Shown: one piece after another, positions 1 through 64,000 of the stretch
How positions within the stretch are numbered: position 1 is the stretch's first letter
Layout: every line of letters starts with the position of its first letter
Source: Candidatus Vogelbacteria bacterium RIFOXYD1_FULL_44_32
GTDB taxonomy: Bacteria > Patescibacteriota > Minisyncoccia > Phycocordibacterales > XYD1-FULL-46-19
DNA: 64,000 nt
Reading direction: 5' to 3'
Assembly: GCA_001823065.1 (NCBI GenBank)
Contig: MHTJ01000004.1
Span: 37,839-101,838 of the forward strand
The notes under the pieces: generated by a model
Seen by the model: the letters and a program-made list of their open reading frames with translations, nothing else
The model's database searches: none
What the model was told of the DNA's origin: nothing
Made by a program: the position numbers and the translations under genes

Positions 1-783
1 GTAAAAAAACCGCTTAATATTGCGGTGGTTGGAAAATATTTTGATTCGGGTGATTTCGTTTTGTCCGATGTCTATATTTCGGTGTTGGAAGCGCTAAAAT
101 TGTCGGCCTATCACAACGGGATAAAGCCGGTTCTAACTTATATCAATTCTAAAAATATTGAAACGGGAAAAATGAAGGTGGCCGAGCTTGCCAAATACGA
201 CGGCATTTTGGTCCCGGGCGGTTTTGGGACGGCTGGTATCGAGGGGATTATTAAAGCCATTCAATATGCCCGCGAAAAAAAGATACCTTATTTTGGTTTG
301 TGCTACGGTATGCAGTTGGCAGTGATTGAATATGCGCGACATATGGCGGGTATTACCGGTGCTACTTCGCGCGAAATCAATCCTGAAGCTAAAGAATTAG
401 TGATAGATATTATGGAGGAGCAGAAAAAATTGTTGGAGAATAAAAACTATGGGGGCACGATGCGCCTCGGGGCCTATCCAGCATATTTGAAAAAGGGGAC
501 GATTGCCCGTGGTGCCTACAAAGCCGAGATGGTGTCCGAGCGCCATCGCCATCGCTATGAGGTCAACAATGCCTATGTGGAAAAATTGGAAAAGGCTGGC
601 TTGGTTTTTTCTGGTACCTCGCCGAGCGGCAAACTAATGGAGATTGCCGAACTACCAAAATCAAAACACCCATTTTTTCTTGGTACCCAATTTCATCCCG
701 AATTTACCGCTCGACCTTTTGCTCCTCACCCCTTGTTTACCGAATTTGTGAAGGCGGCTAAGGCGAGAAGTGGGAAGAAATAA
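1..783 (+). CDS. pyrG: CTP synthase, C-terminal glutamine-amidotransferase part (5'-truncated by window edge)
   Basis: Frame 1 is open from base 1 and translates ...IAVVGKYF... The ORF carries the GATase signature GLCYGMQLAVIEYARH and RHRHRYEVN. Confidence 0.85.
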   Translation, partial: VKKPLNIAVVGKYFDSGDFVLSDVYISVLEALKLSAYHNGIKPVLTYINSKNIETGKMKVAELAKYDGILVPGGFGTAGIEGIIKAIQYAREKKIPYFGLCYGMQLAVIEYARHMAGITGATSREINPEAKELVIDIMEEQKKLLENKNYGGTMRLGAYPAYLKKGTIARGAYKAEMVSERHRHRYEVNNAYVEKLEKAGLVFSGTSPSGKLMEIAELPKSKHPFFLGTQFHPEFTARPFAPHPLFTEFVKAAKARSGKK

Positions 784-796
784 TTCAGACAATAAA

Positions 797-826
797 TCAG
801 GCCGCGCTCCGCGCGGCCTGATTTAT
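797..826 (+). terminator. Rho-independent terminator after pyrG
   Basis: Perfect hairpin tcaggccgcgc-tcc-gcgcggcctga followed by a weak T tract (atttatcc). Confidence 0.6.
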
Positions 827-876
827 CCTAGTCAAATCATCATTTTTTTGTTAAAACTATAGGGTATTTACGATTT

Positions 877-947
877 TGCCAGATCGTCTAATGGTAGGAC
901 TTCGCCCTCTGAAGGCGAGTATCTTGGTTCGAATCCAAGTCTGGCAG
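877..947 (+). tRNA. tRNA-Gln (anticodon CUG)
   Basis: Cloverleaf folded by hand: acceptor TGCCAGA/TCTGGCA, U8, D stem GTCT/GGAC. Anticodon stem TCGCC/GGCGA with loop CT-CTG-AA. T arm CTTGG-TTCGAAT-CCAAG. U1:A72 pair and G73 discriminator match Gln identity; no encoded CCA. Confidence 0.8.
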
Positions 948-949
948 CT

Positions 950-1190
950 AGGAGTTTTTGGTAAAAAACGACGAGACAGCTAGACTTGGATTTGAACGGG
1001 AAAGGGGTCGGGGAAACGGGAGTTTCCCCGTGGTGGAGGCAGCGAAGCGTTGGAACCGCAAGGTGCCAAAGCGCAGTCCGCTTTCGGGCGGACGAGCAGG
1101 GGAGGTTCCAAGTCCCGCAGCTTTGCACCGAAAAATCAGAAATAGGGCCTTCTCAGGGGCAGTGGTAACAGTTGGAAAGTTCGGGATTAT
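950..1190. ncRNA. Candidate structured non-coding RNA downstream of tRNA-Gln (unassigned family)
   Basis: A ~240 nt GC-rich stretch in an otherwise AT-rich intergenic region, with no consistent ORF on either strand. It has a perfect hairpin ggggaaac-GGGA-gtttcccc (GNRA loop), a hairpin gtccgc-tttcgg-gcggac and further paired segments. Strand and class are unknown. Confidence 0.3.
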
Positions 1191-1243
1191 TTGACGAAAA
1201 GAAGCTTTAAACAAAAATCAGAAGTAGTGCTAAACTATAGCCA

Positions 1244-1672
1244 ATGACCGAAGTCACTAAAAACCCGCGAGTGGGTGTGGGAGTATTTGTCTTTAAGAGT
1301 GGTAAGTTTTTAATGGGCAAGAGGTTGGGCTCGCATGGGGAGGGGAGCTGGTCAGTGCCGGGTGGGCATTTGGAATTTAGTGAATCTTTTGCCGACACAG
1401 CCAAACGAGAAGTGCTAGAAGAGACGGGCCTGAAAATAAAAAATATTAGATTTGGAGCCGTAACAAATGATTATTTTAAAGATGAAAATAAACATTATGT
1501 GACAGTGTGGATGGTCTCTGATTATGAAAGTGGCGAAGCCACTATATTAGAGCCAGACAAGTATGTAGAACAAGATTGGTTTGATTTTAATAATCTACCG
1601 GCACCTCTTTTTCTGCCATGGGAACAACTGCTAAAGTCGGAGTTTATAAATAATATAAGAAAGCAAAACTGA
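1244..1672 (+). CDS. NUDIX hydrolase
   Basis: Nudix box GGHLEFSESFADTAKREVLEETGL (Gx5Ex7REUxEExGU). The start codon lies 9 nt after a TGcTAAACT extended -10, so the mRNA is probably leaderless. Confidence 0.8.
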   Translation: MTEVTKNPRVGVGVFVFKSGKFLMGKRLGSHGEGSWSVPGGHLEFSESFADTAKREVLEETGLKIKNIRFGAVTNDYFKDENKHYVTVWMVSDYESGEATILEPDKYVEQDWFDFNNLPAPLFLPWEQLLKSEFINNIRKQN

Positions 1673-1704
1673 AATATATTACCTAGAAGTTTGTATTATG
1701 TATA

Positions 1705-2247
1705 TTGAAGAATAATATAAATTCAATATATTTTATGAAACCATATATTCCAGCGGTATTTATTTTAGGTTTAGTTTTGGTTTCCATTGGTGGTTTTGGT
1801 TATTATCAAAGTGTTAATTTGGCCACTAGTGACAATGGTGCCGAGGTGGTGGTAGCCGATAAGGGTGGCGATCAAACTCCTACCCCAGTGGTGGCAAAGC
1901 CCACTCCGGCACCAAAACCAGTATCCACTCCAGCGCCGACCCCAAAACTTGTGCCTACACCGGTCCCAACTCCAACCCCCGTGGTTCCTGCTCCTATTCC
2001 TACCCCAACTCCTACCCCGTCTGGCTACACTTTAGCTGATGTTTCTATTCACGGTGGTCGTGGCTCTTGCTGGACAGCAATAAATGGTCAGGTTTATGAT
2101 ATTACTAGTTATATCAATCAGCACCCGGGTGGCTCGGCTATTTTGCGGGGGTGTGGGGTCGATGGTACCCATCTCTTTAATGGGGTCGGGGCGCATCGTG
2201 GAACAATTGGTCAGCTTTCTTCATATATTATCGGTAATTTGATTTGA
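1705..2247 (+). CDS. Membrane-anchored cytochrome b5-like heme-binding domain protein with Pro/Thr-rich linker
   Basis: N-terminal transmembrane helix, PTPxP low-complexity linker and a C-terminal b5-like domain with the HPGG motif (VYDITSYINQHPGGSAIL). Confidence 0.65.
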   Translation: MKNNINSIYFMKPYIPAVFILGLVLVSIGGFGYYQSVNLATSDNGAEVVVADKGGDQTPTPVVAKPTPAPKPVSTPAPTPKLVPTPVPTPTPVVPAPIPTPTPTPSGYTLADVSIHGGRGSCWTAINGQVYDITSYINQHPGGSAILRGCGVDGTHLFNGVGAHRGTIGQLSSYIIGNLI

Positions 2248-3539
2248 TGAATAAGACGGTTTTGTATTTAGTGTTAGTTGTAAATTTTATTGTGACTGGT
2301 TTTTTCTGGTGGGCGGGTTCTAGTGAATTGTTTGGTTTGGGTGGCGAGGGGGCACTTAAAGCCTTCGGTCGACTATTTGGTTTAATTGGTCAACTGCTAA
2401 TTTTGTTAGAGTTGGCTTTGGTCAGCCGTGTTCCCTTTATTGAAAAAGCAATCAGTCTCGATCGACGGGTCCAGCTCCACCGCTTTGTGGGTTATGGTAT
2501 TTTGTCGGCCTTTCTGATGCATCCACTTTTACTATCTTTTGGTTATGATGGTGGGGCGGGGGCGACGAACCAGTTTGTGAGTTTTATTTTAAATTGGGAA
2601 GATATTTTTAATGCCTTGGTGGCATTGGTAATTTTTATTTTTGTCATCATTATTTCCATCCCAGTGGTCCGGCGGAAGTTGCGCTACGACACTTGGTATT
2701 TTATGCATCTTCTGATGTATGTTGCTTTGTTTTTGTCATTTGGTCACCAAACTAAATCAGGCGACTTGGTGGCTGGTCCAGCTTTGTATTATTGGCTTGG
2801 TTTAAACTTCGCTGTTATTGGTTTGTTTTTAGCTTACCGGCTATTGCATCCAATTTATCTTTATTATCAACATCGTTTTGTGGTCGATGAAGTGGTGGCC
2901 GAGGGGCCAAATATTTGTTCGGTTTATATTAAAGGGCAAAATTTAGCCAGTTTTAAATATGAAGCAGGGCAATTTGCCAGCCTTATTTTTCTAGCGCGCG
3001 GACTGTGGTATCACCACCCGTTTTCTTTTTCTTTGCCCCCAGGCGGGGACCGTCTCCGTTTTACCATGAAGGCGCTGGGTGATTTTACAGTTCAAGCCGA
3101 TAAACTAAAACCGGGGACTAAAGTGTTGATTGATGGTCCGTTTGGCCACTTCACCACTATTTTTGGCTATAATACTAAATATTTACTAGTGGCTGGGGGG
3201 ATTGGGATTACCCCGATTCGTTCGCTCTTAGAAAAATTAAGGAAACAAAATAAAGATGTAAAATTTATTTACGGTGCTAAAACCGAGGCGGAGTTGGCAT
3301 TAAAATCAGAAATAGATCAGTTGGGGGCCAGTGGTGAATATGTTTTGTCGCAAGAAAAGAAAACTGGTTTTGGCGAGGGGATTATTGATTTACCTAAAAT
3401 TAAAAATTTAGCCCCCGATTTTCTGGAGCGAGATATTTATATTTGTGGGCCACACCTGATGACCAAAAACTTGCGTCAGAGTTTGGCCCTAGCTGGTGTG
3501 CCTAAAAATCAGATTCACTTTGAGGAGTTTAGTTTTTAG
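2244..3539 (+). CDS. Ferric-reductase/NOX-like transmembrane heme + FAD/NAD(P)-binding oxidoreductase
   Basis: Six-helix transmembrane N-terminus with conserved His residues. FAD-binding HPFSFS motif and NAD-binding LLVAGGIGITP. The start overlaps the upstream stop (ATGA), implying an operon with the b5 gene. Confidence 0.7.
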   Translation: MMNKTVLYLVLVVNFIVTGFFWWAGSSELFGLGGEGALKAFGRLFGLIGQLLILLELALVSRVPFIEKAISLDRRVQLHRFVGYGILSAFLMHPLLLSFGYDGGAGATNQFVSFILNWEDIFNALVALVIFIFVIIISIPVVRRKLRYDTWYFMHLLMYVALFLSFGHQTKSGDLVAGPALYYWLGLNFAVIGLFLAYRLLHPIYLYYQHRFVVDEVVAEGPNICSVYIKGQNLASFKYEAGQFASLIFLARGLWYHHPFSFSLPPGGDRLRFTMKALGDFTVQADKLKPGTKVLIDGPFGHFTTIFGYNTKYLLVAGGIGITPIRSLLEKLRKQNKDVKFIYGAKTEAELALKSEIDQLGASGEYVLSQEKKTGFGEGIIDLPKIKNLAPDFLERDIYICGPHLMTKNLRQSLALAGVPKNQIHFEEFSF

Positions 3540-3604
3540 GTGGCTCTAAATATAGTTGAAGTTGCTATTTTGACGATGGTCTTTAGGTGTGTTATACTTG
3601 GCAG

Positions 3605-5113
3605 ATGACCGAAATTCCCATCAAAATCTTAAAAGAACGTTTGGTGGAGATTTCTCACCTTACTTCTATTCTCAATCTCCTCGAGTGGGATCAAGAAGTA
3701 AATATGCCCCGCAAAGCCGGTGACGCGCGCGCCGAGGCCTTTGCTCACCTGGCGGGGATTATTCACAGTAAAATCCTTGCTTTAAACGAGGGGGGACATT
3801 TGGTCCAGCTTAAAAAATTATTTGATAGCGGAAAAATTAGTGGTGGTAATGGGGTAATTGTGAACGAAACTTGGCGGACCTATGACCGTGAAAAAAAGTT
3901 GCCGGCCAGTTTTGTGCAGGAACTAGCGACAACTATTTCCAAAGCCCAAGGGGTATGGGCTGAAGCCCGTACCAAAAATGATTTTGCAATTTTTCTACCT
4001 CATCTTGAAAAAATAGTGAAACTGAAAAAACAAGAAGCCGAGCTGGTGGGCTATACCGCTTCACCTTATGATGCCCTGCTCGATGCCTACGAGCCAGGGA
4101 TAGACACCGCGACGTTTTCAGCAATATTGTTGGACCTTAAAGAGTTTCTGGTACCATTTTTGAAGCGGATTAAAGAGTCGACGGTAAAAATAAAACCCGA
4201 GCGGGTGAAAGGGCGGTTTAAACTGCATCAGCAAATTATATTTAATGAATTAGTGTTAAATCAAATTGGTTTTGATTTAGAAGCGGGCCGGCTCGATGCC
4301 AGTGTACACCCCTTTTCGAGTGGTTTTCATCCGTATGACGTGCGCCTCACCACTCGGTATAAAGAAAATGATGTTTTGTATTCTTTGGGCTCGACTATTC
4401 ATGAAGCGGGGCACGGTTTGTATGAGCAGGGCTTGCCGGTGGAACACTTTGGCACACCGCTGGCCGAGACAGTGTCGCTTGGTATTCACGAATCGCAGTC
4501 ACGCTTGTGGGAAAATCAGATTGGTAAGAGTCGGCCGTTTTGGAAATTTTTTTATCCGAAATTACAACAGGCTTTCTCTAAACCGTTTCAGAATATTTTA
4601 CCAGCTGAATTTTATCAGATTATCAATCGGGTTCAGCCGTCACTTATTCGCACCGAGGCCGACGAGGTGACTTATAATCTGCATATTATTTTACGGTTTG
4701 AAATTGAAAAAGATTTAATTGAAGGCAAGATCAAAGCCAAAGATTTGCCGGCGCTTTGGCGAGCTAAAATGAAAGAATATTTAGATATTGAGGTCCCGTC
4801 CGATACTTTAGGTGTTTTACAAGATGTGCACTGGTCAGCTGGGTTGTTTGGCTACTTTCCGACCTATAGTTTTGGCAATTTATACGCGGCGCAGTTTTAT
4901 GCCAAAATGGAGAAAGACATTCCTAACTTAGACCGTAAAATCGCCATCGGCGATTTTACGGTGGTCATCGAGTGGCTCCGGCGCCATATTCACCTGACCG
5001 GCAAAACTGACACCGCTAGTGACTTGGTCAAAAAAGTGACCGGCGAGGCCCTTGATCCCAAATATTTCAACCAATATTTAGAAGAAAAATATAGTGAGAT
5101 TTATAATCTTTAA
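3605..5113 (+). CDS. Carboxypeptidase Taq-like M32 metallopeptidase
   Basis: HESQSRLWEN and HEAGHGLYE (HExxH) motifs characteristic of family M32. The start is taken at MTEIP, 7 nt after a TATACT box. Confidence 0.8.
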   Translation: MTEIPIKILKERLVEISHLTSILNLLEWDQEVNMPRKAGDARAEAFAHLAGIIHSKILALNEGGHLVQLKKLFDSGKISGGNGVIVNETWRTYDREKKLPASFVQELATTISKAQGVWAEARTKNDFAIFLPHLEKIVKLKKQEAELVGYTASPYDALLDAYEPGIDTATFSAILLDLKEFLVPFLKRIKESTVKIKPERVKGRFKLHQQIIFNELVLNQIGFDLEAGRLDASVHPFSSGFHPYDVRLTTRYKENDVLYSLGSTIHEAGHGLYEQGLPVEHFGTPLAETVSLGIHESQSRLWENQIGKSRPFWKFFYPKLQQAFSKPFQNILPAEFYQIINRVQPSLIRTEADEVTYNLHIILRFEIEKDLIEGKIKAKDLPALWRAKMKEYLDIEVPSDTLGVLQDVHWSAGLFGYFPTYSFGNLYAAQFYAKMEKDIPNLDRKIAIGDFTVVIEWLRRHIHLTGKTDTASDLVKKVTGEALDPKYFNQYLEEKYSEIYNL

Positions 5114-5137
5114 CTAATTATTAATTTACCGCATCTT

Positions 5138-6385
5138 ATGGCTGAAGTGAAAATATACGACCTGATTGTGATCGGCGGTGGGGCGTCGGGGATGATGGCG
5201 GCTGGCCGAGCGGCCGAGCGCGGTAAAAGTGTTTTGTTGCTGGAAAAAAATAAAAAATTAGGCGAAAAACTAAAGATTACCGGTGGTGGGCGGTGTAATA
5301 TTACCAATGCCGAAGAAGACGAACATATTTTACTAAAAAAGTATGGTTTGGCCGAACCATTTTTATATTCGACTTTTGCTCAGTTTGGAGTAAGCGACAC
5401 TTTCAAATTTTTCGAGCGACATGGCTTACCGCTGGTGGTACAAGCTGGTCAGCGGGTTTTTCCCCAGACAGAAAAAGCGGACGATGTTTTTAAAGTACTC
5501 GAAAAATATCTCACCACCGGTAAGGTAGTGGTCAAAGTTGGCCAGCCGGTGACGGCTATAACCAAAGAGGGGAATAAAATAAAAAATGTCGTGGTTGGGC
5601 AAACAGAATATTCAGCTTTGCATTATATTTTGGCCACTGGTGGTGTCTCGCATCCGGCCACCGGCTCGACTGGTGATGGTTTCACTTGGCTAGCCAAGCT
5701 GGGACATACTGTCATCCCACCGTCACCGACCATTGTGCCGCTTTCGGTTTCAGACCAGTGGGTGAAAAGTTCGGCGGGCGTAACTTTAGTGGATATGAAA
5801 ATTACTTTTTATGTGGACGGCGTTAAAAAATTTAACAAGCGAGGGTCACTTTTATTTACTCATTTTGGTTTGTCTGGTCCGCTAATTTTAAATAGTGCTA
5901 AAAAAGTGAGCGATCTTTTGCATGAGGGGGTAGTGACGGCCACGATTGATCTTTTTCCCACTCTTGATTTGGGTGAACTAGAGAAAAAAGTGGTAGCAAT
6001 TTTTGATAATAATAAAAATAAAAGTTTTAAAAATGTGTTGAAAGATATTTTGCCAGCTGGTTTAGCCTCTAGTTTACTGGGTGCAAAAATTTTAGCCATT
6101 GAGGCCGACAAAAAAATGCACAGTGTGACCAAAGAGGAAAGGAAAGCACTGGTTCGTCAATTAAAATTTTTACCGTTAACTATCACGGGGCTAATGGGTT
6201 TGGATCGAGCGGTGGTGGCCGATGGCGGGGTGTCACTGGCGGAAATTGATATGCGCACGATGCAGTCTAAAATTATTAACAACTTGTCGCTGACTGGTGA
6301 CTTGTTGCACATTACCCGCCCATCTGGTGGCTATTCGCTCCAGCTTTGCTGGACCACCGGCTATGTGGCGGGGAGTAATAACTAG
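5138..6385 (+). CDS. HI0933/YhiN-family FAD-dependent flavoprotein (aminoacetone-oxidase family)
   Basis: N-terminal dinucleotide-binding motif DLIVIGGGASGMMAAGRAA followed by ITGGGRCNITN. Confidence 0.75.
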   Translation: MAEVKIYDLIVIGGGASGMMAAGRAAERGKSVLLLEKNKKLGEKLKITGGGRCNITNAEEDEHILLKKYGLAEPFLYSTFAQFGVSDTFKFFERHGLPLVVQAGQRVFPQTEKADDVFKVLEKYLTTGKVVVKVGQPVTAITKEGNKIKNVVVGQTEYSALHYILATGGVSHPATGSTGDGFTWLAKLGHTVIPPSPTIVPLSVSDQWVKSSAGVTLVDMKITFYVDGVKKFNKRGSLLFTHFGLSGPLILNSAKKVSDLLHEGVVTATIDLFPTLDLGELEKKVVAIFDNNKNKSFKNVLKDILPAGLASSLLGAKILAIEADKKMHSVTKEERKALVRQLKFLPLTITGLMGLDRAVVADGGVSLAEIDMRTMQSKIINNLSLTGDLLHITRPSGGYSLQLCWTTGYVAGSNN

Positions 6386-6426
6386 TTTTGTAGCTTTACT
6401 AGTTAAATTGATCTAAAATTATAACT

Positions 6427-6783
6427 ATGGAAAAAATACCAACAAATGAAATGAATAATGGGGAGGGAGGAATAGAAAAAGTAGAAACTAAAGTTGAAAA
6501 AGCCGATTTAATTAAAGCCTTAGCGGAGAAAGGATTGTCTGACCCAGAGACCCAGGAAATGCTTACCCGCTGGACCGAGGAGCAAGAAAAATATGTCGAG
6601 AGCCAACCTCGACCAGATGCAGAAATTAAATTTAATATTGATCGGGCTGATTTGTATATAGCTCTAAATGATGTAACAGGGGCGCTTGAATGTTTGGAAG
6701 ATGCTCGTGTACAAGCGTCTCAAGAAAGTCGAGATGACTTATACAATCAAATCTGTGACAAGATGGATGAAATAGAAAAGTAA
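6427..6783 (+). CDS. Hypothetical acidic protein
   Basis: Clean ORF in an intergenic gap with no recognisable motif. Confidence 0.45.
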   Translation: MEKIPTNEMNNGEGGIEKVETKVEKADLIKALAEKGLSDPETQEMLTRWTEEQEKYVESQPRPDAEIKFNIDRADLYIALNDVTGALECLEDARVQASQESRDDLYNQICDKMDEIEK

Positions 6784-6847
6784 AAAATAAAATATTTCGG
6801 ACCAGAGAGTATTTTTAAAAGTAAAAACCGTGTTATAATAGCGCCTC

Positions 6848-8305
6848 ATGGTAAACGACGGCTCCATTGTGCGTTTCGAAGGCGTGTTTTTTGAACACGG
6901 CCCCAACAAACCCATTCTCAAAGATGTGGGTTTTTCGGTTCGGCGGGGGGCCAAAGTTACCCTTATGGGTCAAAACGGGGCTGGTAAAAGCACTATCTTT
7001 GGTCTAATCACGGGGGCACTAACACCCGATAGTGGTGAGATAAATATCGCGACTCGTCTGACTATTGCCACGGCTCGCCAAGTTTTTCCGCGTGCGGAGC
7101 TAGACCTCACCTTGCGCGAGTTTTTTCAAAAACAATTTAAGGAAAAAATATATGATATAGACCCACGGATTGAGGCCGTACTAGAAGCGGTCAACCTCGA
7201 GGCTGACCACGACCGCCTAGTACGGTCCTTTTCTGGTGGCCAGCAAGCGCGACTTCTGCTCGCCTCGGCCCTTATCCAAGATCCCGACCTTTTGCTTTTA
7301 GATGAGCCGACAAATAATCTCGACCGAGCGGGGATCGAGCATCTCACCAATTTTTTGGTGAACTATAAAAAATCTTGCATTGTTATTTCCCATGATGCCG
7401 ACTTTTTAAATTCATTTACTCACGGCGTGCTTTATCTCGATGTTTATACCCATCAGATTGAGCAATATGTGGGTGACTATTTCGATGTGATGAAAGAAAT
7501 CAGTGTCCGGATTGAGAAAGAAAATATGAAGAACGCCCAACTAGCGAAGGAGGTGCAGGCCAACAAAGACAAAGCCAACTTTTTTGCCCAAAAGGGTGGC
7601 CGGATGCGCGTGGTGGCGAAAAAAATGCGAACTAAAGCCGAGGAGCTTGAAGAAGCCAAAGTTGATGTGCGCAAAGAAGACCGCACTATTCGGCCGTTTA
7701 CTATTCCCGCTCAACCTCCAGAGGAGCTGGCCGGTGAGGTCCTGGGTTTGACGGCTTATACTATTGTTAAAAAAAGTAAAACGGTTGATAAAAAAACTAA
7801 AATTTCTTTGCGCAAAAATCAGCATCTACTTTTGGCGGGGCCTAATGGGATTGGCAAAAGTACTCTGCTCGAGAAAATTGCGACTGGTACGGCTTATGGG
7901 GCGACGATTGCGCCCCAAGTAAAAGTGGGTTACTACCGTCAAGATTTTTCGACACTCAATTTTGAGGATACAGTTTTTCGGTCACTAATGTCGGCCATGG
8001 TTAAACCCGATGAAGAACATATGCGAGCAGTCGCTGCCGGGTTTCTTATTCGGGGCGAACTAATTGATACTAAAATTGGTCATTTGTCCGAAGGACAAAA
8101 GGGGTTAGTGGCTTTTGCTCGTTTGGTGCTAGAGCGGCCAGGACTTCTTATTTTAGATGAACCGACCAATCATATTAACTTTCGCCACTTGCCGGTGATT
8201 GCCAAGGCTTTAAGCCAATACGAAGGGGCGATGATTTTAGTAAGTCATGTGCCCGAGTTTGTGGCGCAGATAAGGATTGATGAGGTGTTGGATTTGGAAA
8301 AATAG
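6848..8305 (+). CDS. ABC-F family tandem-ATPase protein (no transmembrane domain)
   Basis: Two ABC cassettes: GQNGAGKST...LSGGQQARLLLA...LLLDEPTNNLD and GPNGIGKST...LSEGQKGLVAFA...LILDEPTNH. The start is leaderless-like, 9 nt after TGTTATAAT. Confidence 0.8.
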   Translation: MVNDGSIVRFEGVFFEHGPNKPILKDVGFSVRRGAKVTLMGQNGAGKSTIFGLITGALTPDSGEINIATRLTIATARQVFPRAELDLTLREFFQKQFKEKIYDIDPRIEAVLEAVNLEADHDRLVRSFSGGQQARLLLASALIQDPDLLLLDEPTNNLDRAGIEHLTNFLVNYKKSCIVISHDADFLNSFTHGVLYLDVYTHQIEQYVGDYFDVMKEISVRIEKENMKNAQLAKEVQANKDKANFFAQKGGRMRVVAKKMRTKAEELEEAKVDVRKEDRTIRPFTIPAQPPEELAGEVLGLTAYTIVKKSKTVDKKTKISLRKNQHLLLAGPNGIGKSTLLEKIATGTAYGATIAPQVKVGYYRQDFSTLNFEDTVFRSLMSAMVKPDEEHMRAVAAGFLIRGELIDTKIGHLSEGQKGLVAFARLVLERPGLLILDEPTNHINFRHLPVIAKALSQYEGAMILVSHVPEFVAQIRIDEVLDLEK

Positions 8306-8312
8306 GACGCTC

Positions 8313-8439
8313 GGAAATGTTTTTCGGCGAGCACACATAATTTTCTGCTGAAAATTTGCTCTGCTCGGGCCGCCCGCCTGCCATGCGAGGCACGAGCGGG
8401 CAGGTCGCCCTTGCGCAAGGCTCGGCGAAAAACATTTCC
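8313..8439. repeat. Structured intergenic repeat, family A copy 1 (conserved core enclosed by 20-bp inverted arms)
   Basis: Arms ggaaatgtttttcggcgagc (8313-8332) and gctcggcgaaaaacatttcc (8420-8439) enclose the core cacacataattttctgctgaaaatttgctctgctcgggccg...tcgcccttgcgcaagg. The same core is found at 17191-17250. Confidence 0.7.
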
Positions 8440-8811
8440 TCGCTTAGTTGGAATAGAAACTTATTTGACTCAAACAGATGAAGTTTCCTGTTCGTCTCAT
8501 TGATTTTTAAACTAGCTCCCACGAAAGCGCCAAAAGGTGAGGGTTCGTTGGGGTGATGGGAAGAAGGGGGGGATTAAATACAGTTAATGAAAAGGCCACC
8601 AACCCCCCAAAAAACGCCCTAGACCGGACGTTTTTTGGAGGCAAAATTACCTTGACAAAACAGCATTTTATGTGCTAGGAATGGGTGGTACTTTTGATCG
8701 TTGAAATAACTCCGACCAGCCTATCGCTGGGCGGAGAACCATATAGATAGAAGAAGGGAAGAAGGAAAGAAACAAAGTTTTCGCCGTGAGGCTAAAACAG
8801 GAGGAAGCGTC

Positions 8812-10956
8812 ATGAAGAAGAGTCTGTCGTCGCTGGCCACCCTGGTGGCATTTGTTACAGTTTTGTCGGGTTGTGTCGGGGGGTGTTGCGTGGCTTTCGT
8901 GTCGTGGACAGACGAGTTCACAGATGATGCCGGCCGCATCCTCTTTCCAGTGCAGGTGGACGAAGTCCAGGGTCAAGGTGGCAACACCATGGCCCAGGAG
9001 TCGGCCGAAGTTCGGCTCATGAGGGTCGATTCACAAGGACGTGCCTTTGAGGTGGCGTCCAAAGTGGATGTGACCTTTGGGTCGCTCGGAGATGTTGAGG
9101 CCTACCCGATTTACTCGGGTGCCAAAGGTGCCAAAGATCTCCTGCCGTATGGCTACGTCACTCCTGGTGGCGTGGTCATGCAGAATTTTGGCATCGGCGG
9201 ACACGCCGTGCCGGCGATGTCTGGACAATTCCAGATTGTGAGCTGGGCGAGCGTTGTGCAGGAACACCCAGGTGCCTTTATCGGCGCCGCGTTGGTTTTA
9301 CTAACAGATGTTGAGTTGGTCCGCCCCGATTTTGGCGGACGGCTTTCCGTCTTGTTTACGATCAGCCAGCCTGGGGATTACTTGATTGAGGTTGATGGTT
9401 TTGCCAGCCCGATTTTGGGGGGTAGAGTCATTAGCTTTCTTACTTGCAACTTCTCTTGGACCTCGGAGGTGTTCACCCTGAACCCGCCGGGAATTGAGCC
9501 AGATCGTGATGGCGATGGTGTGCCGGACAGCGAAGATAACTGTCCAGCCACTTGGAATCCTGATCAACAAGATTCCGACCATGACGGTATTGGTGACGCG
9601 TGTGAACGTGACACCGACGGTGACGGCATTTCCGATGATGAGGACAACTGTCCTTTCATCTCCAATCCAAATCAGCTTGATACAGATGGAGATGGTGTTG
9701 GGGATGTTTGTGATAATTCTTCTGGTGAAGGTGAAGGTGAAGGTGAAGGTGAAGGTGAAGGTGAAGGTGAAGGTGAAGGTGAAGGTGAAGGTGAAGGTGA
9801 AGGTGAAGGTGAAGGTGAAGAACTCACGCTCGACTTGTCGATTAAAGAAGGTGGCAACACTTTCGAAGTCGGCGAAGATTTCACGTTGAAGCTTGATATT
9901 GACGGGGCGACAGAGCCTTACAATGTCACATTGCGTGGAACTGGGGCGGAGTTCGTCGCCTTTCGTTTTGAAGACGGTGTCATAACCGTCACGGACCGAA
10001 TCTTGGCCAACGACGTCATCGGCGAGCCAGTGCTTGTTGGTAGCAATATCGAATTGAATTACTTGCCAAAGGTGACGACTGGCGGTGAGTTTGCTTCGAT
10101 TGAGGCCCAGGTAACGGATGCCCAAAGCAACCAAGCCCAGGACTCAGTTGATGTCAAAGTCGTCGTGGCGACCGGTATCGTTCCCAATGTCATCGACCTC
10201 CCTCAACAAGAAGGAGGGGATGATGTCGAAGGAGCCGGTTTTGTAGTTGGTACAATCACGACCCGTTGCAGTGACACCATTGCCGCTGGCCGGATTATCG
10301 ACTACAACCCCAAGGGTGTTCAGCCTTTGGGCACCGCCATTAATCTGGTGGTTTCCACCGGGCCCTGTGGACCGGAGATGACCACCGTGCCCAACGTGGT
10401 TGGTGACTTACTGGTGAATGCGGATGCCGAAATCACTGGTGCCAACCTCGAGGTCGGTAATGTGACGGAAGTCTTCAGTACCGCACCAGTCGGGCAGGTG
10501 ACAATCCAAAGTCCTGTCGGTGGGACGCAAGTGCCCGTCGGTAGTGCGGTGAACCTCACTGTTTCGAAAGGTGAGGAACCGGTGCCTGGGCCATTGGCGC
10601 TAGTTGTTACTTCGGCCGACGAAGATTTTCCCAATAGTTACCAAACTAACGGGACGATGACGTTCAGGGCCAAGATCAACGGCGACGTGCCCGCTCCGTA
10701 TACCGTGCGGTTCCGTGGGTTGCAGAGTGATCAAATTACCGTCACTCTCAATGTCGATGGGTCGGTGACGTTTGTCAGCCGTTCTGGCGGGGCGACGATC
10801 ACCTACGACAGACATCCTTCCGACCCCCGGTCGGTGATGTTTTCCCAGATGATCTTGTTTTCGACGCAGGGTCAGCCAGCTGGTCTCTACTTCCAAGCCG
10901 AGGCAGGCGGGCAAACCGCTGATGTTGGAAACATCTCCGTCGTCGTGACGGATTAG
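8812..10956 (+). CDS. Surface lipoprotein with thrombospondin-type-3-like Ca-binding repeats, (Gly-Glu)16 tract and PASTA/Ig-like C-terminal domains
   Basis: Lipobox signal [21 protein letters not shown] and an AGGAGG SD. Repeated DxDxDGxxDxxDNCP motifs, a (GE)16 tract, and VPNVVGDLL...-type repeats. Confidence 0.75.
9724..9819 (+). repeat. Perfect (GGTGAA)16 hexanucleotide microsatellite inside the lipoprotein gene
   Basis: Read directly as ggtgaa x16; it encodes (GE)16 in frame. Confidence 0.95.
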
Positions 10957-10967
10957 TTTCTAATTGC

Positions 10968-11008
10968 ATCCCGAGGAGTTGCGTAAGCGACTCCTCGGGA
11001 TTTTTTTG
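10968..11008 (+). terminator. Rho-independent terminator
   Basis: Hairpin atcccgaggagt-tgcgtaagcg-actcctcgggat followed by TTTTTTT. Confidence 0.85.
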
Positions 11009-11157
11009 TCTAAAATGAGGTTACCATAACTACTTGCATTATTTTTCCATATGTGGTAGAAATACCCGGGTAAGCATTTACGCCTAAAATCCATTAAAAA
11101 GGGCGCGATTGCCAGTATAAGTCGATTTATTATAAATTTAAGTAAAATAGGCAAATT

Positions 11158-11784
11158 ATGACTATTCGTACTTTCGCAAAAGGAGCTCTTGTAGCAATGC
11201 TTGCTGTTGCGGTCATCGCGCCGTCGCTTGTACTTGCTGCCGCTCTTAATGTTCAGGTTACTACCCCTGCTAATAACGTAGTAGTGGGAGTAAATGAGAA
11301 TGTGTCTTTTGATGTGTCTGCAACCGGTGGGAACCCTGCTTCTTATGGTTACAGCTGGACTTTTGGTGATGGCCAAGGTGCTAACATCAAGAATCCAACT
11401 CACGCATATACATCTACTGGTACAACTACTGCCAGAGTTCAAGTGACTGATATCGCTGGTAATACTGGTGACGCCCAAGTTACCGTTGTTGTTACCGCCG
11501 GTGGTCCTTGCACCCCGCTGATTGTTGAGACTCCAGTTGAGGCCCAACCAAAAGCTACCAATGTTACCAAAGATAGTGCCACTATTGTTTGGACAACTTG
11601 TGAAGCTTCAACCAGCCGGGTTGTATATGACACTGTTTCTCATCCAACCGTAACTGATACTGCTAACCTAGGTTATGCAAACTCAACTACGATTGACAAC
11701 ACCAAAGTTACTACGCACTCGGTAAACTTGACTGGCCTTTCCGCCAACACCAAGTATTACTTCCGTGTTCTTTCGGCTCGCTAA
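11158..11784 (+). CDS. Secreted PKD-domain / fibronectin-III-like protein
   Basis: Signal peptide, then WTFGDGQGANIKNPTHAYTSTGTTTARVQVTD (PKD motif) and a TKYYFRV FN3-like C-terminus. Confidence 0.7.
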   Translation: MTIRTFAKGALVAMLAVAVIAPSLVLAAALNVQVTTPANNVVVGVNENVSFDVSATGGNPASYGYSWTFGDGQGANIKNPTHAYTSTGTTTARVQVTDIAGNTGDAQVTVVVTAGGPCTPLIVETPVEAQPKATNVTKDSATIVWTTCEASTSRVVYDTVSHPTVTDTANLGYANSTTIDNTKVTTHSVNLTGLSANTKYYFRVLSAR

Positions 11785-11816
11785 TTTAGATTAGCTAGTA
11801 GAAAAAAGTAAAAAAG

Positions 11817-11852
11817 AAAACCCCCGCGGCCTACGGCCGCGGGGGTTTTTGG
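11817..11852 (+). terminator. Rho-independent terminator
   Basis: Hairpin aaaacccccgcggcc-tac-ggccgcgggggtttttgg. Confidence 0.85.
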
Positions 11853-11885
11853 TTACCCCAAACGCTGGTGTTATACTATTAATTC

Positions 11886-12839
11886 ATGCAGGCCAAATTG
11901 CTAAAAAAAATATTTCCCGAACTTAAAACTAAGGTAAAAATTGCTCCTTTTACCGCTTTTGACATTGGTGGAACTGCCCCATTTTGGCTAGAAATCAGAG
12001 ATAAACACAAGCTGGTCGAGGTCATAAAAAAAGCCCAGGCCAACCATTTACCTTATTTTGTCTTTGCGGGCGGGAGCAACCTGGTTTTTCCTGACAAATT
12101 GCCCAAAAAAATTTTCATTTGTTATCGCGCTAAACCTCGTGCGGGAGTTACTCATTTTATTGAGAGTAAGTTGGTTTATGCCGAGGCGGGCTTGCCGCTG
12201 GCGATTTTGGTTGGGGCGACAATTAAAAATGGGTTGGCTGGGTTCGAGGCCTTGTCGGGTATCCCGGGTACAGTTGGTGGAGCAATTTTTGGTAATGCTG
12301 GCGCTTATGGCCAGACTATTAGTGACAAGCTGGTTGAGATAGAAATTTTTGATGGCCAAGATATAAAGTGGGTACCAGTGGCAACTGGTCAGTTTAGTTA
12401 TCGCGCTAGTATCTTTAAGAAAAAAGATTGGCTTATTTTGGGTGGTCGGTGGAGTCTGGCCAAAGGTGAAGCAAAAACTCTTAACCAAAAATCACGAGAA
12501 ATTATAAAAATGCGAAATAAAAAATACGCGCCTGGTATCAAATGTCCTGGTAGCTATTTTAAAAATCTTTTAGCCAGCGATTTGCCTAAAAAGGTGCTCA
12601 AGCAAATTCCAGCGGAAAAAATAATTGGGGGCAAGGTACCAACTGGTTATCTACTAGAGGTGGTGGGGGTCAAGGGTCTTAAGCGGGGGAAAATTATGGT
12701 GCCTGACTATCACGCTAATCTTATTTTAAACACCGGTGGGGGTAAGGCGGTTGATGTCTTGGCGCTCGCTAATATTATGAAGCAAAAGGTCAAAGACCGT
12801 TTTAATATCAAAATTGAAGAAGAAGTTAGGGTGATATAA
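11886..12839 (+). CDS. murB: UDP-N-acetylenolpyruvoylglucosamine reductase
   Basis: FAD-binding PCMH-type N-terminus (FDIGGTAPFW...FAGGSNLVFPD) and LSGIPGTVGGAIFGNAGAYG. Confidence 0.85.
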   Translation: MQAKLLKKIFPELKTKVKIAPFTAFDIGGTAPFWLEIRDKHKLVEVIKKAQANHLPYFVFAGGSNLVFPDKLPKKIFICYRAKPRAGVTHFIESKLVYAEAGLPLAILVGATIKNGLAGFEALSGIPGTVGGAIFGNAGAYGQTISDKLVEIEIFDGQDIKWVPVATGQFSYRASIFKKKDWLILGGRWSLAKGEAKTLNQKSREIIKMRNKKYAPGIKCPGSYFKNLLASDLPKKVLKQIPAEKIIGGKVPTGYLLEVVGVKGLKRGKIMVPDYHANLILNTGGGKAVDVLALANIMKQKVKDRFNIKIEEEVRVI

Positions 12840-12884
12840 GCCAAATGACAAGCTGGGGTTTTTCGTCTATACTTGGCCTAATAT

Positions 12885-14300
12885 ATGACAGAATCTAAAT
12901 ATACTTTAACTGTGGGTCTCGAAATTCATGTCGAGTTAAAAACCAAAACCAAGATGTTTTGTGCTTGCCATAATGACCCCGACGAGAAAGAACCAAATGT
13001 TAATATTTGCCCGATTTGTACCGCCCAGCCGGGGACTCTGCCGGTTATTAATAAGGAAGCGGTTAAAAGTGTGCTGAGGGTGGGGACCGCCTTGGGCAGT
13101 AATCTGGCTGACTTTACCGAGTTTGACCGTAAAAACTATTTTTACCCGGATATTCCCAAGGCCTATCAGATTAGCCAATACAAATACCCGCTGGTGTCGG
13201 GAGGTTCGTTGCGAGGGGTAGAGATTACCCGGGTGCACCTAGAGGAGGATACGGCGAGTTCTCAACACGACCCGGCCAACGATTTATCAATGGTCAATTT
13301 TAACCGGGCGGGGGTACCGCTAATGGAGCTGGTCACCGAGCCGGTCATGCATAGTGCCAAAGAGGCGGGCGATTTTGCACGTGAATTACAACTCCTTTTA
13401 TCTCCGCTCTATTTAAATGTATCAGAGGCCAATATGGAAAAAGGCGAGATGCGGGTGGAGGCAAACATTTCTATTTCCGCTGACCCAAATACATTAGGTA
13501 CCAAAGTAGAAGTAAAAAATCTCAATTCGTTTCGGACGATGGAAAAAGCCATTGAATATGAATACAAACGCCAAGTGAAAATTTTAGACGAAGGTGGCCA
13601 AGTGGAACAAGAGACGCTAGGTTGGGACGAAAACAAACAAGCAACTTTTTCCCAACGCAAAAAAGAATCTTCGCACGACTATCGCTATTTTCCTGACCCC
13701 GATTTACCAAAACTTTATATTAGTGAAATTGCTGAATTTCAAAATCTAACTGAAACTTTACCGGAGTTGCCGAGTGAAAAAAGGGTTCGTTATGCCAAAG
13801 ACTATGGGGTGAAGAGTGAGGATGTTGAGGTATTTTTGGTGAATCAAAAATATGCCGAAGTTTTTGAAGGAACGGTGGCTAAGGTGGGCAAAGACAAGGC
13901 GCAACTAGTGGCCAATTATCTTACTTCCGACCTGGCTGGTTTACATAAAAATGGAGCCACTCTGGTACCGACAACCGAAGCCATGATTGAATTGATGGAA
14001 TTGATTTCGGCCGGCGAGATTTCTTCCCGCGGGGCGAAAGATATTTTGGCGGTGCTCGCCAAAGACGGTGGCGCCCCGCGGGCCATTGCCGAGACCAAAG
14101 GCCTATTCCAAAAAAGTGATGAGGGGGAAATTCTAAAAATTGTGGAGCAGGTAATTGCGGAAAACGAAACAGTAGTCGCCGATTATAAAGCCGGCAATGA
14201 GAAGTCCCTGCAATTTCTCGTCGGCCAAGGGATGAAGCTGTCGAAGGGCTCGGCTAATCCGGGAGTACTAACTAAAATACTTAAGGATAAATTAACATAA
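12885..14300 (+). CDS. gatB: Asp/Glu-tRNA amidotransferase subunit B
   Basis: N-terminal VGLEIHVELKTKTKMFCAC and a GatB/YqeY C-terminal region. Confidence 0.9.
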   Translation: MTESKYTLTVGLEIHVELKTKTKMFCACHNDPDEKEPNVNICPICTAQPGTLPVINKEAVKSVLRVGTALGSNLADFTEFDRKNYFYPDIPKAYQISQYKYPLVSGGSLRGVEITRVHLEEDTASSQHDPANDLSMVNFNRAGVPLMELVTEPVMHSAKEAGDFARELQLLLSPLYLNVSEANMEKGEMRVEANISISADPNTLGTKVEVKNLNSFRTMEKAIEYEYKRQVKILDEGGQVEQETLGWDENKQATFSQRKKESSHDYRYFPDPDLPKLYISEIAEFQNLTETLPELPSEKRVRYAKDYGVKSEDVEVFLVNQKYAEVFEGTVAKVGKDKAQLVANYLTSDLAGLHKNGATLVPTTEAMIELMELISAGEISSRGAKDILAVLAKDGGAPRAIAETKGLFQKSDEGEILKIVEQVIAENETVVADYKAGNEKSLQFLVGQGMKLSKGSANPGVLTKILKDKLT

Positions 14301-14307
14301 TTTTTTT

Positions 14308-14841
14308 ATGATAATAAAGGAAGAAGGAATAATAAAAGATGGTAAGATTATAGTCCAAATAGGTAAGGGTTTGGGTGCTAGGTCTTTGGAATTTTGCTTT
14401 ACTGATTTTTTTAGTAGTATTAGTTTCCTTAAGGAACAAGAAAAAACCCCAGTCAAATCTGACGGTCTTCGCGCTGGGAGTTGGTTTTTTAAATCAAAAA
14501 TGTATATTGTTTCTGGGCAGACACCATATAGTGATGAAGAGATTAAACTGAGAATTAAACATTTTGTTATTAAAAAGGAAAAAGAACTCACTAAAATTTC
14601 AAAAGAAGTTGAGGCCTTTGAAAATTTTGACCAAGCACGGAGTGCCAGAAGAGGAAGAATTCCAGATGATGTACGATTATTTGTATGGCAAAGGGATGAG
14701 GGTAAGTGTATAAAATGTGGTACAAAAGAAAAATTAGAATTTGATCATATAATACCGGTCGTTGCTGGGGGAGCAAATACACAAAGAAACATTCAACTTT
14801 TGTGCGAATTGTGCAATAGAACTAAAGGTAAAAATATCTAA
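14308..14841 (+). CDS. HNH endonuclease domain protein (AT-rich, probably acquired)
   Basis: C-terminal HNH motif CIKCGTKEKLEFDHIIPVVAGGANTQRNIQLLCELCN. GC content is visibly lower than in the neighbouring genes. Confidence 0.7.
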   Translation: MIIKEEGIIKDGKIIVQIGKGLGARSLEFCFTDFFSSISFLKEQEKTPVKSDGLRAGSWFFKSKMYIVSGQTPYSDEEIKLRIKHFVIKKEKELTKISKEVEAFENFDQARSARRGRIPDDVRLFVWQRDEGKCIKCGTKEKLEFDHIIPVVAGGANTQRNIQLLCELCNRTKGKNI

Positions 14842-14983
14842 TATATGGCATATCAGACACCCATGTATAATGCTCCAGAAAATAATAAGACATATAACAT
14901 ATTACTTGTAATATTGGGTTTTATAACTATTTTAATCCCGATTGTTTTGTGGATACTTGATAAGTATTTGGTATAATAAATCT

Positions 14984-16003
14984 ATGCGTAAAACTAAAGT
15001 TGCTATCAACGGTTTAGGGCGGATTGGGCGTGCGTTTTTAAAGCTGGCTATCAAAAGACCGGAGATAGAAATAGTGGCGGTCAACGACTTGGGCGAGCTG
15101 GAAAACTTGGCTTATCTTTTAAAGTACGACAGTGCTTATGTCCGGTCGCGCCTAGATATCGATACTGCCGATGCTAATTTAAATATCGGTCCGCACGCGA
15201 TTAAATTTCTGCAAATTAAAGATCCGGCTCAGCTACCGTGGCGCGAGCTAGATATTGATGTCGTGGTCGAAGCAACGGGTGTCTTTGAAAGCTACGCCAA
15301 GTCCAAAGCGCACATTGATGCTGGGGCGCGCAAGGTAGTTATTTCCGCGCCGGTGAAAGACGAGCCACCAGTAGGCATACCCGGGGGCACTGTTTTAATG
15401 GGAGTCAATGATGAAAAATTAGCGAGTTGTCAGATTACCTCCAATGCCTCCTGCACGACCAACTCGGCTAGTCCCCTGATTGCGATTTTAAATGAGAAAA
15501 TTGGGATTGAAAAAGCTTTACTCAATACTGTTCACGGCTACACCGCCAGTCAGTCGCTGGTGGATGCACCCATGAAAGGCGACTGGCGGCGGGGTCGCGC
15601 GGCCGCTCATAATATTGTCCCGTCTTCCACGGGAGCGGCGGTCGCGGTGACCCAGGTGGTAACCGATCTGAAAGACAAGTTTGATGGTATCGCGATGAGG
15701 GTACCAGTCATTACTGGTTCACTAGTGGACATCACCTTTATTGCCAAAAGAAAAACTAGTGTGGAAGAAATAAATAATTTGCTTAAAGCCGGGGCGGAGG
15801 AAGGGCGTTGGCAAGATATTTTTATGGTGACCGAGGAACCTTTGGTTTCCTCAGATATTGCGGGCAATACTCACGCCTCGATTGCTGATCTATCTTTTAC
15901 CCGCGTGGTGGGGGGCAATTTGTGCAAGGTGCTCGCTTGGTATGACAATGAAATGGGGTATGCCAACACTTTAGTCGAGCATGTAATTAAAACGGGAAAA
16001 TAA
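14984..16003 (+). CDS. gap: Glyceraldehyde-3-phosphate dehydrogenase
   Basis: KVAINGLGRIGR NAD-binding motif and the active-site stretch SNASCTTNS. Start taken at MRKTKV, 6 nt after TGgTATAAT (leaderless). Confidence 0.9.
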   Translation: MRKTKVAINGLGRIGRAFLKLAIKRPEIEIVAVNDLGELENLAYLLKYDSAYVRSRLDIDTADANLNIGPHAIKFLQIKDPAQLPWRELDIDVVVEATGVFESYAKSKAHIDAGARKVVISAPVKDEPPVGIPGGTVLMGVNDEKLASCQITSNASCTTNSASPLIAILNEKIGIEKALLNTVHGYTASQSLVDAPMKGDWRRGRAAAHNIVPSSTGAAVAVTQVVTDLKDKFDGIAMRVPVITGSLVDITFIAKRKTSVEEINNLLKAGAEEGRWQDIFMVTEEPLVSSDIAGNTHASIADLSFTRVVGGNLCKVLAWYDNEMGYANTLVEHVIKTGK

Positions 16004-16527
16004 TGGCAGATTTAATTAATGATATGGAGTTGGGAGTGTCTGAAAATCAAATAGCAAAAACCGTTCTGTTGGCGACTGACCATGCTGGGTTTGAACTAAA
16101 AGAAAAAATCAAAAGTTTTTTGCGGGCCAATAATTTTGTCGTCGAAGATTTGGGTGCTTTTAGTATGGACGAGACCGACGACTATCCGGTGTATGTGCAT
16201 ATGGCGGGGAAAAGGGTTAGTGCCGAACCGGAAAAATATGTGGCCATAATTTTTGGTGGCTCGGGCCAAGGGGAGGCCATTGTGGCCAACCGCTACAAAA
16301 ATGTGCGAGCAGTGGTGTGTTACGAGATTAAAGAAGATATTGTCAAAATTGCGCGCGAGCACAACGATGCCAATGTCTTGTCGCTCGGTTCACGGTTTGG
16401 GCTCGACGAGGACGAGGCCAAAGAGGCGGTGCTCAAGTTTTTGACCACCCCTTTTTCGGGGGATAAGAGGCATATGAGGCGGATTGCCCAAATTGACAGT
16501 GAACCACGGAGTGAAAATTCTTTTTAA
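16003..16527 (+). CDS. rpiB: Ribose-5-phosphate isomerase B
   Basis: RpiB/LacAB-family motifs TDHAGFELKEKI and GGSGQGEAIVANR. Confidence 0.85.
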   Translation: MADLINDMELGVSENQIAKTVLLATDHAGFELKEKIKSFLRANNFVVEDLGAFSMDETDDYPVYVHMAGKRVSAEPEKYVAIIFGGSGQGEAIVANRYKNVRAVVCYEIKEDIVKIAREHNDANVLSLGSRFGLDEDEAKEAVLKFLTTPFSGDKRHMRRIAQIDSEPRSENSF

Positions 16528-16532
16528 ATATT

Positions 16533-17162
16533 ATGATTGAAATCACACCGGCAATTTTATCGAACACTTGGGGCGATATCGCAGATAAAATCAAAGAAAT
16601 TGGTGATGCTACCACTTGGGTGCAGATTGATGTCTGTGATGGTCATTTTGTACCCAATATTACTTGGGGAGCGCCCGATGATTTGGAACTATTGGATGGT
16701 AAAGCTAAGATTGAAATTCATTTAATGGTGGAGCGCCCTGAAGAAGTGGTGGCGGTGTGGATGAATGTCGCCGACCGACTGGTGGTGCATTTGGAAGCGA
16801 CCGAGAAAATTGAAGATTTGGTGGATGCTTTTCAGTCGACCAATGTTAAATTGGGTTTGGCTTTGCTTGTGGAAACACCAATCGATGATGTGGTGCCTTA
16901 TGTCGACAAAATAGATGTGGTGCAACTAATGGGAATAAAAAAGATAGGGTTTCAGGGTGAAAAATTTGACCCTCTAGTGTTGGAAAAAATAAAAGAGCTA
17001 AGGGCCAAGGCCCCAAATACAAAGATTCAAATTGATGGAGGAATAAATCTAGCCACCGGTCGCGACTGTGTCGCGGCCGGCGCCGACACCCTTGTTGTTG
17101 GCTCGACCTTGTGGGAAAGTGGGGATGTGGTGGATATGATTCATAAGTTTAAAGCGTTATAA
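16533..17162 (+). CDS. rpe: Ribulose-phosphate 3-epimerase
   Basis: Motifs DVCDGHFVPNIT, HLMVERPE and IDGGIN typical of Rpe. Confidence 0.85.
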   Translation: MIEITPAILSNTWGDIADKIKEIGDATTWVQIDVCDGHFVPNITWGAPDDLELLDGKAKIEIHLMVERPEEVVAVWMNVADRLVVHLEATEKIEDLVDAFQSTNVKLGLALLVETPIDDVVPYVDKIDVVQLMGIKKIGFQGEKFDPLVLEKIKELRAKAPNTKIQIDGGINLATGRDCVAAGADTLVVGSTLWESGDVVDMIHKFKAL

Positions 17163-17168
17163 TAAACA

Positions 17169-17275
17169 GAACGCCAGAAGTTAATTTTCATCACACACAT
17201 AATTTTCTGCTGAAAATTTGCTCTGCTCGGGCCGTCGCCCTTGCGCAAGGTTCTGAAAATTAACTTCTGGCGTTC
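17169..17275. repeat. Structured intergenic repeat, family A copy 2 (same core, different perfect 22-bp inverted arms)
   Basis: Arms gaacgccagaagttaattttca (17169-17190) and its exact reverse complement (17254-17275) enclose the family-A core. Confidence 0.7.
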
Positions 17276-17409
17276 CGTGTAGTTTTAAAACTAAAGGAGT
17301 ATCAAAACCTAAATTTGAGAAACTAGGGAGCGCGACGGCGCGAGCTCGAGGAATTTTTTAGCAAAAAAATATCCGTATTCTCAAAATTAGCGTTTTGATG
17401 TGACTCACC

Positions 17410-18279
17410 ATGCAAACCCTCACTGACGACAAGAAAAAATTATTAGCCGAAAAAGCTGGCGACATCCGCCGGTCGGTTATTGAGATGTTGGTGCAAGCGG
17501 GTTCAGGCCACACCGCGGGACCACTGGGGATGGCGGATATTTTTACTGCATTATATTTTCATGTTTTAGAACACGAACCAAGAAACCCCAGCTGGAGCGA
17601 GCGGGACCGGCTGGTGCTGTCCAATGGCCATATTTGTCCGGTGTATTACGCCACTTTGGCGCACGCTGGCTATTTTCCCGTGGAGGAACTGAAAACTTTA
17701 CGTCAGTTTGGGTCACGCTTGCAGGGGCACCCCCACCGCGAATATTTGCCTTATGTGGAGACTAGCTCTGGTCCCTTGGGGTCGGGGCTGTCGCAGGCTT
17801 GTGGTATGGCGCTCGCGGAGAAAATGGATCATGGCCAAAATTCCAACAAATATATTTATTGCCTAATGTCCGACGGCGAGTTGCAAGAAGGCAACACGTG
17901 GGAGGCGGTGCTCTTTGCCGGCAAACAGAAATTTTCTAATCTAATCGTTATTATTGACCGCAACAATATTCAGATTGATGGTTTTACGGAAGACATTATG
18001 CCGCTGGAACCCTTGGCCGAAAAATTTAGCGCATTTAATTGGCATGTCATAGAAATTGATGGTCACAACTTCGACGACATTATCTCGGCGGTGGGCGAGG
18101 GGCAAGCGGTATTTGGCCGGCCGGTGGTGATAATTGCTCACACCACGCCGGGCAAAGGTGTACCGGCTTTTGAGAAAAAGTACGAGTGGCATGGTAAACC
18201 ACCAACCAAAGAGGAGGGGGAGATGGCGTTAAAAGAATTGCGGACATTAGGAGGTAAAATTAAAAGTGAAAATGATTGA
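17410..18279 (+). CDS. Transketolase, N-terminal subunit (split transketolase)
   Basis: Thiamine-diphosphate-binding motifs GSGHTAGPLGMADIF and SNGH. Confidence 0.85.
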   Translation: MQTLTDDKKKLLAEKAGDIRRSVIEMLVQAGSGHTAGPLGMADIFTALYFHVLEHEPRNPSWSERDRLVLSNGHICPVYYATLAHAGYFPVEELKTLRQFGSRLQGHPHREYLPYVETSSGPLGSGLSQACGMALAEKMDHGQNSNKYIYCLMSDGELQEGNTWEAVLFAGKQKFSNLIVIIDRNNIQIDGFTEDIMPLEPLAEKFSAFNWHVIEIDGHNFDDIISAVGEGQAVFGRPVVIIAHTTPGKGVPAFEKKYEWHGKPPTKEEGEMALKELRTLGGKIKSEND

Positions 18280-18943
18280 TATGGAAAATAACTTTCAACA
18301 TTTTCCACTGACCGAAAAGCTTCACACTGATGTTTTGGAAGAAAAATATGGGCCAGTTAGAGCCGAGGTTTTAAGGCATGATAATGAAATTAGAGAAGTA
18401 CATATTGTTGATGAAAGTGGAGTGTCTAGGACTTATGCCCTTACTTTTTTAACTTTTGATAAAAATAATAAGGAAATAGCTGAAATTGATCAGGAAATAA
18501 AAAATGGAGGACTAATTGGTAAGACTTTTCGTGACCATGGTTATGAAATTAGAAAGAATGTTATTCACGTCTACACTGTGGAATTGCCTGATTGGCTTAA
18601 ATCTAGATTTGAAAATGAATCAAACGAAGCTAAAGCTCGACTGTCGGAATTTTATGCTAAAAAGAAAGATGAATCACCGCTAATTTATGGTATTGTAACT
18701 GAAATATATAGTCCAGATTTTAGAGAACCTGAAATAAATAACATTGATACTAAACAAGATAATCCTTCTACCAACGCTTTTGAGTTGGTGGGTATAACAA
18801 AAGGCGAGATTTGGGACAGGATTGGCGATGGTAATTTGTGGAGCGGTTTGCAAGAAAAATTAGACCGAGCCAAAGAATTGGCGAAAACTGAAGAAAATAA
18901 TTTGGCGGAGCGGGTGGCAAGATATTTAAATAAAGATAATTAA
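18266..18943 (+). CDS. Hypothetical protein inserted between the two transketolase subunit genes
   Basis: AT-rich ORF with no recognised motif. Its start overlaps the tkt-N stop by 14 nt and its stop abuts the tkt-C start. Confidence 0.55.
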   Translation: MKMIDMENNFQHFPLTEKLHTDVLEEKYGPVRAEVLRHDNEIREVHIVDESGVSRTYALTFLTFDKNNKEIAEIDQEIKNGGLIGKTFRDHGYEIRKNVIHVYTVELPDWLKSRFENESNEAKARLSEFYAKKKDESPLIYGIVTEIYSPDFREPEINNIDTKQDNPSTNAFELVGITKGEIWDRIGDGNLWSGLQEKLDRAKELAKTEENNLAERVARYLNKDN

Positions 18944-18944
18944 T

Positions 18945-19940
18945 ATGTTAAATACTTCCCAAAAACTAAACCCAAAACTTTTTGACCTCAATGTGGAGCA
19001 GGTGCCTATTCGTGACGGGTTTGGGCAGGGGTTGGTGGAAGCGGGCGAGAAAAACGAGCAAGTAGTGGCGCTGTGTGCCGACCTTGTTGAGTCCACACGC
19101 ATCGAAAAATTTGCCAAACAGTTTCCCGAGCGATTTGTGGAAATGGGGGTGGCTGAACAAAACTTGGTGACGGTCGCTTCGGGGCTCGCTTCGATGGGCA
19201 AAATCCCTTTTACCGCCTCGTACGCTTGTTTTTCGCCAGGGCGCAACTGGGAACAGATTCGTACGACCATTACCTACAACGATGTACCGGTGAAAATTGT
19301 GGGGGCTCATGCTGGTATCTCGGTTGGCCCCGATGGGGGCACCCACCAAATGCTTGAAGACATTGCCCTAATGCGGGTGTTACCCAATATGGTGGTGGTG
19401 GTGCCGTGCGACAGTGTGGAAGCCAAGAAGGCGACACTCGCAATAGCGGAAAATGGTAAACCTAGCTATATACGCCTCGCTCGCAACAAGTCGGCTGTGG
19501 TTACTACCGCCACGTCGCCGTTTGAAGTGGGGAAAGCTAATGTGCTAGTTGACCCGGATCGGGCCGAAGTGGCGGTGATTGCTTGTGGGCAAATGGTCTA
19601 CTATGCCCTAATGGCGGCGCGCCAACTGGAGGCCGAGGGGATAAAAGTCTCGGTGACCAATTTGCATACTATTAAGCCACTAGACATGGAAACTATTCAC
19701 CGCGTCGCCGCCAACTCGGGCGCGGTGGTGACAGTCGAGGAACACCAAGTGGTTGGTGGGATGGGGAGCGCGGTGGCGGAAAGTTTGGCAAAAACTTTTC
19801 CGGTGCCGATAGAGTTTCTCGGGGTGCAAGATAAATATGGCCAGTCGGGCGAGCCAGGCGAACTTTTGGAGCACTATGGTTTGGGGGTGAAAGATATTGT
19901 TGGGGCCGTGAAGAAAGTCATAGGACGGAAGAAACGGTAG
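18945..19940 (+). CDS. Transketolase, C-terminal subunit
   Basis: Transketolase pyrimidine-binding domain FVEMGVAEQNLVTVASGLA. Confidence 0.85.
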   Translation: MLNTSQKLNPKLFDLNVEQVPIRDGFGQGLVEAGEKNEQVVALCADLVESTRIEKFAKQFPERFVEMGVAEQNLVTVASGLASMGKIPFTASYACFSPGRNWEQIRTTITYNDVPVKIVGAHAGISVGPDGGTHQMLEDIALMRVLPNMVVVVPCDSVEAKKATLAIAENGKPSYIRLARNKSAVVTTATSPFEVGKANVLVDPDRAEVAVIACGQMVYYALMAARQLEAEGIKVSVTNLHTIKPLDMETIHRVAANSGAVVTVEEHQVVGGMGSAVAESLAKTFPVPIEFLGVQDKYGQSGEPGELLEHYGLGVKDIVGAVKKVIGRKKR

Positions 19941-19989
19941 ACATTTTGAGAGTTATTGCTATATTAAAAATAGAGAAAAGGAGGTGCGT

Positions 19990-20088
19990 ATGGGCCGTTT
20001 TAAAACAAGGGATTGGCTGGTGGCGGTGATTTTTGGAACGGTACTTTTTTTGTGTATTTTTGTTTCCGTTTACATTTTGGTTCGCTAG
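19990..20088 (+). CDS. Small hydrophobic protein (32 aa) with strong SD
   Basis: AAGGAGG 5 nt upstream of the ATG. Translation MGRFKTRDWLVAVIFGTVLFLCIFVSVYILVR. A strong terminator follows. Confidence 0.4.
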   Translation: MGRFKTRDWLVAVIFGTVLFLCIFVSVYILVR

Positions 20089-20112
20089 CGAATCAGAAAA
20101 CTGGCGGTGATA

Positions 20113-20170
20113 GCGCGGGCAAGGTTGGATGGCGGGTGCGCCATCCAACCTTGCCCGCGCTTTTTTGTTT
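20113..20170 (+). terminator. Rho-independent terminator (long GC hairpin + T tract)
   Basis: Hairpin gcgcgggcaaggttggatggcgggtgcgccatccaaccttgcccgcgc followed by ttttttg. Confidence 0.85.
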
Positions 20171-20195
20171 TGGTTATAAATAGTATAATTTTGAT

Positions 20196-21077
20196 ATGAA
20201 AAAAATCCTTATTATTGGGGGCGGGGAAATAGGCCAAGCCCTCGCCCAGCTTCTATTGGTTCACGAGCCAGTGATTTTTGATAAAGATGAAACTAAAAAT
20301 AAGGCCGGTCGGCCTTTAGCCGAATTATTAGCGGAAGCGGCCATTGTTTTTCTGGCGGTTCCAACTCAGGCCTTAGCGTCGGTTGGCAAGGAGATATCTT
20401 CGCATCTAAAAACCGAAGCTGTGGTCGTTTCTGTTTCTAAAGGCGCTAGTGCCAACGGAAATTTTTCTTTCGAAATTTTAGCCGAAGTATTACCCAATAA
20501 CCCGTTGGTGTTTATGGGTGGGCCGATGCTCGCTGCAGAAATTAAGGCGGGTAAAAAAGCGGGGGCCACCCTTGGTAGTGAATCAGCCGAGGCTCGTCTG
20601 GTGGTACGGGAGATTTTTGCCCACTCCAATCTGTTACTCAAAGAGTCGGATGATGCCACTGGGGTGGCCTTGGCTGGATTGTTAAAAAATTTTTATGCTT
20701 TGGGCCTGGCGGTAGCCGAAGAAGTTGGGGTCGGTGCCAATACTAAAGGGGCTTTAGTGGCCTCGGCCTTGGCTGAAATTACCGAGCTTTTGGTGTCATT
20801 TGGGGGTAAGGCCGAAACCGCTTATTCTTTAGCTGGTCTAGGCGACCTGGTGGCCACTGCTTCCAGTGAACATAGTCGCAATCGGACTGCTGGTCGCGAC
20901 CTAGTGAGGATTGGTAAATGTCCTATCGAAAGTGAGGGTAGCCTAGCCTTGCCTCTAGTTTGGCCACGGCTAGAAAGCAAGTTGGCGGGCATGCCATTTT
21001 TGGCAGCCATTGGCGAGGTGGTAGTCCACGGTAAAAATCCAAAAAATGTTTTTGAAAATATTCTCGAGAGGCTCTAA
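20196..21077 (+). CDS. gpsA: NAD(P)H-dependent glycerol-3-phosphate dehydrogenase
   Basis: IIGGGEIGQAL NAD-binding motif and the GpsA signature LAGLGDLVATASSEHSRNR. Confidence 0.75.
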   Translation: MKKILIIGGGEIGQALAQLLLVHEPVIFDKDETKNKAGRPLAELLAEAAIVFLAVPTQALASVGKEISSHLKTEAVVVSVSKGASANGNFSFEILAEVLPNNPLVFMGGPMLAAEIKAGKKAGATLGSESAEARLVVREIFAHSNLLLKESDDATGVALAGLLKNFYALGLAVAEEVGVGANTKGALVASALAEITELLVSFGGKAETAYSLAGLGDLVATASSEHSRNRTAGRDLVRIGKCPIESEGSLALPLVWPRLESKLAGMPFLAAIGEVVVHGKNPKNVFENILERL

Positions 21078-22260
21078 ATCTAAACAAAAAAAATTTCTAG
21101 TCCTTGATGTTGGTACTACTGGCGTCAAGGGTATTGTGTTTGCCGACGATGGTACTGTTTTAGCCAAGTCTTATCGTTTTTTAAAAAAGAATCATCCCAA
21201 GAAAGGTTGGGTTGAGCAAGACCCAATGGAAATGGTCTCGGCTAGTATTTTTGTTTTGCGCAATGCCCTAGATTTAGCCAAACTGACGGCTACAGATATT
21301 ACCGCTTGTGGTATTACCAACCAGCGCGAAACGACTATTTTGTGGGATAAAAATACCGGTTTGCCGGTTTGTCCGGCTATTGTGTGGGAAGATAATCGGA
21401 CCAAAGATTGGTGCGATGATCTGGCGCAAAAACATGGACCATTGGTTAGAGAAAAAACCGGACTTTTGATAGAACCATATTTTTCCGCTTCCAAAATTCG
21501 CTGGATTTTAAAAAATTCAGCTCAAGCCGAAAAGTTAAAACGGGAAGGTAATTTACTTTTTGGCACGGTCGACTCGTGGATTTTGTGGAACTTGTCCGAC
21601 GAGGCTGTTCATGCCACCGACTATACCAATGCTTCGCGGACCCTTTTGTATGATATTAAAGAGAAAAAATGGAACTCGGAATTGTTGGAAATTTTTTCAA
21701 TACCAAGCAATATCTTACCGCAAGTTTTAGATTCGGCCGGGCGTTTTGGTAGTCTACGTCGCGATATTGTTAGTGGGGAGATACCGATTGGAGCGATCAT
21801 TGGTGATCAAGAAGCCAGTGCTGTGGCTGCCGCGCTCGAGCGGGGGGTGACCAAAGTCACTTATGGTACCGGGGCGTTTATTGCCCAAGGGTTAGGCCAA
21901 AATTTTGAACTTCATGATGGTTTTTACACCACTTTAGTACCCGGCTTGTATGGGCCCGAGTATATGCTAGAGGCCAAAGTCAGTGGCTATGGCGACCAGG
22001 TAGGAAAATATTTAAAAGACCCAGTCAAACTAAAAGAAGTTTTGGAAAGTCTAACCAAAGAAGTGGGACAAGTGTTAGAGCGTCTGCCTTTACCGGTGTC
22101 TAAAGTTATGGCTGACGGAGGGATTACCCAAGCCGAGTTTTTGTTGGCGGAACAAGAACGAGTTTCGGGAATAAAAATGGTTAAACAAAAAATATACGAT
22201 GGTACCAGTCTGGGGGTGCTATATCTACTGCAAGACTTTTTGAAACAACCAAAAGTTTGA
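21046..22260 (+). CDS. glpK: Glycerol kinase-like FGGY carbohydrate kinase (short form)
   Basis: FGGY N-terminus LVLDVGTTGVKG and GlpK-like ITNQRETTILWDKNTG. It overlaps gpsA by 32 nt; the start is uncertain. Confidence 0.7.
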   Translation: MFLKIFSRGSKSKQKKFLVLDVGTTGVKGIVFADDGTVLAKSYRFLKKNHPKKGWVEQDPMEMVSASIFVLRNALDLAKLTATDITACGITNQRETTILWDKNTGLPVCPAIVWEDNRTKDWCDDLAQKHGPLVREKTGLLIEPYFSASKIRWILKNSAQAEKLKREGNLLFGTVDSWILWNLSDEAVHATDYTNASRTLLYDIKEKKWNSELLEIFSIPSNILPQVLDSAGRFGSLRRDIVSGEIPIGAIIGDQEASAVAAALERGVTKVTYGTGAFIAQGLGQNFELHDGFYTTLVPGLYGPEYMLEAKVSGYGDQVGKYLKDPVKLKEVLESLTKEVGQVLERLPLPVSKVMADGGITQAEFLLAEQERVSGIKMVKQKIYDGTSLGVLYLLQDFLKQPKV

Positions 22261-22297
22261 CAAATTTTATAAGAAGTATATAAAGAGAGAAGATTTT

Positions 22298-22458
22298 TCT
22301 CGTGGGCGACGCCAGCAATGCCGCAACGTGCTGGGATGCTCCCTCCTTGTTTGTCGCCCACGAGAACCTTTGGCCACCTTTCCCTATCCGGAAGAGAGGA
22401 CTTGCTGGTTTTACCCCATTCCAGCTCCTTACTCTCTTTCGGATAGGGGTTTTATTTT
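22298..22458 (+). terminator. Two nested long inverted repeats downstream of glpK, the second ending in a T tract
   Basis: Inverted repeat tctcgtgggcgac/gtcgcccacgaga (22298-22365), and ccctatccggaagagag/ctctctttcggataggg (22382-22449) followed by ttttatttt. Confidence 0.5.
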
Positions 22459-22463
22459 GCCTA

Positions 22464-22491
22464 TTGACAAAAAAGTAGGGGGTGCTATAAT
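22464..22491 (+). promoter_or_regulatory. Consensus sigma70-type promoter (TTGACA-16nt-TATAAT)
   Basis: TTGACA at 22464-22469 and TATAAT at 22486-22491. Confidence 0.6.
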
Positions 22492-22497
22492 GGGGAT

Positions 22498-22790
22498 TGA
22501 ACAAGTGAATGACCAACTGACGGAAGGAGGTGATGTCTATGTTGGCCACGAAGTCCCTTGAACATTATTTTGATATGAAGACGACGGCAACCACCGCCAC
22601 GGCCTGACCGGCCATCGGCGCGCGCCCCAACAAACCGGGCATAGGGCCCGGGGAGGAATACCCATGAACATTCGGCGTCCGCGCGACTCAGCCGGCTAGG
22701 TACTCTAGCCATCTGCGTCGCAAATAAATTTGCCGTCCCCCGACCACGTGCCTTTATGGCAATCGCGCACGGGGGGCGGCTTTTCTTTTA
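22498..22790 (+). ncRNA. Candidate ~290-nt GC-rich transcript (promoter to terminator), possibly dual-function with a micro-ORF
   Basis: The unit starts at a consensus promoter and ends at the hairpin gccgtccccc...ggggggcggc plus a T tract (22732-22790). It is GC-rich with several internal hairpins and contains no long ORF. Confidence 0.3.
22539..22607 (+). CDS. SD-led 22-codon micro-ORF (MLATKSLEHYFDMKTTATTATA)
   Basis: AGGAGG at 22525-22530, 8 nt before the ATG at 22539; TGA stop at 22605. Confidence 0.25.
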   Translation: MLATKSLEHYFDMKTTATTATA

Positions 22791-23783
22791 CAATTTTTTA
22801 GGAGCGTAATCAGCTGGAGCTTCAGCTAAATATTTTTCAATTTTTTCTTTGGTCAAAAGGCCAGATTGGGCACCAACAGATTGCACTACTGACATCGAGT
22901 TTATCGGCGCGCGCTTGAGCGCCTCCGGGACACTCATTCCTAAAGCAATAAAAGAAGTAAAGGTCGAGGCAAAAGCGTCACCGGCTCCCGTGCGACTTAT
23001 TGGTGATTTTGGGTCGGGGTAAATTGGCATTTGCCACATGTCGGTACCGTCAAAAGTGTAGGCGCCATTTGGCCCGTCAGTCAGACCCACTATTTTGGGA
23101 CCCAAATTTTTAATGCTGGTCAATAGATTTTTCACATCAGTCTCGTCTGGAGTTTTTAATATTCGCCGTGCTTCTTCTAGGTTGCAGACAAATATTTCGG
23201 TCCGAGCAAAAATATCGGGCAGTTTATCTGGGCCCAAATTTATTTGAAAAGTCCCTGGTTGAAAGGCTAATTTGGTTTCGGGGTGAGCCAAAAGCCAGGT
23301 CGCCAACTGGTGGTGAAAATCAAGCGAGTTTTCACCTAGCGAGCTAAGGTAAATCCAGCGCGGGTTGCCAATATCCGGCAAACTATAATCATATTTTTCG
23401 TGCTTAATTAAAATAGTCCGTTCGGCGCCATACCACAAAACATAATGATAATTGGTTTTTTGGCCGGCATTGGTTTTTACCAAATCAGTCGCGACATTTT
23501 CCTTAGCTAAACTTGCTAGGGCTTCTTTACCTTCGTCGTCATCACCAATATTAGTCAGAAGACCAGTAGTAAGGCCCAGACGGGAAGCCGAGACAGCGGC
23601 ATTGGGCGAATTGCCGACCGCAGGCACAATGGTGACCGACTCGTAGGGGATTTTGTCACCGAAAGCCAGACAGATTTTGCAATTGTCTTTATTAATATCA
23701 CAATTGACCTCGGCCTCTTGCAGTTTAATAAAAGCATCAGTAGTAATATCGCCAATTGCTAAAATGTCTAGTTTTTTATTCAT
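22788..23783 (-). CDS. PfkB-family carbohydrate kinase (ribokinase-like)
   Basis: LDILAIGDITTD N-terminal motif and the GAGDAF anion hole. Start chosen at MNKKLD, which has an upstream TATAAT and AAAGG. Confidence 0.8.
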   Translation of the reverse strand: MNKKLDILAIGDITTDAFIKLQEAEVNCDINKDNCKICLAFGDKIPYESVTIVPAVGNSPNAAVSASRLGLTTGLLTNIGDDDEGKEALASLAKENVATDLVKTNAGQKTNYHYVLWYGAERTILIKHEKYDYSLPDIGNPRWIYLSSLGENSLDFHHQLATWLLAHPETKLAFQPGTFQINLGPDKLPDIFARTEIFVCNLEEARRILKTPDETDVKNLLTSIKNLGPKIVGLTDGPNGAYTFDGTDMWQMPIYPDPKSPISRTGAGDAFASTFTSFIALGMSVPEALKRAPINSMSVVQSVGAQSGLLTKEKIEKYLAEAPADYAPKKL

Positions 23784-23819
23784 TTCTAAATTATACCTTT
23801 CTCTGTAATTATTCCCAAA

Positions 23820-24554
23820 AATATTGGACACCGAGTGTCCAATATTTTAAACTTATGATAATGAGAAAGATAAAAATTTGTGAGGGGGAGTATTATCACA
23901 TTTACAATCGTGGAGTAGATAAAAAAGACATTTTTATTGATAAACGAGATTACGCCCGGTTCTTATTTTGTGTTTTGTTTTTCCAATCGCCACTTTCATT
24001 AGTTAATCCTCCCTCCTATATTAATTATTTTATTGGACACTCGGTGTTCAATATTTCTCAAAAAATTAAAAAACAAATAATTAGTGATAAGTATGTTGAG
24101 TTGGTGTCTTTTATATTTATGCCCAATCATTTCCATTTAATTGTTAAGGAAAAGGTGGCAGGGGGAATTTCTCAATATATGCAAAGAATTCAAAATTCTT
24201 TTACAAAATATTTTAATACAAAATATAAAAAGAATGGGCATTTATTTCAGGGGCCATATCAAATTGTTTATATTGAAGATGATGAACAGTTACTTTATTT
24301 ATCATCATATATACATCGGAATTGTCGGGTACTTAATGGTTGGAAGAATAAGGAGGAAAAGTATCCGTGGTCAAGCTACTCTGATTTTTTAGGCCCAAAT
24401 CGGTTTGGTGGTCTATTAGAACCAGAAATTATTATGTCCGAATTTAATAATGCTGGTGATTATAAAATAGAGGTTCAAAACAGTGGCGCCAAAGAGATAA
24501 TTGAAGATTTATTAATTGATAATTGATAATATTGGACACTCGGTGTCCAATATT
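23820..24554 (+). mobile_element. IS200/IS605-family (or RAYT-like) element with 27-bp palindromic termini
   Basis: aatattggacaccgagtgtccaatatt at 23820-23846 and its reverse complement at 24528-24554 flank a HuH tyrosine-transposase ORF. Confidence 0.7.
23855..24526 (+). CDS. tnpA: IS200-like HuH tyrosine transposase (TnpA / REP-associated-like)
   Basis: HIYNRG, HuH motif MPNHFHLIV and catalytic-Tyr motif YIHRN. Start taken at MIMRKIKI. Confidence 0.75.
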   Translation: MIMRKIKICEGEYYHIYNRGVDKKDIFIDKRDYARFLFCVLFFQSPLSLVNPPSYINYFIGHSVFNISQKIKKQIISDKYVELVSFIFMPNHFHLIVKEKVAGGISQYMQRIQNSFTKYFNTKYKKNGHLFQGPYQIVYIEDDEQLLYLSSYIHRNCRVLNGWKNKEEKYPWSSYSDFLGPNRFGGLLEPEIIMSEFNNAGDYKIEVQNSGAKEIIEDLLIDN

Positions 24555-24601
24555 TTGTTTTTCTAGAGAAGATGTAAAGTCTTTATGGTAGAATAGGAGG
24601 A

Positions 24602-25468
24602 ATGAAGACATTAATTGAATATATTCAGGAGGCAGATAAGGGAGGTTGGGCCCTGGGGCATTTTAATATTTCTAATATTGAGGGCCTGTGGGGGGTGTTT
24701 CGGGCGGCCGAGGCTGAAAAATTACCAGTCATTATTGGGGTGTCCGAAGGGGAACGAAATTTTATTGGTATTAAACAGGTTAAAGCTTTGGTTGATAGCT
24801 TGAAGGCCGAATATAACTATCCCATATTTTTAAATGCGGACCATACTTACTCCCTAGAAGAAATAAAAAAAGTGGTGGATGCGGGGTATGACTCAGTGGT
24901 GGTGGATGGGTCGAAACTAAGTTTGGAAGATAATATTACCCTAACGAAAACCGCGGTGGCTTATGCTAAAAGTGTGAACCCTAATATCTTGGTAGAAGGG
25001 GAGATTGGTTATATTGGCACTTCGAGCAAATTGCTGGACGAAATACCAGAGGAGGCCGCGATTTCAGGCGAGGCCTTGCCCTCGCCTGAAATCGCGGCCC
25101 AGTTTGTGCAAGCTACCGGCGTGGACTTGCTCGCTCCAGCAGTGGGTAATTTGCATGGTATGTTAAAGTCGGGGACTGATCCGCGTTTGGATATTGAATT
25201 GATAAAAAATATGCGAACCAAATGTGGGGTGCCACTGGTTTTGCATGGTGGGTCGGGTATTACCGATGAAGATTTTCGGTCGGCGATTAAAGCCGGTGTC
25301 TCGATGATTCATATTAATACCGAAATTAGGATAGTTTTTCGTGATGCTTTAAAAATATATTTGCAAAATAATCCAGACGAGATTGCACCGTACAAAATAA
25401 TGGCTCCGTCTATGCACGCGATTGAACAGAAAACCACCGAGCGATTGCGTTTATTTGCTGGGCGCTAA
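24602..25468 (+). CDS. fba: Class II fructose-bisphosphate aldolase
   Basis: Motifs GHFNISNIEG, LNADHT and LHGGSG. AGGAGG SD. Confidence 0.85.
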   Translation: MKTLIEYIQEADKGGWALGHFNISNIEGLWGVFRAAEAEKLPVIIGVSEGERNFIGIKQVKALVDSLKAEYNYPIFLNADHTYSLEEIKKVVDAGYDSVVVDGSKLSLEDNITLTKTAVAYAKSVNPNILVEGEIGYIGTSSKLLDEIPEEAAISGEALPSPEIAAQFVQATGVDLLAPAVGNLHGMLKSGTDPRLDIELIKNMRTKCGVPLVLHGGSGITDEDFRSAIKAGVSMIHINTEIRIVFRDALKIYLQNNPDEIAPYKIMAPSMHAIEQKTTERLRLFAGR

Positions 25469-25471
25469 GAT

Positions 25472-27121
25472 ATGGCTATTTCCCTTGACCTCCAAAAAGA
25501 GCTAGCCAAACAGTTTAAGGGTGAAATTTCGACTGACCCTAAAGTTTTAGCGACTTATAGCCATGATGCGAGTTTGTTTGAAGTTTTGCCGGCATTGGTG
25601 GTCTGGCCTAAAGACGAGGCTGATATTAAAGCTCTGGTTGATTTTGTTAATAAAAACAAATCAGATAATCCGGAGTTGGCGATTACGGTTCGGGCGGCCG
25701 GCACTTGTATGTCGGGCGGGGCCATTGGTGAGTCTATCGTGGCTGACACCACAAAATATATGCGTGGCGTGTTTGACCTAGAAACTGGTCGAGCCACAGT
25801 GTTGCCCGGGACTTTCTATCGGGATTTTGAGGTGGAGGCGAAAAAAACTGGTCAAATGTTACCCTCTTATACCGCCTCTAAAGATCTAAACGCGATTGGC
25901 GGGATGATTGGCAACAATTCTGGGGGTGAAAAAAACTTACGCTATGGCAAGACCGAAAAATATGTGGAAACTTTAGAGGTAGTACTCGCGGATGGTGAGA
26001 CTTATGAAATAAAAGCTTTGACCAAATTTGAACTAGATCAGCAAATGAATCAAGATAATTTTTTGGGTAAAATTTATCGTGAGGTTTTTAGTTTACTGGA
26101 AAATAATAAAGCGATAATCGAGAAAGCTAGGCCGCGGGTGTCTAAAAATTCCGCCGGCTATTATTTGTGGAATATTTGGGATGGTCAAACTTTTAATTTA
26201 AATAAACTTTTTACGGGTGCGCAAGGCACCTTGGGAATTGTAACCAAGGCGACCTTAAAGCTGGTTCCGATTGAAGAAAAATCGGAGTTGGTTGTAGTTT
26301 TTTTGTCCGATGTGGCTCAAGTGGCGGAGATTGTAAATGAGGCGCTTGTTTTTGCTCCAGACAGTATCGAGTCTTATGACGACAAAACTATGAAGTTGGC
26401 GCTACGTTTTTTGCCTGCCCTCGCTAAAAAATTAAAATTTGGCGGTTTATGGAAGCTGGGCTGGTCGTTTTGGCCAGAATTTAAAATGGCTATACGAACT
26501 GGTTTGCCTAAGTTGGTTTTGTTGGTTGAATTTACCGGGCGAGCCGACGAAGATTTAAACAGTAAAGCGGGTCAGTTTGTTCAAAAAATGGAAGCAATGG
26601 GCATAAAAGCTCACCAGACTACTGGTCCAGCTGAAACCGAAAAATATTGGACGATCAGGCGCGAGGCTTTTAGTCTTTTGCGCCAACATTTAGGCAAAAA
26701 ACGTACCGCGCCGTTTATTGACGATATTATTGTCGAGCCAGCCAAAATGCCTGAGTTTTTGCCTAAATTGCGGGCGATTTTAGATGAGTATAATTTATTT
26801 TATACTATTGCCGGCCACGCCGGTGATGGTAATTTTCATATTATTCCCCTGATGGATATGCGTAACCCCAAAAATGTGGAGATTATTATAGGATTGTCAG
26901 ATAGGGTTTATGATTTAGTGATTAGTTTTGGGGGTTCAATCACCGCCGAACACAACGATGGTATTATTCGCACGCCCTACCTGGAAAAGATGTATGGCCC
27001 GGAAATAGTCAGGCTTTTTGCCGAGTTAAAGCAAATCTTTGACCCCCAAAATATCTTTAATCCAGGCAAGAAGGTGGGGGGGAGTAAAGAGTACCTCAAA
27101 GACCATTTAGCCCGGTCATAA
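25472..27121 (+). CDS. FAD-linked oxidase (GlcD/D-lactate dehydrogenase-like)
   Basis: PCMH-type FAD-binding N-terminus (VVWPKDEADIKALV...RAAGTCMSGGAIG) and an FAD-oxidase C-terminal region. Confidence 0.75.
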   Translation: MAISLDLQKELAKQFKGEISTDPKVLATYSHDASLFEVLPALVVWPKDEADIKALVDFVNKNKSDNPELAITVRAAGTCMSGGAIGESIVADTTKYMRGVFDLETGRATVLPGTFYRDFEVEAKKTGQMLPSYTASKDLNAIGGMIGNNSGGEKNLRYGKTEKYVETLEVVLADGETYEIKALTKFELDQQMNQDNFLGKIYREVFSLLENNKAIIEKARPRVSKNSAGYYLWNIWDGQTFNLNKLFTGAQGTLGIVTKATLKLVPIEEKSELVVVFLSDVAQVAEIVNEALVFAPDSIESYDDKTMKLALRFLPALAKKLKFGGLWKLGWSFWPEFKMAIRTGLPKLVLLVEFTGRADEDLNSKAGQFVQKMEAMGIKAHQTTGPAETEKYWTIRREAFSLLRQHLGKKRTAPFIDDIIVEPAKMPEFLPKLRAILDEYNLFYTIAGHAGDGNFHIIPLMDMRNPKNVEIIIGLSDRVYDLVISFGGSITAEHNDGIIRTPYLEKMYGPEIVRLFAELKQIFDPQNIFNPGKKVGGSKEYLKDHLARS

Positions 27122-27170
27122 CAGAAATAGCCTTGCATATTTTTGAAATTTCTTATATATTGTCTCCGTT

Positions 27171-27833
27171 ATGTTAACCCTAAATGCGCAAAAAAGGGAG
27201 ACCTTTGGCAAGAAGCTAGAGGGAGCCAGAAAAGACGGGAAACTCCCGGTGGTTATTTATGGCCCCAAAGAAGACGCCTCGTCTTATTTTGTGGACACCA
27301 AAGAGTTTAATAAAGTTTATCGTGAAGCGGGTGAATCAACGGTGATTGAATTTAAAACCGAAGCTGGCGACCACGATGTGCTAATTAAGGAAACTGACCA
27401 CAACCCGATTTCCGGGGAAGTTATTCATGTTGATTTTTACGTCATTGAAAAAGGTAAAAAGGTAGAGGTAGAGGTCCCATTGGTGTTTGAGGGTGAATCA
27501 CCAGCGGTGGAAAATTTGGCCGGTATCTTGGTCAAGGTTATTCACGACTTGCCAATTGAGGCCATGCCGAAAGATTTACCTCACGATATTAAGGTGGATA
27601 TTTCAGCTCTAGTTGATTTTGATAGTCAGATTACGGTGGCCGATTTGGTTGTTCCGGCTGGGGTAACAGTGCTGATTGATGCAACAGAAGTGGTGGCCCT
27701 AGTAACTGAAGCTAAAGAGGAGCCCGTAGAAGCAGAGCCAATCGATATTTCCACGATTGAGGTAGAAAAGAAGGGTAAGAAAGATGAGGAAGGGGCGGAA
27801 GCTAAAGAAGGGGAAGATAAAACCGCTGAATAA
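27171..27833 (+). CDS. rplY: 50S ribosomal protein L25 (Ctc form)
   Basis: L25 N-terminus LNAQKRETFGK...VIYG and an acidic C-terminal extension. Confidence 0.85.
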   Translation: MLTLNAQKRETFGKKLEGARKDGKLPVVIYGPKEDASSYFVDTKEFNKVYREAGESTVIEFKTEAGDHDVLIKETDHNPISGEVIHVDFYVIEKGKKVEVEVPLVFEGESPAVENLAGILVKVIHDLPIEAMPKDLPHDIKVDISALVDFDSQITVADLVVPAGVTVLIDATEVVALVTEAKEEPVEAEPIDISTIEVEKKGKKDEEGAEAKEGEDKTAE

Positions 27834-27846
27834 ACTGCCAGACAGA

Positions 27847-27885
27847 AAACCCCCAGCGGCGCTTCGCGCCGCTGGGGGTTTTTTG
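27847..27885 (+). terminator. Rho-independent terminator
   Basis: Hairpin aaaacccccagcggcgcttcgcgccgctgggggtttttt. Confidence 0.9.
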
Positions 27886-27898
27886 CTATAATGTAATT

Positions 27899-29224
27899 AT
27901 GAATTTTAAGCCCAAATTAAATCATTTGGTTTTGTTTTTTTTGGTTTTTACTCTCCTGCCAAGCTTGGTTATAGCTGAAACTCCCGAGCAAAAAGAAGCG
28001 CGCGAGTCGGCTTTGCGGAAGGAGCTGGCTCAAGTCGAGGCCGACATTGCGGCTAATACAAAAAAACTGCAAATCAAACAGGGTGAAGCCTCGTCTATTA
28101 GTCGTGACATCCAGATTTTGACTTATCAAATCAATCAGGCCAAATTAAAAATTCGGCAAAAACAAATAGAGATTGAGCGTCTAGGCGGGGATATCACTAA
28201 ACGAGAAAAAACTATTACCACTTTGTCGACCAAGATTGAAGAAGAGAAGGAGTCGCTGGCCGAGCTTTTGCGAAAAACCAAAGAACTTGACCATGTGACC
28301 ATGCCGGAGGTTATTTTAGGTAATGATATTTTGTCGGATTTTTTTGTGGATTTAAATTCTTTTAATTTTATTCAGGCTAGTGTCCATGGTTCTTTCCTGG
28401 TGATGCGTGATACGCAAGTAGAAACGACTAAAGAAAAAATTACTCTAGAAAGAAGGCGTGACGCTGAACGTGATGCCAAAAGGGTGATTGAGGAGGAAAC
28501 AAAAAAAATTCAAACGGCGGAAGCCGAGAAAAAACGGTTATTGGCTTTGACTAATCAAGCGGCCGCCTCGTATAAAGGGATTATCGCTGAGCGGGAAGCT
28601 AGGCGAGCTGTGATCCGGAGTGCCCTATTTAAATTGCGTGATACCACTAGTATTTCTTTTGGGGAAGCGGTTGATATGGCTATTCGTCTGTCTAAACAAA
28701 CTGGAGTCCGGCCGGCTTTTGCGCTCGCTATTTTAAAACAAGAAACAAATATTGGTCAAAATGTGGGGACATGTAATCGAGCCGGCGACCCACCAGAGAA
28801 ACACTGGAAAATGATTATGCATCCAACCCGTGACCAGGCTCCATATTTGAGGATAGTGACCGAATTGGGGCTTGATCCCGAGGCTACCCCACTTTCCTGT
28901 GCTATGAGTTATGGCTATGGTGGGGCCATGGGTCCAGCTCAATTTATTCCTTCAACTTGGGAGCCCTATAAGGCGCGTATTTCGGCTGTGACAGGCAATA
29001 CCCCACCAAACCCTTGGCGACCATTCGATGCCTTTGCTGCTTCCCAGCTTCTACTACGTGATCTGGGGGCGGCCGGTGGGGGCTATACCTCCGAGCGGAC
29101 GGCGGCCTTGCGGTACTATGCTGGTGGCAACTGGGCCGATCCCCGCAATGCTTTTTATGGGGACTCGGTGATGAGGTTGGCCACTGAAATGCAAGCCCAA
29201 ATTGACATCTTGCAGACCAACTAG
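27899..29224 (+). CDS. Secreted coiled-coil protein with C-terminal MltB-type lytic transglycosylase-like domain
   Basis: Signal peptide, a long coiled coil, then GAMGPAQFIPSTWEPY (SLT_2-like GAMGQxQFMPST motif). Start is 6 nt after TGCTATAAT. Confidence 0.65.
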   Translation: MNFKPKLNHLVLFFLVFTLLPSLVIAETPEQKEARESALRKELAQVEADIAANTKKLQIKQGEASSISRDIQILTYQINQAKLKIRQKQIEIERLGGDITKREKTITTLSTKIEEEKESLAELLRKTKELDHVTMPEVILGNDILSDFFVDLNSFNFIQASVHGSFLVMRDTQVETTKEKITLERRRDAERDAKRVIEEETKKIQTAEAEKKRLLALTNQAAASYKGIIAEREARRAVIRSALFKLRDTTSISFGEAVDMAIRLSKQTGVRPAFALAILKQETNIGQNVGTCNRAGDPPEKHWKMIMHPTRDQAPYLRIVTELGLDPEATPLSCAMSYGYGGAMGPAQFIPSTWEPYKARISAVTGNTPPNPWRPFDAFAASQLLLRDLGAAGGGYTSERTAALRYYAGGNWADPRNAFYGDSVMRLATEMQAQIDILQTN

Positions 29225-29245
29225 TCGTGTGTTAAACTCAAACCC

Positions 29246-29515
29246 ATGCAAAAAGACATCCACCCTACTTACTATCCGGATGCGAAAGTGACCTGCGCTT
29301 GCGGGAATTCTTTTACGGTGGGTTCAACTAAAGAAACCATTAGCGTGGAAGTTTGTGCCGCTTGTCACCCCTTTTTCACTGGTAATGAAAAAGTGATGGA
29401 TACGGCTGGCCGAGTGGAAAAATTCAAGGCTCGAGCCAAACAAGCGACCGCTCCTAAAAACAAAAAGACGGCGACCAAAAAAAAGGAGACCAAGCAGGCT
29501 GAAACAGAAGCTTAA
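29246..29515 (+). CDS. rpmE: 50S ribosomal protein L31
   Basis: [10 protein letters not shown]...CACGN...[10 protein letters not shown]. Confidence 0.9.
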
Positions 29516-29590
29516 ATTAAATCACTACCACCAACGCATTCATTTGATATGCGTTGGTTTCGTTTTGGCCTAGCGGTATAATGAAGCCAT

Positions 29591-30592
29591 ATGATAAATA
29601 TTGATGAGCAAAACTTAAATTTAGCTGATTACCGGCAAAATCAAAAGACGGCTTTTTTGATGATGGAATATGATCGTCTAACCAAAAAAATTAGCGAAGC
29701 CGAAACAGTGGCCGACGGTGATAAAGATCTGGCCGAATTGGTGGCGACCGAAATCAATGATTTACAGCGTCAGAGGGGGGATATTTTAACCAGTATTCAA
29801 AATATTGTCGCCAAGGAAGTGGCCGATGATGAAGTGATCAATGAAGTGATTATGGAAATTAGAGCTGGCGCGGGCGGAGAAGAATCGGCTTTGTTTGCGA
29901 CCAATCTTAAAGAAATGTACGAGGCCTACGCGGTGGTGCAGGGCTGGGTTTTTCAAGTTTTAGATGAATCGCCGTCAGAACTAGGTGGCTACAAAGAAGT
30001 TTCAATTGAAATAAAAGGGAGAAATATTTATGATAATTTGCGTTATGAAACTGGGGTGCATCGGGTGCAGAGAATTCCCGCGACCGAAAAGCAGGGCCGG
30101 GTCCATACCTCCACGGCCTCGGTGGCGGTGATGCCGATTCGCAAAAAAACCAAAGTAGTTATTAACCCGGCTGATCTGGAAATAGAGACAACCCGCTCGG
30201 GTGGGGCGGGTGGCCAAAATGTGAACAAGGTGGAAACGGCGGTGCGGATAGTACACAAGCCAACTGGTATTGCTGTCCGTAGCCAAAGTGAGCGATTTCA
30301 GCAAAGAAATCGCGAAAAGGCGATGTTAATTTTGGAAGCCAAATTAAATGAGTTACAAGAGGTGGCTGACAAAAAAGAGGAGACAGACGAAAGGCGGAGC
30401 CAGATTGGCACAGGCGACCGAAGTGAAAAAATCAGGACCTATAATATTTTACAAGACCGAGTCACCGACCATCGCATCAAGGAATCTTGGCATGGGATTG
30501 AACGGATTTTAGCCGGTGACATCGGGCCGATTGTGAGGGCCCTGGCCGAGGCTGGTGGGGGCGTGATTGTCGCCGGGGAAGAGGAGGAGTAA
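29591..30592 (+). CDS. prfA: Peptide chain release factor 1
   Basis: GGQ motif ([11 protein letters not shown]) and the RF1-type PAT tripeptide ([14 protein letters not shown]). Confidence 0.9.
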
Positions 30593-30645
30593 TTTGGGGT
30601 CTAAATATTGCCAATTTCCCTGATATTTGTTAGACTACTTGCCGT

Positions 30646-31410
30646 ATGCAAAATACCCCGACTAATGAAAAAACAACCGCGGTAGGCGATCTAGTGCACA
30701 ATCTTTTTAAGCTTGGTGCTCATTTTGGTTACAGTCGGGTGCGTCGTCACCCTTCGGCTGACAAGTTTATTTTTGGTTACAAAAACAAGACGGCCATTAT
30801 TGATTTGGAAAAGACAATTATTTCACTAACCAAAGCCAAAGATTTTGTGCGGACTTTGGGTAGCGAAGGTAAGGCAGTGTTGCTAGTTGGTAATAAAAAT
30901 GAAGCCCGAGTGGCAGTCAAAAAAGCGGCTCAATTGGCTGGGTTGCCTTATTCGGCCGAGCGTTGGATAGGTGGTACTCTCACCAACACTAAACAAATTA
31001 AGACCCGACTGAAACGGTTGGAGGAAATAAAAGCCGCTGAAACTTCGGGTGAGATAATGAAATATACTAAAAAAGAAAGAGGATTAATTAGTAAAGAAAA
31101 AAATGATTTAGAGCGTCACTTTGGTGGAATTGTGGAGATGGCCAAAATGCCGGCCGCCCTGTTTGTGATTGATTCTACCGCGGAGGCAATTGCGATTGCG
31201 GAAGCTAACAAATTAAATATTCCGGTGATTGCCTTGTCTAATTCTGATTGCGATATTCGTGGTATTGCCTATCCGATTATTGGCAATGACGGTTCGGTGG
31301 GAACGATTGCTTTTTTTGCCAATGAAATTGCGGGGGCCTATATTGAAGGCCAGAAAAACCCGGTGACTAAACCAGCCGAGGTCAAAGTGGAAAACAAAGA
31401 GGCAGAGTAA
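30646..31410 (+). CDS. rpsB: 30S ribosomal protein S2
   Basis: GAHFGYSRVRRHP...AIIDLEKT. Confidence 0.9.
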   Translation: MQNTPTNEKTTAVGDLVHNLFKLGAHFGYSRVRRHPSADKFIFGYKNKTAIIDLEKTIISLTKAKDFVRTLGSEGKAVLLVGNKNEARVAVKKAAQLAGLPYSAERWIGGTLTNTKQIKTRLKRLEEIKAAETSGEIMKYTKKERGLISKEKNDLERHFGGIVEMAKMPAALFVIDSTAEAIAIAEANKLNIPVIALSNSDCDIRGIAYPIIGNDGSVGTIAFFANEIAGAYIEGQKNPVTKPAEVKVENKEAE

Positions 31411-31438
31411 TGTTTTTTGTAATATAATTTTACACATT

Positions 31439-31894
31439 ATGGCAGATACCCAATCAATTAAAGTTCTGCGCGATCAGACGGGAATTTCTCTAGCCGAATG
31501 CAAGAAAGCGCTAGATGAGGCTGGTGGCGATTTGGCCAAAGCCCAGGTGGTTTTGAAAGCGAAGGGGGCTGAAACGGCGGACAAAAAATCTGACCGGAAC
31601 CTTGGTTCCGGGGTAGTGGAGTGTTATATTCACGGGGCAGGGGCGATTGGGGCTATGGTAGAATTGGCTTGCGAGACCGACTTTGTGGCCAAAAATGTTG
31701 ATTTTAAAGCTTTAGCTTCGGATATTGCACTACATATAGTGGCCAGTGCTCCCGAAACGGTAGCCGAGTTGCTGGCTCAAGAATTTGTCAAAGACCCGAG
31801 TCAGACGGTGGAGACGCTTATCCAACAGGGAACTCAAAAATTTGGCGAAAGGATTGTGCTCACTCGCTTTGCGCGCTTTGCTCTAGGGGCTTAG
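31439..31894 (+). CDS. tsf: Elongation factor Ts (short form)
   Basis: LRDQTGISLAECKKALDEAGGDLAKA UBA-like N-terminus. Confidence 0.85.
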   Translation: MADTQSIKVLRDQTGISLAECKKALDEAGGDLAKAQVVLKAKGAETADKKSDRNLGSGVVECYIHGAGAIGAMVELACETDFVAKNVDFKALASDIALHIVASAPETVAELLAQEFVKDPSQTVETLIQQGTQKFGERIVLTRFARFALGA

Positions 31895-31900
31895 TTTTCT

Positions 31901-32320
31901 ATGATTTTTCTTATTACTATGACGGTTATATGTTTTGGGCTGGTCGCCTACTTAGTAGGTCGTCAGCTTTTGTTGTTACGCCGAGGTGAAGTGCAATTAA
32001 ACCAAGAAGCACCCACCTTATCTTTTGCTGATTATTTAAGTCTTAGTCTTGATAAAATGGCCGGCCAACTTTCCCACTTTAGCCACGAGCTAATGCACTT
32101 GGTGTCTATTCTATCTTTACTGGGGGCAAAAAAGGTGGCGGCGGTGGTCAAGCATAACACCGGGCGGATTGAGCGAGTCTTGGGTCAGGTTTTGCGGGCG
32201 ACCCATGAGAGGCGCAAGCGGGGCCGAGGGGAGCGGGGCTCGACGTCTATGTTTCTGCGCGAGATTGAGTTGCATCAGTCGAAGGTAAAGGAAAATTTAA
32301 ATACTTATTCTAGGAATTAG
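31901..32320 (+). CDS. Hypothetical membrane protein
   Basis: N-terminal transmembrane helix followed by a basic C-terminus; no recognised motif. Confidence 0.45.
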   Translation: MIFLITMTVICFGLVAYLVGRQLLLLRRGEVQLNQEAPTLSFADYLSLSLDKMAGQLSHFSHELMHLVSILSLLGAKKVAAVVKHNTGRIERVLGQVLRATHERRKRGRGERGSTSMFLREIELHQSKVKENLNTYSRN

Positions 32321-32363
32321 AATTTGTCGATGTTTGTTAAAAAATAGGTTATAGTAGATTTTT

Positions 32364-32436
32364 GCCGGCATAGCTCAGTTGGTAGAGCGCCACTTTTGTA
32401 AAGTGGATGTCCGGGGTTCGAACCCTCGTGCCGGCT
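32364..32436 (+). tRNA. tRNA-Thr (anticodon UGU)
   Basis: Cloverleaf: acceptor GCCGGCA/TGCCGGC, D arm GCTC-AGTTGGTA-GAGC, anticodon stem CCACT/AGTGG with loop TT-TGT-AA, T arm CGGGG-TTCGAAC-CCTCG. Confidence 0.85.
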
Positions 32437-32570
32437 CAGAGAGACGACAAAGCAAGCAAACTGCTTTGCTTGTGTGAGGGTGAGAAAAGATTTTTGTTGT
32501 TTTTCCAGCCGGGAAAATCAAAAATCTGGGGTTGAGGAAAAAACTTTTGGCGAAAAGTTTTTGAGGTGAC

Positions 32571-32592
32571 CGAACCCTCGTGCCGGCTCAGA
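32571..32592 (+). repeat. Exact 22-nt direct repeat of the tRNA-Thr 3' end (att-like)
   Basis: cgaaccctcgtgccggctcaga occurs at 32419-32440 (within/after the tRNA) and again at 32571-32592. Confidence 0.8.
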
Positions 32593-32626
32593 AGGATCTT
32601 TTGGGAAGTAAGAAAAGAGAAAGGAA

Positions 32627-32827
32627 TTGATTATGACCGAGACAGAAGAAATGATTCACCAGCGTTTTAAGAAGGCACTGGAAGAACACGGTCGGCGTTT
32701 GGACGATCCCGATTATCGCCGAAGATTGGAGATCTCGGCACTCCAGACCTCTGTCGCCGTTTCAGTATCAATCCAGGCGCAAAGACAGGCGGCGGCTATG
32801 GAGCACAGAAGTGGTCGCCGATATTAG
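32627..32827 (+). CDS. Small hypothetical protein (66 aa)
   Basis: AAAGGAA SD; a terminator follows (acggcccacagttgtgggccgtttctttttt, 32838-32872). Confidence 0.45.
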   Translation: MIMTETEEMIHQRFKKALEEHGRRLDDPDYRRRLEISALQTSVAVSVSIQAQRQAAAMEHRSGRRY

Positions 32828-32894
32828 GACGAACTAAACGGCCCACAGTTGTGGGCCGTTTCTTTTTTGGGTTTTTTTCGCTATACTCACCTCT

Positions 32895-33602
32895 ATGGAA
32901 GAAACTAAACAGTTGGGACACCTACACCCTCTCACCCAAATGATGAGTGAGATGTCGGATATTTTTCGCGAAATGGGTTTTCGGGTGGCCGATGGGCCCG
33001 AGAAAGAGTCCGAATGGAATAACTTCGACGCTTTAAATATCCCGGCCAATCACCCGGCGCGAGCGATGCAAGATACCTTCTGGGTAAAGCCGCATACAGC
33101 TGGCCAGCTGCTTCGAACTCATACCACTTCAGTATCACTACGGGAATTGGCAAAAAAACAGCTGCCACTACGGGTAGTGTCGCCTGGTCGTGTTTTCCGT
33201 AATGAAGCGACTGATGCTACTCATGAGGCGCAGTTCTATCAGTTTGATGGTCTCGCTATCGACCGACCCGGGGTAATTTCGATGGCTCACCTGAAAGGGG
33301 TGTTGTCGACTTTGTATAAAAGACTTTTTGGCGAAAATATCGAGATGCGCTTCCGGGCTAGCTTCTTTCCGTTTGTGGAGCCGGGAGTAGAAGTGGATAT
33401 TAAATGGGGCGACCGCTGGCTGGAAGTGGTCGGTGCCGGACTTTTGCACCCCAATGTTTTTAAAGCAGCCGGGATAGACCCGAATGAGTGGCAGGGGCTC
33501 GCGTTTGGTGGTGGGGTGGACCGCTTGGCGATGATCAAATACGGTATTGAGGATGTCCGGCATTTTTACCAAGGGGATACGCGTTTTCTCAAACAATTTT
33601 AA
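32895..33602 (+). CDS. pheS: Phenylalanine-tRNA ligase alpha subunit (compact)
   Basis: Class II aaRS motifs FRNEATDATHEAQFYQFDG and FFPFVEPGVEVD. Start is 7 nt after TATACT. Confidence 0.9.
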   Translation: MEETKQLGHLHPLTQMMSEMSDIFREMGFRVADGPEKESEWNNFDALNIPANHPARAMQDTFWVKPHTAGQLLRTHTTSVSLRELAKKQLPLRVVSPGRVFRNEATDATHEAQFYQFDGLAIDRPGVISMAHLKGVLSTLYKRLFGENIEMRFRASFFPFVEPGVEVDIKWGDRWLEVVGAGLLHPNVFKAAGIDPNEWQGLAFGGGVDRLAMIKYGIEDVRHFYQGDTRFLKQF

Positions 33603-33604
33603 TT

Positions 33605-34870
33605 ATGTGGTTCAAATATAAAGAAATCGAGAGTCATTTTGTGACGTCCTTGCCGGGAGTAGGAGCGGTGGCCGAGGCGCTTATTAACCATGCATTTGAG
33701 GTGGAAGAAATGGTAGAAAAAGATGGTGATATGGAAATGGATATTAAAATTTTGCCTGATAGGGCTAGTGACGCTAAAAGTGTGTTAGGTGTCGCGCGAG
33801 AAGTATCGGCTGTTATGAATTTGCCGCTTAAAGATGAATATAAATTTACAACGACCAAAGAATCGGCTCGAACTACGATAGAATTTTCGGCCAAAGTCAT
33901 TTCCGATCTGGTTGGTGTCGAATTTTCAGTTGAAGATATAAAGAGTTACCTCTCTCGAGTAGGAGTACTCGTTGAAGGAGAAGAAACACTGACAGCTCAT
34001 ATCCCCGCTGAGCGACAAGATTTAAATATTAAAGAAGATTTGGCCGATGAGGTGGCTCGCCTTTATGGTTACGCTAATGTACCGGCGCGGGCACTGCTTG
34101 CGCCGGTTGTCGCCCCTGTCGACCACCCTGACTTTATCCTTTCTAACCAAATTCGTGAATTCTTCGCCCGCGGTGGCTTTACGGAAGTTTATGGCTACTC
34201 TTTTACCGCAAAAGGCGTGGTGGAAATTGAAAAACCCTTGGCTTCCGATAAGGCATATCTGCGCACTAATTTAACTGATTGGATGTCAGCTACTTTAGTT
34301 TCTAATATCAAGCACTCACTATTTCCCAAAGATGAAGTAAAACTTTTTGAGATTGGTAATGTTTTTGTTTCCGAAGACGAAGAACAAAAGCGGATTTGCG
34401 TGGCTGCTAATATTTCACTTCAGTCTGTTATTAACGAACTAAAACAAGAATTTAATATCACCGAATTACCCGAGATTAAAAAGATCGAAGGTGGAGAAGT
34501 AGTTGAACTTTTGCTTTCAAGCTTAAAAGCTAAGGACGGCGCGGCCGATCTTTCGCCGTTTATTAAATCCGATGTCAACTATAAACCAGTCTCGGTCTAC
34601 CCCCGCATTGTCCGTGATATCGCTCTTTTTGTACCAGCCGGTACTGCTAGTAGCGAAGTGGGGGAGATGATTAAACAAAACGCAGGCCCGCTCCTTGCCG
34701 AAGGTCCTATCCTTTTTGATGAATTCACGAAGCCGGGCGAAGACCGTACTTCGCTCGCATACCGCCTGGCTTTCCAGGCTTCCGATCGGACATTGGAAGA
34801 TGCTGAAGTAAATACCCTAATGGAAAAAGTTTATAAGGTGGTGAAGGAAAGAGGTTGGGAAGTCAGATAA
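33605..34870 (+). CDS. pheT: Phenylalanine-tRNA ligase beta subunit (compact, lacks N-terminal tRNA-binding domain)
   Basis: B3/4-like region and a C-terminal FDX-ACB-like domain (SLAYRLAFQASDRTLEDAEV). It immediately follows pheS. Confidence 0.8.
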   Translation: MWFKYKEIESHFVTSLPGVGAVAEALINHAFEVEEMVEKDGDMEMDIKILPDRASDAKSVLGVAREVSAVMNLPLKDEYKFTTTKESARTTIEFSAKVISDLVGVEFSVEDIKSYLSRVGVLVEGEETLTAHIPAERQDLNIKEDLADEVARLYGYANVPARALLAPVVAPVDHPDFILSNQIREFFARGGFTEVYGYSFTAKGVVEIEKPLASDKAYLRTNLTDWMSATLVSNIKHSLFPKDEVKLFEIGNVFVSEDEEQKRICVAANISLQSVINELKQEFNITELPEIKKIEGGEVVELLLSSLKAKDGAADLSPFIKSDVNYKPVSVYPRIVRDIALFVPAGTASSEVGEMIKQNAGPLLAEGPILFDEFTKPGEDRTSLAYRLAFQASDRTLEDAEVNTLMEKVYKVVKERGWEVR

Positions 34871-34987
34871 GTGTGGCTAAATCGCCTTCGGCGATTACCC
34901 GGCCTTACCGGATTTTTTGGCAAGGTTTAGGGGAAGTGAGATAAAAAAGTAAAAAATAAACAGAAAAAGCCCTGTAGGCAGGACTTT

Positions 34988-35015
34988 TTCTGTTTATTGA
35001 CAAAAAATATAGATA
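34988..35015 (+). promoter_or_regulatory. Consensus sigma70-type promoter (TTGACA-16nt-TATAAT)
   Basis: TTGACA at 34988-34993 and TATAAT at 35010-35015; it is preceded by a hairpin terminator at ~34960-34985. Confidence 0.6.
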
Positions 35016-35149
35016 GTGTATAATATACTCAGACTGATTTCTGCTCCAAAGAAGGTTTAAAAAAATTGGTCGGAGCGCTGTTGCTTTGGCCACTCACTGG
35101 GACGTAAAGTTTTTTGCCGGCCATTGTGCGATGGTTAAGGAGGTATGAG

Positions 35150-35476
35150 TTGAATTTTTTTAGGCTCCTGTCAAAGAACCTGATAAACTTATTTGACACG
35201 TTCTTTGTCAGTAAGTTTATGGTGGGGGCGATGGTGTTTTTGTTCATCCTTGTCTCCTACACAGCAGGGCGTGTCCCAGCTTGGGAAAAACCTTGGACCA
35301 CCATGGAGAAATTCATGGAAGGGGGAAAAGTGCTGGCGGCGTTTGGGTTACTCGTAGTGATCGCAACCGTGATGTTGGCGGTTGGGTACGCTCTACGGGG
35401 CGAGGAAGTCGTCAGTGATACCCCAGAGGGATGGAGGAGGTGGTTGAAGAGGAACGATAATAAAAGTAGAAAATAA
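35150..35476 (+). CDS. Small membrane protein (island cargo)
   Basis: AGGAGG 6 nt upstream of a TTG start. Two predicted transmembrane helices (MVGAMVFLFILVSY and VLAAFGLLVVIATVMLAVGYAL). Confidence 0.5.
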   Translation: MNFFRLLSKNLINLFDTFFVSKFMVGAMVFLFILVSYTAGRVPAWEKPWTTMEKFMEGGKVLAAFGLLVVIATVMLAVGYALRGEEVVSDTPEGWRRWLKRNDNKSRK

Positions 35477-35576
35477 TATGAGCCGTGGGATGATGTTCAT
35501 CCCACGGCCTTTGCATGTATAATCCAATTGATAAAATAAGGAAAAATGCTAGTATAAATTAAAATAATAAGATTTT

Positions 35577-37595
35577 ATGCCATTAAAGGAAGATAAATAT
35601 AAGCTCTACTTGGCTTCTGGCATCCGCCTGTGGACGCTATTTTTCAAAGATGGTTATTCCCCTTATTTCAATAAAAAAGTTTCCCTGTTTGAACCGGCGC
35701 TCATAGACAATCAGTACACCGGTGAGCATCGCAAAATACCGATCAAAATTGCGACTAAGGACTTGGGTGAGATAAACAAATGCGATGCGGTGTTAGCCTA
35801 TATGAAAATGTACGATACCCAAGGCAATGGGCCAACGGGTACCGACAGCTCTTGGGAATGTGGTTATGCTATTGGGCAGGAAAAACCGACTATTATGCTG
35901 GTGGAAGATTTGGAACACCTCGACTATTACACATCCCAGTGGATGGTGACTTTTAGTATTGGTGCCATTTTAACTACAGATAAAGAGGTGGCGGAAAGTG
36001 CCCGGCACAGTGATAAGTTTACCCATACCGCCATTTTACTCTGCGAAAACAAAGAGCAGTTTGAAGACAAAATTATAGAGTATTTAGACAAATACTACCG
36101 CTCTATCTATGCACGTGAAGGCGAGATAAACTATTCCGTTGACCAGGAAATTAGAAAGTATGTCGACGAGAAAAATTTGCAGGAGTTTTTTGAGGAGTGC
36201 CAGAGTGGTATACCAGTTGAAGATAAACCCACCACTTGGTATTACGACAAAAAAACTAAATATAATGACCCCACCACCTATCTGGCGGTCTGCACGTCCG
36301 AGGTGGAGCGGGCCGGGCGTCTGGAAAACATAATTGAAAATAATTTTAACGACTTGCCACAGGTCCTTAAAAGTGAAATCGGACAGTTGCTGGAGCAGAT
36401 GGAAAATGACGGAGCCAGTCACGTGGCCGAGATGGCAAGCTACTGGCTTAATATTCCAGCGGCCAAGGTTAAAGACCGCCGGCAGGGCAAGAAAAAAACT
36501 CGCCCAACTATTTTTTATGAGTTATTTGATTTGGTCAGCCACCACATTGTCGCTTCGGAAAGATATTTTGAAGCAGATTTTGTTTATAAAGCCGGAGCAG
36601 TAATTGAAATATATAATTGGCTAAATACCTATGCCATAGATGATGTGTTTGACAGTTCGGCCACTAGGCAGGGTGAGTCGACACTGCATGAAAAATATGG
36701 CAGCCGGCGCAATGCTCTTCTGGTGGGAGGTATTGGCCATTGTCTTGCTCTTTATTTACTGTACGAGTTGACCAAAAAACAACCGGAAGCAGCCAAGGAC
36801 CTGCTTTCGAGCTTAAACAATGTTCAGAAACTAATGTATCTGGGGCAACCTCACGACATTGCTCTCACTTTTGACAGTCGTTGGCAATTAAAATCTTTTA
36901 TAAAAAAGAATAGTTTAGATACGGCCTTACAGCTTTATTTTAAAAGAATATACGGCATTTGCGGGGCGTTTTACGAGGAGATTGGTCGGATGGCGATGAA
37001 GGCGACCAATGTTGGTGCACAATTTTATGATCAAGAGGAAGTCGAGGAAGCCTGTGTTTCCATTGCGCGGCAATTTGGCTTAGTGCAGATGATTCGCAAC
37101 GATCTCGGCGATTTTATTACGGCGGCAGATATGCCGGGGATGAGCAAGGGGATGAAAGATACCTCTCATAACGACATCGCCGAAGGCAAGCTAACACTAC
37201 CTGTCATCTATACACTATTTAGTCCAGAGGTGTCGACGCGCGATAAAAAAATAGTTATCCGGGCACTTGGTAATCGACGACTGAAAGATTCGGCACGAGC
37301 GGAAATCAGTCGAATCATCTGGGAAAGTGGGGCGATAGAATTTTCCCTGCAGTTTATCGACTACTATGTGCGGGCGGTGCGAAGACAATATGTGCGCCAT
37401 ATTAACGAGACGCCGACCCGTTTGAAATGGATTTTGAAGCTGATGGATATTACCCCGCTCATTGATATTTCTTTTCGGCGGGTGGCTTTGGACAGAAAGT
37501 GGCGCAAACTAGAGCCCTTGCCTTTTTCGGACGACATGGTCGGTGAGTTGGATAAACTGGCCGAGAGGGGTAATTTTTTGGAATCACGGAAGTAA
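35577..37595 (+). CDS. Fusion protein: N-terminal nucleoside 2-deoxyribosyltransferase/LOG-like domain + C-terminal trans-isoprenyl-diphosphate-synthase-like domain
   Basis: N-terminus YKLYLASGI...DLGEINKCDAVLAYMKMYD...GTDSSWECGYAIGQEKPTIML matches the NDT motif DxxLGxYIPDEEDxGxxxELGYAxxxGK, including the catalytic Glu. C-terminus has an FARM-like AIDDVFD...RRN, a SARM-like VQMIRNDLGDF and GKxxxxDIAEGKLTLPVIY. Confidence 0.7.
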   Translation: MPLKEDKYKLYLASGIRLWTLFFKDGYSPYFNKKVSLFEPALIDNQYTGEHRKIPIKIATKDLGEINKCDAVLAYMKMYDTQGNGPTGTDSSWECGYAIGQEKPTIMLVEDLEHLDYYTSQWMVTFSIGAILTTDKEVAESARHSDKFTHTAILLCENKEQFEDKIIEYLDKYYRSIYAREGEINYSVDQEIRKYVDEKNLQEFFEECQSGIPVEDKPTTWYYDKKTKYNDPTTYLAVCTSEVERAGRLENIIENNFNDLPQVLKSEIGQLLEQMENDGASHVAEMASYWLNIPAAKVKDRRQGKKKTRPTIFYELFDLVSHHIVASERYFEADFVYKAGAVIEIYNWLNTYAIDDVFDSSATRQGESTLHEKYGSRRNALLVGGIGHCLALYLLYELTKKQPEAAKDLLSSLNNVQKLMYLGQPHDIALTFDSRWQLKSFIKKNSLDTALQLYFKRIYGICGAFYEEIGRMAMKATNVGAQFYDQEEVEEACVSIARQFGLVQMIRNDLGDFITAADMPGMSKGMKDTSHNDIAEGKLTLPVIYTLFSPEVSTRDKKIVIRALGNRRLKDSARAEISRIIWESGAIEFSLQFIDYYVRAVRRQYVRHINETPTRLKWILKLMDITPLIDISFRRVALDRKWRKLEPLPFSDDMVGELDKLAERGNFLESRK

Positions 37596-37653
37596 ATACC
37601 CTAATGGAAAAAATTTATATGGTGATGAAGGAAAAGGGGTACGAAGTTAGATA
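37588..37653 (+). repeat. Second, diverged copy of the pheT 3' end (direct repeat of 34805-34870, ~80% identity, ORF-preserving)
   Basis: ggaagtaaataccctaatggaaaaaatttatatggtgatgaaggaaaaggggtacgaagttagatag corresponds to gaagtaaataccctaatggaaaaagtttataaggtggtgaaggaaagaggttgggaagtcagataa. In the pheT frame it translates EVNTLMEKIYMVMKEKGYEVR*. Confidence 0.85.
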
Positions 37654-37666
37654 GTCTAAAACTACA

Positions 37667-38392
37667 ATGAAAATTATCGGTGTTAAGACGCCTCTGTTAA
37701 AAGCAGGAGATGATCTAATTCAGTTTATAATAAAAAACATCCCATCTCTCTCGGAGGGAAGTGTTGTTGTGGTCACATCAAAAATTGTAGCCTTGGCTGA
37801 AGGTCGGCTTGCTCCTTTGTCGGCAAAGGAAGCTATTATCAAGCGCGAGTCAAAGGAGGTGATTGAAACTCCCTATGGTTTCCTAACACTAACTAAAGAT
37901 GGCTGGTGTGTAAATGCCGGCGTTGATGAATCTAATGCTAAAGATGGTCTTATTTTACTACCCCTTGATGCTTTTCAGTCGGCCGAAGTTTTGTGTCGCT
38001 CTTTGCGTCAGAAATTTAAAATAAAAAAACTGGGTGTGCTTATTACTGATACTAAGAGTGTGCCGCTTCGCGTGGGCACAGTTGGGCGGGCGCTTGGTTT
38101 TGCTGGCTTTCAGCCACTGCGGAGCTATATCAACAAGCGTGATCTTTTTGGCCGTAAAAGTCGTTTTACAGAAAGTAATCTGGCAGACTCTCTCGCGGCG
38201 GCGGCAGTACTTCTGATGGGCGAGGGAAGCGAGCGTGTTCCACTGGCTGTCATACAGGAGGCACCTGTTACTTTTGTGGGAGTTGGCACTAGTCAGACTA
38301 CTAAACTGTCGTTACCGCCACAGCTAGATATTTTTCGTTACGTTTTTAGTCGGGCGTCTTCACCTCGTGCAAAGAAAAAACCGAAACGCTAG
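37667..38392 (+). CDS. CofE-like F420-0:gamma-glutamyl ligase family protein
   Basis: VVTSKIVALAEGR and NAGVDESN-type motif GVDESNAK characteristic of the CofE/FbiB N-domain family. Confidence 0.55.
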   Translation: MKIIGVKTPLLKAGDDLIQFIIKNIPSLSEGSVVVVTSKIVALAEGRLAPLSAKEAIIKRESKEVIETPYGFLTLTKDGWCVNAGVDESNAKDGLILLPLDAFQSAEVLCRSLRQKFKIKKLGVLITDTKSVPLRVGTVGRALGFAGFQPLRSYINKRDLFGRKSRFTESNLADSLAAAAVLLMGEGSERVPLAVIQEAPVTFVGVGTSQTTKLSLPPQLDIFRYVFSRASSPRAKKKPKR

Positions 38393-38422
38393 GTCGCGTT
38401 TCGGCTCTAGGGGCCGATATGG

Positions 38423-39438
38423 TTACAGCCCCTTTTCCAAGCTCTTCAAGACTTTCAGGTAAAGTCTTTTCACGATTTCCTCCTGCTTCTTGCCGGAGGC
38501 GGCATAGTGGTCTAGACCGGGGGCGGCGTTGATCTCAATGACGGTGTAGCGACCGGGCGCTTTTGTGATGTCGCTTTTTACCATGAGGTCGACACCGCAC
38601 ATTCGCAGACCCATGTCGGCTGTCAGTCGGATTGCGATTTTCTTAAACTCAGGATGGACGGCACCGGTGACATCCACCGAGTCGCCGCCGGTAGACAGGT
38701 TGGCATTGTCGAGCAGGTAGACTACTTCGCCCAGTTTTGGCACCGAGGAAAAGGCGAGTCCTTGCCGAGCCAGTTTTCCCGCAATGCGAGGGTCTCGCAC
38801 CTTTATCTTGGTGTCACGGCTTGAAGCGATGAAGTTTTCCTGCTTTTTGCGCAGGAGGGCGCGGATACTCAAACGCCCGTCGCCTGTGACGCTAAGTGGT
38901 TGCCGCTCATAGGCCGAGATCAGCTCGCCATCAAGGATGACCAGTCGATAGTCTTTGCCGGCGATCGGTCTCTGGACGAGGGCGATCTTGTCGCGGGTAA
39001 ATATGTAGCGCATCGCTTCATAAAATTCCCGCCTGTTGTGGACAAAAGCCACGCCGGTGCCTTGGCTGCCGCTGTTTGGTTTTACGACCACCGGAAAGCC
39101 AATTTTCTTGGCGTATTGGTAGGCGGCAGACAGGTTGCGCTCGGATCCGATTGCCTTGCACCACCAGTCGGCATAAAATGCCTCGCCGGGGACAGTGGGG
39201 TAGCCCATCTTCTTCATAAAGAAGTTGGCCCAATCCTTATCCTTGGCGATGTCCGAGGCACCGACCGGGTTTAGGTCCACCGTATTGTACCGGATGTACC
39301 GTTTGCGCCCACTTTTGTAGACGATCTGGCCGACGATGCCCCATGTGGGTTCCATCAATACTTTCGCCCCGATCAAGGGAGCGATTTCTTGGAGTAGGGT
39401 GCCGACGAGCGGCGTGGTGTTGCGCTTTTTCTTCTTCA
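38423..39438 (-). CDS. Stand-alone ATP-grasp ligase with cyanophycin-synthetase-type ATP-grasp domain
   Basis: VVVKPNSGSQGTGV...NANLSTGGDSVDVTGAVHPEF...GVDLMV...VIEINAAPGLDHY. Start chosen at MKKKKRNTTP (RBS GAAGGA); a longer N-terminus is possible. Confidence 0.65.
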
Positions 39439-39776
39439 TAGGGTTAATCCTTCTTTCTGCTTTTTTCTGCTTTGTTTCAAAATCTTGTTCATTCATACCA
39501 CAAATAATAGTAGCTGGCAAAGATTTGAACTCCTGTTTCTGTGATAAAATATGACTACTTTGTCTAATTACCGTTCTCTCTAAATAGGACTTTTTGTACC
39601 TAATGGGTATAAATTGGCTAAAATGGTGGCAGAGATGGGAGGGGGAAATAAGTACTAATTTGACTTTGTTTTTAGTGACTAAATATGCTAAAATGGAGGT
39701 ATAAAAATAGTATTTTTTGACCATATTTTAAGCCAATTTTACCCCGTCTTGTCGAGGTATTTATTTACATATTAAG

Positions 39777-41849
39777 ATGCCTAAAAAACCTGAAACTACC
39801 AAACGCCACTATGGGGCCGATGATATTGTGGTCCTAGAGGGCCTAGAAGCCGTGCGCAAGCGCCCCGGCATGTATATTGGCTCAACCGGCGAAGAGGGTC
39901 TCCAGCACCTCATGGTGGAGATTTTTGACAACTCGCGTGACGAAGCGATGAACGGCTATGCCGATGAAATTGAGGTGGCCATTTTGCCGGGCAATGTTAT
40001 CCGCGTGGTGGACAATGGGACTGGTATCCCCGTGGAAAAGCATAAAAAAACTGGGGTTTCCACTTTGGAAACCGTGCTCACAGTGTTGCACGCTGGAGGT
40101 AAATTTGAGGGTGATAGCTACAAAATATCGGGTGGTCTACACGGGGTGGGTGCCTCGGTGGTAAACGCCCTGTCCGAGTGGCTCTCGGCCGAGGTGCACC
40201 GCGATGGTGGCCGGTTTGTCCAGAGTTTTAAAATTGGTAAGAAAGACAAAGATGTTAAAAAGGCGGGCGCTTCTGACAAGCATGGTACGATTATTGCTTT
40301 CAAACCCGACGCGACCATTTTTTCGGAAACAGTTTTTGATTGGCAGAAGGTGGTAAACCACTTGCGCGGGCAGGCTTATCTCGTAAAGGGGGTGCGTATT
40401 CGCGCCATTGATGCGCGTGACTATGCGGGAAAAATAGACACCGACGGTGTGTTTTATTTGTCCGAGCTAAAACTGCCGGTCCCATCTCAAACTTTCTATT
40501 TTGAAGGTGGACTTTTGTCACTTATCAAATTTTACAATCAAAAAGAAAAGCTGGCTCATCGCAATATTTTTTATGTGGAAAAAGAGGCGAGCAATATTAT
40601 GGTGGAAATTGCTTTGCAATATATCGATGATATAGACGCCAAAGAAATTACTTATACCAACAACACTCGTACGCCCGAAGGTGGTACGCACCTCACTGGT
40701 TTCCGCACGGCGCTGACACGAACACTCAACGACTACGGCCGGAAAAATAATTTGATTAAAGAAAACGAAGACAACTTTACCGGCGACGACGTGCGCGAGG
40801 GTATTGTGTGCGTAGTTTCGGTCAAATTGCGTGACCCGCAGTTTGAAGGCCAGACCAAAGCCAAGCTCGGTAGTGTCGAGGCGCGCGGGGCGGTGGAAAC
40901 AGTTTTTGGCGAATCTTTCCAGATGTTTTTGGAAGAAAACCCCGATGACGCCAAGTCGATTATTTCCAAGGTGGTGCTAGCTCTCAAGGCGCGGAAGGCC
41001 GCCAAAGCCGCCAAGGATTCGGTTTTGCGCAAGGGTGCCCTCGATGGCCTAGCCCTACCGGGGAAGCTCGCTGATTGCCAGACGAGGAATGCCGAAGAAT
41101 CTGAGCTATTTATTGTGGAGGGAGACTCGGCTGGTGGTACGGCCAAGACGGGGCGGGATCGGCGGACGCAAGCCATTTTGCCACTGCGGGGCAAGATTTT
41201 GAATGTGGAAAAAGCCCGGCTCGATAAAATGTTGGCCTCCAAAGAAGTGAAGTCACTGGTGATTGCACTCGGCGCTGCTATTGGGGACACTTTTGATATT
41301 TCTAAACTTCGTTATCACAAAATAATTCTGGCCTCCGATGCCGACGTGGACGGGGCGCATATTCGCACTCTATTGCTGACGCTTTTCTACCGCTACTACC
41401 GACCACTTATCGAGGCGGGGCATTTGTATATTGCGCTACCACCTTTGTATATGATTAAAAAAGGTAAGGAGGTGGCCTATGCCTACAATGATGACCAGAA
41501 GGATGAAATAGTGGCCGCCATGGGGGGTATGGCGGCCGAGGCGGTCGTGGAAGTAAGTGATGGTCCGGCCGATGAAGTCGAAGAAGAATCGGCTGACGCG
41601 GTGGAGGAAGCCGAAACCAAAAAACGTTTTGCCAAAATACAGCTCCAGCGCTACAAGGGTCTCGGGGAAATGAATGCCGAACAGCTGTGGGAAACTACCA
41701 TGGATCCGGACACGCGCATTTTAAAACAAGTTACCATTGAGGACGCTGAAGTAGCTGACGGGGTGTTTGATGTTTTAATGGGCGCCGAGGTAGAACCCCG
41801 CCGGCTGTTTATTCAGACGCATGCCAAGATGGCGAATTTGGATATCTAG
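39777..41849 (+). CDS. gyrB: DNA gyrase / topoisomerase IV subunit B
   Basis: GHKL ATPase N-terminus (LEAVRKRPGMYIGS...LHAGGKF), Toprim EGDSAGG, and a C-terminal QRYKGLGEM. Confidence 0.9.
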   Translation: MPKKPETTKRHYGADDIVVLEGLEAVRKRPGMYIGSTGEEGLQHLMVEIFDNSRDEAMNGYADEIEVAILPGNVIRVVDNGTGIPVEKHKKTGVSTLETVLTVLHAGGKFEGDSYKISGGLHGVGASVVNALSEWLSAEVHRDGGRFVQSFKIGKKDKDVKKAGASDKHGTIIAFKPDATIFSETVFDWQKVVNHLRGQAYLVKGVRIRAIDARDYAGKIDTDGVFYLSELKLPVPSQTFYFEGGLLSLIKFYNQKEKLAHRNIFYVEKEASNIMVEIALQYIDDIDAKEITYTNNTRTPEGGTHLTGFRTALTRTLNDYGRKNNLIKENEDNFTGDDVREGIVCVVSVKLRDPQFEGQTKAKLGSVEARGAVETVFGESFQMFLEENPDDAKSIISKVVLALKARKAAKAAKDSVLRKGALDGLALPGKLADCQTRNAEESELFIVEGDSAGGTAKTGRDRRTQAILPLRGKILNVEKARLDKMLASKEVKSLVIALGAAIGDTFDISKLRYHKIILASDADVDGAHIRTLLLTLFYRYYRPLIEAGHLYIALPPLYMIKKGKEVAYAYNDDQKDEIVAAMGGMAAEAVVEVSDGPADEVEEESADAVEEAETKKRFAKIQLQRYKGLGEMNAEQLWETTMDPDTRILKQVTIEDAEVADGVFDVLMGAEVEPRRLFIQTHAKMANLDI

Positions 41850-41860
41850 CATCTTGCCCA

Positions 41861-41894
41861 CAAAAAATCCCGACTACTGGTCGGGATTTTTTGT
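41861..41894 (+). terminator. Rho-independent terminator
   Basis: Hairpin aaaaaatcccgac-tact-ggtcgggattttttg. Confidence 0.85.
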
Positions 41895-42007
41895 GGTTGC
41901 AAATGCTTGACCCAGCCCCTGCCCAGGCCGAGGGCGGGTGCCGAATAGGCACATCTCCCTTGTGTGTGAAGCGCGAGGCCGTATGACCTCTGGGGCTTGG
42001 GTATTAG

Positions 42008-42228
42008 GGCGCTCGCCTAGCTTCCCTTTCAAAACACATCGCCACACCTCTAGAGGTGTGGCGATTCTGCTCCACCGTGGCCGTTTGGCCTTGCCCCTGC
42101 TGGGGCAAAATACCTAAGGCCAAAACCCTGCCGGCCGACAGCTCCGCAAGGTTTTGGAAAGGGAACTAGGCTCACTAACTCGAAAAAGATAAATGGTCAG
42201 CAAAAGGAGTAAGCTCGCTGGGTTGGGG
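42008..42228. repeat. Structured intergenic repeat, family B copy 1
   Basis: Shares a ~170-nt core with 51637-51810 and 54513-54690 (cctttccaaacaca...ctgctccagcggggccgtttggcc...ggccaaaaccctgccggccg...ccgcaaggtttggaaaggg...ctcgctgggttgg). This copy has an extra ~35-nt insert before the 3' tail. Confidence 0.75.
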
Positions 42229-42262
42229 GATTACGAAGCGCGCAGTAGAGCTTGTCTTAGGG

Positions 42263-42706
42263 TTATTCAGCCAAAGGCGAGCCAATTCGTTTCTCCTTTC
42301 TTTTAATATGAGATTCGATCAAATAATAGATAATAGGGTACCACAGTGGGAGCCAGACAAAGATATATAAATATTTAATCTCAACAATTCTTTGTAAATA
42401 TAAGCCGATTGGTAGTACCCAGTATAACAGACCCAAATATATGCGTAGGCCCATGGTCTGCATAACCAATGTCGTTTGTTTTTTGTCTTGATCTGATACT
42501 TTACCGCTTGCTAGTCCTATGGCTACTGCTACTCGTATCATTGTGAGATTGAGGAGTACGGTGACGATAACGATAACGTGAATACCGATAAATATATAGT
42601 TGATCAGGTTATTACTTATAACCAACTGCAATAGTAAATAAACAACAGATAAGCAGTAAGAAATTATACCTAAAGTAAGACTGGATTGTTTGCTGGTTGA
42701 ATTCAA
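42263..42706 (-). CDS. Hypothetical multi-pass membrane protein
   Basis: Four hydrophobic segments; no recognised motif. Confidence 0.45.
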   Translation of the reverse strand: MNSTSKQSSLTLGIISYCLSVVYLLLQLVISNNLINYIFIGIHVIVIVTVLLNLTMIRVAVAIGLASGKVSDQDKKQTTLVMQTMGLRIYLGLLYWVLPIGLYLQRIVEIKYLYIFVWLPLWYPIIYYLIESHIKRKEKRIGSPLAE

Positions 42707-42737
42707 AGTCCTTGTTTATTAAATAGATACAAAGGGT

Positions 42738-44486
42738 TCAGGAACGATTTTTTATTTCGGTTTGGAGTTTCTCAACCAATTTTTCAGTTAATATTTCTTC
42801 TTTATCTCCCGCGCGGTTTTCAATGGTCAAGTTGCCCGAATCTTTTTCCTTGTCGCCGATGACAACAAAATAGGGGACCTTGGAAGTTTTGACGGAGCGG
42901 ATGCGTTTGCCGAGGGAGTCACCACTGGCTAAATATTCCACGCGAACGCCAGCCTCTTTTAATTTTGTCACCACCTCTTCGGCAAATTTATCATGAGCTT
43001 CGGCTACCGGTAAAATAGCGACCTGGACAGGTGAGAGCCAAGTGGGGAAGGCACCGGCATAGTGTTCGATGAGGAAAGCCATAAAACGTTCGTGAGTAGA
43101 AAGAGGGGCACGATGAATAACAAACACCTCGTTGTTGTCCTTGCCTTCATTGTCGATATAAGTAAGTCCAAAGCGAGTTTTAGCCACAAAGTCGAGCTGG
43201 ATAGTGGACATAGTTTCCTCGCGACCAATGGCCGATTTAAATTGGACATCAACTTTTGGCCCATAAAAGGCGGCTTCATCTTCTACCTCGGTAAATTTTA
43301 CACCGAGTTCAACTAAAACTTCTCGCAAAACCGTCTCCGCAAAATCCCAGTTGGCTGGCTCATTGATATATTTATCCAAATGCTCGGGGCTCCACTTGGA
43401 CAAGCGAAACCAATAATCGGAAAGGTTAAATATTTTAAAATATTCCATTACTAAAGCCATCACATTTTTGAATTCGTCTTTGATTTGATCTTTACGACAG
43501 TAAATATGGGCATCGTTCATCGCTAAACCCCGAACCCGCAGGAGCCCAGCTAAAGTGCCAGATAATTCATTGCGATAGACGGTGCCGTATTCAGCGTAGC
43601 GGATTGGTAATTCGCGGTAGCTATGGGGCAGGTGTAAATAAATAGTGTGATGATGAGGACAATTCATCGCTCGCAGGTAATAGGTGCCATCGTCCATAAC
43701 CATTGGTGGGTACATTCCATCTTTATAGTAAGGTAAATGTCCTGAACGGAGGAAAAGTTCTTCTTTGGCGAGGTGAGGAGTAGAGACCCGCTGATAATTA
43801 CCCTTGTCTTCCATGGCTATCGCTAATTTTTCAATCTCATTGCGCATAATGGTACCGTTTGGTAGCCACATAATAAGACCCTTGCCCACTGTGTCGTCGA
43901 CAAAAAATAGATTTAGTTCTTTGCCGAGTTTGCGATGGTCTCTTTTTTCGGCCTCCTCGCGTTTGGCGACATAGTCTTCCAGTTCAACCTGGTTATCAAA
44001 GGCCAAGCCATAAATGCGGGTGAGCATAGTGTTGTTAGAGTCACCGCGCCAATAGGCACCGGCGAGGCGGTCTAACTTAAAGCCGGCTGGGTCAATATCG
44101 GTATTGGGAGCTTCCGAATGACCACCTCGACACAAGTCCGTAAAGTTTCCAATCGTGTATAAAGTAATTGGTTCGCCCTTGGCCACAATTTCGTCGATGA
44201 GTTCTAGCTTGTAGGGGTTGTTGGTGTAAATTACTTTGGCTTCTTTGTCGGTAACTTCTCGATGTTTAAATTGCGACCAAGAGGGGAGAATTTCCCGCAT
44301 CTTGGTTTCTATTTTTACTAGATCGTTTTCGGACAGGGGAGAAGTAAATTCAAAATCGTAGTAAAAGCCATTGTCGATGGCTGGTCCGATGGTGTTTTTT
44401 GCATCGGGATAAAGCTCGAGGATGGTTGCCGCGAGGAGGTGGGCGAGCGTGTGACGTTTATTAGCTAAAATATCAGCATTAGACAT
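42738..44486 (-). CDS. thrS: Threonine-tRNA ligase
   Basis: Class II aaRS core with HRKLGKELNLFF...MWLPNG and a C-terminal anticodon-binding domain. Start chosen at MSNADIL. Confidence 0.9.
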   Translation of the reverse strand: MSNADILANKRHTLAHLLAATILELYPDAKNTIGPAIDNGFYYDFEFTSPLSENDLVKIETKMREILPSWSQFKHREVTDKEAKVIYTNNPYKLELIDEIVAKGEPITLYTIGNFTDLCRGGHSEAPNTDIDPAGFKLDRLAGAYWRGDSNNTMLTRIYGLAFDNQVELEDYVAKREEAEKRDHRKLGKELNLFFVDDTVGKGLIMWLPNGTIMRNEIEKLAIAMEDKGNYQRVSTPHLAKEELFLRSGHLPYYKDGMYPPMVMDDGTYYLRAMNCPHHHTIYLHLPHSYRELPIRYAEYGTVYRNELSGTLAGLLRVRGLAMNDAHIYCRKDQIKDEFKNVMALVMEYFKIFNLSDYWFRLSKWSPEHLDKYINEPANWDFAETVLREVLVELGVKFTEVEDEAAFYGPKVDVQFKSAIGREETMSTIQLDFVAKTRFGLTYIDNEGKDNNEVFVIHRAPLSTHERFMAFLIEHYAGAFPTWLSPVQVAILPVAEAHDKFAEEVVTKLKEAGVRVEYLASGDSLGKRIRSVKTSKVPYFVVIGDKEKDSGNLTIENRAGDKEEILTEKLVEKLQTEIKNRS

Positions 44487-44616
44487 TTGTTTATAATAAC
44501 AGAAAGGCCTATTTTTCAAAATAGACAGGTCTTGCAAAAAAACTACAAATATGGTATGGTTGAGAAACAAACGGGTTCTGAGGCATCAATAGACGACTTA
44601 ATAAAAACTCATAAAT

Positions 44617-45378
44617 ATGACCAATAAACTTAAAACCATAATCCTAGCCCTTATTTTAGGCCTTTTAGTGGTGCCCACGGCTGGTCAGGCTATATCATTG
44701 TCTGACTTGGAACGGGAACTTTTACGTCTGCAGGGTTTATATGAAGCGCAGTTACTAAAAGTGGGCCGAGAAGAAAATTATGTGATACCAAAAACACCAA
44801 CGCTTATTACTACGGCCGATTATGACTGTACCAAAATAGAAACTACACTTCGCTACCAAATGGTGGATTATCGTGGCCATGAACCAATCAAGGCTCTCCA
44901 AAATTTTCTCAAAGCCAATGGTGATTATACTTTTCCTAGTGCCACTGGCTACTTTGGTAATGAAACCAAAAAAGCGGTGACTCGTTTTCAACAGCGGGTA
45001 GGGATTGTGCCGGCTGATGGTTATGGAGTAGTCGAAGCGACAACCCGAAATCGGATTGAAAGTATTTCCTGTGCAGATGATAAATTGGCTATTAAGCCAG
45101 CTATCCTACCTAGTACAATTGTTGGTGCCAATTATGACACGCTAATTTACGCCACCAATTTTCGGGGTGACCCATCTTTTTTAATTATAAATGGGCGGTT
45201 GCCAGTCGGTCTTAAGCTCATAAATTTGGCCGATGGCCAAGCGACTATTTCTGGTCGGACTCGCCGGGCTGGGGTTTACACTTTTACGGTGAAAGCGATT
45301 GGTACTGGTGAACAAGAAACTGAACGGACGTATACCATAATTTCTAATGATCGAGATGGAGCGTTGTTTGGACCGTAA
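44617..45378 (+). CDS. Secreted peptidoglycan-binding / putative-Ig-domain protein
   Basis: Signal peptide, a PG_binding_1-like region LQNFLKANGDY...GYFGNETKKAVTRFQQRVGIVPADGYGVV, and a He_PIG-like LPVGLKLINLADGQATISGRTRRAGVYTFTV. Confidence 0.65.
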   Translation: MTNKLKTIILALILGLLVVPTAGQAISLSDLERELLRLQGLYEAQLLKVGREENYVIPKTPTLITTADYDCTKIETTLRYQMVDYRGHEPIKALQNFLKANGDYTFPSATGYFGNETKKAVTRFQQRVGIVPADGYGVVEATTRNRIESISCADDKLAIKPAILPSTIVGANYDTLIYATNFRGDPSFLIINGRLPVGLKLINLADGQATISGRTRRAGVYTFTVKAIGTGEQETERTYTIISNDRDGALFGP

Positions 45379-45390
45379 AAATAAATAGAA

Positions 45391-45430
45391 AACCCGCCGC
45401 CGGCTCTGGTGCCGGCGGCGGGTTTTTATT
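45391..45430 (+). terminator. Rho-independent terminator
   Basis: Hairpin aaaacccgccgccggc-tctggt-gccggcggcgggttttt. Confidence 0.85.
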
Positions 45431-45444
45431 TTCCAACCAAGCGA

Positions 45445-45464
45445 GGAAATGTTTTTCGCCGAGC
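45445..45464. repeat. Solo copy of the family-A1 20-bp arm (ggaaatgtttttcgccgagc)
   Basis: Exact reverse complement of 8420-8439 with no partner arm or core nearby. Confidence 0.7.
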
Positions 45465-45491
45465 CTTTGATATATTTCCCAACCCAGCGAA

Positions 45492-45733
45492 CATTCTAAT
45501 TTTGGACTTTCGCGAGAGTGAATTTGGAAATCAAGGAAGCGAGCAGTAAATTCCATCTGTTTGACCCTGTGGAATAAGTAGACAAACTTTTTTAAGCAAT
45601 TAATATTCTGTTCTGAAGTTATATAATCACTAAATGTTAAAGTCTCTATTCCACGGGGGAGTTATGGAATTTGCGTCGTGAGATGAGTATGATTTCCAAT
45701 TTACGAAGCGTCCCCAGTCCAAAAATTAGAATG
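45492..45733. repeat. MITE-like nested inverted-repeat element abutting the dnaE stop
   Basis: Outer inverted repeat cattctaattttggact (45492-45508) / agtccaaaaattagaatg (45716-45733); inner repeat tgaatttggaaatca (45519-45533) / tgatttccaatttac (45690-45704). Confidence 0.5.
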
Positions 45734-45741
45734 TGAGCGCC

Positions 45742-48700
45742 CTATTCTAAGACTTTCACCGCTTCTACCAACAGACTGGGCTCGCCATTGCGATGATTTA
45801 TTTTTCCCTTTAGAGCCAGACAGGTATCGGGGACCAAAATATCTTTAAAATTTAGATAGCGGTCAGAAAAGAATACGGTTTCAATTTTGTCGGTTAGGTC
45901 GGCAATGCGGACAAAAGCCATAGCGTCACCTTTTTTAGTGTAAATGACTTTTACTTCCTCTACTATCCCGCCAATCGTGGTAGTGGTCCCGTCGTGGAGG
46001 TGTTTGTTATGGTGAATAGTATTTTCTGCTCGCGTAAATTTGTCTCGAAAAGCATCGAGGGGGTGGCCAGAAATATACAAGCCAAGTAATTCTTTTTCCC
46101 AAACTAGACGTTCTTTAGTTTCGATCGCCGGGTATGGTTTCAGGCGAAAAGCAGGGACGCTCGACTGGTCTGACATGGCGCCAAAGAGGGAATCTTGCCC
46201 ACCCGAGTGGATAGTCTGTTTGGCGTACTCTAAAGCGATTTCCATATTGCCGAGCATAGTGCCCCGGTCTTCGCCCAAAGAGTCGAGAGCGCCAGATTTT
46301 ATCAAAGCTTCTAATGATTTTTTGTTTAAATTCTTATGATTTATGCGGTCGAGAAATTCAGTAAAGTTTTTAAATAGCCCACCTCGTTTACGTTCGGCGA
46401 CAATCGCGTCACCAATGTCTTTGCCAAAGTTTTTAATTGTATACAAACCAAAACGAATTGCCCGACTAGTTTCAATCGTTTTATCGTCTTCGGCGACCAC
46501 AGTGAAATAGCCAAAACTTTCGTTCACATCAGGGGGCAATATTTTTATACCCATTCTTTTACCCTCGTCCACATAGATCGCCACTTGGTCAATATCACCC
46601 GATTCGGCGGTTAGACAGGCACACATGTAGGCGACTGGGAAGTTGGCTTTCATATAGGCCGTTTGATAGGCGACCCGACCGTATGAGGCGGAGTGCGCTT
46701 TGTTGAAACCATATGCCGCAAACGGCTCGAGCCAAGTCCAGATCTCGGTCGCTTTGTCTTTAGTCCAGCCGGTGTGTTCGATACAGCCCTTGATAAATTT
46801 CTCTCGTTGTTCGGCCATCAGTTCGGGAATTTTTTTACCCACCGCTTTGCGAAATTTGTCCACTTCACCCCAAGTGTAGCCAGCCAAGTCGTGGGCCATA
46901 ATCAAGAGGTCATCTTGATAAACCAACACCCCATAGGATTGTTTCAAAATATTTTCCAAAGCCGGGTCTAGATAGGAAATAAGTTTAGGATTGTGTTTTC
47001 TGGCAATATAGTCGGGGATAAATTGCATTGGTCCCGGTCGATAAAGAGCCACCATGGCGTTGATATCGTGGATAGTGCTGGGCTTTAATTCTTTTAGCCA
47101 GCGGGTCATGCCGGCGCCGTTTAGCTGGAACAAACCTTCGGTCTCACCTCGGGCCAACATGGCGAAAGTTGTTTTGTCATCCATCGGGATTGTTTCCAAA
47201 TCAACTTTGTGACCATAAATTTTGGCCACCAGTTTGACCGCATCGGCCAAAATAGATAGGTTGCGCAAACCCAAAAAATCAAATTTGGTTAGGCCGACAC
47301 CGTCTTCGCCCACACTGTACATATCGTATTGGGTAATAAGGGACTCACCTTTGGGGTCCCACTGGATCGGTACATATTCCAAAAGAGGCGAGGGGGCAAT
47401 GACCACGCCAGCGGCGTGGACCGAGATGTGGCGGGCCGAGCCTTCTATTTTTTTAGCCAAGTCTAAAATATTTTTAGTATCGTTTTCGTTGTCATAGGCC
47501 TCTTTTAGCTCGGGGACCATTTCCAGAGCGCGGTCAATTGTCATCGGGAAACCTTGGGAACCCATCGGGATCATTTTGGATAAGCGGTCGCCGACCGAGT
47601 AGGGGTAGCTCAGCGCGCGGGCCACATCGCGTACCGAGCCGCGCGCCATCATTGTTCCAAATGTTCCAATCTGAGCAACTTTGTCGGCGCCATATTTTTG
47701 TTTAGCATATTCAATAATCTCGTCGCGACGATTGTCGGCAAAGTCCATATCGATATCGGGGGCCGAGGGGCGCTCGGGGTTTAGGAAACGCTCAAAGGGG
47801 ATTTGATATTCCAGCGGATTAATCTTGGTAATATCTAGAGCATAAGTAGTGATCGAACCAGCCACCGACCCTCGAATATTATAATAAATATCATTTTCCC
47901 GAGCATAGCGGATTAGGTCTTCTACTACCAAAAAATAGCCGGCATAACCTTTAAATTTAATAATATCTAATTCGTATTCTAGGCGTTTGAGTGCCTCTTC
48001 ACTACTTGCTAGTTCGCGGTTAGCTAAACCAGCTAAAGCGAGTTTTTTAAGTTGGGTGTCAGCGGTTTCGCCCGCGGGTAATTGAAACTCAGGGAAAACA
48101 AATTTACCCAAAGTCATTTCGACTTTACATTTTTCCGCAATCTTTATTGTATTGGCCACAGCTTCGGGCCAGTCGGCATAAATTTCTTCCGCTTCAGCGG
48201 GACTAATGAAAGAATAGTCACCAGCCTTCATCGACATCCCACTTTTGCCGACTTCGGCGCCGGTGTTGATTGCGACTAGAGTGTCTTGGGCTTCGGCATC
48301 GGCTTTGTCTAAATAGTGTGAGTCCCAAGTGGCGACATATGGTAGGTCATATTCCTTGGCCAAAGTTTCTAGACCAGCATGAATATTTTGGATATTTTCT
48401 ACTTCTTTATGATTCATTACTTCTAAATAGAAATTATCGCGGCCAAAAATGGATAACCATTCATCTATTACCTTGCGACCACGGTCGAGATTGTTGGCCG
48501 CCAGCGCCTCGGCTAGTTCGCCCCCCGGACAGCCAGACAAACAGATCAGGCCATCGGCACATTCACGCAATAAGTCCTTGTCGACTCGCGGTTTGTAGTA
48601 ATAGCCCTCGGTGTGGGCCAGGGTGGTAAGTTTGATGAGGTTTCTGTAACCAGTATTGTCTTTAGCCAAGAGGGTGAGGTGGTAACGTTTAGAGTCGATA

Positions 48701-48939
48701 CCTGGTTCTTTGTCGTGGCGACTGCGGACAGCGACATAGACCTCGACCCCGATGACGGGATTTAGACCCTCCTTGGTACATTTTTCATAAAACTCAATAA
48801 TCCCGTACATTGTGCCGTGGTCGGTCAGACCGATAGCTGGCATACCCAAACTCTTGGCCTTTTTGACCAAGGCATCAATTTTAGACAGTCCGTCCAAAAG
48901 GGAATAATGACTATGAGTATGTAAGTGGACAAATGACAT
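45742..48939 (-). CDS. dnaE: DNA polymerase III alpha subunit
   Basis: PHP domain N-terminus MSFVHLHTHSHYSLLDG and the pol IIIα core. Confidence 0.9.
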   Translation of the reverse strand: MSFVHLHTHSHYSLLDGLSKIDALVKKAKSLGMPAIGLTDHGTMYGIIEFYEKCTKEGLNPVIGVEVYVAVRSRHDKEPGIDSKRYHLTLLAKDNTGYRNLIKLTTLAHTEGYYYKPRVDKDLLRECADGLICLSGCPGGELAEALAANNLDRGRKVIDEWLSIFGRDNFYLEVMNHKEVENIQNIHAGLETLAKEYDLPYVATWDSHYLDKADAEAQDTLVAINTGAEVGKSGMSMKAGDYSFISPAEAEEIYADWPEAVANTIKIAEKCKVEMTLGKFVFPEFQLPAGETADTQLKKLALAGLANRELASSEEALKRLEYELDIIKFKGYAGYFLVVEDLIRYARENDIYYNIRGSVAGSITTYALDITKINPLEYQIPFERFLNPERPSAPDIDMDFADNRRDEIIEYAKQKYGADKVAQIGTFGTMMARGSVRDVARALSYPYSVGDRLSKMIPMGSQGFPMTIDRALEMVPELKEAYDNENDTKNILDLAKKIEGSARHISVHAAGVVIAPSPLLEYVPIQWDPKGESLITQYDMYSVGEDGVGLTKFDFLGLRNLSILADAVKLVAKIYGHKVDLETIPMDDKTTFAMLARGETEGLFQLNGAGMTRWLKELKPSTIHDINAMVALYRPGPMQFIPDYIARKHNPKLISYLDPALENILKQSYGVLVYQDDLLIMAHDLAGYTWGEVDKFRKAVGKKIPELMAEQREKFIKGCIEHTGWTKDKATEIWTWLEPFAAYGFNKAHSASYGRVAYQTAYMKANFPVAYMCACLTAESGDIDQVAIYVDEGKRMGIKILPPDVNESFGYFTVVAEDDKTIETSRAIRFGLYTIKNFGKDIGDAIVAERKRGGLFKNFTEFLDRINHKNLNKKSLEALIKSGALDSLGEDRGTMLGNMEIALEYAKQTIHSGGQDSLFGAMSDQSSVPAFRLKPYPAIETKERLVWEKELLGLYISGHPLDAFRDKFTRAENTIHHNKHLHDGTTTTIGGIVEEVKVIYTKKGDAMAFVRIADLTDKIETVFFSDRYLNFKDILVPDTCLALKGKINHRNGEPSLLVEAVKVLE

Positions 48940-49043
48940 AGAGGTAAAGGTGGCTTGCCCCGTTAGATACGAGCTCGCGAGCTATCTAATGGGGACAAAA
49001 GACATTCCGCCTATTATAGCAGAGCCCGTGGTAGAATTTTAGG

Positions 49044-49700
49044 ATGGCAAAAAAGGAGAACATAAAATGGCTAATTGGGGTAGACGAAGCCGGGCGGGGG
49101 CCGGTCGCAGGGCCAGTGACAGTGGGGCTTCTAGCGATAAAATCAAAAAAACTAAATTTTCTAAAAAATAAATTTTTTGCTGGCGGGGTCAGAGATTCTA
49201 AAAAACTGTCAGCCAAAAAGCGGGAAGCAATTTTAGCCGAATTAAATATTTTGCAAAAAGAAGGTTGGCTGAAATTTGTTTGTGCTCATATCGAATCCAA
49301 AAAAATAGATAGCGAGGGTATTAATCAGTCGATAAAAAATGGCATCGTCCAAGTTTTAAATAAGATAAAAATTTCACCCAAAGAGTGTGAAGTTCGCCTC
49401 GATGGTCTTTTAAAGGCACCGGCCGTATTTACCAATCAAACCACTATTATAAAAGGCGATGAAACTGAGGTGGTGATAGCGCTGGCCTCGGTGGTGGCCA
49501 AAGTCAGTCGGGACCAATTGATGGTAAAATTGGCCCTAAAATACCCCGATTATGGTTTGGAGAGACACAAGGGTTATGGCACTAGGTTGCACCTAAAAGC
49601 CCTAAAAAGGCATGGTTTAAGCCCGATTCACCGTCAGACGTATCTTGGTCGGCTAGTTGGTTTGGTCCCGACTGGGGATTTGCATAAAAGAGGTAAATAA
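49044..49700 (+). CDS. rnhB: Ribonuclease HII
   Basis: LIGVDEAGRGPVAGPV motif. Start is 6 nt after TAGAAT. Confidence 0.85.
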   Translation: MAKKENIKWLIGVDEAGRGPVAGPVTVGLLAIKSKKLNFLKNKFFAGGVRDSKKLSAKKREAILAELNILQKEGWLKFVCAHIESKKIDSEGINQSIKNGIVQVLNKIKISPKECEVRLDGLLKAPAVFTNQTTIIKGDETEVVIALASVVAKVSRDQLMVKLALKYPDYGLERHKGYGTRLHLKALKRHGLSPIHRQTYLGRLVGLVPTGDLHKRGK

Positions 49701-49715
49701 TATATAGTTTCCGAT

Positions 49716-49952
49716 ATGTCAGTCCGAATGAGACACACTAGGGCCCACACCGGCAATCGCCGGTCACATCACGCGCTTACTACCGCGCGTCTTTCCAAGT
49801 GCACCAAATGTGGCGAGCTTCATCTGCGCCACCGGGCTTGTTTGTCTTGTGGTTCATACCGCGGTAAAGAAGTAGTAGATGTAGTGGCCAAAGCCGAGAA
49901 GAAAAATAAGAAAAGCCAAGCGCGTGCCAAAGTGGCGGGTGGTGTCAAATAG
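49716..49952 (+). CDS. rpmF: 50S ribosomal protein L32
   Basis: Basic N-terminus RHTRAHTGNRRSHHAL and the zinc ribbon CTKCGELHLRHRACLSCGSYRG. Confidence 0.75.
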   Translation: MSVRMRHTRAHTGNRRSHHALTTARLSKCTKCGELHLRHRACLSCGSYRGKEVVDVVAKAEKKNKKSQARAKVAGGVK

Positions 49953-50020
49953 TTTTTAGGTTTTTGGCTGGGGTTGGCAGTAGAGTTTTAATAAGTTTTT
50001 TAAAAACAGATCTTTCCCAT

Positions 50021-50935
50021 ATGGCCAATCGTCATTTATCGAGAAGCGTGGCAATGCAGGCCCTTTTCGAGTGGGATTTTAATGATATTTCAGCGTCTAA
50101 AGCTGATGAGCTAGTTAATCGGGTGATAGCCGACTTTGCCCCGGGTTTAGACAACCCGGGTTTTGCGCGGGAGCTAGTGACAGGGGTGGCCGAAAAGCAA
50201 GACAAGCTTGACGCGATTATTGAAAAGGCCGCCCCCGAGTGGCCACTCCAGCATATTGCGATTGTGGACCGTAATGTCTTGCGTCTGGGTCTCTATGAGC
50301 TTTTATTTGGCGACAAAAAAGAGGTGCCGGCGCGGGTCGCGATCAATGAAGCGATTGAACTCGCCAAAACTTTTGGTGGGGAAAATAGCGGTCGGTTTGT
50401 CAATGGGGTACTGGGGGCAGTTTATAAAGAAATGGGCGAGCCGGGTAAATTTGATGTTCCAGCCAAGAAAAAGCGCCCGAAAGATGTCCCCTATGAAGAA
50501 ATGCCGATTGAAAAGCTGGGTGGGGCGGTGGTTTTTTGTGAACATGACAGTGAAATATATTTAGCACTCGTGCATGATATTTTTGGCTACTGGACCTTGT
50601 CCAAGGGGCATATTGAAGCTGGTTTGGCAGTCGAGGACGGGACGGCCCAAGAGATTTTAGAGGAATTGTCGGTGCCGATTATAATCAAAGATAGTCTAGG
50701 AAAAAATGAATATATCGCGTCGGATCCAGAGAAAGGGAAAATTCGTAAACAGGTCAATTATTTTCTCGCCGAATGTACCGATGAAAATTTTGCCAAGCTA
50801 AAACTAGCCGCGGATAAGGGCGGATTAGATGATTTACGTTGGTTTAAACTGGAGGAAATTGCCGATTTGAAAATGTATGACGACATTTTACCTTTCGTGA
50901 CAAAAGGGATAAAACTTGTTATGGATAGTAGATAA
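50021..50935 (+). CDS. nusB: NusB antitermination factor fused to a C-terminal NUDIX-like domain
   Basis: NusB region SRSVAMQALFEWDF...LRLGLYELLF...AINEAIELAKTFGGE. C-terminal ~150 aa contain a degenerate Nudix-box-like GHIEAGLAVEDGTAQEILEELSV. Confidence 0.7.
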   Translation: MANRHLSRSVAMQALFEWDFNDISASKADELVNRVIADFAPGLDNPGFARELVTGVAEKQDKLDAIIEKAAPEWPLQHIAIVDRNVLRLGLYELLFGDKKEVPARVAINEAIELAKTFGGENSGRFVNGVLGAVYKEMGEPGKFDVPAKKKRPKDVPYEEMPIEKLGGAVVFCEHDSEIYLALVHDIFGYWTLSKGHIEAGLAVEDGTAQEILEELSVPIIIKDSLGKNEYIASDPEKGKIRKQVNYFLAECTDENFAKLKLAADKGGLDDLRWFKLEEIADLKMYDDILPFVTKGIKLVMDSR

Positions 50936-50940
50936 AAGAT

Positions 50941-51636
50941 ATGAATACAGAACCCCAGAAATTTGCAGAGGCCATTGGTATTGGTTTCACTAATATAGAT
51001 TTTTTGATTCAGGCCTTTACGCATCGGTCTTATTTAAATGAGCATCGGGAAATTAGCCACGACCACAACGAACGGCTCGAGTTTTTGGGTGACGCCGTCC
51101 TCGAGCTAGTGGTCACCAATTTTCTATACAAAACTTTTCCCGGGAAACCCGAGGGCGAGCTGACGGCCTACCGGGCCGCTTTGGTCAACACCACTACTCT
51201 GTCGGATGCGGCCAAAAAACTAGGGATGAATGATTATTTGCTATTGTCCAAAGGGGAAGCCAAAGACACCGGCCGGGCCCGCCAATATATTTTAGCCAAC
51301 ACTTTCGAGGCGGTGATTGGCGCCATTTATCTTGACCAGGGTTATGATGTGGCCACGGACTTTATCACGACCAACTTATTGTATTTGATTAAGGAAATTG
51401 TGGCCAAAAATTTGTGGCAAGATGCCAAAAGTTTTTTTCAAGAAAAGGCGCAGGAGGTAGAGGGGGTGACACCGGCTTATGAAGTATTGAAACAGATTGG
51501 ACCCGACCACAACAAATGCTTTACTGTTGGCGTGTATTTGCGGGACGAACTAGTCGCCGAAGGGGAGGGACACTCGAAACAAGAGGCGGAACAGGAGGCC
51601 GCAAAGGGGGGATTGGAGAAAAAGGGGTGGGGGTAA
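50941..51636 (+). CDS. rnc: Ribonuclease III
   Basis: RNase III signature ERLEFLGDAVLEL and a C-terminal dsRBD. Confidence 0.9.
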   Translation: MNTEPQKFAEAIGIGFTNIDFLIQAFTHRSYLNEHREISHDHNERLEFLGDAVLELVVTNFLYKTFPGKPEGELTAYRAALVNTTTLSDAAKKLGMNDYLLLSKGEAKDTGRARQYILANTFEAVIGAIYLDQGYDVATDFITTNLLYLIKEIVAKNLWQDAKSFFQEKAQEVEGVTPAYEVLKQIGPDHNKCFTVGVYLRDELVAEGEGHSKQEAEQEAAKGGLEKKGWG

Positions 51637-51810
51637 GCACTCGCCTAGCTTCCCTTTCCAAACACAGAAAAAGCCCCAGCGGGCTTTTCCTTCTGCTCCA
51701 GCGGGGCCGTTTGGCCTAGTGCCTACTGGCACAAAATTCTCCAAAGGCCAAAACCCTGCCGGCCGACACCTCCGCAAGGTTTGGAAAGGGAACTAGGCTC
51801 GCTGGGTTGG
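51637..51810. repeat. Structured intergenic repeat, family B copy 2
   Basis: Starts immediately after the rnc stop. Same core as copies 1 and 3 but with different hairpin inserts (aaaagccccagcgggctttt; gtgcctactggcac). Confidence 0.75.
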
Positions 51811-51843
51811 ATAATAAAGTAGAAGTATAGGTGTTTTTTGTCT

Positions 51844-51871
51844 TGACAGATTATCTGTGCATTCTATAATT
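51844..51871 (+). promoter_or_regulatory. Consensus sigma70-type promoter (TTGACA-16nt-TATAAT)
   Basis: TTGACA at 51844-51849 and TATAAT at 51866-51871. Confidence 0.6.
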
Positions 51872-51933
51872 TTACAAGAATAAAATTCAACCATCCTTGA
51901 GACTTTGTCAAAAGGACGAGAAGGAGAAGATAT

Positions 51934-52179
51934 ATGCATGGGTTCCCGGATGAAGACGACAATGATGTCGTCTTGGTTAGTCACGATCCACTGGTGTATT
52001 TGATAAAACCAGAAGGAGTGACCATTGGTCGATTTGAGGCTTATGAGGCCTTTGCTGGTGCTGTTGGTCGCCTTCGGAAACTTTGCCCGGATGTGAAGTT
52101 TCAATTCATTTCAGCTGGATTTGAGACTATTGAAGGCGCAGACCCGGCTTTGTCGGTCATTATGGCGATTGCGGACTAA
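51934..52179 (+). CDS. Small acidic protein (81 aa) with strong promoter, SD and terminator
   Basis: AAGGAG 7 nt upstream of the ATG. Terminator gtcgccgcagg-tttta-cctgcggcgac + T8 at 52194-52230. No recognised motif. Confidence 0.55.
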   Translation: MHGFPDEDDNDVVLVSHDPLVYLIKPEGVTIGRFEAYEAFAGAVGRLRKLCPDVKFQFISAGFETIEGADPALSVIMAIAD

Positions 52180-52280
52180 GTGTCGCTGAATCAGTCGCCG
52201 CAGGTTTTACCTGCGGCGACTTTCTTTTTTATGTTAAAATAATACAGACAAATACAAGCTATACTTTATACTAATTTTCT

Positions 52281-54512
52281 ATGCGTCTCCTTTCCCTTGA
52301 ACTATCTGGTTTCAAGTCGTTTGCTAAAAAGACGACGCTTCTTTTTGAGTCGCAGGTCACTTCGATTGTCGGCCCCAATGGTAGTGGCAAGTCCAATGTG
52401 GCCGAGGCCTTTCGTTGGGTGTTGGGCGAGCAGTCGCTAAAGTCACTGCGGGGTAAGCGGGGCGAGGATTTAATTTTTAATGGCGGTGGCGGCCACAGCC
52501 AGCAAAGCAAAGCCAGTGCCACGGTGGTTTTTGACAATCGTGACAAGCGCCTCGCTTTTGACTTTGACGAAGTAGCTATCACCCGTAGTGTCTATCGTGA
52601 TGGGACCAATGAATATAAAATAAACAATTCGGTCGTGCGTTTGAAAGATGTGCTCGAGCTGTTGTCGGGGGTGTCACTGGGGCCATCGGGACATCATATT
52701 ATTAGTCAGGGTGAAGCGGACCGAATTTTGAACGCGAGCTTGAAAGAAAGGCGCGAGATGATTGAAGAGGCGCTGGGGCTAAAGGCCTATCAGTGGAAAA
52801 TTGAAGAGAGCGAAAGAAAGTTGGCCAAAACGGAAGAAAATATCCGGCAGGTGGAGTCACTGCGGCGGGAAATTGCGCCCCATATTAAATTTCTTAAAAA
52901 ACAGGTAGAAAAAATCGAAAAGATTGATGAATTACGGCGTGATTTAAAAAAGAAATATCTCGACTATTTTATTCGCGAGGATGACTATCTCAAAAGTGAG
53001 CAAGCCGAAATCAATTCTCGACGCGCTAAACCGGAAGCGGAGCTGGCCGGGGTAATAAATAAATTGGCGCAAGTTGAAAATTTGTTAGCCTCACCCGATG
53101 AGGTGACCAAGGACAAGATGCAGGCGCTAGCTACCGCCGACCGAACTTTGCGGGAAATGCAAAGTCAGAAAGATGAATTGGCGCGCTCTTTGGGCCGGTT
53201 GGAGGGGATGATCGAAATTAGGTCTGAGGAAAAGCCTCTTACCGAGGGCGGTCGTAGTGTCCCTTTTGGAGAAATAAAAGATTTCACCGGCCGGCTGGCG
53301 GAGAGTATTGTGCGGGCCGAAGAAGCTGGTGATTTTTCAGTGCTTAAAAATATTTTAGGGCAGATTAAGGTGGAAATAAAAAGTTTTGTTGACCGGTTTC
53401 GCGAGGCACCGGCTGTGCGAGACAACCAAGTGGCTCTCTCGAGTTTAGTGCAGGAAAAAGAAGAAGCGACAAGGGAACTGGGCGAACTGGAAGCGCGTGA
53501 ACTAAATTTGCGGGAGGAAAGAAAAAATATGGCCAGTAGTTTGGAAGCGGGGCGCGAGCGTCTCCACGGGGCCGAGCGGGAACGTTATGAATTGCGGGCC
53601 CAAAAAAGTGAGTGGCAGGCAGTGTTGCACGACTTGTCGGCGCGCGAGCAAACCTTGACCCGCGAGCGGGAAAATTTTACTAAAGAAATAGCTGAAGCCC
53701 GGGTGCTGGTGGACAGCGAAGTGGCAGATTTTCGGCGGTTGGTACCGCTGGTACCGGATATGAATGAAGCGCGTGATGCTCAATATGACCGCTTACGCGA
53801 AATTGAAAAAATCAAAATTCGACTAGAGGATATGGGGGTCGAGACTGGGGATGTGCTCGAAGAATACAAAGAGGTGACCGACCGGGACCTTTTTCTAGAA
53901 AAAGAATTGGTCGATTTACATCAAAGTGCTGATTCGTTGCAGAAAATAATGGCGGAATTAAAAGAAAAACTGACGGTCGAGTTTAAAGAGGGTATCGATA
54001 AGATTAATAAAGAATTTAGTAATTATTTTACCCTCATGTTTGGTGGTGGCACCGCCGAGCTGAAAGTGGTGGCCCAGCCTAAACGTCGTTCGTTGGCGGA
54101 TGAAATACTAGAAGGGACTAATCTCGGCGAGTATGCCGAGACGGCTAAACCTGAAGAGGGTATTGATATTGGCGTATCTTTACCGCGCAAAAAAGTCAAA
54201 GGGCTGGTGATGATGTCGGGTGGGGAAAGAGCGCTGACCTCGATTGCACTCCTTTTTGCAATGTCGCAAGTTAACCCACCACCGTTTATTATTTTAGATG
54301 AAACTGATGCGGCCCTCGATGAAGCCAATTCACGCAAGTATGGCGATATGATAGAACGGCTGGCCAAAGAGTCACAACTGATTTTGATTACGCACAACCG
54401 CGAGACCATGTCGCGAGCTGGCGTTTTGTACGGGGTGACGATGGGCGCCGACGGGGTGTCAAAATTACTCTCAATCAAGTTTGATGAGGCCGCTTCAACT
54501 TTTGCAAAGTAG
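52281..54512 (+). CDS. smc: SMC-family chromosome-segregation ATPase (compact, 743 aa, no obvious hinge)
   Basis: N-terminus MRLLSLELSGFKSFAKKTTLLFE...IVGPNGSGKSNV. C-terminus LSGGERALTSIALLFA...ILDETDAALDEAN. A long coiled-coil region lies between them. Confidence 0.75.
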   Translation: MRLLSLELSGFKSFAKKTTLLFESQVTSIVGPNGSGKSNVAEAFRWVLGEQSLKSLRGKRGEDLIFNGGGGHSQQSKASATVVFDNRDKRLAFDFDEVAITRSVYRDGTNEYKINNSVVRLKDVLELLSGVSLGPSGHHIISQGEADRILNASLKERREMIEEALGLKAYQWKIEESERKLAKTEENIRQVESLRREIAPHIKFLKKQVEKIEKIDELRRDLKKKYLDYFIREDDYLKSEQAEINSRRAKPEAELAGVINKLAQVENLLASPDEVTKDKMQALATADRTLREMQSQKDELARSLGRLEGMIEIRSEEKPLTEGGRSVPFGEIKDFTGRLAESIVRAEEAGDFSVLKNILGQIKVEIKSFVDRFREAPAVRDNQVALSSLVQEKEEATRELGELEARELNLREERKNMASSLEAGRERLHGAERERYELRAQKSEWQAVLHDLSAREQTLTRERENFTKEIAEARVLVDSEVADFRRLVPLVPDMNEARDAQYDRLREIEKIKIRLEDMGVETGDVLEEYKEVTDRDLFLEKELVDLHQSADSLQKIMAELKEKLTVEFKEGIDKINKEFSNYFTLMFGGGTAELKVVAQPKRRSLADEILEGTNLGEYAETAKPEEGIDIGVSLPRKKVKGLVMMSGGERALTSIALLFAMSQVNPPPFIILDETDAALDEANSRKYGDMIERLAKESQLILITHNRETMSRAGVLYGVTMGADGVSKLLSIKFDEAASTFAK

Positions 54513-54690
54513 GGCACTCACCTCACTTCCTTTTCCAAACACATCGCCACACCTCTAGAGGTGTGGCGATTTTGCTCCAGCGGGGCCGTTTGGCCTCGTG
54601 TCTGCTGACACAACAATACCTAAGGCCAAAACCCTGCCGGCCGCCACCTCCGCAAGGTTTGGAAAAGGAAGGAGGTTCGCTGGGCTGGGG
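54513..54690. repeat. Structured intergenic repeat, family B copy 3
   Basis: Starts immediately after the smc stop. The outer stem changed compensatorily relative to copies 1 and 2 (cacttccttttccaaac / gtttggaaaaggaagg). Confidence 0.75.
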
Positions 54691-54810
54691 AGGGGAAGGG
54701 GTAAATGGTAAAACTAGGTCAGTGGTGGTAGGATATTTGAGATGGATGAATTGGAAAAAGTTAAACAAAAATTGGCGGAAATATTGGGTAGCGATAAGTG
54801 ATTTAACAAA

Positions 54811-55407
54811 ATGAATACTGAAATCGAAGCCAAGTTTTTAAATATAGACCATGATGATATCCGCCGCCGCCTCACGGCGGCGGGTGCGACTTGTGTTTCC
54901 CCTATGCGTCTTATGCGGCGGGCGATTATCGACTATCCTGACCGGCGTCTGCAGATTGGGCCGCCTAATTCGTACATTCGGGTTCGAGACGAGGGTGACA
55001 AGGTTACCCTGACCTACAAACAGTTCAGTTCCCTGAGTGTGGCTGGTGCCGAAGAGGTGGAGGTAGTTGTTGATTTGTTTGAAGACACGATCAAAGTTTT
55101 TACTTCTATCGGTTTGGAGGTAGTTTCGTTGCAAGAGTCAAAACGCGAGACCTGGGAGTGTGACGGTTGTGAAGTGGTTCTCGACGAGTGGCCGTGGCTT
55201 TCGCCGTATATTGAGATCGAGGGCGATTCGGAAGGGGAGTTAAAAATGCTTGCCGCCAAACTTGCTCTTGATTGGAGTAGTGCGGTTTTTGGTGATGTGA
55301 TGGTGGCCTATCGGGCCGAATACCCGAATCTTATTGCCGACCAGACGGTGGGAAAGTTGCCGGAAGTTAAGTTTGATGTGCCACCACCAGAGTTTATGAA
55401 AAAGTAA
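54811..55407 (+). CDS. CYTH-domain protein (class IV adenylyl cyclase / triphosphatase fold)
   Basis: N-terminal EIEAKFL motif and the acidic beta-barrel pattern typical of CYTH domains. Confidence 0.65.
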   Translation: MNTEIEAKFLNIDHDDIRRRLTAAGATCVSPMRLMRRAIIDYPDRRLQIGPPNSYIRVRDEGDKVTLTYKQFSSLSVAGAEEVEVVVDLFEDTIKVFTSIGLEVVSLQESKRETWECDGCEVVLDEWPWLSPYIEIEGDSEGELKMLAAKLALDWSSAVFGDVMVAYRAEYPNLIADQTVGKLPEVKFDVPPPEFMKK

Positions 55408-55545
55408 AATAGTGGCGGTGGCGCTTATATTTACTTTCGGCTATTGGAAGGGCGAAAAACCGCGCTGGCAGTGGGGCCCACCAAAAGACAAGGAATAAAC
55501 TAGAATCTTTTCTAATACGTAGTCTACAAAAGCAGACTAAGAACT

Positions 55546-57222
55546 ATGCTAAAAGTTAAGAAAATCAGCAAGAGCTATGGTACAAAAGTCGTGTTCTCCG
55601 ACGTTTCCTTTATCTTGGAGCGTGGGCAGAGAGCGGCTTTAGTTGGTGGTAATGGGGTTGGCAAGACGACCCTGCTTAAAATTGTAGCTGGTTTGAACGA
55701 GGTAGAAAGTGGTCAAGTTGAAGTCAGTCGGGGTACTTGCCTTGGCTACTTGCCTCAAGATACCAGCCTAGCTGGAAATGAGACGATTTGGGACTATCTA
55801 CATCGAGTGACCGGTGTCAAAGCCTTGGAGGAAGAATTGGCCAAGCTTGAGAGTGGTTTGAGTAATAAAACAACAGATGAACAATACGCTCTGCTTCGCG
55901 AGCGCTACGATCATCTTGATGGTTACTCTCTCAAACATCGTGCCGAGGTCATGATGTCAGGTTTTAGTATGGACGATATTGGGCTCGATCGGCCTATATC
56001 TGATCTGTCTAGTGGCCAAAAGAGCAAGGTTGCCTTGATTGGCATCCTACTTGCTAGTGTTGATCTACTCCTACTGGACGAGCCAACGAACAACCTAGAT
56101 CTTCCTGCTCTGATTTGGCTCGAAGATTTCTTGTTGAAGTCTGATGTTGCGTGCATTATTGTATCTCACGACCGGCGCTTTTTGGATCGAGTAACTGACC
56201 GAGTTTTTGAACTTGATCGTCAAACCCATTCGTTGAACGTGAGCAATGGCTCATACAGCGAGTATCTCGAGAGGAAAGCAAAGGATCGAAACCGACAGAA
56301 AGAGCAGTATCGCCAACAACAAGAGGAGATTGGTCGACTTACTGAACAGGCTAGGGAAAAGAAGGAAGCAGCAACTCGCGGTTCTCGCTGGCAAGGAAAG
56401 GACAATGATAAGTTTCTCCGTGGCTTCAAACGGGACAAAGCATCAAAGTCAGGCAAGGTCGCTAAAGTCCTGGAAAAGCGCATTGAGCAGATGGACAAAG
56501 TCGAACGAGTTGTTGATCGTGAACCCTTGTCGATTTTGCTTGAAGCACATAGCAACGGAAGTCCAATGGATATCTTGCTTGATCAAGTCGTCGCTGGTTA
56601 TTCTGGTCGGTTCCAAATAGGACCTATCAGTTTGGCTATTAGTTACGGTAATCGGGTGGGATTTCTTGGACTAAACGGCAGTGGTAAGTCTACAATCTTG
56701 AAGACAATCACTGGTAGCCTAACCCCAATTTCGGGCCAAATATCAATTGGTTCTGGATTGAGAATAGGCAACATGATGCAAGAGCATGAGACTCTTCCTC
56801 GTGATGACACCCTGCTCTCTTTTGTCAAAAGGCGGACGGGACGGATTGACCAGGAAGTTTTTGCTGTATTAGTCAAGTTTGGCTTCGACGAGAAAGGTAT
56901 TCGGGGCAAAATTGCCGAGATCAGTCCTGGGGGGCGGGCTCGACTACTGCTCAGTCTATTCTCCCTGTTGTCGGTCAACGCTTTGGTACTGGATGAACCA
57001 ACAAACCATCTTGACGCAGAAGCAGTTGATGCGCTCGAGGAAGTGCTGTCGGACTATCGGGGAACGGTAATCCTTGTCTCGCACGATCGAGATTTTCTTG
57101 AAAAGGCGAGGATTGATTTCGCTTATCTGGTAGCCGACAACAAGTTGACCAAAGTTGACGACTTTCATCAGTATGTCGCCATGGCCGAACAAAAGGCGCG
57201 CAAGTTGCTTAGAACCATTTAA
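55546..57222 (+). CDS. ABC-F family tandem-ATPase protein
   Basis: Two ABC cassettes (GGNGVGKTT...LSSGQKSKVALIG...LLLDEPTNNLD; GLNGSGKST...SPGGRARLLLS...LVLDEPTNHLD) with an inter-domain linker. Confidence 0.8.
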   Translation: MLKVKKISKSYGTKVVFSDVSFILERGQRAALVGGNGVGKTTLLKIVAGLNEVESGQVEVSRGTCLGYLPQDTSLAGNETIWDYLHRVTGVKALEEELAKLESGLSNKTTDEQYALLRERYDHLDGYSLKHRAEVMMSGFSMDDIGLDRPISDLSSGQKSKVALIGILLASVDLLLLDEPTNNLDLPALIWLEDFLLKSDVACIIVSHDRRFLDRVTDRVFELDRQTHSLNVSNGSYSEYLERKAKDRNRQKEQYRQQQEEIGRLTEQAREKKEAATRGSRWQGKDNDKFLRGFKRDKASKSGKVAKVLEKRIEQMDKVERVVDREPLSILLEAHSNGSPMDILLDQVVAGYSGRFQIGPISLAISYGNRVGFLGLNGSGKSTILKTITGSLTPISGQISIGSGLRIGNMMQEHETLPRDDTLLSFVKRRTGRIDQEVFAVLVKFGFDEKGIRGKIAEISPGGRARLLLSLFSLLSVNALVLDEPTNHLDAEAVDALEEVLSDYRGTVILVSHDRDFLEKARIDFAYLVADNKLTKVDDFHQYVAMAEQKARKLLRTI

Positions 57223-57227
57223 CACAG

Positions 57228-57324
57228 GGTCTGCATGGATTTATTCCAAGCAGGCCCTTTCTTTACCCTTAATAGCTAGTATTTTTTATAAAAATTCCCC
57301 TGACGCGCGAAGCGCGTCAGGAGG
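57228..57324. terminator. Two hairpins (gggtctgc...gcaggccc + T tract; perfect palindrome ctgacgcgcgaagcgcgtcag), probably a bidirectional terminator region
   Basis: Read directly from the sequence. The second palindrome shares the gcgcttcgcgc core seen in the terminators at 27861 and 60755. Confidence 0.6.
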
Positions 57325-57358
57325 TGGGTGGGGGTGGTAGAGAGAAAAGTGGAAGAGG

Positions 57359-57541
57359 CTAACGACTGACCCACTGTTCTTCCTTTTGCAACTCCAAGCG
57401 ATAGAGTAGGGCGAGCACGTCGCCCGCAATAGCCAAGACAGGGTGCGGGTACGGGCTGATGCGCTCGCTCGAGGTGTCGGTCTTCGGGTTCCAGTCTGGT
57501 GACACCGGCGGGTGGATAGGGGGAGTGTTTCCTTCTACCAT
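57359..57541 (-). CDS. Small hypothetical protein (60 aa), SD-led, minus strand
   Basis: Reverse complement shows AAGGAG 8 nt upstream of the ATG. The palindrome at 57301-57321 follows as a terminator. Confidence 0.4.
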   Translation of the reverse strand: MVEGNTPPIHPPVSPDWNPKTDTSSERISPYPHPVLAIAGDVLALLYRLELQKEEQWVSR

Positions 57542-57749
57542 TTTCTATTCTCCTTCTTTGTGTAAAGACCAAAGCAAAAGCCCTCCGGGTGGAGGGCTTG
57601 CGGGTATTTGATTCCAGACTTCGGAATTACGCACCAGCAAAACCTCCACTAGAGGTGGCAAGGAGGAGCTGTAGCAAATTAACATAATTAGCTTTCATAT
57701 TTATAGGGTAGCAGAGTGAAAAAATCTGGCAAGACTATTTTCTCCACAA

Positions 57750-59696
57750 CTATTTCACAAATTCAAAATCAACGGTTTTTTTGGACAGGTCGGCGCCAAC
57801 CAATTTCATCTTTACTTTGTCACCCAGTCGAAAGGCAGTGCCGCGCTTTTTGCCGATTAGGGCAAACTTTTTCTCGTCATATTCGTAAAAGTCATCACCA
57901 AGAGAACCAAGGCGGACCAGCCCCTCGGTCTTGGTTTCGCTTTCTTCCACAAACATTCCCCAGTCAGTGACACCAGAAATTATACCAGCAAAAGTTTGGC
58001 CAATTTTCTCCAGCATAAATTCTACTTGTTTGTAGCGAATAGAGTCGCGCTCGGCTTCGGCAGCTTTAATTTCCATTTCGGTCGAGTGGACCACGTCTTC
58101 GGCGATCGAGGTGAGAGTGGCGGGAGTGGGTTTTTTATCAGCTAGATAATCAGCGAGCAAGCGGTGGACCAAAACATCGGGGTAGCGACGAATCGGTGAA
58201 GTAAAGTGGGTGTAATAGGTGAAAGCCAAACCCCAATGGCCAATATTACGGGTTGAATAAATTGCTTTAGACATGGCGCGGACGGCGGCCCGATTGATAA
58301 TATCTTCTTCGGGTTGGCCTGAAGCTTTGGTGAGCAAAGCGTTTAAATCAATCGGTGATATTTTCTCGTCAACAATTTTAATATTATAGCCCAAGGGGGT
58401 GAGAAAATTTTGTAAATTAATTATTTTTTCAATATTAGGGTAGTCGTGAATCCGATAGACGAAAGCATCGTCCTTGCCTTGGTGGGCCTTAGCCGCGTAC
58501 TCGGCTACTTTTTTATTGGCCAAAAGCATAAAGTCTTCAATCAGTAAGTTGGACTCAATCCGCTCTTTTTTATAAACCTCGAGGGGTTTACCATCTTTAT
58601 CTAATTTAAACCGGACTTCAGAGTCTTCAAAAGAAATTGCTCCCGCTTCAATTTTTTTGGCCCGAAGACCGCGGGCAATATCACGCAGAGCTAGTAGGTT
58701 GTCATATTGTTCACCAGCTCCGGCATCTAATATGTTTTGGACTTCCTCGTAAGTAAAACGACGGTCGGAGTTGATAATAGTGCGACCATACCACTGGTCT
58801 TTAATCTGGCCCGTGCGGTCTAAAACAAACACCGAAGCAAAAGTGAGGCGGTCTTCGTGGGGGACCAAACTGCAGACATTGTTGGATAGGACCTCGGGCA
58901 ACATCGGAATAGTGCGGTCGACCAAGTAAATAGAAGTAGCGCGTTTGCGGGCCTCGCGGTCAAGCGCCGTACCAGGGCGAACATAGTGTGATACGTCAGC
59001 AATGTGGATACCAACTTCGAAATCACCATTGGGTAAAGTTTTAATCGATAGGGCGTCGTCGAAGTCTTTGGCGTCCAGCGGGTCAATCGTGCAGGTAAAA
59101 GTATCTCGAAAGTCCCGGCGGTTTTTAGCGTCGGCTTGTATATGAGCAGTGGCATCTCTTTCGATTAGTTTGGCTTCAGTTTCGACCGCTTCGGGAAAAT
59201 CGAGATCAAAACCTCGTTCGAGGACAATCGCGCGCATTTCGGTTTCGTGGGCGCCGGGCTGGCCGATGACAGATACAATCTGGCCGCGCGGATTTTTTTC
59301 GCCTGCTGGCCAGTCGGTCATCTCGACCAAAATTTTGTCGCCAAGATTAGCCCCGGTGGCTTTTAGGTCGGGAGTCGGGGAGAGTAAAATATCGACGTAT
59401 AATTTTTTGTCGTCAGGAACCAAAAAATACGAACCGTTGTCTTCGTCGAGAATGCCGACAAATTGATTTTTGGCCCGTTTGATAATATTTAGCACTTCAC
59501 CAGTCTGATCTTCACCACGTTTAGGGTGAAGGAGGATAGAGACAGTGTCGCCGTTTAGAGCGGTGTGTAAGAAGCCATTTTCAATTTCGACAAAATTACC
59601 AGTTTGGTCATTGAGGACAAAACCTAGACCTTTGCCGTTGATTTTTATGATGCCTTCGAGGGATTGTTTAGCAGATTGTTCTTTTTTAATATTCAT
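57750..59696 (-). CDS. rnr: Ribonuclease R
   Basis: RNB domain (DPLDAKDFDDALSI) and a C-terminal S1 domain. Confidence 0.9.
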   Translation of the reverse strand: MNIKKEQSAKQSLEGIIKINGKGLGFVLNDQTGNFVEIENGFLHTALNGDTVSILLHPKRGEDQTGEVLNIIKRAKNQFVGILDEDNGSYFLVPDDKKLYVDILLSPTPDLKATGANLGDKILVEMTDWPAGEKNPRGQIVSVIGQPGAHETEMRAIVLERGFDLDFPEAVETEAKLIERDATAHIQADAKNRRDFRDTFTCTIDPLDAKDFDDALSIKTLPNGDFEVGIHIADVSHYVRPGTALDREARKRATSIYLVDRTIPMLPEVLSNNVCSLVPHEDRLTFASVFVLDRTGQIKDQWYGRTIINSDRRFTYEEVQNILDAGAGEQYDNLLALRDIARGLRAKKIEAGAISFEDSEVRFKLDKDGKPLEVYKKERIESNLLIEDFMLLANKKVAEYAAKAHQGKDDAFVYRIHDYPNIEKIINLQNFLTPLGYNIKIVDEKISPIDLNALLTKASGQPEEDIINRAAVRAMSKAIYSTRNIGHWGLAFTYYTHFTSPIRRYPDVLVHRLLADYLADKKPTPATLTSIAEDVVHSTEMEIKAAEAERDSIRYKQVEFMLEKIGQTFAGIISGVTDWGMFVEESETKTEGLVRLGSLGDDFYEYDEKKFALIGKKRGTAFRLGDKVKMKLVGADLSKKTVDFEFVK

Positions 59697-59758
59697 GTAA
59701 GTGTGAGTATAGCAGTAAATATTGACCTCGACTAGGATTTCTGCTACGATACGGCGGT

Positions 59759-60268
59759 ATGTTAAAACTAAGATTACAACGGGTAGGACGCAAAAATGAC
59801 CCCTCGTTTCGGGTGGTTGTTACTGAGTCCCAAAATGGCCCCCAGAGTGGGAAATTTTTAGAAGTGCTTGGTTCTTATGATGCTCGTCAAGGTGTACCCC
59901 AATTAAAGGGTGACCGGATTAAACATTGGATTGCCATGGGGGCCCAGGTTTCTGCTACGATGCATAATATGCTGGTGCGGTTTGGCGTCATTGAAGGTAA
60001 AAAGATAAATAACTTACCGGCGCTAAAACCAGTAGAGCCTAAAGCTGACAGCTCGGCCACGGAAGCAAAACCAGAAGCCAAGCCAGAGGGGGTGGAGGAA
60101 AAGACTGAGGAAGTAAAGGCGGAGGCAGAAGTGGTTGCTGAAGAGCCGGTAGCAGAAGCTCCAGTAGTAGAAGCCCCCGCCGAAGTTGCAGAACCAGCCG
60201 AGGCGGTACCTGCTCCAGCCGAGGTAGCCGAGGAAGTAGTGACAGCAGAAGAAAAACCAGCCGAATAA
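59759..60268 (+). CDS. rpsP: 30S ribosomal protein S16 with Ala/Glu/Pro-rich C-terminal extension
   Basis: MLKLRLQRVGRKNDPSFRVVV S16 N-terminus. Confidence 0.85.
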   Translation: MLKLRLQRVGRKNDPSFRVVVTESQNGPQSGKFLEVLGSYDARQGVPQLKGDRIKHWIAMGAQVSATMHNMLVRFGVIEGKKINNLPALKPVEPKADSSATEAKPEAKPEGVEEKTEEVKAEAEVVAEEPVAEAPVVEAPAEVAEPAEAVPAPAEVAEEVVTAEEKPAE

Positions 60269-60413
60269 ATTAATTTTTTCAGCCAGCACGCTAAGTCACT
60301 TTTTAGTGATTAGCGTGCTTTGACTTTTGACCGGCTTTTTTTTAGAATTAAGTAAACAGATGCCGCTGATGTGGGCATCTAAAATTAATAAGAGTTTTTT
60401 AGCAAATACTAAA

Positions 60414-60731
60414 ATGGCTGAAAATTACGCTGATAAAGATTTTCTAGAAATGGTAGTCAAAGCATTGGTTGATCACCCGCAAGATGTAAAAGTTGAGCGT
60501 AAGGTAGATGAAATGGGTGTGCTGGTTTCTCTAGATGTGCATGCCGAGGATATGGGTAAGATTATTGGTCGGCAAGGCAACACGGCGAAGGCGATCCGAA
60601 CTTTGTTGCGAGTAGTTGGTATGAAAAATAATGCGCGGGTTAATTTGAAAATAAATGAGCCAGCCGGTAGTTTGCGGGGGCAAAGTGCCGCCGCGTCGGT
60701 GGACCAAGTGATGGAGGATTTGAAGATGTAA
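60414..60731 (+). CDS. KH-domain RNA-binding protein (YlqC-like)
   Basis: KH motif IGRQGNTAKAIRTLL. It has the conserved position between rpsP and trmD. Confidence 0.7.
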   Translation: MAENYADKDFLEMVVKALVDHPQDVKVERKVDEMGVLVSLDVHAEDMGKIIGRQGNTAKAIRTLLRVVGMKNNARVNLKINEPAGSLRGQSAAASVDQVMEDLKM

Positions 60732-60738
60732 ATTTTTT

Positions 60739-60778
60739 AAAACCCCCCAACGGCGCTTCGCGCCGTTGGGGGGTTTTG
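60739..60778 (+). terminator. Rho-independent terminator
   Basis: Hairpin aaaaccccccaacggcgcttcgcgccgttggggggttttgg. Confidence 0.85.
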
Positions 60779-60825
60779 GTTTTGACTATTTTCAAAACAA
60801 AAAAAATGTGTTATTGTTTTAATCA

Positions 60826-61476
60826 ATGAATTTCCATATTATTTCGGTGGTACCCGAGGCGCTGGCGAGCTATTTAAATAGCTCGATTATTGGTCGCGCT
60901 GTGGGGACCAAAAAAATCAAGGTCAAAATTTTGAACCCGCGCGACTTTACGAAAGACAAACACAAAAAAGCGGATGAGCGCCCGTATGGCGGTGGGCCGG
61001 GGATGGTGCTAAAGGCTCTGCCTATTTTACAGGCCACCGAAAAAATCCTCGCGCGCAAAGACCCAAAGAAAACCAAGGTCATTATTTTTTCACCGGGCGG
61101 AAAGTTATTTACGAATGAGCTTGCGGCTCAGTGGGCAAAAAAATATACCGATATTGTGATGATTTCCGGTCGCTACGAAGGTATTGATGGCCGAGTGAAG
61201 AAAATTTTAAAGGCCGAAGAGATATCGGTTGGGCCGTATGTGCTCACTGGTGGGGAACTGCCGGCACTGATTGTTTTGGATACAGTGACGCGCAAGCTGC
61301 CGGGGGTGCTAGGTAAAGACGCGTCGGTGGAGGAAAGGCGGGTGGCCTCGGGCGAGGTTTATACTCGGCCGGAAATTTTGGAATATAAAAAGAAAAAGTA
61401 TCGGGTGCCGAAAGTCCTCTTGTCGGGCCACCACCAGAATATCGACGGCTGGCGCGGGGAGAGGAAGTCGCTCTAA
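60826..61476 (+). CDS. trmD: tRNA (guanine37-N1)-methyltransferase
   Basis: TrmD motifs PYGGGPGMV and ISGRYEGIDGRV. Confidence 0.9.
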   Translation: MNFHIISVVPEALASYLNSSIIGRAVGTKKIKVKILNPRDFTKDKHKKADERPYGGGPGMVLKALPILQATEKILARKDPKKTKVIIFSPGGKLFTNELAAQWAKKYTDIVMISGRYEGIDGRVKKILKAEEISVGPYVLTGGELPALIVLDTVTRKLPGVLGKDASVEERRVASGEVYTRPEILEYKKKKYRVPKVLLSGHHQNIDGWRGERKSL

Positions 61477-61511
61477 TTTAACCGAGCACCAAGACTTTAG
61501 CTGGTGCTTGG

Positions 61512-61539
61512 TTGACACTTTTTTACCGTCTGGTATACT
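61512..61539 (+). promoter_or_regulatory. Near-consensus sigma70-type promoter (TTGACA-16nt-TATACT) for the rpoB leader
   Basis: TTGACA at 61512-61517 and TATACT at 61534-61539. Confidence 0.55.
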
Positions 61540-61812
61540 GTCCCCAATTCGGCAAGATTGAGTTGCGACCGCCGTCCGAAGCAACGTTTCTTGCATTTAT
61601 CTCAGATGGTTTTAAGCCCGAAGCGTCAAGCAGAGGGAGTTCTGTGGTTTGGTTTCATTTGTCATTTCTTTTTCGGCAGATGTTTTCTGGAGTACGGATA
61701 TTTTCTTGCTAGAAAATTCCTCGAGCTCGCGCCGCCGCGCTCCCTAGTCTCCAGCAAACACCCGCCTTCAACGAAATGATTTTGGGTAATTATTTTTTAA
61801 TAATAATTTTTA

Positions 61813-64000
61813 ATGGAGCAAAAAACTTTTTCGCGGTTTAAAAAACCGCTCGCTGAGATCCCGAATCTAATGGAACTACAGACCACCTCGTATCAGTGGC
61901 TGGTGAAGTTGGGGCTAAAAGAATTGTTTGAAGAATTTTCGTCAATCAAAGATTACTCGGAAAAGAAGTTTCAACTTGATTTTACTAGTTTTCAGCTCGA
62001 TGAACCAAAATACGACGAGCATTATGCGAAGGAAAACAAACTTTCTTATGACGCTCCCTTGCGCGTCAAGGTCAAGCTCCACAACAAGACTTTAAATCAG
62101 GACAAAGAACAGGAAATCTTTTTGGCTGATTTCCCACTTATGACCGCACACGGGACGTTTATTATCAACGGTATCGAGCGGGTGGTTGTGCCCCAGCTAG
62201 CGCGGTCGTTTGGTGTCTTTTTTACCGACAATGATATTCGTGGGAATAAATATTTTGGGGCAAAAATCATTCCCTCACGCGGGGTTTGGATTGAATTTGA
62301 GACGGAAGCGGATGGAGCTATTTATGTCCGCATCGACCGCAAGCGCAAGTTTCCGGTGAGTTCGCTGTTGCGGATTTTAGGTGATTTGGCAGGGCAAAAG
62401 ATGGAGGGGGAGGATATGGAAAAATTGTTTGCTGACCAAGGGGTAGATATAAATTATATTAAAGCCACCTTAGCCAAAGACCACGCCAAAACGGCCGAAG
62501 ATTCCTATGTCGAGGTCTATAAACGTTTGCGTGATTCTGACCTAGCCACGGCGGCCAATTCGAAAGAATTTGTGTCTAGTCTTTTTACGCGGGAAAAATA
62601 TGACTTTTCAGTGGTGGGGCGGATGCGGTTTAACGAGCGCTTCAACTTACCAAATACCGATAAAACTAGAGAAAAAAGAATCATCGATTTAGCCGATGTG
62701 GTTTTGATTATTGCCCATGTTATTACCCTAAACACCACTAAAGGGGCTAAAGCCGACGATATTGACCACCTCGGATTTAGACGAGTGCGGTCAGTGGGGG
62801 AAATGTTACAACAGAAATTGAAAGTGGGTATGACCCAAATGAAGCGTAATATTCAAGATCGGATGTCGACCGTGGAAGCGACCACTTTGCTTCCTATTCA
62901 ACTGATCTCACCTCGCCCCCTTCAGGCCCGCTTGAAAGAATTTTTTACGACTAACCAGCTGTCTCAATTTATGGGGCAGGAAAACGTCTTGGCCGAAATC
63001 GAGCACCTGCGTCGTTTGTCCGCTCTCGGACCGGGCGGTCTTACTCGCGAACGGGCTGGGCTCGAGGTACGTGATGTGCACACCTCCCACTATGGTCGGG
63101 TGTGTCCGATTCACACCCCCGAAGGGCCAAATATTGGTCTGATTCTTTATTTATCTTCTTACGCTCGAGTCAATGAATACGGTATTATTGAATCGCCTTA
63201 TCGCAAAGTGCTCAATGGTAAAATTACCGAGGAGCTAATATTCCTCAATGCTTTAGAGGAAGAAAAATATAATATTGCGCATGCGGGGGTACGTTACGAC
63301 GACACGGGCAAACTTTTAGATGAAATGGTGGAGGTGCGGGTAAATGCCAAACCGGGTTTGATTGCTGCCAAAGAGGTGAATTTGATTGATGTCGCTCCAA
63401 ACCAGGCGTACTCGATTGCTACTTCGATGATTCCATTTCTGGAGCACGATGATGCCAACCGCGCGCTGATGGGTTCAAATATGCAGAAACAGTCCGTACC
63501 TCTTTTGGTACCAGAAGCCCCCTTGGTTGCGACTGGAGTAGAAGGTAAAGTGGCTCGCGACTCGGGACGCATAATTTGTGCCCAGCGGAGCGGGGTGGTA
63601 AGCAAAGTTGATGGTCGTCATGTGGCGGTCAAAAATGATGATGGGAAAGTGGAAGCTTATGATTTGGTTACTTTTTCTAAAACTAATAATGACTCAATCT
63701 TTCACCAGCGAGCAGTGGTGGGGATTGGCCAGAAAGTGAAAAAAGGGGATTTGTTGGTAGACACCTCATCTTCAGACCAGGGCCAAGCGGCCGTGGGTCA
63801 AAATGCCTTGGTGGCTTTTATGTCTTGGTATGGGGCCAACTACGAAGATGCGATTATTATTTCCGAACGGTTGGTAAAAAACAGTAAATTTTCTTCTGTT
63901 TGTATTGAAGAATTTCAAGCCGATGTCCGTGATACTAAACTAGGGCCAGAAATTACGACCCATGATATTCCTAATGTGGGTGAAGGTAAGTTGCGCAATC
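61813..64000 (+). CDS. rpoB: DNA-directed RNA polymerase beta subunit (3'-truncated by window edge)
   Basis: Frame open from ATG 61813 to the window end. N-terminus LMELQTTSYQWL, then FFTTNQLSQFMGQEN and the signature GRVCPIHTPEGPNIGLI. Confidence 0.9.
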   Translation, partial: MEQKTFSRFKKPLAEIPNLMELQTTSYQWLVKLGLKELFEEFSSIKDYSEKKFQLDFTSFQLDEPKYDEHYAKENKLSYDAPLRVKVKLHNKTLNQDKEQEIFLADFPLMTAHGTFIINGIERVVVPQLARSFGVFFTDNDIRGNKYFGAKIIPSRGVWIEFETEADGAIYVRIDRKRKFPVSSLLRILGDLAGQKMEGEDMEKLFADQGVDINYIKATLAKDHAKTAEDSYVEVYKRLRDSDLATAANSKEFVSSLFTREKYDFSVVGRMRFNERFNLPNTDKTREKRIIDLADVVLIIAHVITLNTTKGAKADDIDHLGFRRVRSVGEMLQQKLKVGMTQMKRNIQDRMSTVEATTLLPIQLISPRPLQARLKEFFTTNQLSQFMGQENVLAEIEHLRRLSALGPGGLTRERAGLEVRDVHTSHYGRVCPIHTPEGPNIGLILYLSSYARVNEYGIIESPYRKVLNGKITEELIFLNALEEEKYNIAHAGVRYDDTGKLLDEMVEVRVNAKPGLIAAKEVNLIDVAPNQAYSIATSMIPFLEHDDANRALMGSNMQKQSVPLLVPEAPLVATGVEGKVARDSGRIICAQRSGVVSKVDGRHVAVKNDDGKVEAYDLVTFSKTNNDSIFHQRAVVGIGQKVKKGDLLVDTSSSDQGQAAVGQNALVAFMSWYGANYEDAIIISERLVKNSKFSSVCIEEFQADVRDTKLGPEITTHDIPNVGEGKLRN

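Follow-up and report, generated by a model that had tools for sequence, protein, structure and literature searches.

The window, by which we mean the whole 64-kb stretch of DNA analysed here, opens with the 3′ part of pyrG (25-783). Behind it lie a 16-bp terminator without mismatches (792-826) and a tRNA-Gln(CUG) gene. In our own reading of the cloverleaf the T-loop occupies 928-934, the 3′ strand of the T-stem 935-939 and the 3′ strand of the acceptor stem 940-946, with G947 as the discriminator; the gene does not encode CCA. A first-pass annotation had singled out the segment directly downstream (948-1190) as GC-rich, hairpin-dense and non-coding. The GC content, in 100-nt windows, was indeed elevated (0.54-0.65 across 951-1150 versus 0.40-0.48 in the flanks), and the sole open reading frames through the segment overlapped one another on both strands. 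Both hairpins named in that annotation were recovered. The hairpin ggggaaac-GGGA-gtttcccc is exact at 1010-1029 and is extended to 9 bp by C1009-G1030; about 0.01 matches to it would be expected per window, even with 3 mismatches allowed. The gtccgc/gcggac hairpin at 1076-1093 has 7 bp and a UUCG loop. The boundaries differed from those annotated: the conserved element extends over 979-1122 and contains a core (998-1103), while 949-978 is the centre of a palindrome and 1123-1190 is flank, part of a separate local duplication. The parts of the locus are listed in Table 1.

Table 1. Features of the tRNA-Gln locus and of the adjoining element copy, in window coordinates
Feature	Position	Strand	Basis
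tRNA-Gln(CUG)	877-948	+	ARAGORN; Rfam tRNA model, 61.3 bits
Long imperfect palindrome: tRNA (from G53 of the T-arm to the 3′ end), linker and inverted copy	927-997	+	
Linker at the palindrome centre, with a small A/U hairpin at ~954-969	949-978	+	
5′ arm: reverse complement of the tRNA T-loop, T-stem 3′ strand and part of the acceptor 3′ strand	979-997	+	
Covariance model R1 match	990-1079	+	66.4 bits, E = 5e-17
J1, purine-rich junction GGGAAAGGGGU, near-invariant family-wide	998-1008	+	alignment A4, sequence listing
P2 hairpin CGGGGAAAC-GGGA-GUUUCCCCG	1009-1030	+	inverted repeat I14; covariation
J2/3 UGGUGGAG; GUGG-N-GGAG counting G1030 of P2, with N = U1034	1031-1049	+	
P3 hairpin UUGGAACC-GCAA-GGUGCCAA	1050-1069	+	fold; 8/8 P3 pairs change on both sides across the family
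J3/4 (AGCGCA), P4 hairpin at 1076-1093 (GUCCGCU-UUCG-GGCGGAC) and J4/1 (GAGCAGGGGA)	1070-1103	+	
3′ arm, degenerate direct copy of the tRNA 3′ end	1104-1122	+	direct repeat D3, inverted repeat I16

The 5′ arm and the tRNA form a 19-nt inverted repeat (I1; 979-997 versus 927-945) that is 89% complementary. The two halves of the repeat pair in the minimum-free-energy fold of 870-1124 (z-score -4.1), and agreement with the live tRNA persists at 17 of the 19 nucleotides of the 5′ arm. The 3′ arm is less well preserved. It reads GGTTC-----CAAGTCCCGCAGCT where the tRNA has GGTTCGAATCCAAGTCTGGCAGCT, a decay by a 5-nt deletion and two substitutions within 1104-1122, and the remaining direct repeat (D3; 1107-1122 versus 934-949) is 88% identical. 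Because of this decay, helix P1, formed by 983-990 with 1107-1114 (inverted repeat I16), comprises only 8 bp in the window copy. J2/3 carries a GCGAAGC mini-hairpin at 1042-1048, and J3/4, P4 and J4/1 belong to a subtype "...RCGCA-[P4]-GAGYAGUGA..." that is common to L164, L117, L130 and L172. When 976-1124 was folded alone, P1, P2, P3 and P4 were arranged around one junction; in the minimum-free-energy fold of a transcript with tRNA plus element, the 3′ half of the tRNA was paired with 979-997 in place of P1. The folding energies of 949-1243 and 976-1124 were not significant (z-scores -0.82 and -1.36), so the case for a structured element rests on conservation and covariation.

Known RNA families did not account for the segment. 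ARAGORN reported only tRNAs in the window and no tmRNA at the element, and against Rfam 15 the window gave the tRNA alone at gathering scores. Besides the tRNA, 700-1400 gave only noise at E<=10, group I intron models included, and 12 member loci gave nothing but tRNAs at E<=1. These searches agree with the first-pass annotation, which had seen no resemblance to tmRNA, RNase P RNA, SRP RNA or 6S RNA. RF00391 (RtT RNA) was absent from the permissive Rfam scans of the window and the member loci, a BLAST search of 949-1243 against phage genomes gave no match, and full-text literature searches found no description of the element family. Several resemblances noticed by eye failed on conserved positions or on variation within the family: to SRP domain IV, the P4 of RNase P and the tRNA-like domain of tmRNA, to the group I P4-J4/5-P5 region (in GGGAAAGGGGUC), and to HDV-like or hammerhead cores. 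A G-quadruplex was rejected as well, its fourth G-tract being a variable loop across the family.

Relatives of the element and their distribution

To place the segment among relatives, 80 GTDB genomes were retrieved via pyrG, all of them Patescibacteria (labels Paceibacteria, Kaiserbacteria, Nomurabacteria and similar). The window itself comes from Candidatus Vogelbacteria bacterium RIFOXYD1_FULL_44_32, as shown by an identical protein of that organism for the NUDIX hydrolase gene downstream of the element. A homologous segment was found at the same place, directly after tRNA-Gln(CUG), in L003 (pyrG 92% identical), L009 (69%) and L048 (64%). In all three the palindrome linker varied in sequence and was nevertheless hairpin-forming. 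The P3 and P4 subtypes at this site differed between the window and L003 despite the 92% identity of their pyrG genes. Of the other relatives with a tRNA-Gln near pyrG, most lacked the element, so that occurrence was patchy, with the element in only 4 tRNA-Gln-bearing relatives among the 80 pyrG loci.

A search motif derived from the conserved core, AAGGGN{0,1}TCGGGRAAN{6,22}CCGTGGNGGRR, was run on metagenome contigs and matched at least 119 of them, against ~8 expected by chance according to our own estimate. The covariance model R1 (82 positions, built from 55 sequences) gave strong matches of 42-94 bits on the first 100 motif-matched contigs. Extra copies on single contigs were revealed by the same model, three in L167 and two each in L098, L129 and L145. 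On ~0.7 Mb of pyrG-linked Patescibacteria DNA, R1 yielded four matches, all after tRNA-Gln, and in the 64-kb window the match listed in Table 1 was the sole copy. As the metagenome set was chosen by means of the conserved motif, the conservation of the core is partly due to ascertainment. The core pattern also had 9 matches in viral contigs, which is about the chance level; all were non-significant with R1 and were attributed to chance.

Among 92 non-redundant copies with enough flanking sequence, 52 had a tRNA upstream on the same strand that ended within 140 nt, and no copy had one on the opposite strand. These tRNAs covered 17 amino-acid specificities. In L190 and L201 the upstream gene was a tmRNA, both copies lying 71 nt behind it, and many other copies lay behind ordinary genes, some of them at the ends of open reading frames. 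The nearest downstream open reading frame was on the same strand in 31 cases and on the opposite strand in 21. Clustering of the neighbour genes within 3 kb, with attention to transposases, integrases and reverse transcriptases, retrieved only unrelated housekeeping genes and no linked protein family. No conserved open reading frame ran through the core in these many dispersed copies, which thus have no coding capacity.

The stretch 979-1122 is therefore one copy of a dispersed family of non-coding elements in Patescibacteria that is absent from Rfam. The earlier proposal of a novel or divergent structured RNA is supported in part. The relatives and the covarying helices described below bear out a conserved, structured, non-coding element without Rfam match, and neither outcome named as refuting the proposal was seen, since related genomes conserve the segment and do not conserve the 78-aa open reading frame across it. 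A single dedicated RNA gene tied to tRNA-Gln is not supported: the family has many copies and is found behind 17 kinds of tRNA, tmRNA and ordinary genes.

The structured core and the copied flanks

The core of the family is ~85-110 nt long and takes the form of a multi-helix junction with purine-rich linkers, containing P2, P3 and usually P4. From 5′ to 3′ it consists of J1 (GGGAAAGGGGUC), P2 (GGGRAAAC-loop-GUUUYCCC), J2/3 (GUGG-N-GGAR, sometimes with an additional small hairpin), P3 (...RAAACC-loop-GGUUUY...), a "GGA" or "RCGCA" junction, P4, and "GAC" or "GAGYAGUGA". Across the family P4 is a variable hairpin, often a GCGAAGC mini-hairpin.

Covariation was measured on 110 distinct sequences for the helices P2 and P3. 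Ninety-four percent of the cells were paired, and 12 of the 17 pairs showed changes on both sides. The number of cells changed on both sides was 167, compared to 36 in shuffles, and none of 500 shuffles attained the observed value. In slid controls, in which the partners were shifted by one to three columns, pairing did not exceed 69%. P2 (helix 1) was 99.5% paired, and its pair 4 was A-U in 87 sequences and G-C in 20. Compensatory changes thus support P2 and P3 in a core that would fold as a single strand.

A further contact is suggested by the variable nucleotide N of J2/3. In 59 copies with four-nucleotide P3 loops, N and the last loop nucleotide were C-G in 36, U-A in 14 and A-U in 3, i.e., Watson-Crick in 53 of 59, a signal that subfamily structure could inflate. 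We regard this as a candidate tertiary pair between the junction and the P3 loop, which in the window would be U1034-A1061. N follows the P3 loop and not the discriminator base of the tRNA; a T-box-like tRNA sensor was rejected, as UGGN N showed no consistent pairing with the discriminator in six copies compared by eye (window, L003, L009, L048, L092, L095).

Helix P1 was weak or absent in a good share of the copies, and only 28 scored 20 or more in an unbiased alignment. A comparison of G.U with A.C mismatches in P1, made as a guide to the strand, gave 24:13 (p ~0.1). A noisy search for P1 with RNAduplex gave a median of -22.9 kcal/mol versus -19.9 kcal/mol in the control, and this search was superseded by the exact-match statistics that follow.

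The arms outside the core are copies of the site in which the element resides. At tRNA-linked sites the reverse complement of the tRNA 3′ region sits in the ~30 nt preceding the core: the 5′ arm matched the reverse complement of its own tRNA exactly over at least 10 nt in 34 of 52 loci, compared to 7 of 156 controls in which tRNAs were swapped between loci. The 3′ arm matched the 3′ end of its own tRNA over at least 12 nt in 29 of 52 loci, compared to 3 of 156 controls, and this copy sometimes extended through the CCA and the trailer (48 nt in L119, 35 nt in L142 and 31 nt in L117). At the positions that distinguish the tRNA from the 3′ arm, the 5′ arm is complementary to the tRNA in 154 cases and to the 3′ arm in 9. 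The inverted copy started at G53 of the T-arm in nearly all cases. From the T-loop to the core, a median of 71% of the sequence was mirrored in 55 tRNA-linked members, compared to 32% after shuffling, and near-perfect hairpins of 64 nt (L009) and 96 nt (L096) occurred. Many members have a hairpin resembling an intrinsic terminator between tRNA and core; since the whole stretch from T-loop to core is one palindrome, this hairpin is the palindrome centre.

The same arrangement was observed at sites without a tRNA. There the core was bracketed by a direct repeat of at least 14 nt in 16 of 40 copies and in none of 120 controls. The longest such repeat was 85 nt (L102). Some repeats took in the end of the upstream open reading frame, as in L146, where the stop codon was included; directly before the core stood the beginning of the repeat in reverse-complemented form. 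Given these mirrored and direct copies of the target, the layout can be written as X [a..h] loop [h′..a′] CORE [a..z] Y, in which the upstream 3′ part is followed by its own mirror image, the core and a second direct copy. Terminal inverted repeats were not conserved between copies, the arms being specific to the site and following the local tRNA or gene. The direct repeats varied in length from ~14 to 85 nt, and there was no short target-site duplication of fixed length. The preferred sites were the T-loops of tRNA and tmRNA genes; the 3′ ends of ordinary genes served as sites as well. About four copies (L115, L139, L147, L155) had no arms and exactly filled the spacer between the 3′ end of one tRNA and the +1 position of the next.

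Duplications of tRNA 3′ ends are also common in the clade, downstream of 8 of 65 tRNAs and upstream of 1 of 65. A perfect 22-nt repeat is present at the tRNA-Thr of the window, behind which lies an insertion with the same flank layout; as its core is not homologous, it was not counted as a member.

Explanations for the family

Family membership, the core helices, the strand-specific link to tRNAs and the inverted and direct copies of the target are established. We read them, with a probability of roughly 55%, as the marks of a dispersed insertion-type element, probably mobile and non-autonomous, with a structured single-stranded core, one copy of which landed behind tRNA-Gln. The flanks bear duplication signatures typical of insertion. 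From the anatomy of the copies we infer that the arms would have been made by fold-back copying and template switches. Having copied the target as far as h, a 3′ end would snap back and copy itself to a′; the growing end would then jump onto a single-stranded core template (RNA or ssDNA) and finally return to the target at a, which would generate the second direct copy. The enzyme could be a reverse transcriptase, if the core template is RNA, or a polymerase of repair or replication, if it is ssDNA. The universal T-loop sequence could supply the microhomology for the template jumps, which would explain both the preference for tRNA and tmRNA genes and the junctions at positions 53 and ~57-60. 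Covariation may then result from selection acting on the single strand through which the element propagates, or on an RNA product, and single inserted copies, such as the window copy with its decayed 3′ arm, may be inert. A retroelement of SINE-like type is compatible with the flank architecture. An empty-site search via NUDIX homologues showed that synteny was not conserved, and it returned no filled/empty pair from near-identical genomes.

Against an insertion-type element stand this outcome and the armless copies in spacers between tRNAs, which look like a processed small-RNA gene. A family of such genes is the strongest alternative, possible if on balance less likely. It would be transcribed with or just after tRNAs, freed by tRNA-processing enzymes and have a cellular role as a stable, cloverleaf-like RNA. 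With P1 and the 3′ arm resembling the acceptor/T-stem minihelix and 3′ end of the tRNA next to it, its 5′ side would be cut by RNase P and its 3′ side handled by RNase Z or the CCA-adding enzyme, and the duplications would be the route by which new paralogues arise. In the four armless copies the core ends (...GAC) immediately before position +1 of the next tRNA, and this 3′ end would be set by RNase P. The covarying core with its proposed tertiary pair and the strict orientation towards tRNAs (52 same-strand, 0 opposite) are likewise in favour of a gene, as is the analogy to the RtT RNA of E. coli, which is probably released in the same manner from tRNA-linked repeats. Against it stand the patchy occurrence among the 80 pyrG loci, with four tRNA-Gln-bearing carriers, and the many copies behind ordinary open reading frames with direct repeats of up to 85 nt. 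The outer part of P1 reproduces all 7 acceptor-stem base pairs in L048, L101 and L029, which favours a gene. Against one, the helix is weak or absent in a good share of the copies, and the 5′ arm is complementary to the live tRNA and not to the strand it would pair with in P1 (154 versus 9 positions). In a co-transcript the 5′ arm is moreover predicted to sequester the 3′ half of the tRNA, and a terminator-like hairpin often lies ahead of the core. The two readings are compatible, as an expressed RNA could also be retro-copied.

Site-specific integration is very unlikely to have produced the locus. The element would in that case be an attL...attR scar of an island or prophage that integrated at the 3′ end of tRNA-Gln and has mostly been deleted since, a remnant similar to a CIME. 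The direct repeat of the tRNA 3′ end (934-949 versus 1107-1122), the frequency of downstream tRNA 3′ duplications in the clade (8/65 versus 1/65 upstream) and the perfect 22-nt repeat at the tRNA-Thr of the window would suit such a scar, but integration explains neither the inverted copy with its palindrome nor the same ~85-nt structured core at 17 tRNA specificities, tmRNA and non-tRNA sites, and covarying hairpins are not expected of att arms. With no integrase or other recurrent gene within 3 kb, this explanation is largely refuted by the diversity of sites sharing the core, the lack of a nearby integrase and the inverted copy.

A leader or riboswitch acting in cis on the NUDIX hydrolase gene, which lies on the same strand behind the element in the window, L003 and L009, is refuted by the diversity of gene contexts and has hardly any probability left. 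The genes that follow the element differ across the family without being related, and in L048 no gene adjoins it. Homologues of the NUDIX gene that were looked up (76-83% identity) are in other contexts without tRNA-Gln upstream. The gene also looks leaderless, since a -10-like element, TGCTAAACT (~1226-1234), precedes its ATG by only a few bases. Equally improbable is a divergent housekeeping RNA (SRP, 6S, RNase P, tmRNA) or a small protein gene, suggested by the GC-rich, structured sequence and by a 78-aa open reading frame (958-1194) that one gene caller annotated in L001; both are refuted by the lack of Rfam or ARAGORN matches even at E<=10, the multiple copies per contig and a frame that is interrupted in L009 and L048, open for 70 aa or more in just 14 of 109 members and not conserved among relatives that do conserve the element.

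Relation to known systems and significance

The closest analogues are the RtT RNA by position, small non-autonomous repeats by lifestyle and template-switch retro-copies by flank signature. RtT RNA (RF00391), from the tyrT operon of E. coli, is a tRNA-linked repeat unit whose RNA is probably freed by tRNA processing. Like the element it is non-coding, lies directly 3′ of a tRNA and ends with a copy of the tRNA's 3′-terminal nucleotides, and tandem units occur in both (compare L167). Neither the sequence nor the structure matches in the Rfam scans, however. RtT is known from one enterobacterial operon and is not known to have a multi-helix core shared across tRNAs, an inverted tRNA copy or non-tRNA sites.

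MITEs, REP/REPIN, Correia/NEMIS, Rickettsia palindromic elements and ERIC are, like the element, short, non-coding, dispersed and hairpin-forming, mostly intergenic at gene ends and without a gene of their own. Such repeats have conserved terminal inverted repeats, and their target duplication is absent or short and fixed. In the family described here the centre is conserved and every site has arms of its own, copied from it in inverted orientation on one side and in direct orientation on the other, with duplications of ~14 to 85 nt. The element thus fails both as an RtT RNA, by the RF00391 model, and as a MITE, by conserved terminal repeats and fixed duplications.

Retro-copies that arise by target-primed reverse transcription and template switching include SINEs, U6-L1 chimeras and the tRNA hybrids of the Mauriceville retroplasmid. 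They share with the element a structured, small-RNA-like core, target duplications of variable length, local inversions (compare twin priming) and the involvement of tRNA sequences. These systems are eukaryotic or organellar, whereas the element has no poly-A tail, its RNA intermediate is putative and no reverse transcriptase was found among its neighbour genes. Integrase att sites, as in genomic islands and CIMEs, resemble it in having inserted DNA bordered by a direct repeat of the 3′ portion of the tRNA; they differ from an insert of ~150 nt with no integrase, one core at 17 tRNA types, an inverted copy and non-tRNA sites. Group I introns of Patescibacteria, which interrupt the anticodon loop of tRNA genes (positions 35/36) and match group I models (PMC13011429), are structured RNA elements associated with tRNA genes in the same phylum, but the element leaves the tRNA intact and is found outside it, is much smaller, and has no group I match at E<=10.

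The family may be a new kind of mobile element, a protein-less, structured single-stranded core (RNA or ssDNA) that homes to the T-loops of tRNA and tmRNA genes and is inserted by fold-back priming and template switching, a new tRNA-processed small RNA or ribozyme, or both; such novelty has a substantial chance, although it is less likely than not.

Gene callers mis-annotate the element as a hypothetical 78-aa protein (L001), and R1 now allows it to be masked or annotated. If expressed, it would constitute a new, widespread class of non-coding RNA with a defined fold. Patescibacteria, which account for a large part of bacterial diversity, have very small and streamlined genomes, yet seem to put up with a structured element in many copies that is directed at the best-conserved part of tRNA genes. 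A mobile element with such flanks would suggest a mode of insertion that has not been catalogued in bacteria; the element would in effect be the bacterial equivalent of SINE-like or retro-copied elements, with the direct-inverted-core-direct pattern as its diagnostic mark. It would then offer a handle on genome plasticity, on the evolution of tRNA genes and, perhaps, on how these uncultured bacteria carry out reverse transcription or repair.

Duplications in the 3′ flanks of tRNA genes

Exact copies (at least 11 nt) of the tRNA's own 3′ end were present within 350 nt downstream of 8 out of 65 tRNA genes, against 1 out of 65 upstream. The sample comprised the window and the loci from pyrG-linked Patescibacteria (L003–L082) and was chosen independently of the tRNA-Gln element. 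The 3′ flanks of tRNA genes are, therefore, duplication hot spots in this clade.

The other tRNA gene of the window, tRNA-Thr(UGU), was also followed by an insertion, of ∼130 nt. The tRNA 3′ end was duplicated without mismatches, as a 22-nt direct repeat that flanks this insertion. The insertion further contained a linker that is palindromic, together with an inverted copy of short length (GAGGGT). The A/U-rich core was not homologous to the tRNA-Gln element (score of ∼1 with R1, the covariance model of the element core) and no further copy of it was found among the sequences searched.

The elements downstream of two other tRNA-Gln(CUG) genes, in loci L029 and L021, had the same arm layout as the tRNA-Gln element. 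The order was the acceptor 5′ strand, a hairpin, the T-stem/anti-T-loop, the core and then a direct copy of the tRNA 3′ end. As the cores of these elements were different and unrelated, the flank architecture is suggested to be broader than a single core family.

Coordinates of the analyzed features
Feature	Sequence	Positions
tRNA-Thr(UGU) gene	window	32364–32437
tRNA-Thr(UGU) region with insertion	window	32364–32592
Direct repeat of the tRNA-Thr 3′ end	window	32419–32440, 32571–32592
Element downstream of tRNA-Gln(CUG)	L029	4868–5040
Element downstream of tRNA-Gln(CUG)	L021	6586–6760
Direct repeat, ∼30 nt	window	1119–1148, 1203–1230
Enclosed 54-nt segment	window	1149–1202
AAACTATAG	window	854–862, 1232–1240
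Additional sequence between pyrG and tRNA-Gln	L003	2890–3400
Intergenic gaps, 400–770 nt	window	8306–8811, 22261–22787, 23832–24601, 41850–42262
GCGAAGC	window	1042–1048

Other sequences around tRNA-Gln and in intergenic gaps

Between the tRNA-Gln element and the NUDIX gene, a direct repeat of ∼30 nt encloses a 54-nt segment that is missing from the close relative L003, and the repeat is a second, separate local duplication. The sequence AAACTATAG, which looks like a −10 promoter element, occurred once ∼15 nt upstream of tRNA-Gln and once ending a few bases 5′ of the NUDIX ATG; the equivalent position in L003 reads TGTTAAAAT. If this sequence acts as a −10 element, NUDIX would be leaderless.

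Between pyrG and tRNA-Gln, L003 had ∼500 nt that were absent from the window. This stretch held two units, each with a promoter-like site at one end and a terminator-like site at the other, in that order, and had no Rfam match at E ≤ 0.1. The two units could be uncharacterized non-coding RNAs. Several relatives that lack the tRNA-Gln element (L064, L073 and L007) had a short motif in common, GACAATAG(G/A)GG, a few dozen bases 3′ of tRNA-Gln.

Outside four large intergenic gaps, the gene map of the window was tightly packed with a strong plus-strand bias. No Rfam or R1 match was obtained in any of the four.

GCGAAGC in the element family

The heptamer GCGAAGC recurred across the element family, both in the window and in many other members (e.g., L116, L150, L119, L120 and L208). 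It was placed either as the P4 hairpin of the core or as an insertion into the 3′ arm, in the portion derived from the T-loop (UAGCGAAGCG). GCGAAGC forms an unusually stable DNA mini-hairpin, a property that might be a clue to a stage in which the element is single-stranded DNA.

Follow-up and report, generated by a model that had tools for sequence, protein, structure and literature searches.

A membrane-tethered cytochrome b5 and an SpNOX-type flavocytochrome encoded by adjoining genes in Candidatus Vogelbacteria: a probable two-component electron-export system

Where do the electrons go from a transmembrane flavocytochrome of the NADPH oxidase (NOX) type when its gene is joined to one for a cytochrome b5? 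The question is raised by a locus in a 64,000-nucleotide stretch of DNA (the window) from Candidatus Vogelbacteria, a member of the CPR, in which two plus-strand open reading frames (ORFs), 1705..2247 and 2244..3539, adjoin. An earlier note, made from the sequence alone, read them as a tethered b5 and a ferric-reductase/NOX-like protein that together would conduct electrons from cytoplasmic NAD(P)H to a haem protein outside the cell. Our conclusion is that the two genes probably constitute a two-component, NAD(P)H-driven electron-export system.

The two genes and their products

The product of the downstream gene (gene 2) is 100% identical to a database entry from Candidatus Vogelbacteria bacterium RIFOXYD1_FULL_44_32. 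Judged by their homologues, both ORFs are genuine genes and not chance ORFs, since gene 2 has, besides this identical entry, at least 1000 homologues at E <= 0.001 (the best 120 span 1e-97 to 1e-286), and about 48 homologues of the upstream gene (gene 1) carry a Cyt-b5 domain annotation. The gene 1 frame is open from a TTG at 1705, and the ATG at 1735 is preferred as its probable start, since MKPY or MTKPY opens the sequence of two close homologues, P0121 and P0122. The genes had been described as overlapping by an ATGA; the junction actually reads TGATG, in which only the A of the TGA is shared with the ATG at 2247, so that the overlap is 1 nt, and it becomes four bases only if a TTG at 2244 is the start. 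The 1-nt overlap would fit translational coupling, in keeping with two proteins that are made together. A consensus scan of positions 1100-3800 found no terminator between the two genes and 9 promoter-like sites, where 5.0 +/- 2.0 are expected; the promoter-like site at 1705-1732 is uninformative, as its transcription start would fall past the ATG at 1735. The features of the locus are collected in Table 1.

Table 1. Features of the b5/flavocytochrome locus, in window positions
Feature	Position	Strand	Basis
Gene 1, membrane-tethered cytochrome b5, 170 aa	1735..2247	+	ORF list, Pfam Cyt-b5, homologue starts, AlphaFold
N-terminal signal-anchor helix, about residues 4-31	1744..1827	+	Hydropathy, AlphaFold
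Pro/Thr-rich disordered linker, about residues 32-97 (~65 residues)	1828..2025	+	Composition, AlphaFold
Cytochrome b5 haem-binding domain, residues 98-170	2026..2244	+	Invariant residues in 29 homologues, 1CXY match
b5 domain residues	His130 (HPGG, nt 2122-2133), His154 (nt 2194-2196), Cys112 (nt 2068-2070), Cys140 (nt 2152-2154)	+	Sequence
Gene junction	2244..2249	+	Stop TGA 2245-2247 and ATG 2247-2249 share one base; alternative TTG at 2244
Gene 2, SpNOX-type transmembrane flavocytochrome, 430 aa	2247..3539	+	Pfam, SpNOX match, AlphaFold
Six-helix ferric-reductase domain, residues 1-209	2247..2873	+	Model, invariant His, SpNOX alignment
Inner-haem ligands	His78 (nt 2478-2480), His154 (nt 2706-2708)	+	Assigned after SpNOX structure (PMC11564096)
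Outer-haem ligands	His92 (nt 2520-2522), His167 (nt 2745-2747)	+	Assigned after SpNOX structure (PMC11564096)
FAD-binding beta-barrel domain, about residues 210-305	2874..3161	+	Pfam FAD_binding_8 at residues 224-301
HPFSFS motif, residues 257-262	nt 3015-3032	+	H257, P258, F259, S262 invariant
NAD(P)H-binding domain, about residues 310-430	3174..3536	+	Pfam NAD_binding_1 at residues 315-410
GGIGITP, residues 317-323; CGP, residues 400-402; Phe428	nt 3195-3215; nt 3444-3452; nt 3528-3530	+	Motifs

Pfam Cyt-b5 is recognised in gene 1 with E 2.7e-17, at residues 109-179 when the long ORF is counted, and the description of this gene in the earlier note as an anchor, a Pro/Thr-rich linker and a b5 domain with an HPGG motif was borne out by Pfam, hydropathy and composition, AlphaFold and a fold match. 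A short MKP, predicted to be cytoplasmic, precedes the anchor helix, whose hydropathy peak covers residues 4-22 and which the AlphaFold model places at residues 5-31. The linker (20 Pro, 12 Thr and 10 Val in the 67 residues 31-97) has no secondary structure in the model, with pLDDT block means of 47-85 and values below 50 at residues 39-49; homologues also have a linker, but its sequence is not conserved. The mean pLDDT of the protein is 80.4 and most of the b5 domain is above 90; the fold matches rat cytochrome b5 4hil with a TM-score of 0.83 (rmsd 1.5 A) and 1cxy with a TM of 0.80.

Across 29 homologues C112, W113, H130-P-G-G, C140 and G141 are invariant. The second axial His (H154 or its equivalent) is present in 29 of 29 and lies 12-14 residues past C140, except in one homologue where it lies at 19-21 owing to an insertion; H154 is off by one residue in the pairwise alignment to b5. 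H130 and H154 give the bis-His arrangement in which the second His follows that of HPGG by about 24 residues. Among PDB entries the b5 family profile matches the E. vacuolata cytochrome b558 1CXY best (E 1.1e-22); C112 and C140 align with the two Cys residues of that protein, and from this alignment a disulfide is predicted. By its sequence the domain is thus a classical clade-2 bis-His b5 of the bacterial periplasmic b558 type, and it would hold haem b. It offers no obvious electrostatic docking surface because its net charge is zero, unlike the acidic eukaryotic b5; the outer loops of the NOX-like protein are slightly acidic, and charge complementarity between the two proteins is therefore uninformative.

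Gene 2 matches Pfam Ferric_reduct (E 7.9e-15), FAD_binding_8 and NAD_binding_1, and these matches together with the motifs confirm the ferric-reductase transmembrane domain followed by HPFSFS and GGIGITP that had been noticed before. Its AlphaFold model (pLDDT 85.8, pTM 0.78) has six long helices in residues 3-209. SpNOX of Streptococcus pneumoniae is the best PDB match by sequence (8qt6, E 1.9e-19, query residues 57-430) and ranks first by fold (TM 0.70-0.75), followed by human NOX2 and DUOX1. The protein was compared with the published features of bacterial NOX proteins and long-form ferric reductase domains (Hajjar 2017, PMC5676040; Zhang 2013) as follows: H78, H92, H154 and H167 are invariant in 28 homologues, align with SpNOX H69/H83/H129/H142 and have the spacing of the published NOX pattern, two His-X12/14-His pairs in helices 3 and 5 (H78/H92 13 apart, H154/H167 12 apart), and it is the long bacterial forms that keep all four His, whereas short forms do not (Zhang et al. 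2013). AlphaFold, hydropathy, the Lys/Arg distribution and the Pfam order all indicate six transmembrane helices and then a cytoplasmic dehydrogenase region; the Lys/Arg-rich loops 55-79 and 141-150 are on the predicted cytoplasmic side, and the outer loops are short and have few Lys/Arg or none. The bacterial-NOX FAD motif H[PSA]F[TS][LIMV] is matched at positions 1-4 and fails at position five, which is Phe (HPFSF); homology of the FAD domain is clear despite this failure, FAD_binding_8 being above the Pfam cut-off. In the last domain G318, I319, G320, P323, C400, G401, P402 and F428 are invariant, GIGITP (residues 318-323) agrees with the bacterial-NOX NAD(P)H motif, and the C-terminal F428 aligns with SpNOX F397. 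The product would therefore be expected, from these motifs and ligands, to carry haem and FAD.

On which side of the membrane would the b5 domain lie? It is predicted to be outside the cell, with the dehydrogenase domains of gene 2 in the cytoplasm. For the b5 protein the topology call, made by the positive-inside rule from the anchor helix, rests on one Lys, which precedes the helix; Lys and Arg are absent from the 15 residues that follow it. We also counted toward an outside location the invariant Cys pair, aligned as it is with the disulfide Cys of the periplasmic b558 1CXY, and the N-termini of the gammaproteobacterial b5 partners (below), which we read as cleavable Sec signal peptides; b558 itself is disulfide-bonded and is made with a signal peptide (PMC8877833). 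Neither a cytoplasmic, unanchored b5 domain nor a flavocytochrome without its haem ligands, either of which would be at odds with the earlier note, was found here.

Recurrence of the pair at NOX-like loci

Are the two families linked elsewhere? A b5 gene is present at 5 of 112 NOX-like loci taken without selection (1.09 Mb altogether); all five lie directly beside the NOX-like gene and on its strand, and there is no b5 gene elsewhere in these flanks. When look-ups are included there are 12 b5/NOX-like pairs, 12 of 12 on the same strand and with junctions between -4 (overlap) and +22 nt, and in an NJ tree of the NOX-like proteins (without support values) they fall into three clades with two gene orders, so that the co-occurrence proposed as a check in the earlier note is found in 12 tightly coupled cases. 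Distant clades show the reversed order, and the pair also occurs in another phylum: it is present in four Gammaproteobacteria, of which two, Kineobactrum salinum (CP048711.1) and Marinimicrobium sp. C6131 (CP110629.1), are cultured strains with complete genomes. There was no Ectothiorhodospira protein among the 120 matches listed. Within clades the pairing is kept at 40-87% protein identity while the flanking genes differ. The gene 2 product shares 33-38% identity with FMN-linked relatives and 27-31% with the other b5-linked ones, and its clade is, in the same unsupported tree, sister to MsrQ-like flavinylation-associated proteins.

The linkage is exclusive in neither direction. No b5 gene is present at 107 of the 112 loci, including one (L081) inside the window's own clade, and b5 is not tied to a NOX-like partner, because relatives elsewhere adjoin DoxX or ECF-sigma modules and have no NOX-like gene beside them. 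In the neighbourhoods of the closest b5-less relatives, L081 and L001, no other carrier was found; upstream of L081 are a LAGLIDADG endonuclease and an ORF-poor stretch, and the L001 neighbour has no Pfam match. The slot that b5 occupies is filled at other loci among the 112 by FMN_bind/ApbE (39), a signal-peptide cytochrome c (4) or an anchored cupredoxin (1), and the earlier note was therefore right that b5 is not the usual partner. These FMN_bind/ApbE, cytochrome c and cupredoxin carriers all function outside the cytoplasm. The cupredoxin-linked locus (L083) was rejected as a clean carrier swap: in its NOX-like gene an in-frame TAA stands at a position that is Glu in homologues and CGP is replaced by YGP, and we count the locus as weak because the gene may be decaying or mis-sequenced.

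Within the window itself b5 is the sole carrier gene that adjoins gene 2. A paralogue search of the 64 kb found one b5 gene and one ferric-reductase-domain gene. There is no credible cytochrome c in the window (the single CXXCH is in a 120-aa minus-strand ORF), no FMN_bind or ApbE at E <= 0.01 with profiles made from the neighbours seen at related loci (21 FMN_bind, 7 ApbE), and no molybdoenzyme family among the Pfam matches of the window's 26 larger ORFs. Within 10 kb the pair is surrounded by a GATase-domain ORF, tRNA-Gln, NUDIX, an M32 peptidase, an HI0933-like flavoprotein, an ABC-F ATPase, surface proteins, MurB and GatB. No metal transporter is next to the pair in the window, and the best match to a Fur box upstream of it scores 11/19; since this score is reached at 320 window positions, it is no evidence for iron regulation. 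A hint of metals comes from genes beside some relatives: Fur, ZIP and YibE/F at L174, a CDF transporter at L082 and YibE/F at L035.

Proposed electron path and competing readings

A conduit from NAD(P)H across the membrane to the tethered b5, as first suggested in the earlier note, is well supported, by inference, because of the anatomy of the two proteins, the tight b5 linkage in 12 coupled pairs and the exclusively extracytoplasmic carriers that take the same position elsewhere. The path would be as follows: NAD(P)H would be bound in the cytoplasm by the C-terminal domain of gene 2 (GGIGITP, CGP and the gating Phe428) and would reduce FAD at the HPFS motif; FAD would pass electrons to the inner haem (His78/His154), and this to the outer haem (His92/His167), which would lie at the external face beneath outer loops that are very short. 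The dedicated acceptor would be the gene 1 product, a bis-His, disulfide-bearing b558-type b5 kept outside by its single N-terminal helix and its flexible, roughly 65-residue Pro/Thr-rich linker. Since helix and linker hold it there, b5 could dock where the outer haem is exposed, accept a single electron and move it off the membrane surface; we infer both this transfer and the direction of flow. CPR bacteria are generally not known to synthesise haem, so haem loading would depend on scavenging.

What would b5 in turn reduce? We tentatively put Fe(III) or other metal chelates, reduced for uptake, first, closely followed by a surface protein or substrate. It is rather unlikely that b5 serves as an outlet through which reducing equivalents are disposed of to external acceptors and NAD(P)+ is regenerated, and O2 is an unlikely acceptor.

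Several other readings have to be weighed against an export system. The gene 2 product might be a true NADPH oxidase whose outer haem reduces O2 to superoxide, with b5 an accessory, a scavenger or an unrelated neighbour. Gene 2 has the full set of NOX cofactor motifs, and SpNOX, its closest solved relative, oxidises NAD(P)H with O2 in vitro and has been described as a superoxide producer (PMC5676040, PMC11564096); but the SpNOX authors cannot exclude a physiological acceptor other than O2, and mutation of the putative O2 site had no effect (PMC11564096). The 12 translationally coupled b5 pairs and the swapping of carriers favour a protein acceptor instead. Moreover, the position +4 from the TM3 outer-haem His, which we take to be that of the O2-site His of NOX2 and csNOX5, is Leu96 in gene 2 and is His in 0 of 28 aligned homologues. 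We consider an oxidase improbable.

Could b5 instead be a tethered haem-capture protein or haem chaperone that supplies scavenged haem, the reductase reducing the bound haem for its release, by a logic that may resemble that of Gram-positive surface haem receptors? The pair needs three haems in an organism group generally thought not to make haem, a domain on a long Pro/Thr tether resembles surface capture proteins, and for the Tyr-ligated cytb5MY of related CPR loci Tamarit et al. (2021) speculate on a haem release triggered by reduction. Against this, the equivalent slot elsewhere holds FMN, haem c or copper carriers, which carry electrons and not haem. The window b5 is also a classical clade-2 domain with both axial His conserved, and a bis-His b5 binds haem tightly, oxidised and reduced alike. 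Finally, the same pair is found, with a soluble periplasmic b5, in free-living aerobic Gammaproteobacteria, a group expected to make haem. Haem capture is in our estimate very improbable.

The weakest reading is that the adjacency has no function, the flavocytochrome reducing a small-molecule acceptor directly without b5: the low frequency of b5 at NOX-like loci, the other neighbours of b5 relatives and the dense packing of small CPR genomes on one strand (window ORFs are mostly plus), which makes overlaps common in them, would all allow it, but it is hardly credible given that every b5 gene in the unselected flanks is the immediate same-strand neighbour, that the pairing outlasts changes of flanking genes within clades and that it recurs in distant clades, in reversed order and in another phylum.

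Relation to known systems and significance

Which known systems does this proposed electron-export pair resemble? FRE/FRO proteins share the architecture of ferric-reductase, FAD and NADPH domains and export electrons to Fe(III), but they reduce metal chelates directly, with no separate carrier. Eukaryotic NADH-cytochrome b5 reductase is likewise an FNR-family flavoprotein that reduces a membrane-tethered b5, but there both proteins face the cytosol and b5 is anchored by a C-terminal tail, whereas in the window pair the electron would cross the membrane via two haems to a b5 that is head-anchored outside. The E. vacuolata b558 (1CXY) has in common with the window b5 the Cys pair, a loop of variable length before the second His and an extracytoplasmic location, which for the window b5 is predicted; it is soluble once its signal peptide is cleaved, whereas the window b5 would stay anchored by its helix and long linker. 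In MsrPQ (E. coli YedYZ), too, a ferric-reductase-domain membrane haem protein passes electrons through an exposed outer haem cleft to a dedicated periplasmic partner. MsrQ, however, is a haem-only protein without the FAD/NAD dehydrogenase domain that gene 2 has, drawing on quinol or the flavin reductase Fre, and its partner MsrP is a molybdoenzyme and a terminal reductase, not a carrier.

Closer parallels are found among MsrQ-like proteins with an NAD-binding domain, which Meheust et al. 2021 (eLife, PMC8238504) proposed to feed extracytosolic flavoproteins and some of whose genes adjoin the iron transporter VIT1. Like these, gene 2 has PF01794 with a C-terminal PF00175, and in both cases NAD(P)H is proposed to reduce a neighbouring extracytosolic carrier; in the flavinylated systems that carrier is an FMN-binding protein flavinylated by ApbE, whereas here neither gene is found and a non-covalent haem b carrier would take its place. 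With SpNOX (PDB 8qq7, 8qt6) gene 2 shares a single polypeptide with six-helix bis-haem, FAD and NAD(P)H domains, the four His, the gating Phe (F428/F397) and the short outer loops. It differs in an identity of only about 22-23% over the fold alignment, in its FAD motif (HPFSF against HPFSI) and in its translationally coupled, dedicated and presumably extracytoplasmic haem protein. At two Streptococcus loci (L077, L079) no carrier gene turned up within 4 kb in a search with profiles for b5, FMN_bind, ApbE and cytochrome c. [quoted passage not shown]

The earlier note held that such a pair would be unexpected in a CPR-like organism. This view has to be given up: Tamarit et al. 2021 (bioRxiv 10.1101/2021.11.17.468889) found PF01794 in 1427 of 7645 CPR genomes, in 185 of which a PF00173 gene lies no more than 10 kb away, and proposed a membrane complex. 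The pairing is therefore not new, and the window locus, a CPR locus in which the two domains are not only within 10 kb but adjacent, is a further member. It differs from the clusters they propose as the ancestral state, larger operons with a Tyr-ligated MAPR-like cytb5MY, CBLA/CBLB and a two-component system, in that its only b5 is of the classical clade-2 bis-His type and that a two-component system is absent from the 10 kb around it. Tamarit et al. report no pairing outside the CPR, whereas we find it in four Gammaproteobacteria.

What is gained over the published CPR co-localisation is thus context and testability, not discovery. The pair supplies, in its co-encoded b5, a specific candidate for the protein to which bacterial NOX homologues have been proposed to pass electrons, and it joins two questions, the role of these homologues and the function of bacterial cytochrome b5 from b558 onward; its presence in cultured Gammaproteobacteria with complete genomes opens it to genetics and biochemistry. 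A broader reading, which we offer as a speculation that is not likely to hold as a whole, is that bacterial NOX homologues are generally not oxidases but NAD(P)H:protein transmembrane reductases, whose one-electron carriers on the outside are interchangeable and may be b5, flavinylated FMN domains, cytochrome c or cupredoxin, and that the CPR b5 is a minimal outlet for extracellular electron transfer, by which quinone-less fermentative CPR cells may regenerate NAD(P)+ via iron minerals, oxygen or the host surface, using scavenged haem. If the export system proposed here is real, it would represent a rare cell-surface redox activity in organisms thought to be without respiratory chains.

Genes and products of the pair

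The flanks of the pair are ordinary chromosome: the gene order is GATase-domain ORF, tRNA-Gln, NUDIX hydrolase, the pair, M32 carboxypeptidase and HI0933-like flavoprotein, with MurB, GatB, GAPDH, RpiB, Rpe, GyrB and DnaE farther along the window. The earlier note's guess that the organism belongs to the CPR was right, because a database protein of Candidatus Vogelbacteria bacterium RIFOXYD1_FULL_44_32 has 100% identity to the gene 2 product. Gene 1 likely starts at ATG 1735, since its close homologues start MKPY or MTKPY. The two genes do overlap as had been proposed, by one shared base and not in the ATGA form; the final base of the b5 stop TGA (2245-2247) is common to ATG 2247 of gene 2, and a consensus scan found no terminator-like site between the genes. 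Rfam has nothing that matches the sequence separating tRNA-Gln from the NUDIX gene (Table), its top entry being the model of an unrelated lncRNA at E 0.065, and the folding energy there is not better than that of shuffles (z -0.6).

The 170-residue gene 1 product consists of a helix, a linker and a C-terminal cytochrome b5 domain, and hydropathy, composition, AlphaFold and Pfam together bear out the anchor, Pro/Thr linker and HPGG-bearing b5 domain that had been read from the sequence. The b5 domain model is confident and resembles rat cytochrome b5 (TM-score 0.83, rmsd 1.5 Å). C112, W113, H130-P-G-G, C140 and G141 are invariant among 29 homologues, all of which also have a His 12-14 residues past C140 at the second axial-ligand place (in one case after an insertion). 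The best match of the family profile is Ectothiorhodospira vacuolata cytochrome b558 (1CXY, E 1.1e-22), which has a Cys at the aligned position of each of the two invariant cysteines. Unlike eukaryotic b5, cytochrome b558 has a disulfide and a signal peptide; it is presumed periplasmic, and no function is known for it (PMC8877833). The gene 1 cysteine pair lends support to a putative location of the b5 domain outside the cell. By the classification of Tamarit et al. 2021 (bioRxiv 10.1101/2021.11.17.468889) this is a clade-2, classical b5.

Gene 2 encodes 430 residues with Pfam matches to Ferric_reduct, FAD_binding_8 and NAD_binding_1, and an alignment of 28 homologues agrees with the ferric-reductase domain, HPFSFS FAD motif and GGIGITP NAD motif described earlier. 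Invariant in that alignment are H78, H92, H154 and H167, as well as HPF-S (257-262), G-I-G (318-320), P323, CGP (400-402) and F428. The His pairs have NOX spacing (13 and 12 residues), and phmmer aligns all four bis-haem ligands onto the four His of SpNOX, the Streptococcus pneumoniae NADPH oxidase homologue, and F428 onto its F397; in the SpNOX structure H69/H129 bind the inner haem and H83/H142 the outer haem (PMC11564096). Among solved structures SpNOX comes closest in both sequence (E 1.9e-19) and fold (TM 0.70-0.75), followed by human NOX2 and DUOX1. Gene 2 passes the NADPH motif and His pairs of a published bacterial-NOX filter, its FAD motif being off at one position, HPFSF versus HPFS[LIMV] (PMC5676040). 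Hydropathy, Lys/Arg-rich loops (55-79 and 141-150) and the model predict an SpNOX-type topology, with the N terminus and dehydrogenase domain predicted to lie inside the cell and three short outer loops with few or zero Lys/Arg. Four residues past the outer-haem His of helix 3, a position which we take to be that of the O2-reducing-centre His in NOX2 and csNOX5, gene 2 has Leu, and none of the 28 aligned homologues has His.

Partners of the NOX-like genes

Is the b5 gene regularly coupled to its neighbour? We fetched 160 loci around gene 2 relatives from species-representative genomes and metagenomes, ignoring neighbours in the selection, and 112 of these include the transmembrane domain. A b5 profile search found five b5 genes in the 1.09 Mb fetched, each an immediate same-strand neighbour of a NOX-like gene, and none elsewhere. 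Starting from b5 instead, we found a NOX-like gene beside two out of eight of its more distant relatives, and beside both of the closer ones examined, P0121 and P0136, which had been chosen because their contigs had the same lengths as those of NOX-like matches. The remaining six of the eight lie beside DoxX (2), beside an ECF sigma factor and a DUF2214-like membrane protein (2) or in other contexts (2), and the tethered b5 looks like a module with several partners among small membrane redox proteins. Adding the window pair and two gammaproteobacterial ones from a further search brings the tally of the survey and look-ups to twelve tight pairs; at their junctions the genes overlap by up to 4 nt or stand up to 22 nt apart. 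Among papers later than Tamarit et al. 2021 we found none that gives bacterial NOX homologues a b5 partner.

In a rough neighbour-joining tree, without support values, of 104 NOX-like proteins and the window protein, the pairs fall into three clades (Table). The window NOX-like protein is 33-38% identical to FMN-linked proteins of Chloroflexi/Actinobacteria, versus 27-31% to other b5-linked proteins; these figures and the two gene orders agree in suggesting repeated origin, or exchange, of the link. The gammaproteobacterial pairs overlap as ATGA in three of four cases; the N termini of their b5 proteins look like cleavable signal peptides, and by sequence this partner is of the b558 type (about half identical to E. 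vacuolata b558 by eye). Upstream of the NOX-like gene of L081, the closest metagenomic relative without b5, lies a stretch that could be an intron-bearing rRNA gene (Table); such genes are common in CPR.

Positions in the window and in fetched loci of relatives (L-numbers)
Source	Position	Feature	Detail
Window	1705..2247 (+)	ORF, gene 1
Window	2244..3539 (+)	ORF, gene 2
Gene 1 product	residues 4-22 (hydropathy), 5-31 (AlphaFold model)	single hydrophobic helix	MKP before; 15 residues after without Lys/Arg
Gene 1 product	residues 31-97	disordered linker	20 Pro and 12 Thr among 67 residues
Window	949-1243	295 nt between tRNA-Gln and NUDIX gene	no credible ORF; several GC-rich hairpins
Window	8812-10956	714-aa protein	thrombospondin type-3 repeat and PASTA domain in one chain
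Window	14308-14841	HNH endonuclease gene	flanked by gatB and GAPDH gene
Window	35577-37595	672-aa protein	nucleoside 2-deoxyribosyltransferase-like and polyprenyl synthetase domains
Window, L173, L174, L082		window clade	b5 upstream
L062, L073, L171, L172		gammaproteobacterial clade	b5 downstream
L035, L066, L166, L170		second CPR clade	anchored b5 downstream
L062	118-1799	gammaproteobacterial pair	NOX-like then b5
L073	3845-5547	gammaproteobacterial pair	NOX-like then b5
L171, Kineobactrum salinum (CP048711.1)	2706-4357	gammaproteobacterial pair	NOX-like then b5
L172, Marinimicrobium sp. C6131 (CP110629.1)	2680-4369	gammaproteobacterial pair	NOX-like then b5
L174	939-5920	flanks of pair	ZIP transporter, Fur-family regulator, YibE/F beside pair
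L082	2606-5284	flanks of pair	CDF cation-efflux protein directly upstream
L035	2757-5550	flanks of pair	YibE/F directly upstream
L066 (Saccharibacteria)	5128-6261	downstream partner of NOX-like	anchor, two tandem b5 domains, Thr/Pro-rich stretch, extra C-terminal domain
L081	2535-3995	upstream of NOX-like gene	LAGLIDADG endonuclease gene and ~870 nt of short scattered ORFs
L161; L165	4001-4900; 4001-4987	anchored b5 relative, then DoxX membrane protein	no NOX-like neighbour
L163; L167	2663-4881; 2686-4927	ECF-sigma / unknown / b5 / DUF2214-like membrane protein	no NOX-like neighbour
L002-L025, L085-L159	e.g. L002:5269-5775, L005:5187-6485, L025:5223-5774	FMN_bind/ApbE or cytochrome c neighbours
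L083	3364-3990	cupredoxin	upstream, abutting
L083	3986-5320	NOX-like

The genes abutting NOX-like genes in the 112 loci were clustered and then annotated. FMN_bind (a flavinylated carrier domain) and/or ApbE (its flavin transferase) abut the NOX-like gene in 39/112 loci versus 5/112 for b5, in line with the earlier remark that b5 is not the usual partner. These are what Meheust et al. describe as the "MsrQ-like" flavinylation system; they report 1437 clusters with a PF00175 domain on the PF01794 protein and propose NAD(P)H as donor, and iron reduction where VIT1 adjoins (PMC8238504). In four actinobacterial loci this place is taken by a monohaem cytochrome c that bears a signal peptide, and carrier type tracks NOX-like subclades. 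The anchored cupredoxin of L083 (helix, low-complexity Asn/Gln/Pro/Thr linker, redox domain with a type-1 copper ligand pattern) has the same build and upstream abutting position as the window b5; it is a weak example because its reductase gene, which also has YGP in place of CGP, carries an in-frame TAA where homologues show Glu and may be a pseudogene or reflect a sequencing error. Flavinylated FMN domains, c-type cytochromes and cupredoxins all function outside the cytoplasm, so their occurrence in the same slot independently supports both an outside location of the b5 and its role as acceptor. The b5 would then be one among several interchangeable external carriers of NOX-like proteins.

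Proposed electron path and biological meaning

In the best-supported reading, electrons would pass from NAD(P)H to FAD, the inner haem, the outer haem and finally the b5 haem. The analysis shows the pair's components with their ligands and folds, its predicted topology and its genetic coupling; cofactor loading and the electron transfer itself we infer, and the trans-membrane conduit to an extracytoplasmic haem protein proposed in the earlier note stands in that sense. Such transfer would fit what SpNOX shows: its outer haem is unusually exposed, and under anaerobic conditions it passes electrons straight to cytochrome c. Those who solved its structure suggest a protein acceptor and consider that O2 may not be the physiological one (PMC11564096).

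Might gene 2 instead encode a superoxide-forming oxidase proper with the b5 as a bystander, or might the adjacency be meaningless? Both readings are weakened by coupling that is tight, recurrent and spread over several clades, and by carrier swapping. Haem capture by the tethered b5 is weakened by the same observations, by the bis-His ligation of b5 and by the fact that aerobic, free-living Gammaproteobacteria have the pair too.

For the NAD(P)H-to-b5 path, the metal-related genes that flank pairs in relatives (Table) and the VIT1 link of the sister FMN systems hint at metals as a downstream target; the window pair itself has no metal-related neighbour and no Fur-box-like site.

Of 7645 CPR genomes, Tamarit et al. 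2021 found 1427 to encode a ferric reductase domain, 185 of these 1427 with a cytochrome b5 gene ≤10 kb away, and proposed a membrane complex whose CPR-specific function is not known (bioRxiv 10.1101/2021.11.17.468889). The window pair belongs with these, reduced to the two genes and with a b5 of the classical kind; MAPR-like cytb5MY, CBLA/CBLB proteins and a two-component system, on which their paper dwells, are missing from it. It thus adds a member to a kind of locus already described and uncharacterised. What is new here is the pairing beyond CPR, in Gammaproteobacteria, against a published remark that it does not occur outside that group, together with the b558-type partner, the apparently interchangeable carriers and the cysteine pair that supports an outside location. 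For b558-type proteins, without a known function since 1999, these findings suggest a NOX-like protein as a redox partner.

Follow-up and report, generated by a model that had tools for sequence, protein, structure and literature searches.

A conserved core within site-specific stems: probable copies of a small hairpin-forming mobile DNA element in Patescibacteria

Two repeats, A1 and A2, in the genome of Candidatus Vogelbacteria RIFOXYD1_FULL_44_32 probably belong to a family of small mobile DNA elements that form hairpins, are non-autonomous and abound in the Parcubacteria/Paceibacteria group of Patescibacteria. The simplest reading of the data is that these elements are selfish hairpin DNA comparable to Rickettsia palindromic elements (RPEs) and MITEs, and that they are neither terminators nor primarily RNAs of 3' untranslated regions. 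This reading is based on the dispersal of the copies, on the existence of filled and empty alleles, on copies that lie in frame within genes in both orientations, on arms composed of host DNA and on the absence of an RNA-type wobble signature. The family is large and apparently undescribed in the Patescibacteria (CPR). Coordinates refer to the window, by which we mean the whole 64-kb stretch of DNA that was analysed (Table 1).

A1 is situated directly 3' of an ABC-F gene (6848-8305) and A2 directly 3' of rpe (16533-17162), starting 3 nt past the rpe stop codon (17160-17162). The first-pass annotation had described an identical core inside unrelated arms at 8313-8439 and 17169-17275; this was confirmed at both places, with a core of 55 nt. 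A1 and A2 have two identical stretches in common, one of 41 nt (cacacataattttctgctgaaaatttgctctgctcgggccg) and one of 16 nt (tcgcccttgcgcaagg), and the extra internal hairpin reported for A1 corresponds to 32 nt at the tip of one core hairpin (P3, see below). Arm sequences of A1 and A2 are unrelated to each other. The perfect self-complementarity claimed for both pairs of arms holds for A2, with 22 bp, whereas only 19 of 20 positions pair in A1, where a G·G mismatch interrupts the helix; the same mismatch recurs in A1-type copies of four other assemblies. The limits first given for the elements were also too short, with both stems extending outwards to the whole-element positions listed in Table 1. 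Beyond a CUC/U internal loop, the outer helix of A1 continues with CG/CG and then with UAGG pairing with CUUA, and the stem therefore includes the ABC-F stop codon itself. A CGCTCG motif (8308-8313) and the CUC side of this loop are positioned upstream of the A1 5' arm, a type of arm that also occurs in loci L008, L015, L017 and L021. The A2 core is closed by just 2 bp (17193-17194 with 17250-17251) and a UC x UC loop. Folding z-scores ranged from -4.3 to -9.1 and none of 200 shuffled sequences was equally stable, whether folded as RNA or DNA and on either strand; these scores, together with recurrence in more than 100 independent loci, exclude chance. The presence of identical cores in unrelated arms fits a recent common source of the core.

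Table 1. Hairpin repeats, their parts and remnants in the window, and related copies inside open reading frames of other loci.
Feature	Position or locus	Strand	Description
A1, whole element	8303..8451	+	Covariance model 136.5 bits; RNA -67.2 kcal/mol, z -4.3; from ABC-F stop codon UAG (8303-8305, in outer helix) to 3' flank motif CTCGCTTAGTTGG (8439-8451)
A1, 5' arm	8313..8332	+	ggaaatgtttttcggcgagc; 20 nt, 95% complementary to 3' arm
A1, core	8333..8419	+	Junction ACACATA 8333-8339; hairpins P2 8339-8356 (loop TGCT) and P3 8356-8419, including 32-nt extra hairpin 8373-8404
A1, 3' arm	8420..8439	+	gctcggcgaaaaacatttcc; G8425 opposite G8327, mismatched
Family D long hairpin, 3' half	8456..8560	+	Directly after A1; homologous to family D of L040 and L043
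A2, whole element	17166..17278	+	Covariance model 124.3 bits; folding z -7.5
A2, 5' arm	17169..17190	+	22 nt, fully complementary to 17254-17275
A2, core, minimal form	17195..17249	+	55 nt; A1 core minus the 32-nt insert of A1
A2, 3' arm	17254..17275	+	Complement of 17169-17190
Family C, copy 2	17290..17410 (model match 17283-17417)	-	41 bits, E 4.5e-8; 92% inverted match
Family B, copy 1	42003..42230	+	E 0.0018; same architecture and flank motifs
Cut-down A1-type copy	45425..45467	-	93% complementary to 8417-8459; downstream of dnaE
Second family D remnant	45478..45564	-	Ends in GTTCGCTGGGTTGGG; adjoins cut-down A1-type copy
Family B, copy 2	51633..51810	+	E 1.6e-6; overlaps rnc stop codon
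Family B, copy 3	54510..54690	+	E 1.7e-4; begins at smc stop codon
Family C, copy 1	61660..61780 (model match 61653-61788)	+	47 bits, E 1e-9; upstream of large ORF
In ORF: IscS-like cysteine desulfurase	L054, L095, L122; L052	Sense; antisense	L052 at another site
In ORF: Dus	L051; L063	Sense; antisense	Same linker, different arms
In ORF: PheT	L103		
In ORF: phosphoglucosamine-mutase-like gene	L133		
In ORF: one more ORF	L158		

A consensus derived from 11 aligned copies (A1, A2 and nine from species-representative genomes) folds into a three-way junction formed by the long arm stem P1, unpaired ACRCAUA and two hairpins. P2 consists of 7 bp with a UGCU loop, and P3 of UUGC/GCAA, a UCU bulge, GC/GC, GGNC/GNCC and a CGUC-type loop, the tip of which carries inserts of 32-95 nt in some copies; the core as a whole tops a stem of 20 to more than 40 bp. 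The covariance model built from the 11 copies collected 103 copies in the fetched loci, 97 of which were distinct. Among the distinct copies, 92.1% of cells were paired in comparison to 62.5% after shuffling, a level reached by none of 500 shuffles, and 980 double-sided changes were counted, with 33 of the 37 pairs changed on both sides. The covariation score was 0.647; shuffles gave 0.165 and slid registers no more than 0.157. Helices backed by compensatory changes across numerous independent copies are the generic mark of a conserved structured nucleic-acid motif, and the elements show them.

Families B and C of the window are relatives of family A, and family D shares its flank motifs. The window contains two A, three B and two C copies plus remnants. 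The suggestion that A and B form one superfamily was borne out by their common motifs, which are significant, and by the A-type covariance model, which found all three B copies (E 8e-6 to 2e-3); the motif TGCTCnnnnnGGGCCG gave 6 matches versus 0.74 expected and CGCAAGGYT gave 5 versus 1.09 expected. Family B copies have a long conserved extension at the tip of P3, exactly where the A-type inserts are located, and the first B copy lies about 150 nt downstream of gyrB, past the terminator hairpin of gyrB itself. Family C copy 1 possesses a related core (ACGGAUA, a P2 loop UGCU and a GC-rich P3) within arms of its own, and the large ORF that follows begins at about 61814 and continues past the end of the window. 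Family C copy 2 and A2 are arranged tail to tail; this C copy occupies the 5' leader of tkt and runs antisense to the genes on either side. Flank motifs common to A1, B and D are TAGGnCGCTCG... and ...CTCGCTGGGTTGG, and family D is intact at the corresponding place in the relatives L040 and L043. The solitary A1-type arm noticed at 45445-45464 is real and belongs to a minus-strand A1-type element cut down to AAGG, with which its core ends, followed by the 3' arm and then by the 3' flank motif CTCGCTTGGTTGG.

A wider search for the core, as proposed in the first-pass annotation, located it far beyond the two sites in the window, clearly contrary to the refuting outcome named there, in which the core would be confined to these sites. 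A degenerate pattern applied to species-representative genomes returned 37 loci, nine of which were true elements; all nine belong to Patescibacteria (Yonathbacteria, Parcubacteria and relatives of the window genome), and it is on these species-representative loci that the assignment to Patescibacteria rests. A second pattern identified at least 116 metagenome loci. Copies can be dense, as in L025, where a 3.2-kb segment contains three, and in L051, which also has three, and the core was absent from the viral contigs, phage records and plasmid records searched. Apparent cross-phylum presence in 'Saccharibacteria' (L008, L015, L021) was rejected, as L015 and L021 share assemblies with rpe proteins 77% and 67% identical to that of the window; these two are therefore close relatives of the Vogelbacteria genome and transfer is not needed. 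Clustering of 1157 mechanically called ORFs from 0.82 Mb around 124 loci revealed no recurrent transposase, HUH, recombinase or reverse-transcriptase gene and no autonomous version of the element, the only clusters being orthologous housekeeping genes and ORFs that read through the element. Searches of the literature on CPR/Patescibacteria repeats and structured RNAs, and on inverted target duplication, found nothing relevant.

Across 93 unique copies the arms were nearly all different and the core was conserved, with a median arm pairing of 24 bp and more than 40 bp in some copies. Subfamilies were recognised by common inner arms within unrelated flanks; in these, copies have a conserved inner stem segment, whereas each has an outer segment of its own, which is complementary all the same. 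In A2 and at the IscS site described below, the transferable part comprises the core and no more than a few flanking pairs; other subfamilies carry conserved arm segments in addition, and the stem is site-specific. After rpe, the site is filled in the window and in L040 (rpe 77% identical) and empty in L044 (rpe 74% identical), and the A-type element of L040 has arms that are homologous to those of A2 and much changed, with the pairing kept. The retention of pairing in old, vertically inherited copies could reflect a selected function as opposed to mutational bias.

A selected function is the basis of a reading to which we assign a low probability, in which the elements are cis-acting structured RNAs of 3' untranslated regions that are transcribed with the upstream gene and have spread by duplication because they are useful; they might stabilise the mRNA as a 3' hairpin, be a site of RNase III processing or of decay, serve as a translation-termination brake or bind a protein or ligand. 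Its attraction lies in an RNA-like architecture, with conserved unpaired nucleotides, covarying helices and variable inserts at hairpin tips, in a constant helix length between CGCTCG/CTCGCT and the core, and in the pairing maintained in old orthologous copies. One P3 pair is G-C in 76 and G·U in 15 of 94 copies with A·C nearly absent, indicating that one particular strand folds, which would also fit an RNA. In the long stem P1, G·U pairs (64) were about as numerous as A·C mismatches (51), unlike the pattern that selection on an RNA helix leaves. P2 was 99.8% paired, with AT, TA, CG and GC swapped freely and nearly no G·U or mismatch. Rfam 15 identified two tRNAs only in the whole window at gathering score, and a search of A1 and the second B copy at E up to 10 yielded no credible match and no known self-cleaving ribozyme, so that the RNA reading is also without a known family.

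Genomic position and orientation provided evidence on both sides of the same question. Many copies lie within about 10 nt of a stop codon and fill the entire spacer between two complete and unrelated genes; a split gene or intron was rejected for such copies, the flanking ORFs being different and complete (FtsZ/TrxB, HisRS/methyltransferase, MreB/HolB). All five A and B copies in the window are oriented as the upstream gene, four of them (A1, A2 and the second and third B copies) starting no more than a few nt from its stop codon, and the orientation bias towards the upstream gene was approximately 2:1 in informative cases. In several copies from relatives the element is found between the stop codon and a separate GC-rich intrinsic terminator and is hence transcribed. 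These observations favour a transcribed RNA, but about a third of the copies run against transcription between genes of the same direction, at least 15 are antisense between tandem genes, and so is family C copy 2 within the tkt leader. The proposal in the first-pass annotation of an RNA with a covarying closing helix was thus correct in that covariation is very strong and arms have diverged in place yet remain paired (L040 after rpe, IscS site 1); as a main explanation, a cis-acting RNA is opposed by the antisense copies, by the equal standing of G·U and A·C in P1, by an arm that is demonstrably host coding DNA and by in-frame copies in both orientations. A benefit to the host would not preclude selfish spread, and a 3'-UTR RNA role, whether additional or alternative, would be a natural host-level effect of a 20-40-bp hairpin near a stop codon. 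REP elements close to stop codons have been described as a translation-termination brake. By inspection, no convincing -35/-10 promoter pair was seen in the core on either strand, and stop-codon read-through or recoding into the element was likewise rejected, given that A1 and A2 would be read in different frames.

The core also occurs in frame and free of stop codons inside conserved ORFs, in both orientations (Table 1), where it should be noted that only copies keeping the ORF open can be recognised as being inside a gene. The peptide predicted from one IscS copy is HTYLPAGKLLCSARQPAQG. In PheT the comparison of filled and empty forms is limited to nearest homologues that are only 57% identical, with a linker that is not alignable. 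IscS homologues from Paceibacteria were more informative; they range from 370 to 484 aa, and inserts of approximately 20-35 aa are present or absent at four or more sites. At site 1, located between AILGVxxKFxExFF and PHIVTT, the homologues have an A core (...HTYLPAGKLLCSARQPAQGISK...), a different core (...CALPRVRVGTL...) or nothing, and the empty alleles L162 and L163 read ...GAAATTTTTTCT|CATATT.... Filled alleles are longer by 93 nt with the A core and by 72 nt with the other core, each equivalent to one arm together with the core. Identity between the 5' arm of L164 and the empty L162 sequence is 92%, and this arm encodes homologous residues; the 3' arms are the reverse complement of their own 5' arms (26/28 in L164, 20/23 in L054 and 28/33 in L166). 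The 5' arm at this site is therefore coding sequence native to the host, and the 3' arm duplicates it in inverted form, a relation seen at one site only, though with two different cores. L054, L165 and L166 share a site-specific P2 variant (atttgcc/ggcaaat) in proteins that are only 62-98% identical and probably descend from one old insertion, the arms of which co-evolved in place despite coding constraint. Other families occupy sites 2 and 3, with a GC-rich centre bearing CTCG and AT-rich arms, and are about one arm longer than the empty form.

These alleles bear on whether the stem precedes the core. The first-pass annotation had considered an element that inserts into palindromic terminators, and a reading of this type, in which the core enters the centre of existing palindromes (terminators or other hairpins) and the arms are the old palindrome, appears improbable to us; a two-step form, in which a palindrome arises first and the core follows, is possible. 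The reading would account for site-specific arms with identical cores and for two different cores with the same arm type at one IscS site. Core-less perfect palindromes in coding DNA, of 21 bp at IscS site 2 in L163 and L164 and of 20 bp in the aldolase gene of the window (25054-25099), could serve as targets, and a short native hairpin GAAAAA...TTTTTC is present at the empty IscS site. Nonetheless, the empty alleles L162 and L163 lack a long palindrome and hold one arm only, and the length difference corresponds to the core plus one arm, in disagreement with a palindrome that pre-existed at the empty site. The aldolase orthologue of L043 has ordinary sequence of the same length, and this length-neutral change indicates that hairpin-templated overwriting appears to occur in the lineage independently of the core.

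Terminators are also poor candidates for such targets, and the elements themselves were rejected as intrinsic terminators. An intrinsic terminator is a short GC-rich stem-loop directly followed by a run of T/U, whereas A1 and A2 have AT-rich arms of 20-22 bp around a core of 55-87 nt and are followed by tcgctta... and ccgtgta..., respectively. Genuine terminators of the window genome look different, being GC-rich (27843-27885, 60739-60777, 45389-45426), and in relatives separate terminators come after the element. Of the two mechanisms first offered, the mobile element is thus the closer one, with the amendment that the palindrome appears to be created with or after insertion and not to be its target.

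From these comparisons we infer that the mobile element acts at the level of DNA, by a fold-back mechanism, with in-ORF copies being translated and the CTCG motifs having a role in the process. Insertion, or a step soon after it, would involve fold-back synthesis in which the 3' end of the inserted hairpin, or the nascent strand just copied from it, uses adjacent host DNA of the same strand as template; a template switch during replication could alternatively supply the second arm. The outcome would be an inverted duplication in place of the usual direct target duplication, and the same hairpin-templated copying could later keep diverging arms complementary. Copies would persist where harm is small, namely after stop codons, in short spacers and in frame and stop-free within surface loops of conserved proteins, and in-ORF copies are presumably translated as Rickettsia palindromic elements are.

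CTCG is present on both arms as a direct, not inverted, repeat at 6/8 or 18-20 nt from the core, and was found in 40 and 39 of 91 copies for the two arms in comparison to 8 and 17 for CGAG. No consistent direct repeat, as left by direct target duplication, was detected at the stem ends. In shell-type copies (A1, the Yonathbacteria copies and the L051 copy in Dus) conserved CGCTCG...CTCGCT is located outside a helix of variable sequence and constant length (18-20 bp), a layout suggesting that a simple model of an outer stem taken from the target fails and that a protein reads the folded strand at two points. The CTCG motifs may accordingly be the binding or cutting site of a putative trans-acting enzyme, judging from their placement in the sequence. 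We regard it as possible, though rather doubtful, that this represents a new mode of DNA mobility, in which the core is moved by a putative enzyme reading the folded strand at the core and CTCG, and fold-back gives an inverted target duplication.

The free arms and conserved core would also be compatible with a retro-mobile or RNA-guided element, in which the core functions as RNA, either as a ribozyme or as the cognate RNA of a reverse transcriptase or nuclease, and returns to DNA by copying, with self-primed fold-back making the arms. Self-priming hairpins are a known route to inverted copies, one defined strand folds and the orientation is biased towards transcription, all of which this explanation would accommodate. 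We nevertheless consider it highly improbable, because the 0.82 Mb of DNA flanking 124 loci contained no reverse-transcriptase or nuclease gene linked to the copies, known ribozymes and RNA families gave no match at E up to 10, and poly-A or similar hallmarks of retro-elements are absent.

Among known systems, the mobile hairpin element most closely resembles RPEs in kind, as palindromic multi-copy repeats of about 100-150 bp that are found between genes and in frame in conserved ORFs without a transposase of their own. In common are short hairpin-forming multi-copy repeats, small host-dependent genomes and both intergenic and in-frame genic positions. The hosts differ in phylum, being Patescibacteria here and Rickettsiales for RPE-1..8, and in the present family the central core is conserved and the arms vary; the likeness is one of features, and a relation in sequence is not expected. 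To our knowledge, a host-DNA arm with its inverted copy has not been described for RPEs. MITEs carry terminal inverted repeats that are conserved from copy to copy, are flanked by direct target-site duplications and can usually be related to a parent IS that shares their ends. Our elements are similar to MITE-like repeats (Correia/NEMIS, ERIC/IRU, RUP, BOX) in being small, non-autonomous and dispersed at gene ends in transcribed DNA, in forming long hairpins and in causing contig breaks; they differ in that their ends are variable around a conserved core, with no conserved terminal inverted repeats. No consistent direct duplication was found at the stem ends, and no parent IS in the 0.82 Mb of flanking DNA.

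REP and REPIN sequences are extragenic and consist of a conserved imperfect palindrome with a GTAG-type motif by the stem, served by a RAYT (Y1 HUH) transposase. The likeness to the REP/REPIN-RAYT system extends to extragenic hairpins with many copies near stop codons, a high copy number, a motif by the stem (GTAG versus CTCG here) and probable recognition as a folded single strand by a single-copy trans-acting enzyme. In contrast to REPs, the stem is not conserved within a genome, as seen for A1 versus A2 and in Yonathbacteria (L009, L019, L025), and no RAYT-like gene was found in about 0.8 Mb of flanking DNA. We know of no REPs in frame inside ORFs. REP palindromes are themselves insertion targets of IS1397 and of some members of the IS110 family. 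Double-hairpin elements and GC clusters of fungal mitochondria are mobile, tiny and built of two adjacent hairpins, and are inserted between genes and in frame in compact AT-rich genomes, all features that are shared here except that they are organellar, much shorter, without a long target-derived stem and unrelated in sequence.

The terminal hairpin of parvoviruses such as AAV is a T- or Y-shaped ITR with GCTC repeats bound by Rep and is copied by self-primed 'rolling hairpin' synthesis. By analogy, both structures may be viewed as a long stem capped by two small hairpins with (G)CTC(G) motifs at fixed stem positions, and self-primed copying in both would yield inverted copies of adjacent sequence. 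The viral hairpins form genome ends, unlike the dispersed chromosomal repeats studied here, for which no Rep gene and no sequence homology were found. Integron attC sites, which follow each cassette gene and have RYYYAAC ... GTTRRRY core sites at the ends of an imperfect palindrome, were rejected as well, with no RYYYAAC/GTTRRRY pair at the A1 or A2 stem ends and neighbours that are housekeeping genes in conserved synteny.

In summary, the architecture is reversed relative to RPEs and MITEs, the centre being conserved and the stem acquired locally, and by behaviour the elements are a kind of palindromic repeat, with a fair likelihood that the mechanism behind them is new. The conserved centre and private arms, together with the inverted host copy, point to a hairpin-templated mechanism, and none has been described in the searchable literature on bacterial repeats. 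If the new mode of mobility proves true, each copy would gain a private, self-correcting stem, even inside essential genes of the smallest bacterial genomes, and an enzyme recognising the core together with the CTCG sites would provide a new tool for structure-specific work on DNA or RNA. Patescibacteria genomes are very small and streamlined and are thought to carry little selfish DNA; here, at least seven hairpin repeats were counted in a single 64-kb window, and related copies are inserted in frame into essential genes (IscS-like, PheT, Dus). The elements are thus relevant to gene calling, variation in protein length, contig breaks and chimeric assemblies in CPR metagenomics, and they supply a dense set of natural markers for population genetics at strain level in uncultured CPR bacteria.

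Family C constituted a third related family with its own arms and its own core, consisting of ACGGAUA, a P2 hairpin with loop UGCU and a GC-rich P3 hairpin. Family D was a rod-like hairpin of ~190 nt in which three helices were stacked and CTCGCT/TGCTC occupied the apical loop. Intact family D copies were found in L040 and L043, loci from relatives of the window genome, and the window itself held 3' halves only, beside sequences of the A1 type (the hairpin repeat copy after the ABC-F gene). The window also encodes a 714-aa PASTA/thrombospondin-repeat protein, whose gene is divided differently by gene callers in the public record (L001) and includes a GGTGAA hexanucleotide tandem array, of 12-nt period as reported, coding for a Gly-Glu run. 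The interval separating gatB from gap contains an HNH endonuclease ORF; in the syntenic relatives this position is taken by a different small ORF (L040) or by no ORF (L043).

Coordinates of repeat families, palindromes and neighbouring genes
Feature	Position	Strand	Context
Family C copy	61653-61788	+	upstream of large ORF running past window end
Family C copy	17283-17417	-	antisense, in tkt leader; A2 (repeat copy after rpe) adjoins it tail to tail
Family D, intact	L040 952-1142		after gene upstream of PASTA gene
Family D, intact	L043 1083-1262		after gene upstream of PASTA gene
Family D, 3' half	8456-8560		adjoins A1-type sequence
Family D, 3' half	45478-45564	-	adjoins A1-type sequence
GGTGAA array	9688-9831		in PASTA/thrombospondin-repeat gene
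HNH endonuclease ORF	14308-14841		between gatB and gap
Gene divergent from aldolase gene	22788-23831	-	
TATTGGACACYSRGTGTCCAATA palindromes	23811-23847, 24020-24056, 24519-24555		between the divergent genes
Fructose-bisphosphate aldolase gene	24602-25468		contains inverted repeat
Inverted repeat	25054-25099		in aldolase gene

Three loci with A1-type copies (L008, L015, L021) carry GenBank titles reading 'uncultured Candidatus Saccharibacteria'. This label looks wrong, because the rpe proteins of assemblies CAYHFD01 and CAZIIR01 show 77% and 67% identity to that of the Vogelbacteria window, whose gene order these assemblies share.

On the right side, locus L048 matched L066/L151 exactly in both flank and arm; on the left, the flanks were unrelated, and the two arms of L048 were unpaired. 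This pattern reflects either rearrangement via the shared core or a chimera created during assembly at the repeat. Just past the element, the contigs of L040-L042 also come to an end.

Additional repeat families were inserted in frame in IscS homologues (P0122, P0124, P0129, P0132, P0146, P0157 and others), including at insert sites 2 and 3 in L163, L164 and L165, with encoded peptides such as SRVLGLGPDQLEN, GLAGVGSPENRGPEK, QVLGSPRSARP and CALPRVRVGTL. Their complementary arms were AT-rich and their centres GC-rich and CTCG-bearing; one repeat lacked a core and consisted of a perfect palindrome of 21 bp around a 4-nt loop.

Upstream of the aldolase gene, a palindrome of 20-odd nt, TATTGGACACYSRGTGTCCAATA, occurs three times, and its copies resemble operator sites for a dimeric regulator. 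Within the coding DNA of the same gene we found an inverted repeat whose 20-bp arms match perfectly across a 6-nt loop (GGCCGCGATTTCAGGCGAGG ccttgc CCTCGCCTGAAATCGCGGCC). The L043 orthologue is of equal length at this position and non-palindromic (SPEIAA against TPTLAA), and from the sequences it looks as if an inverted copy of one half of the palindrome overwrote the other half.
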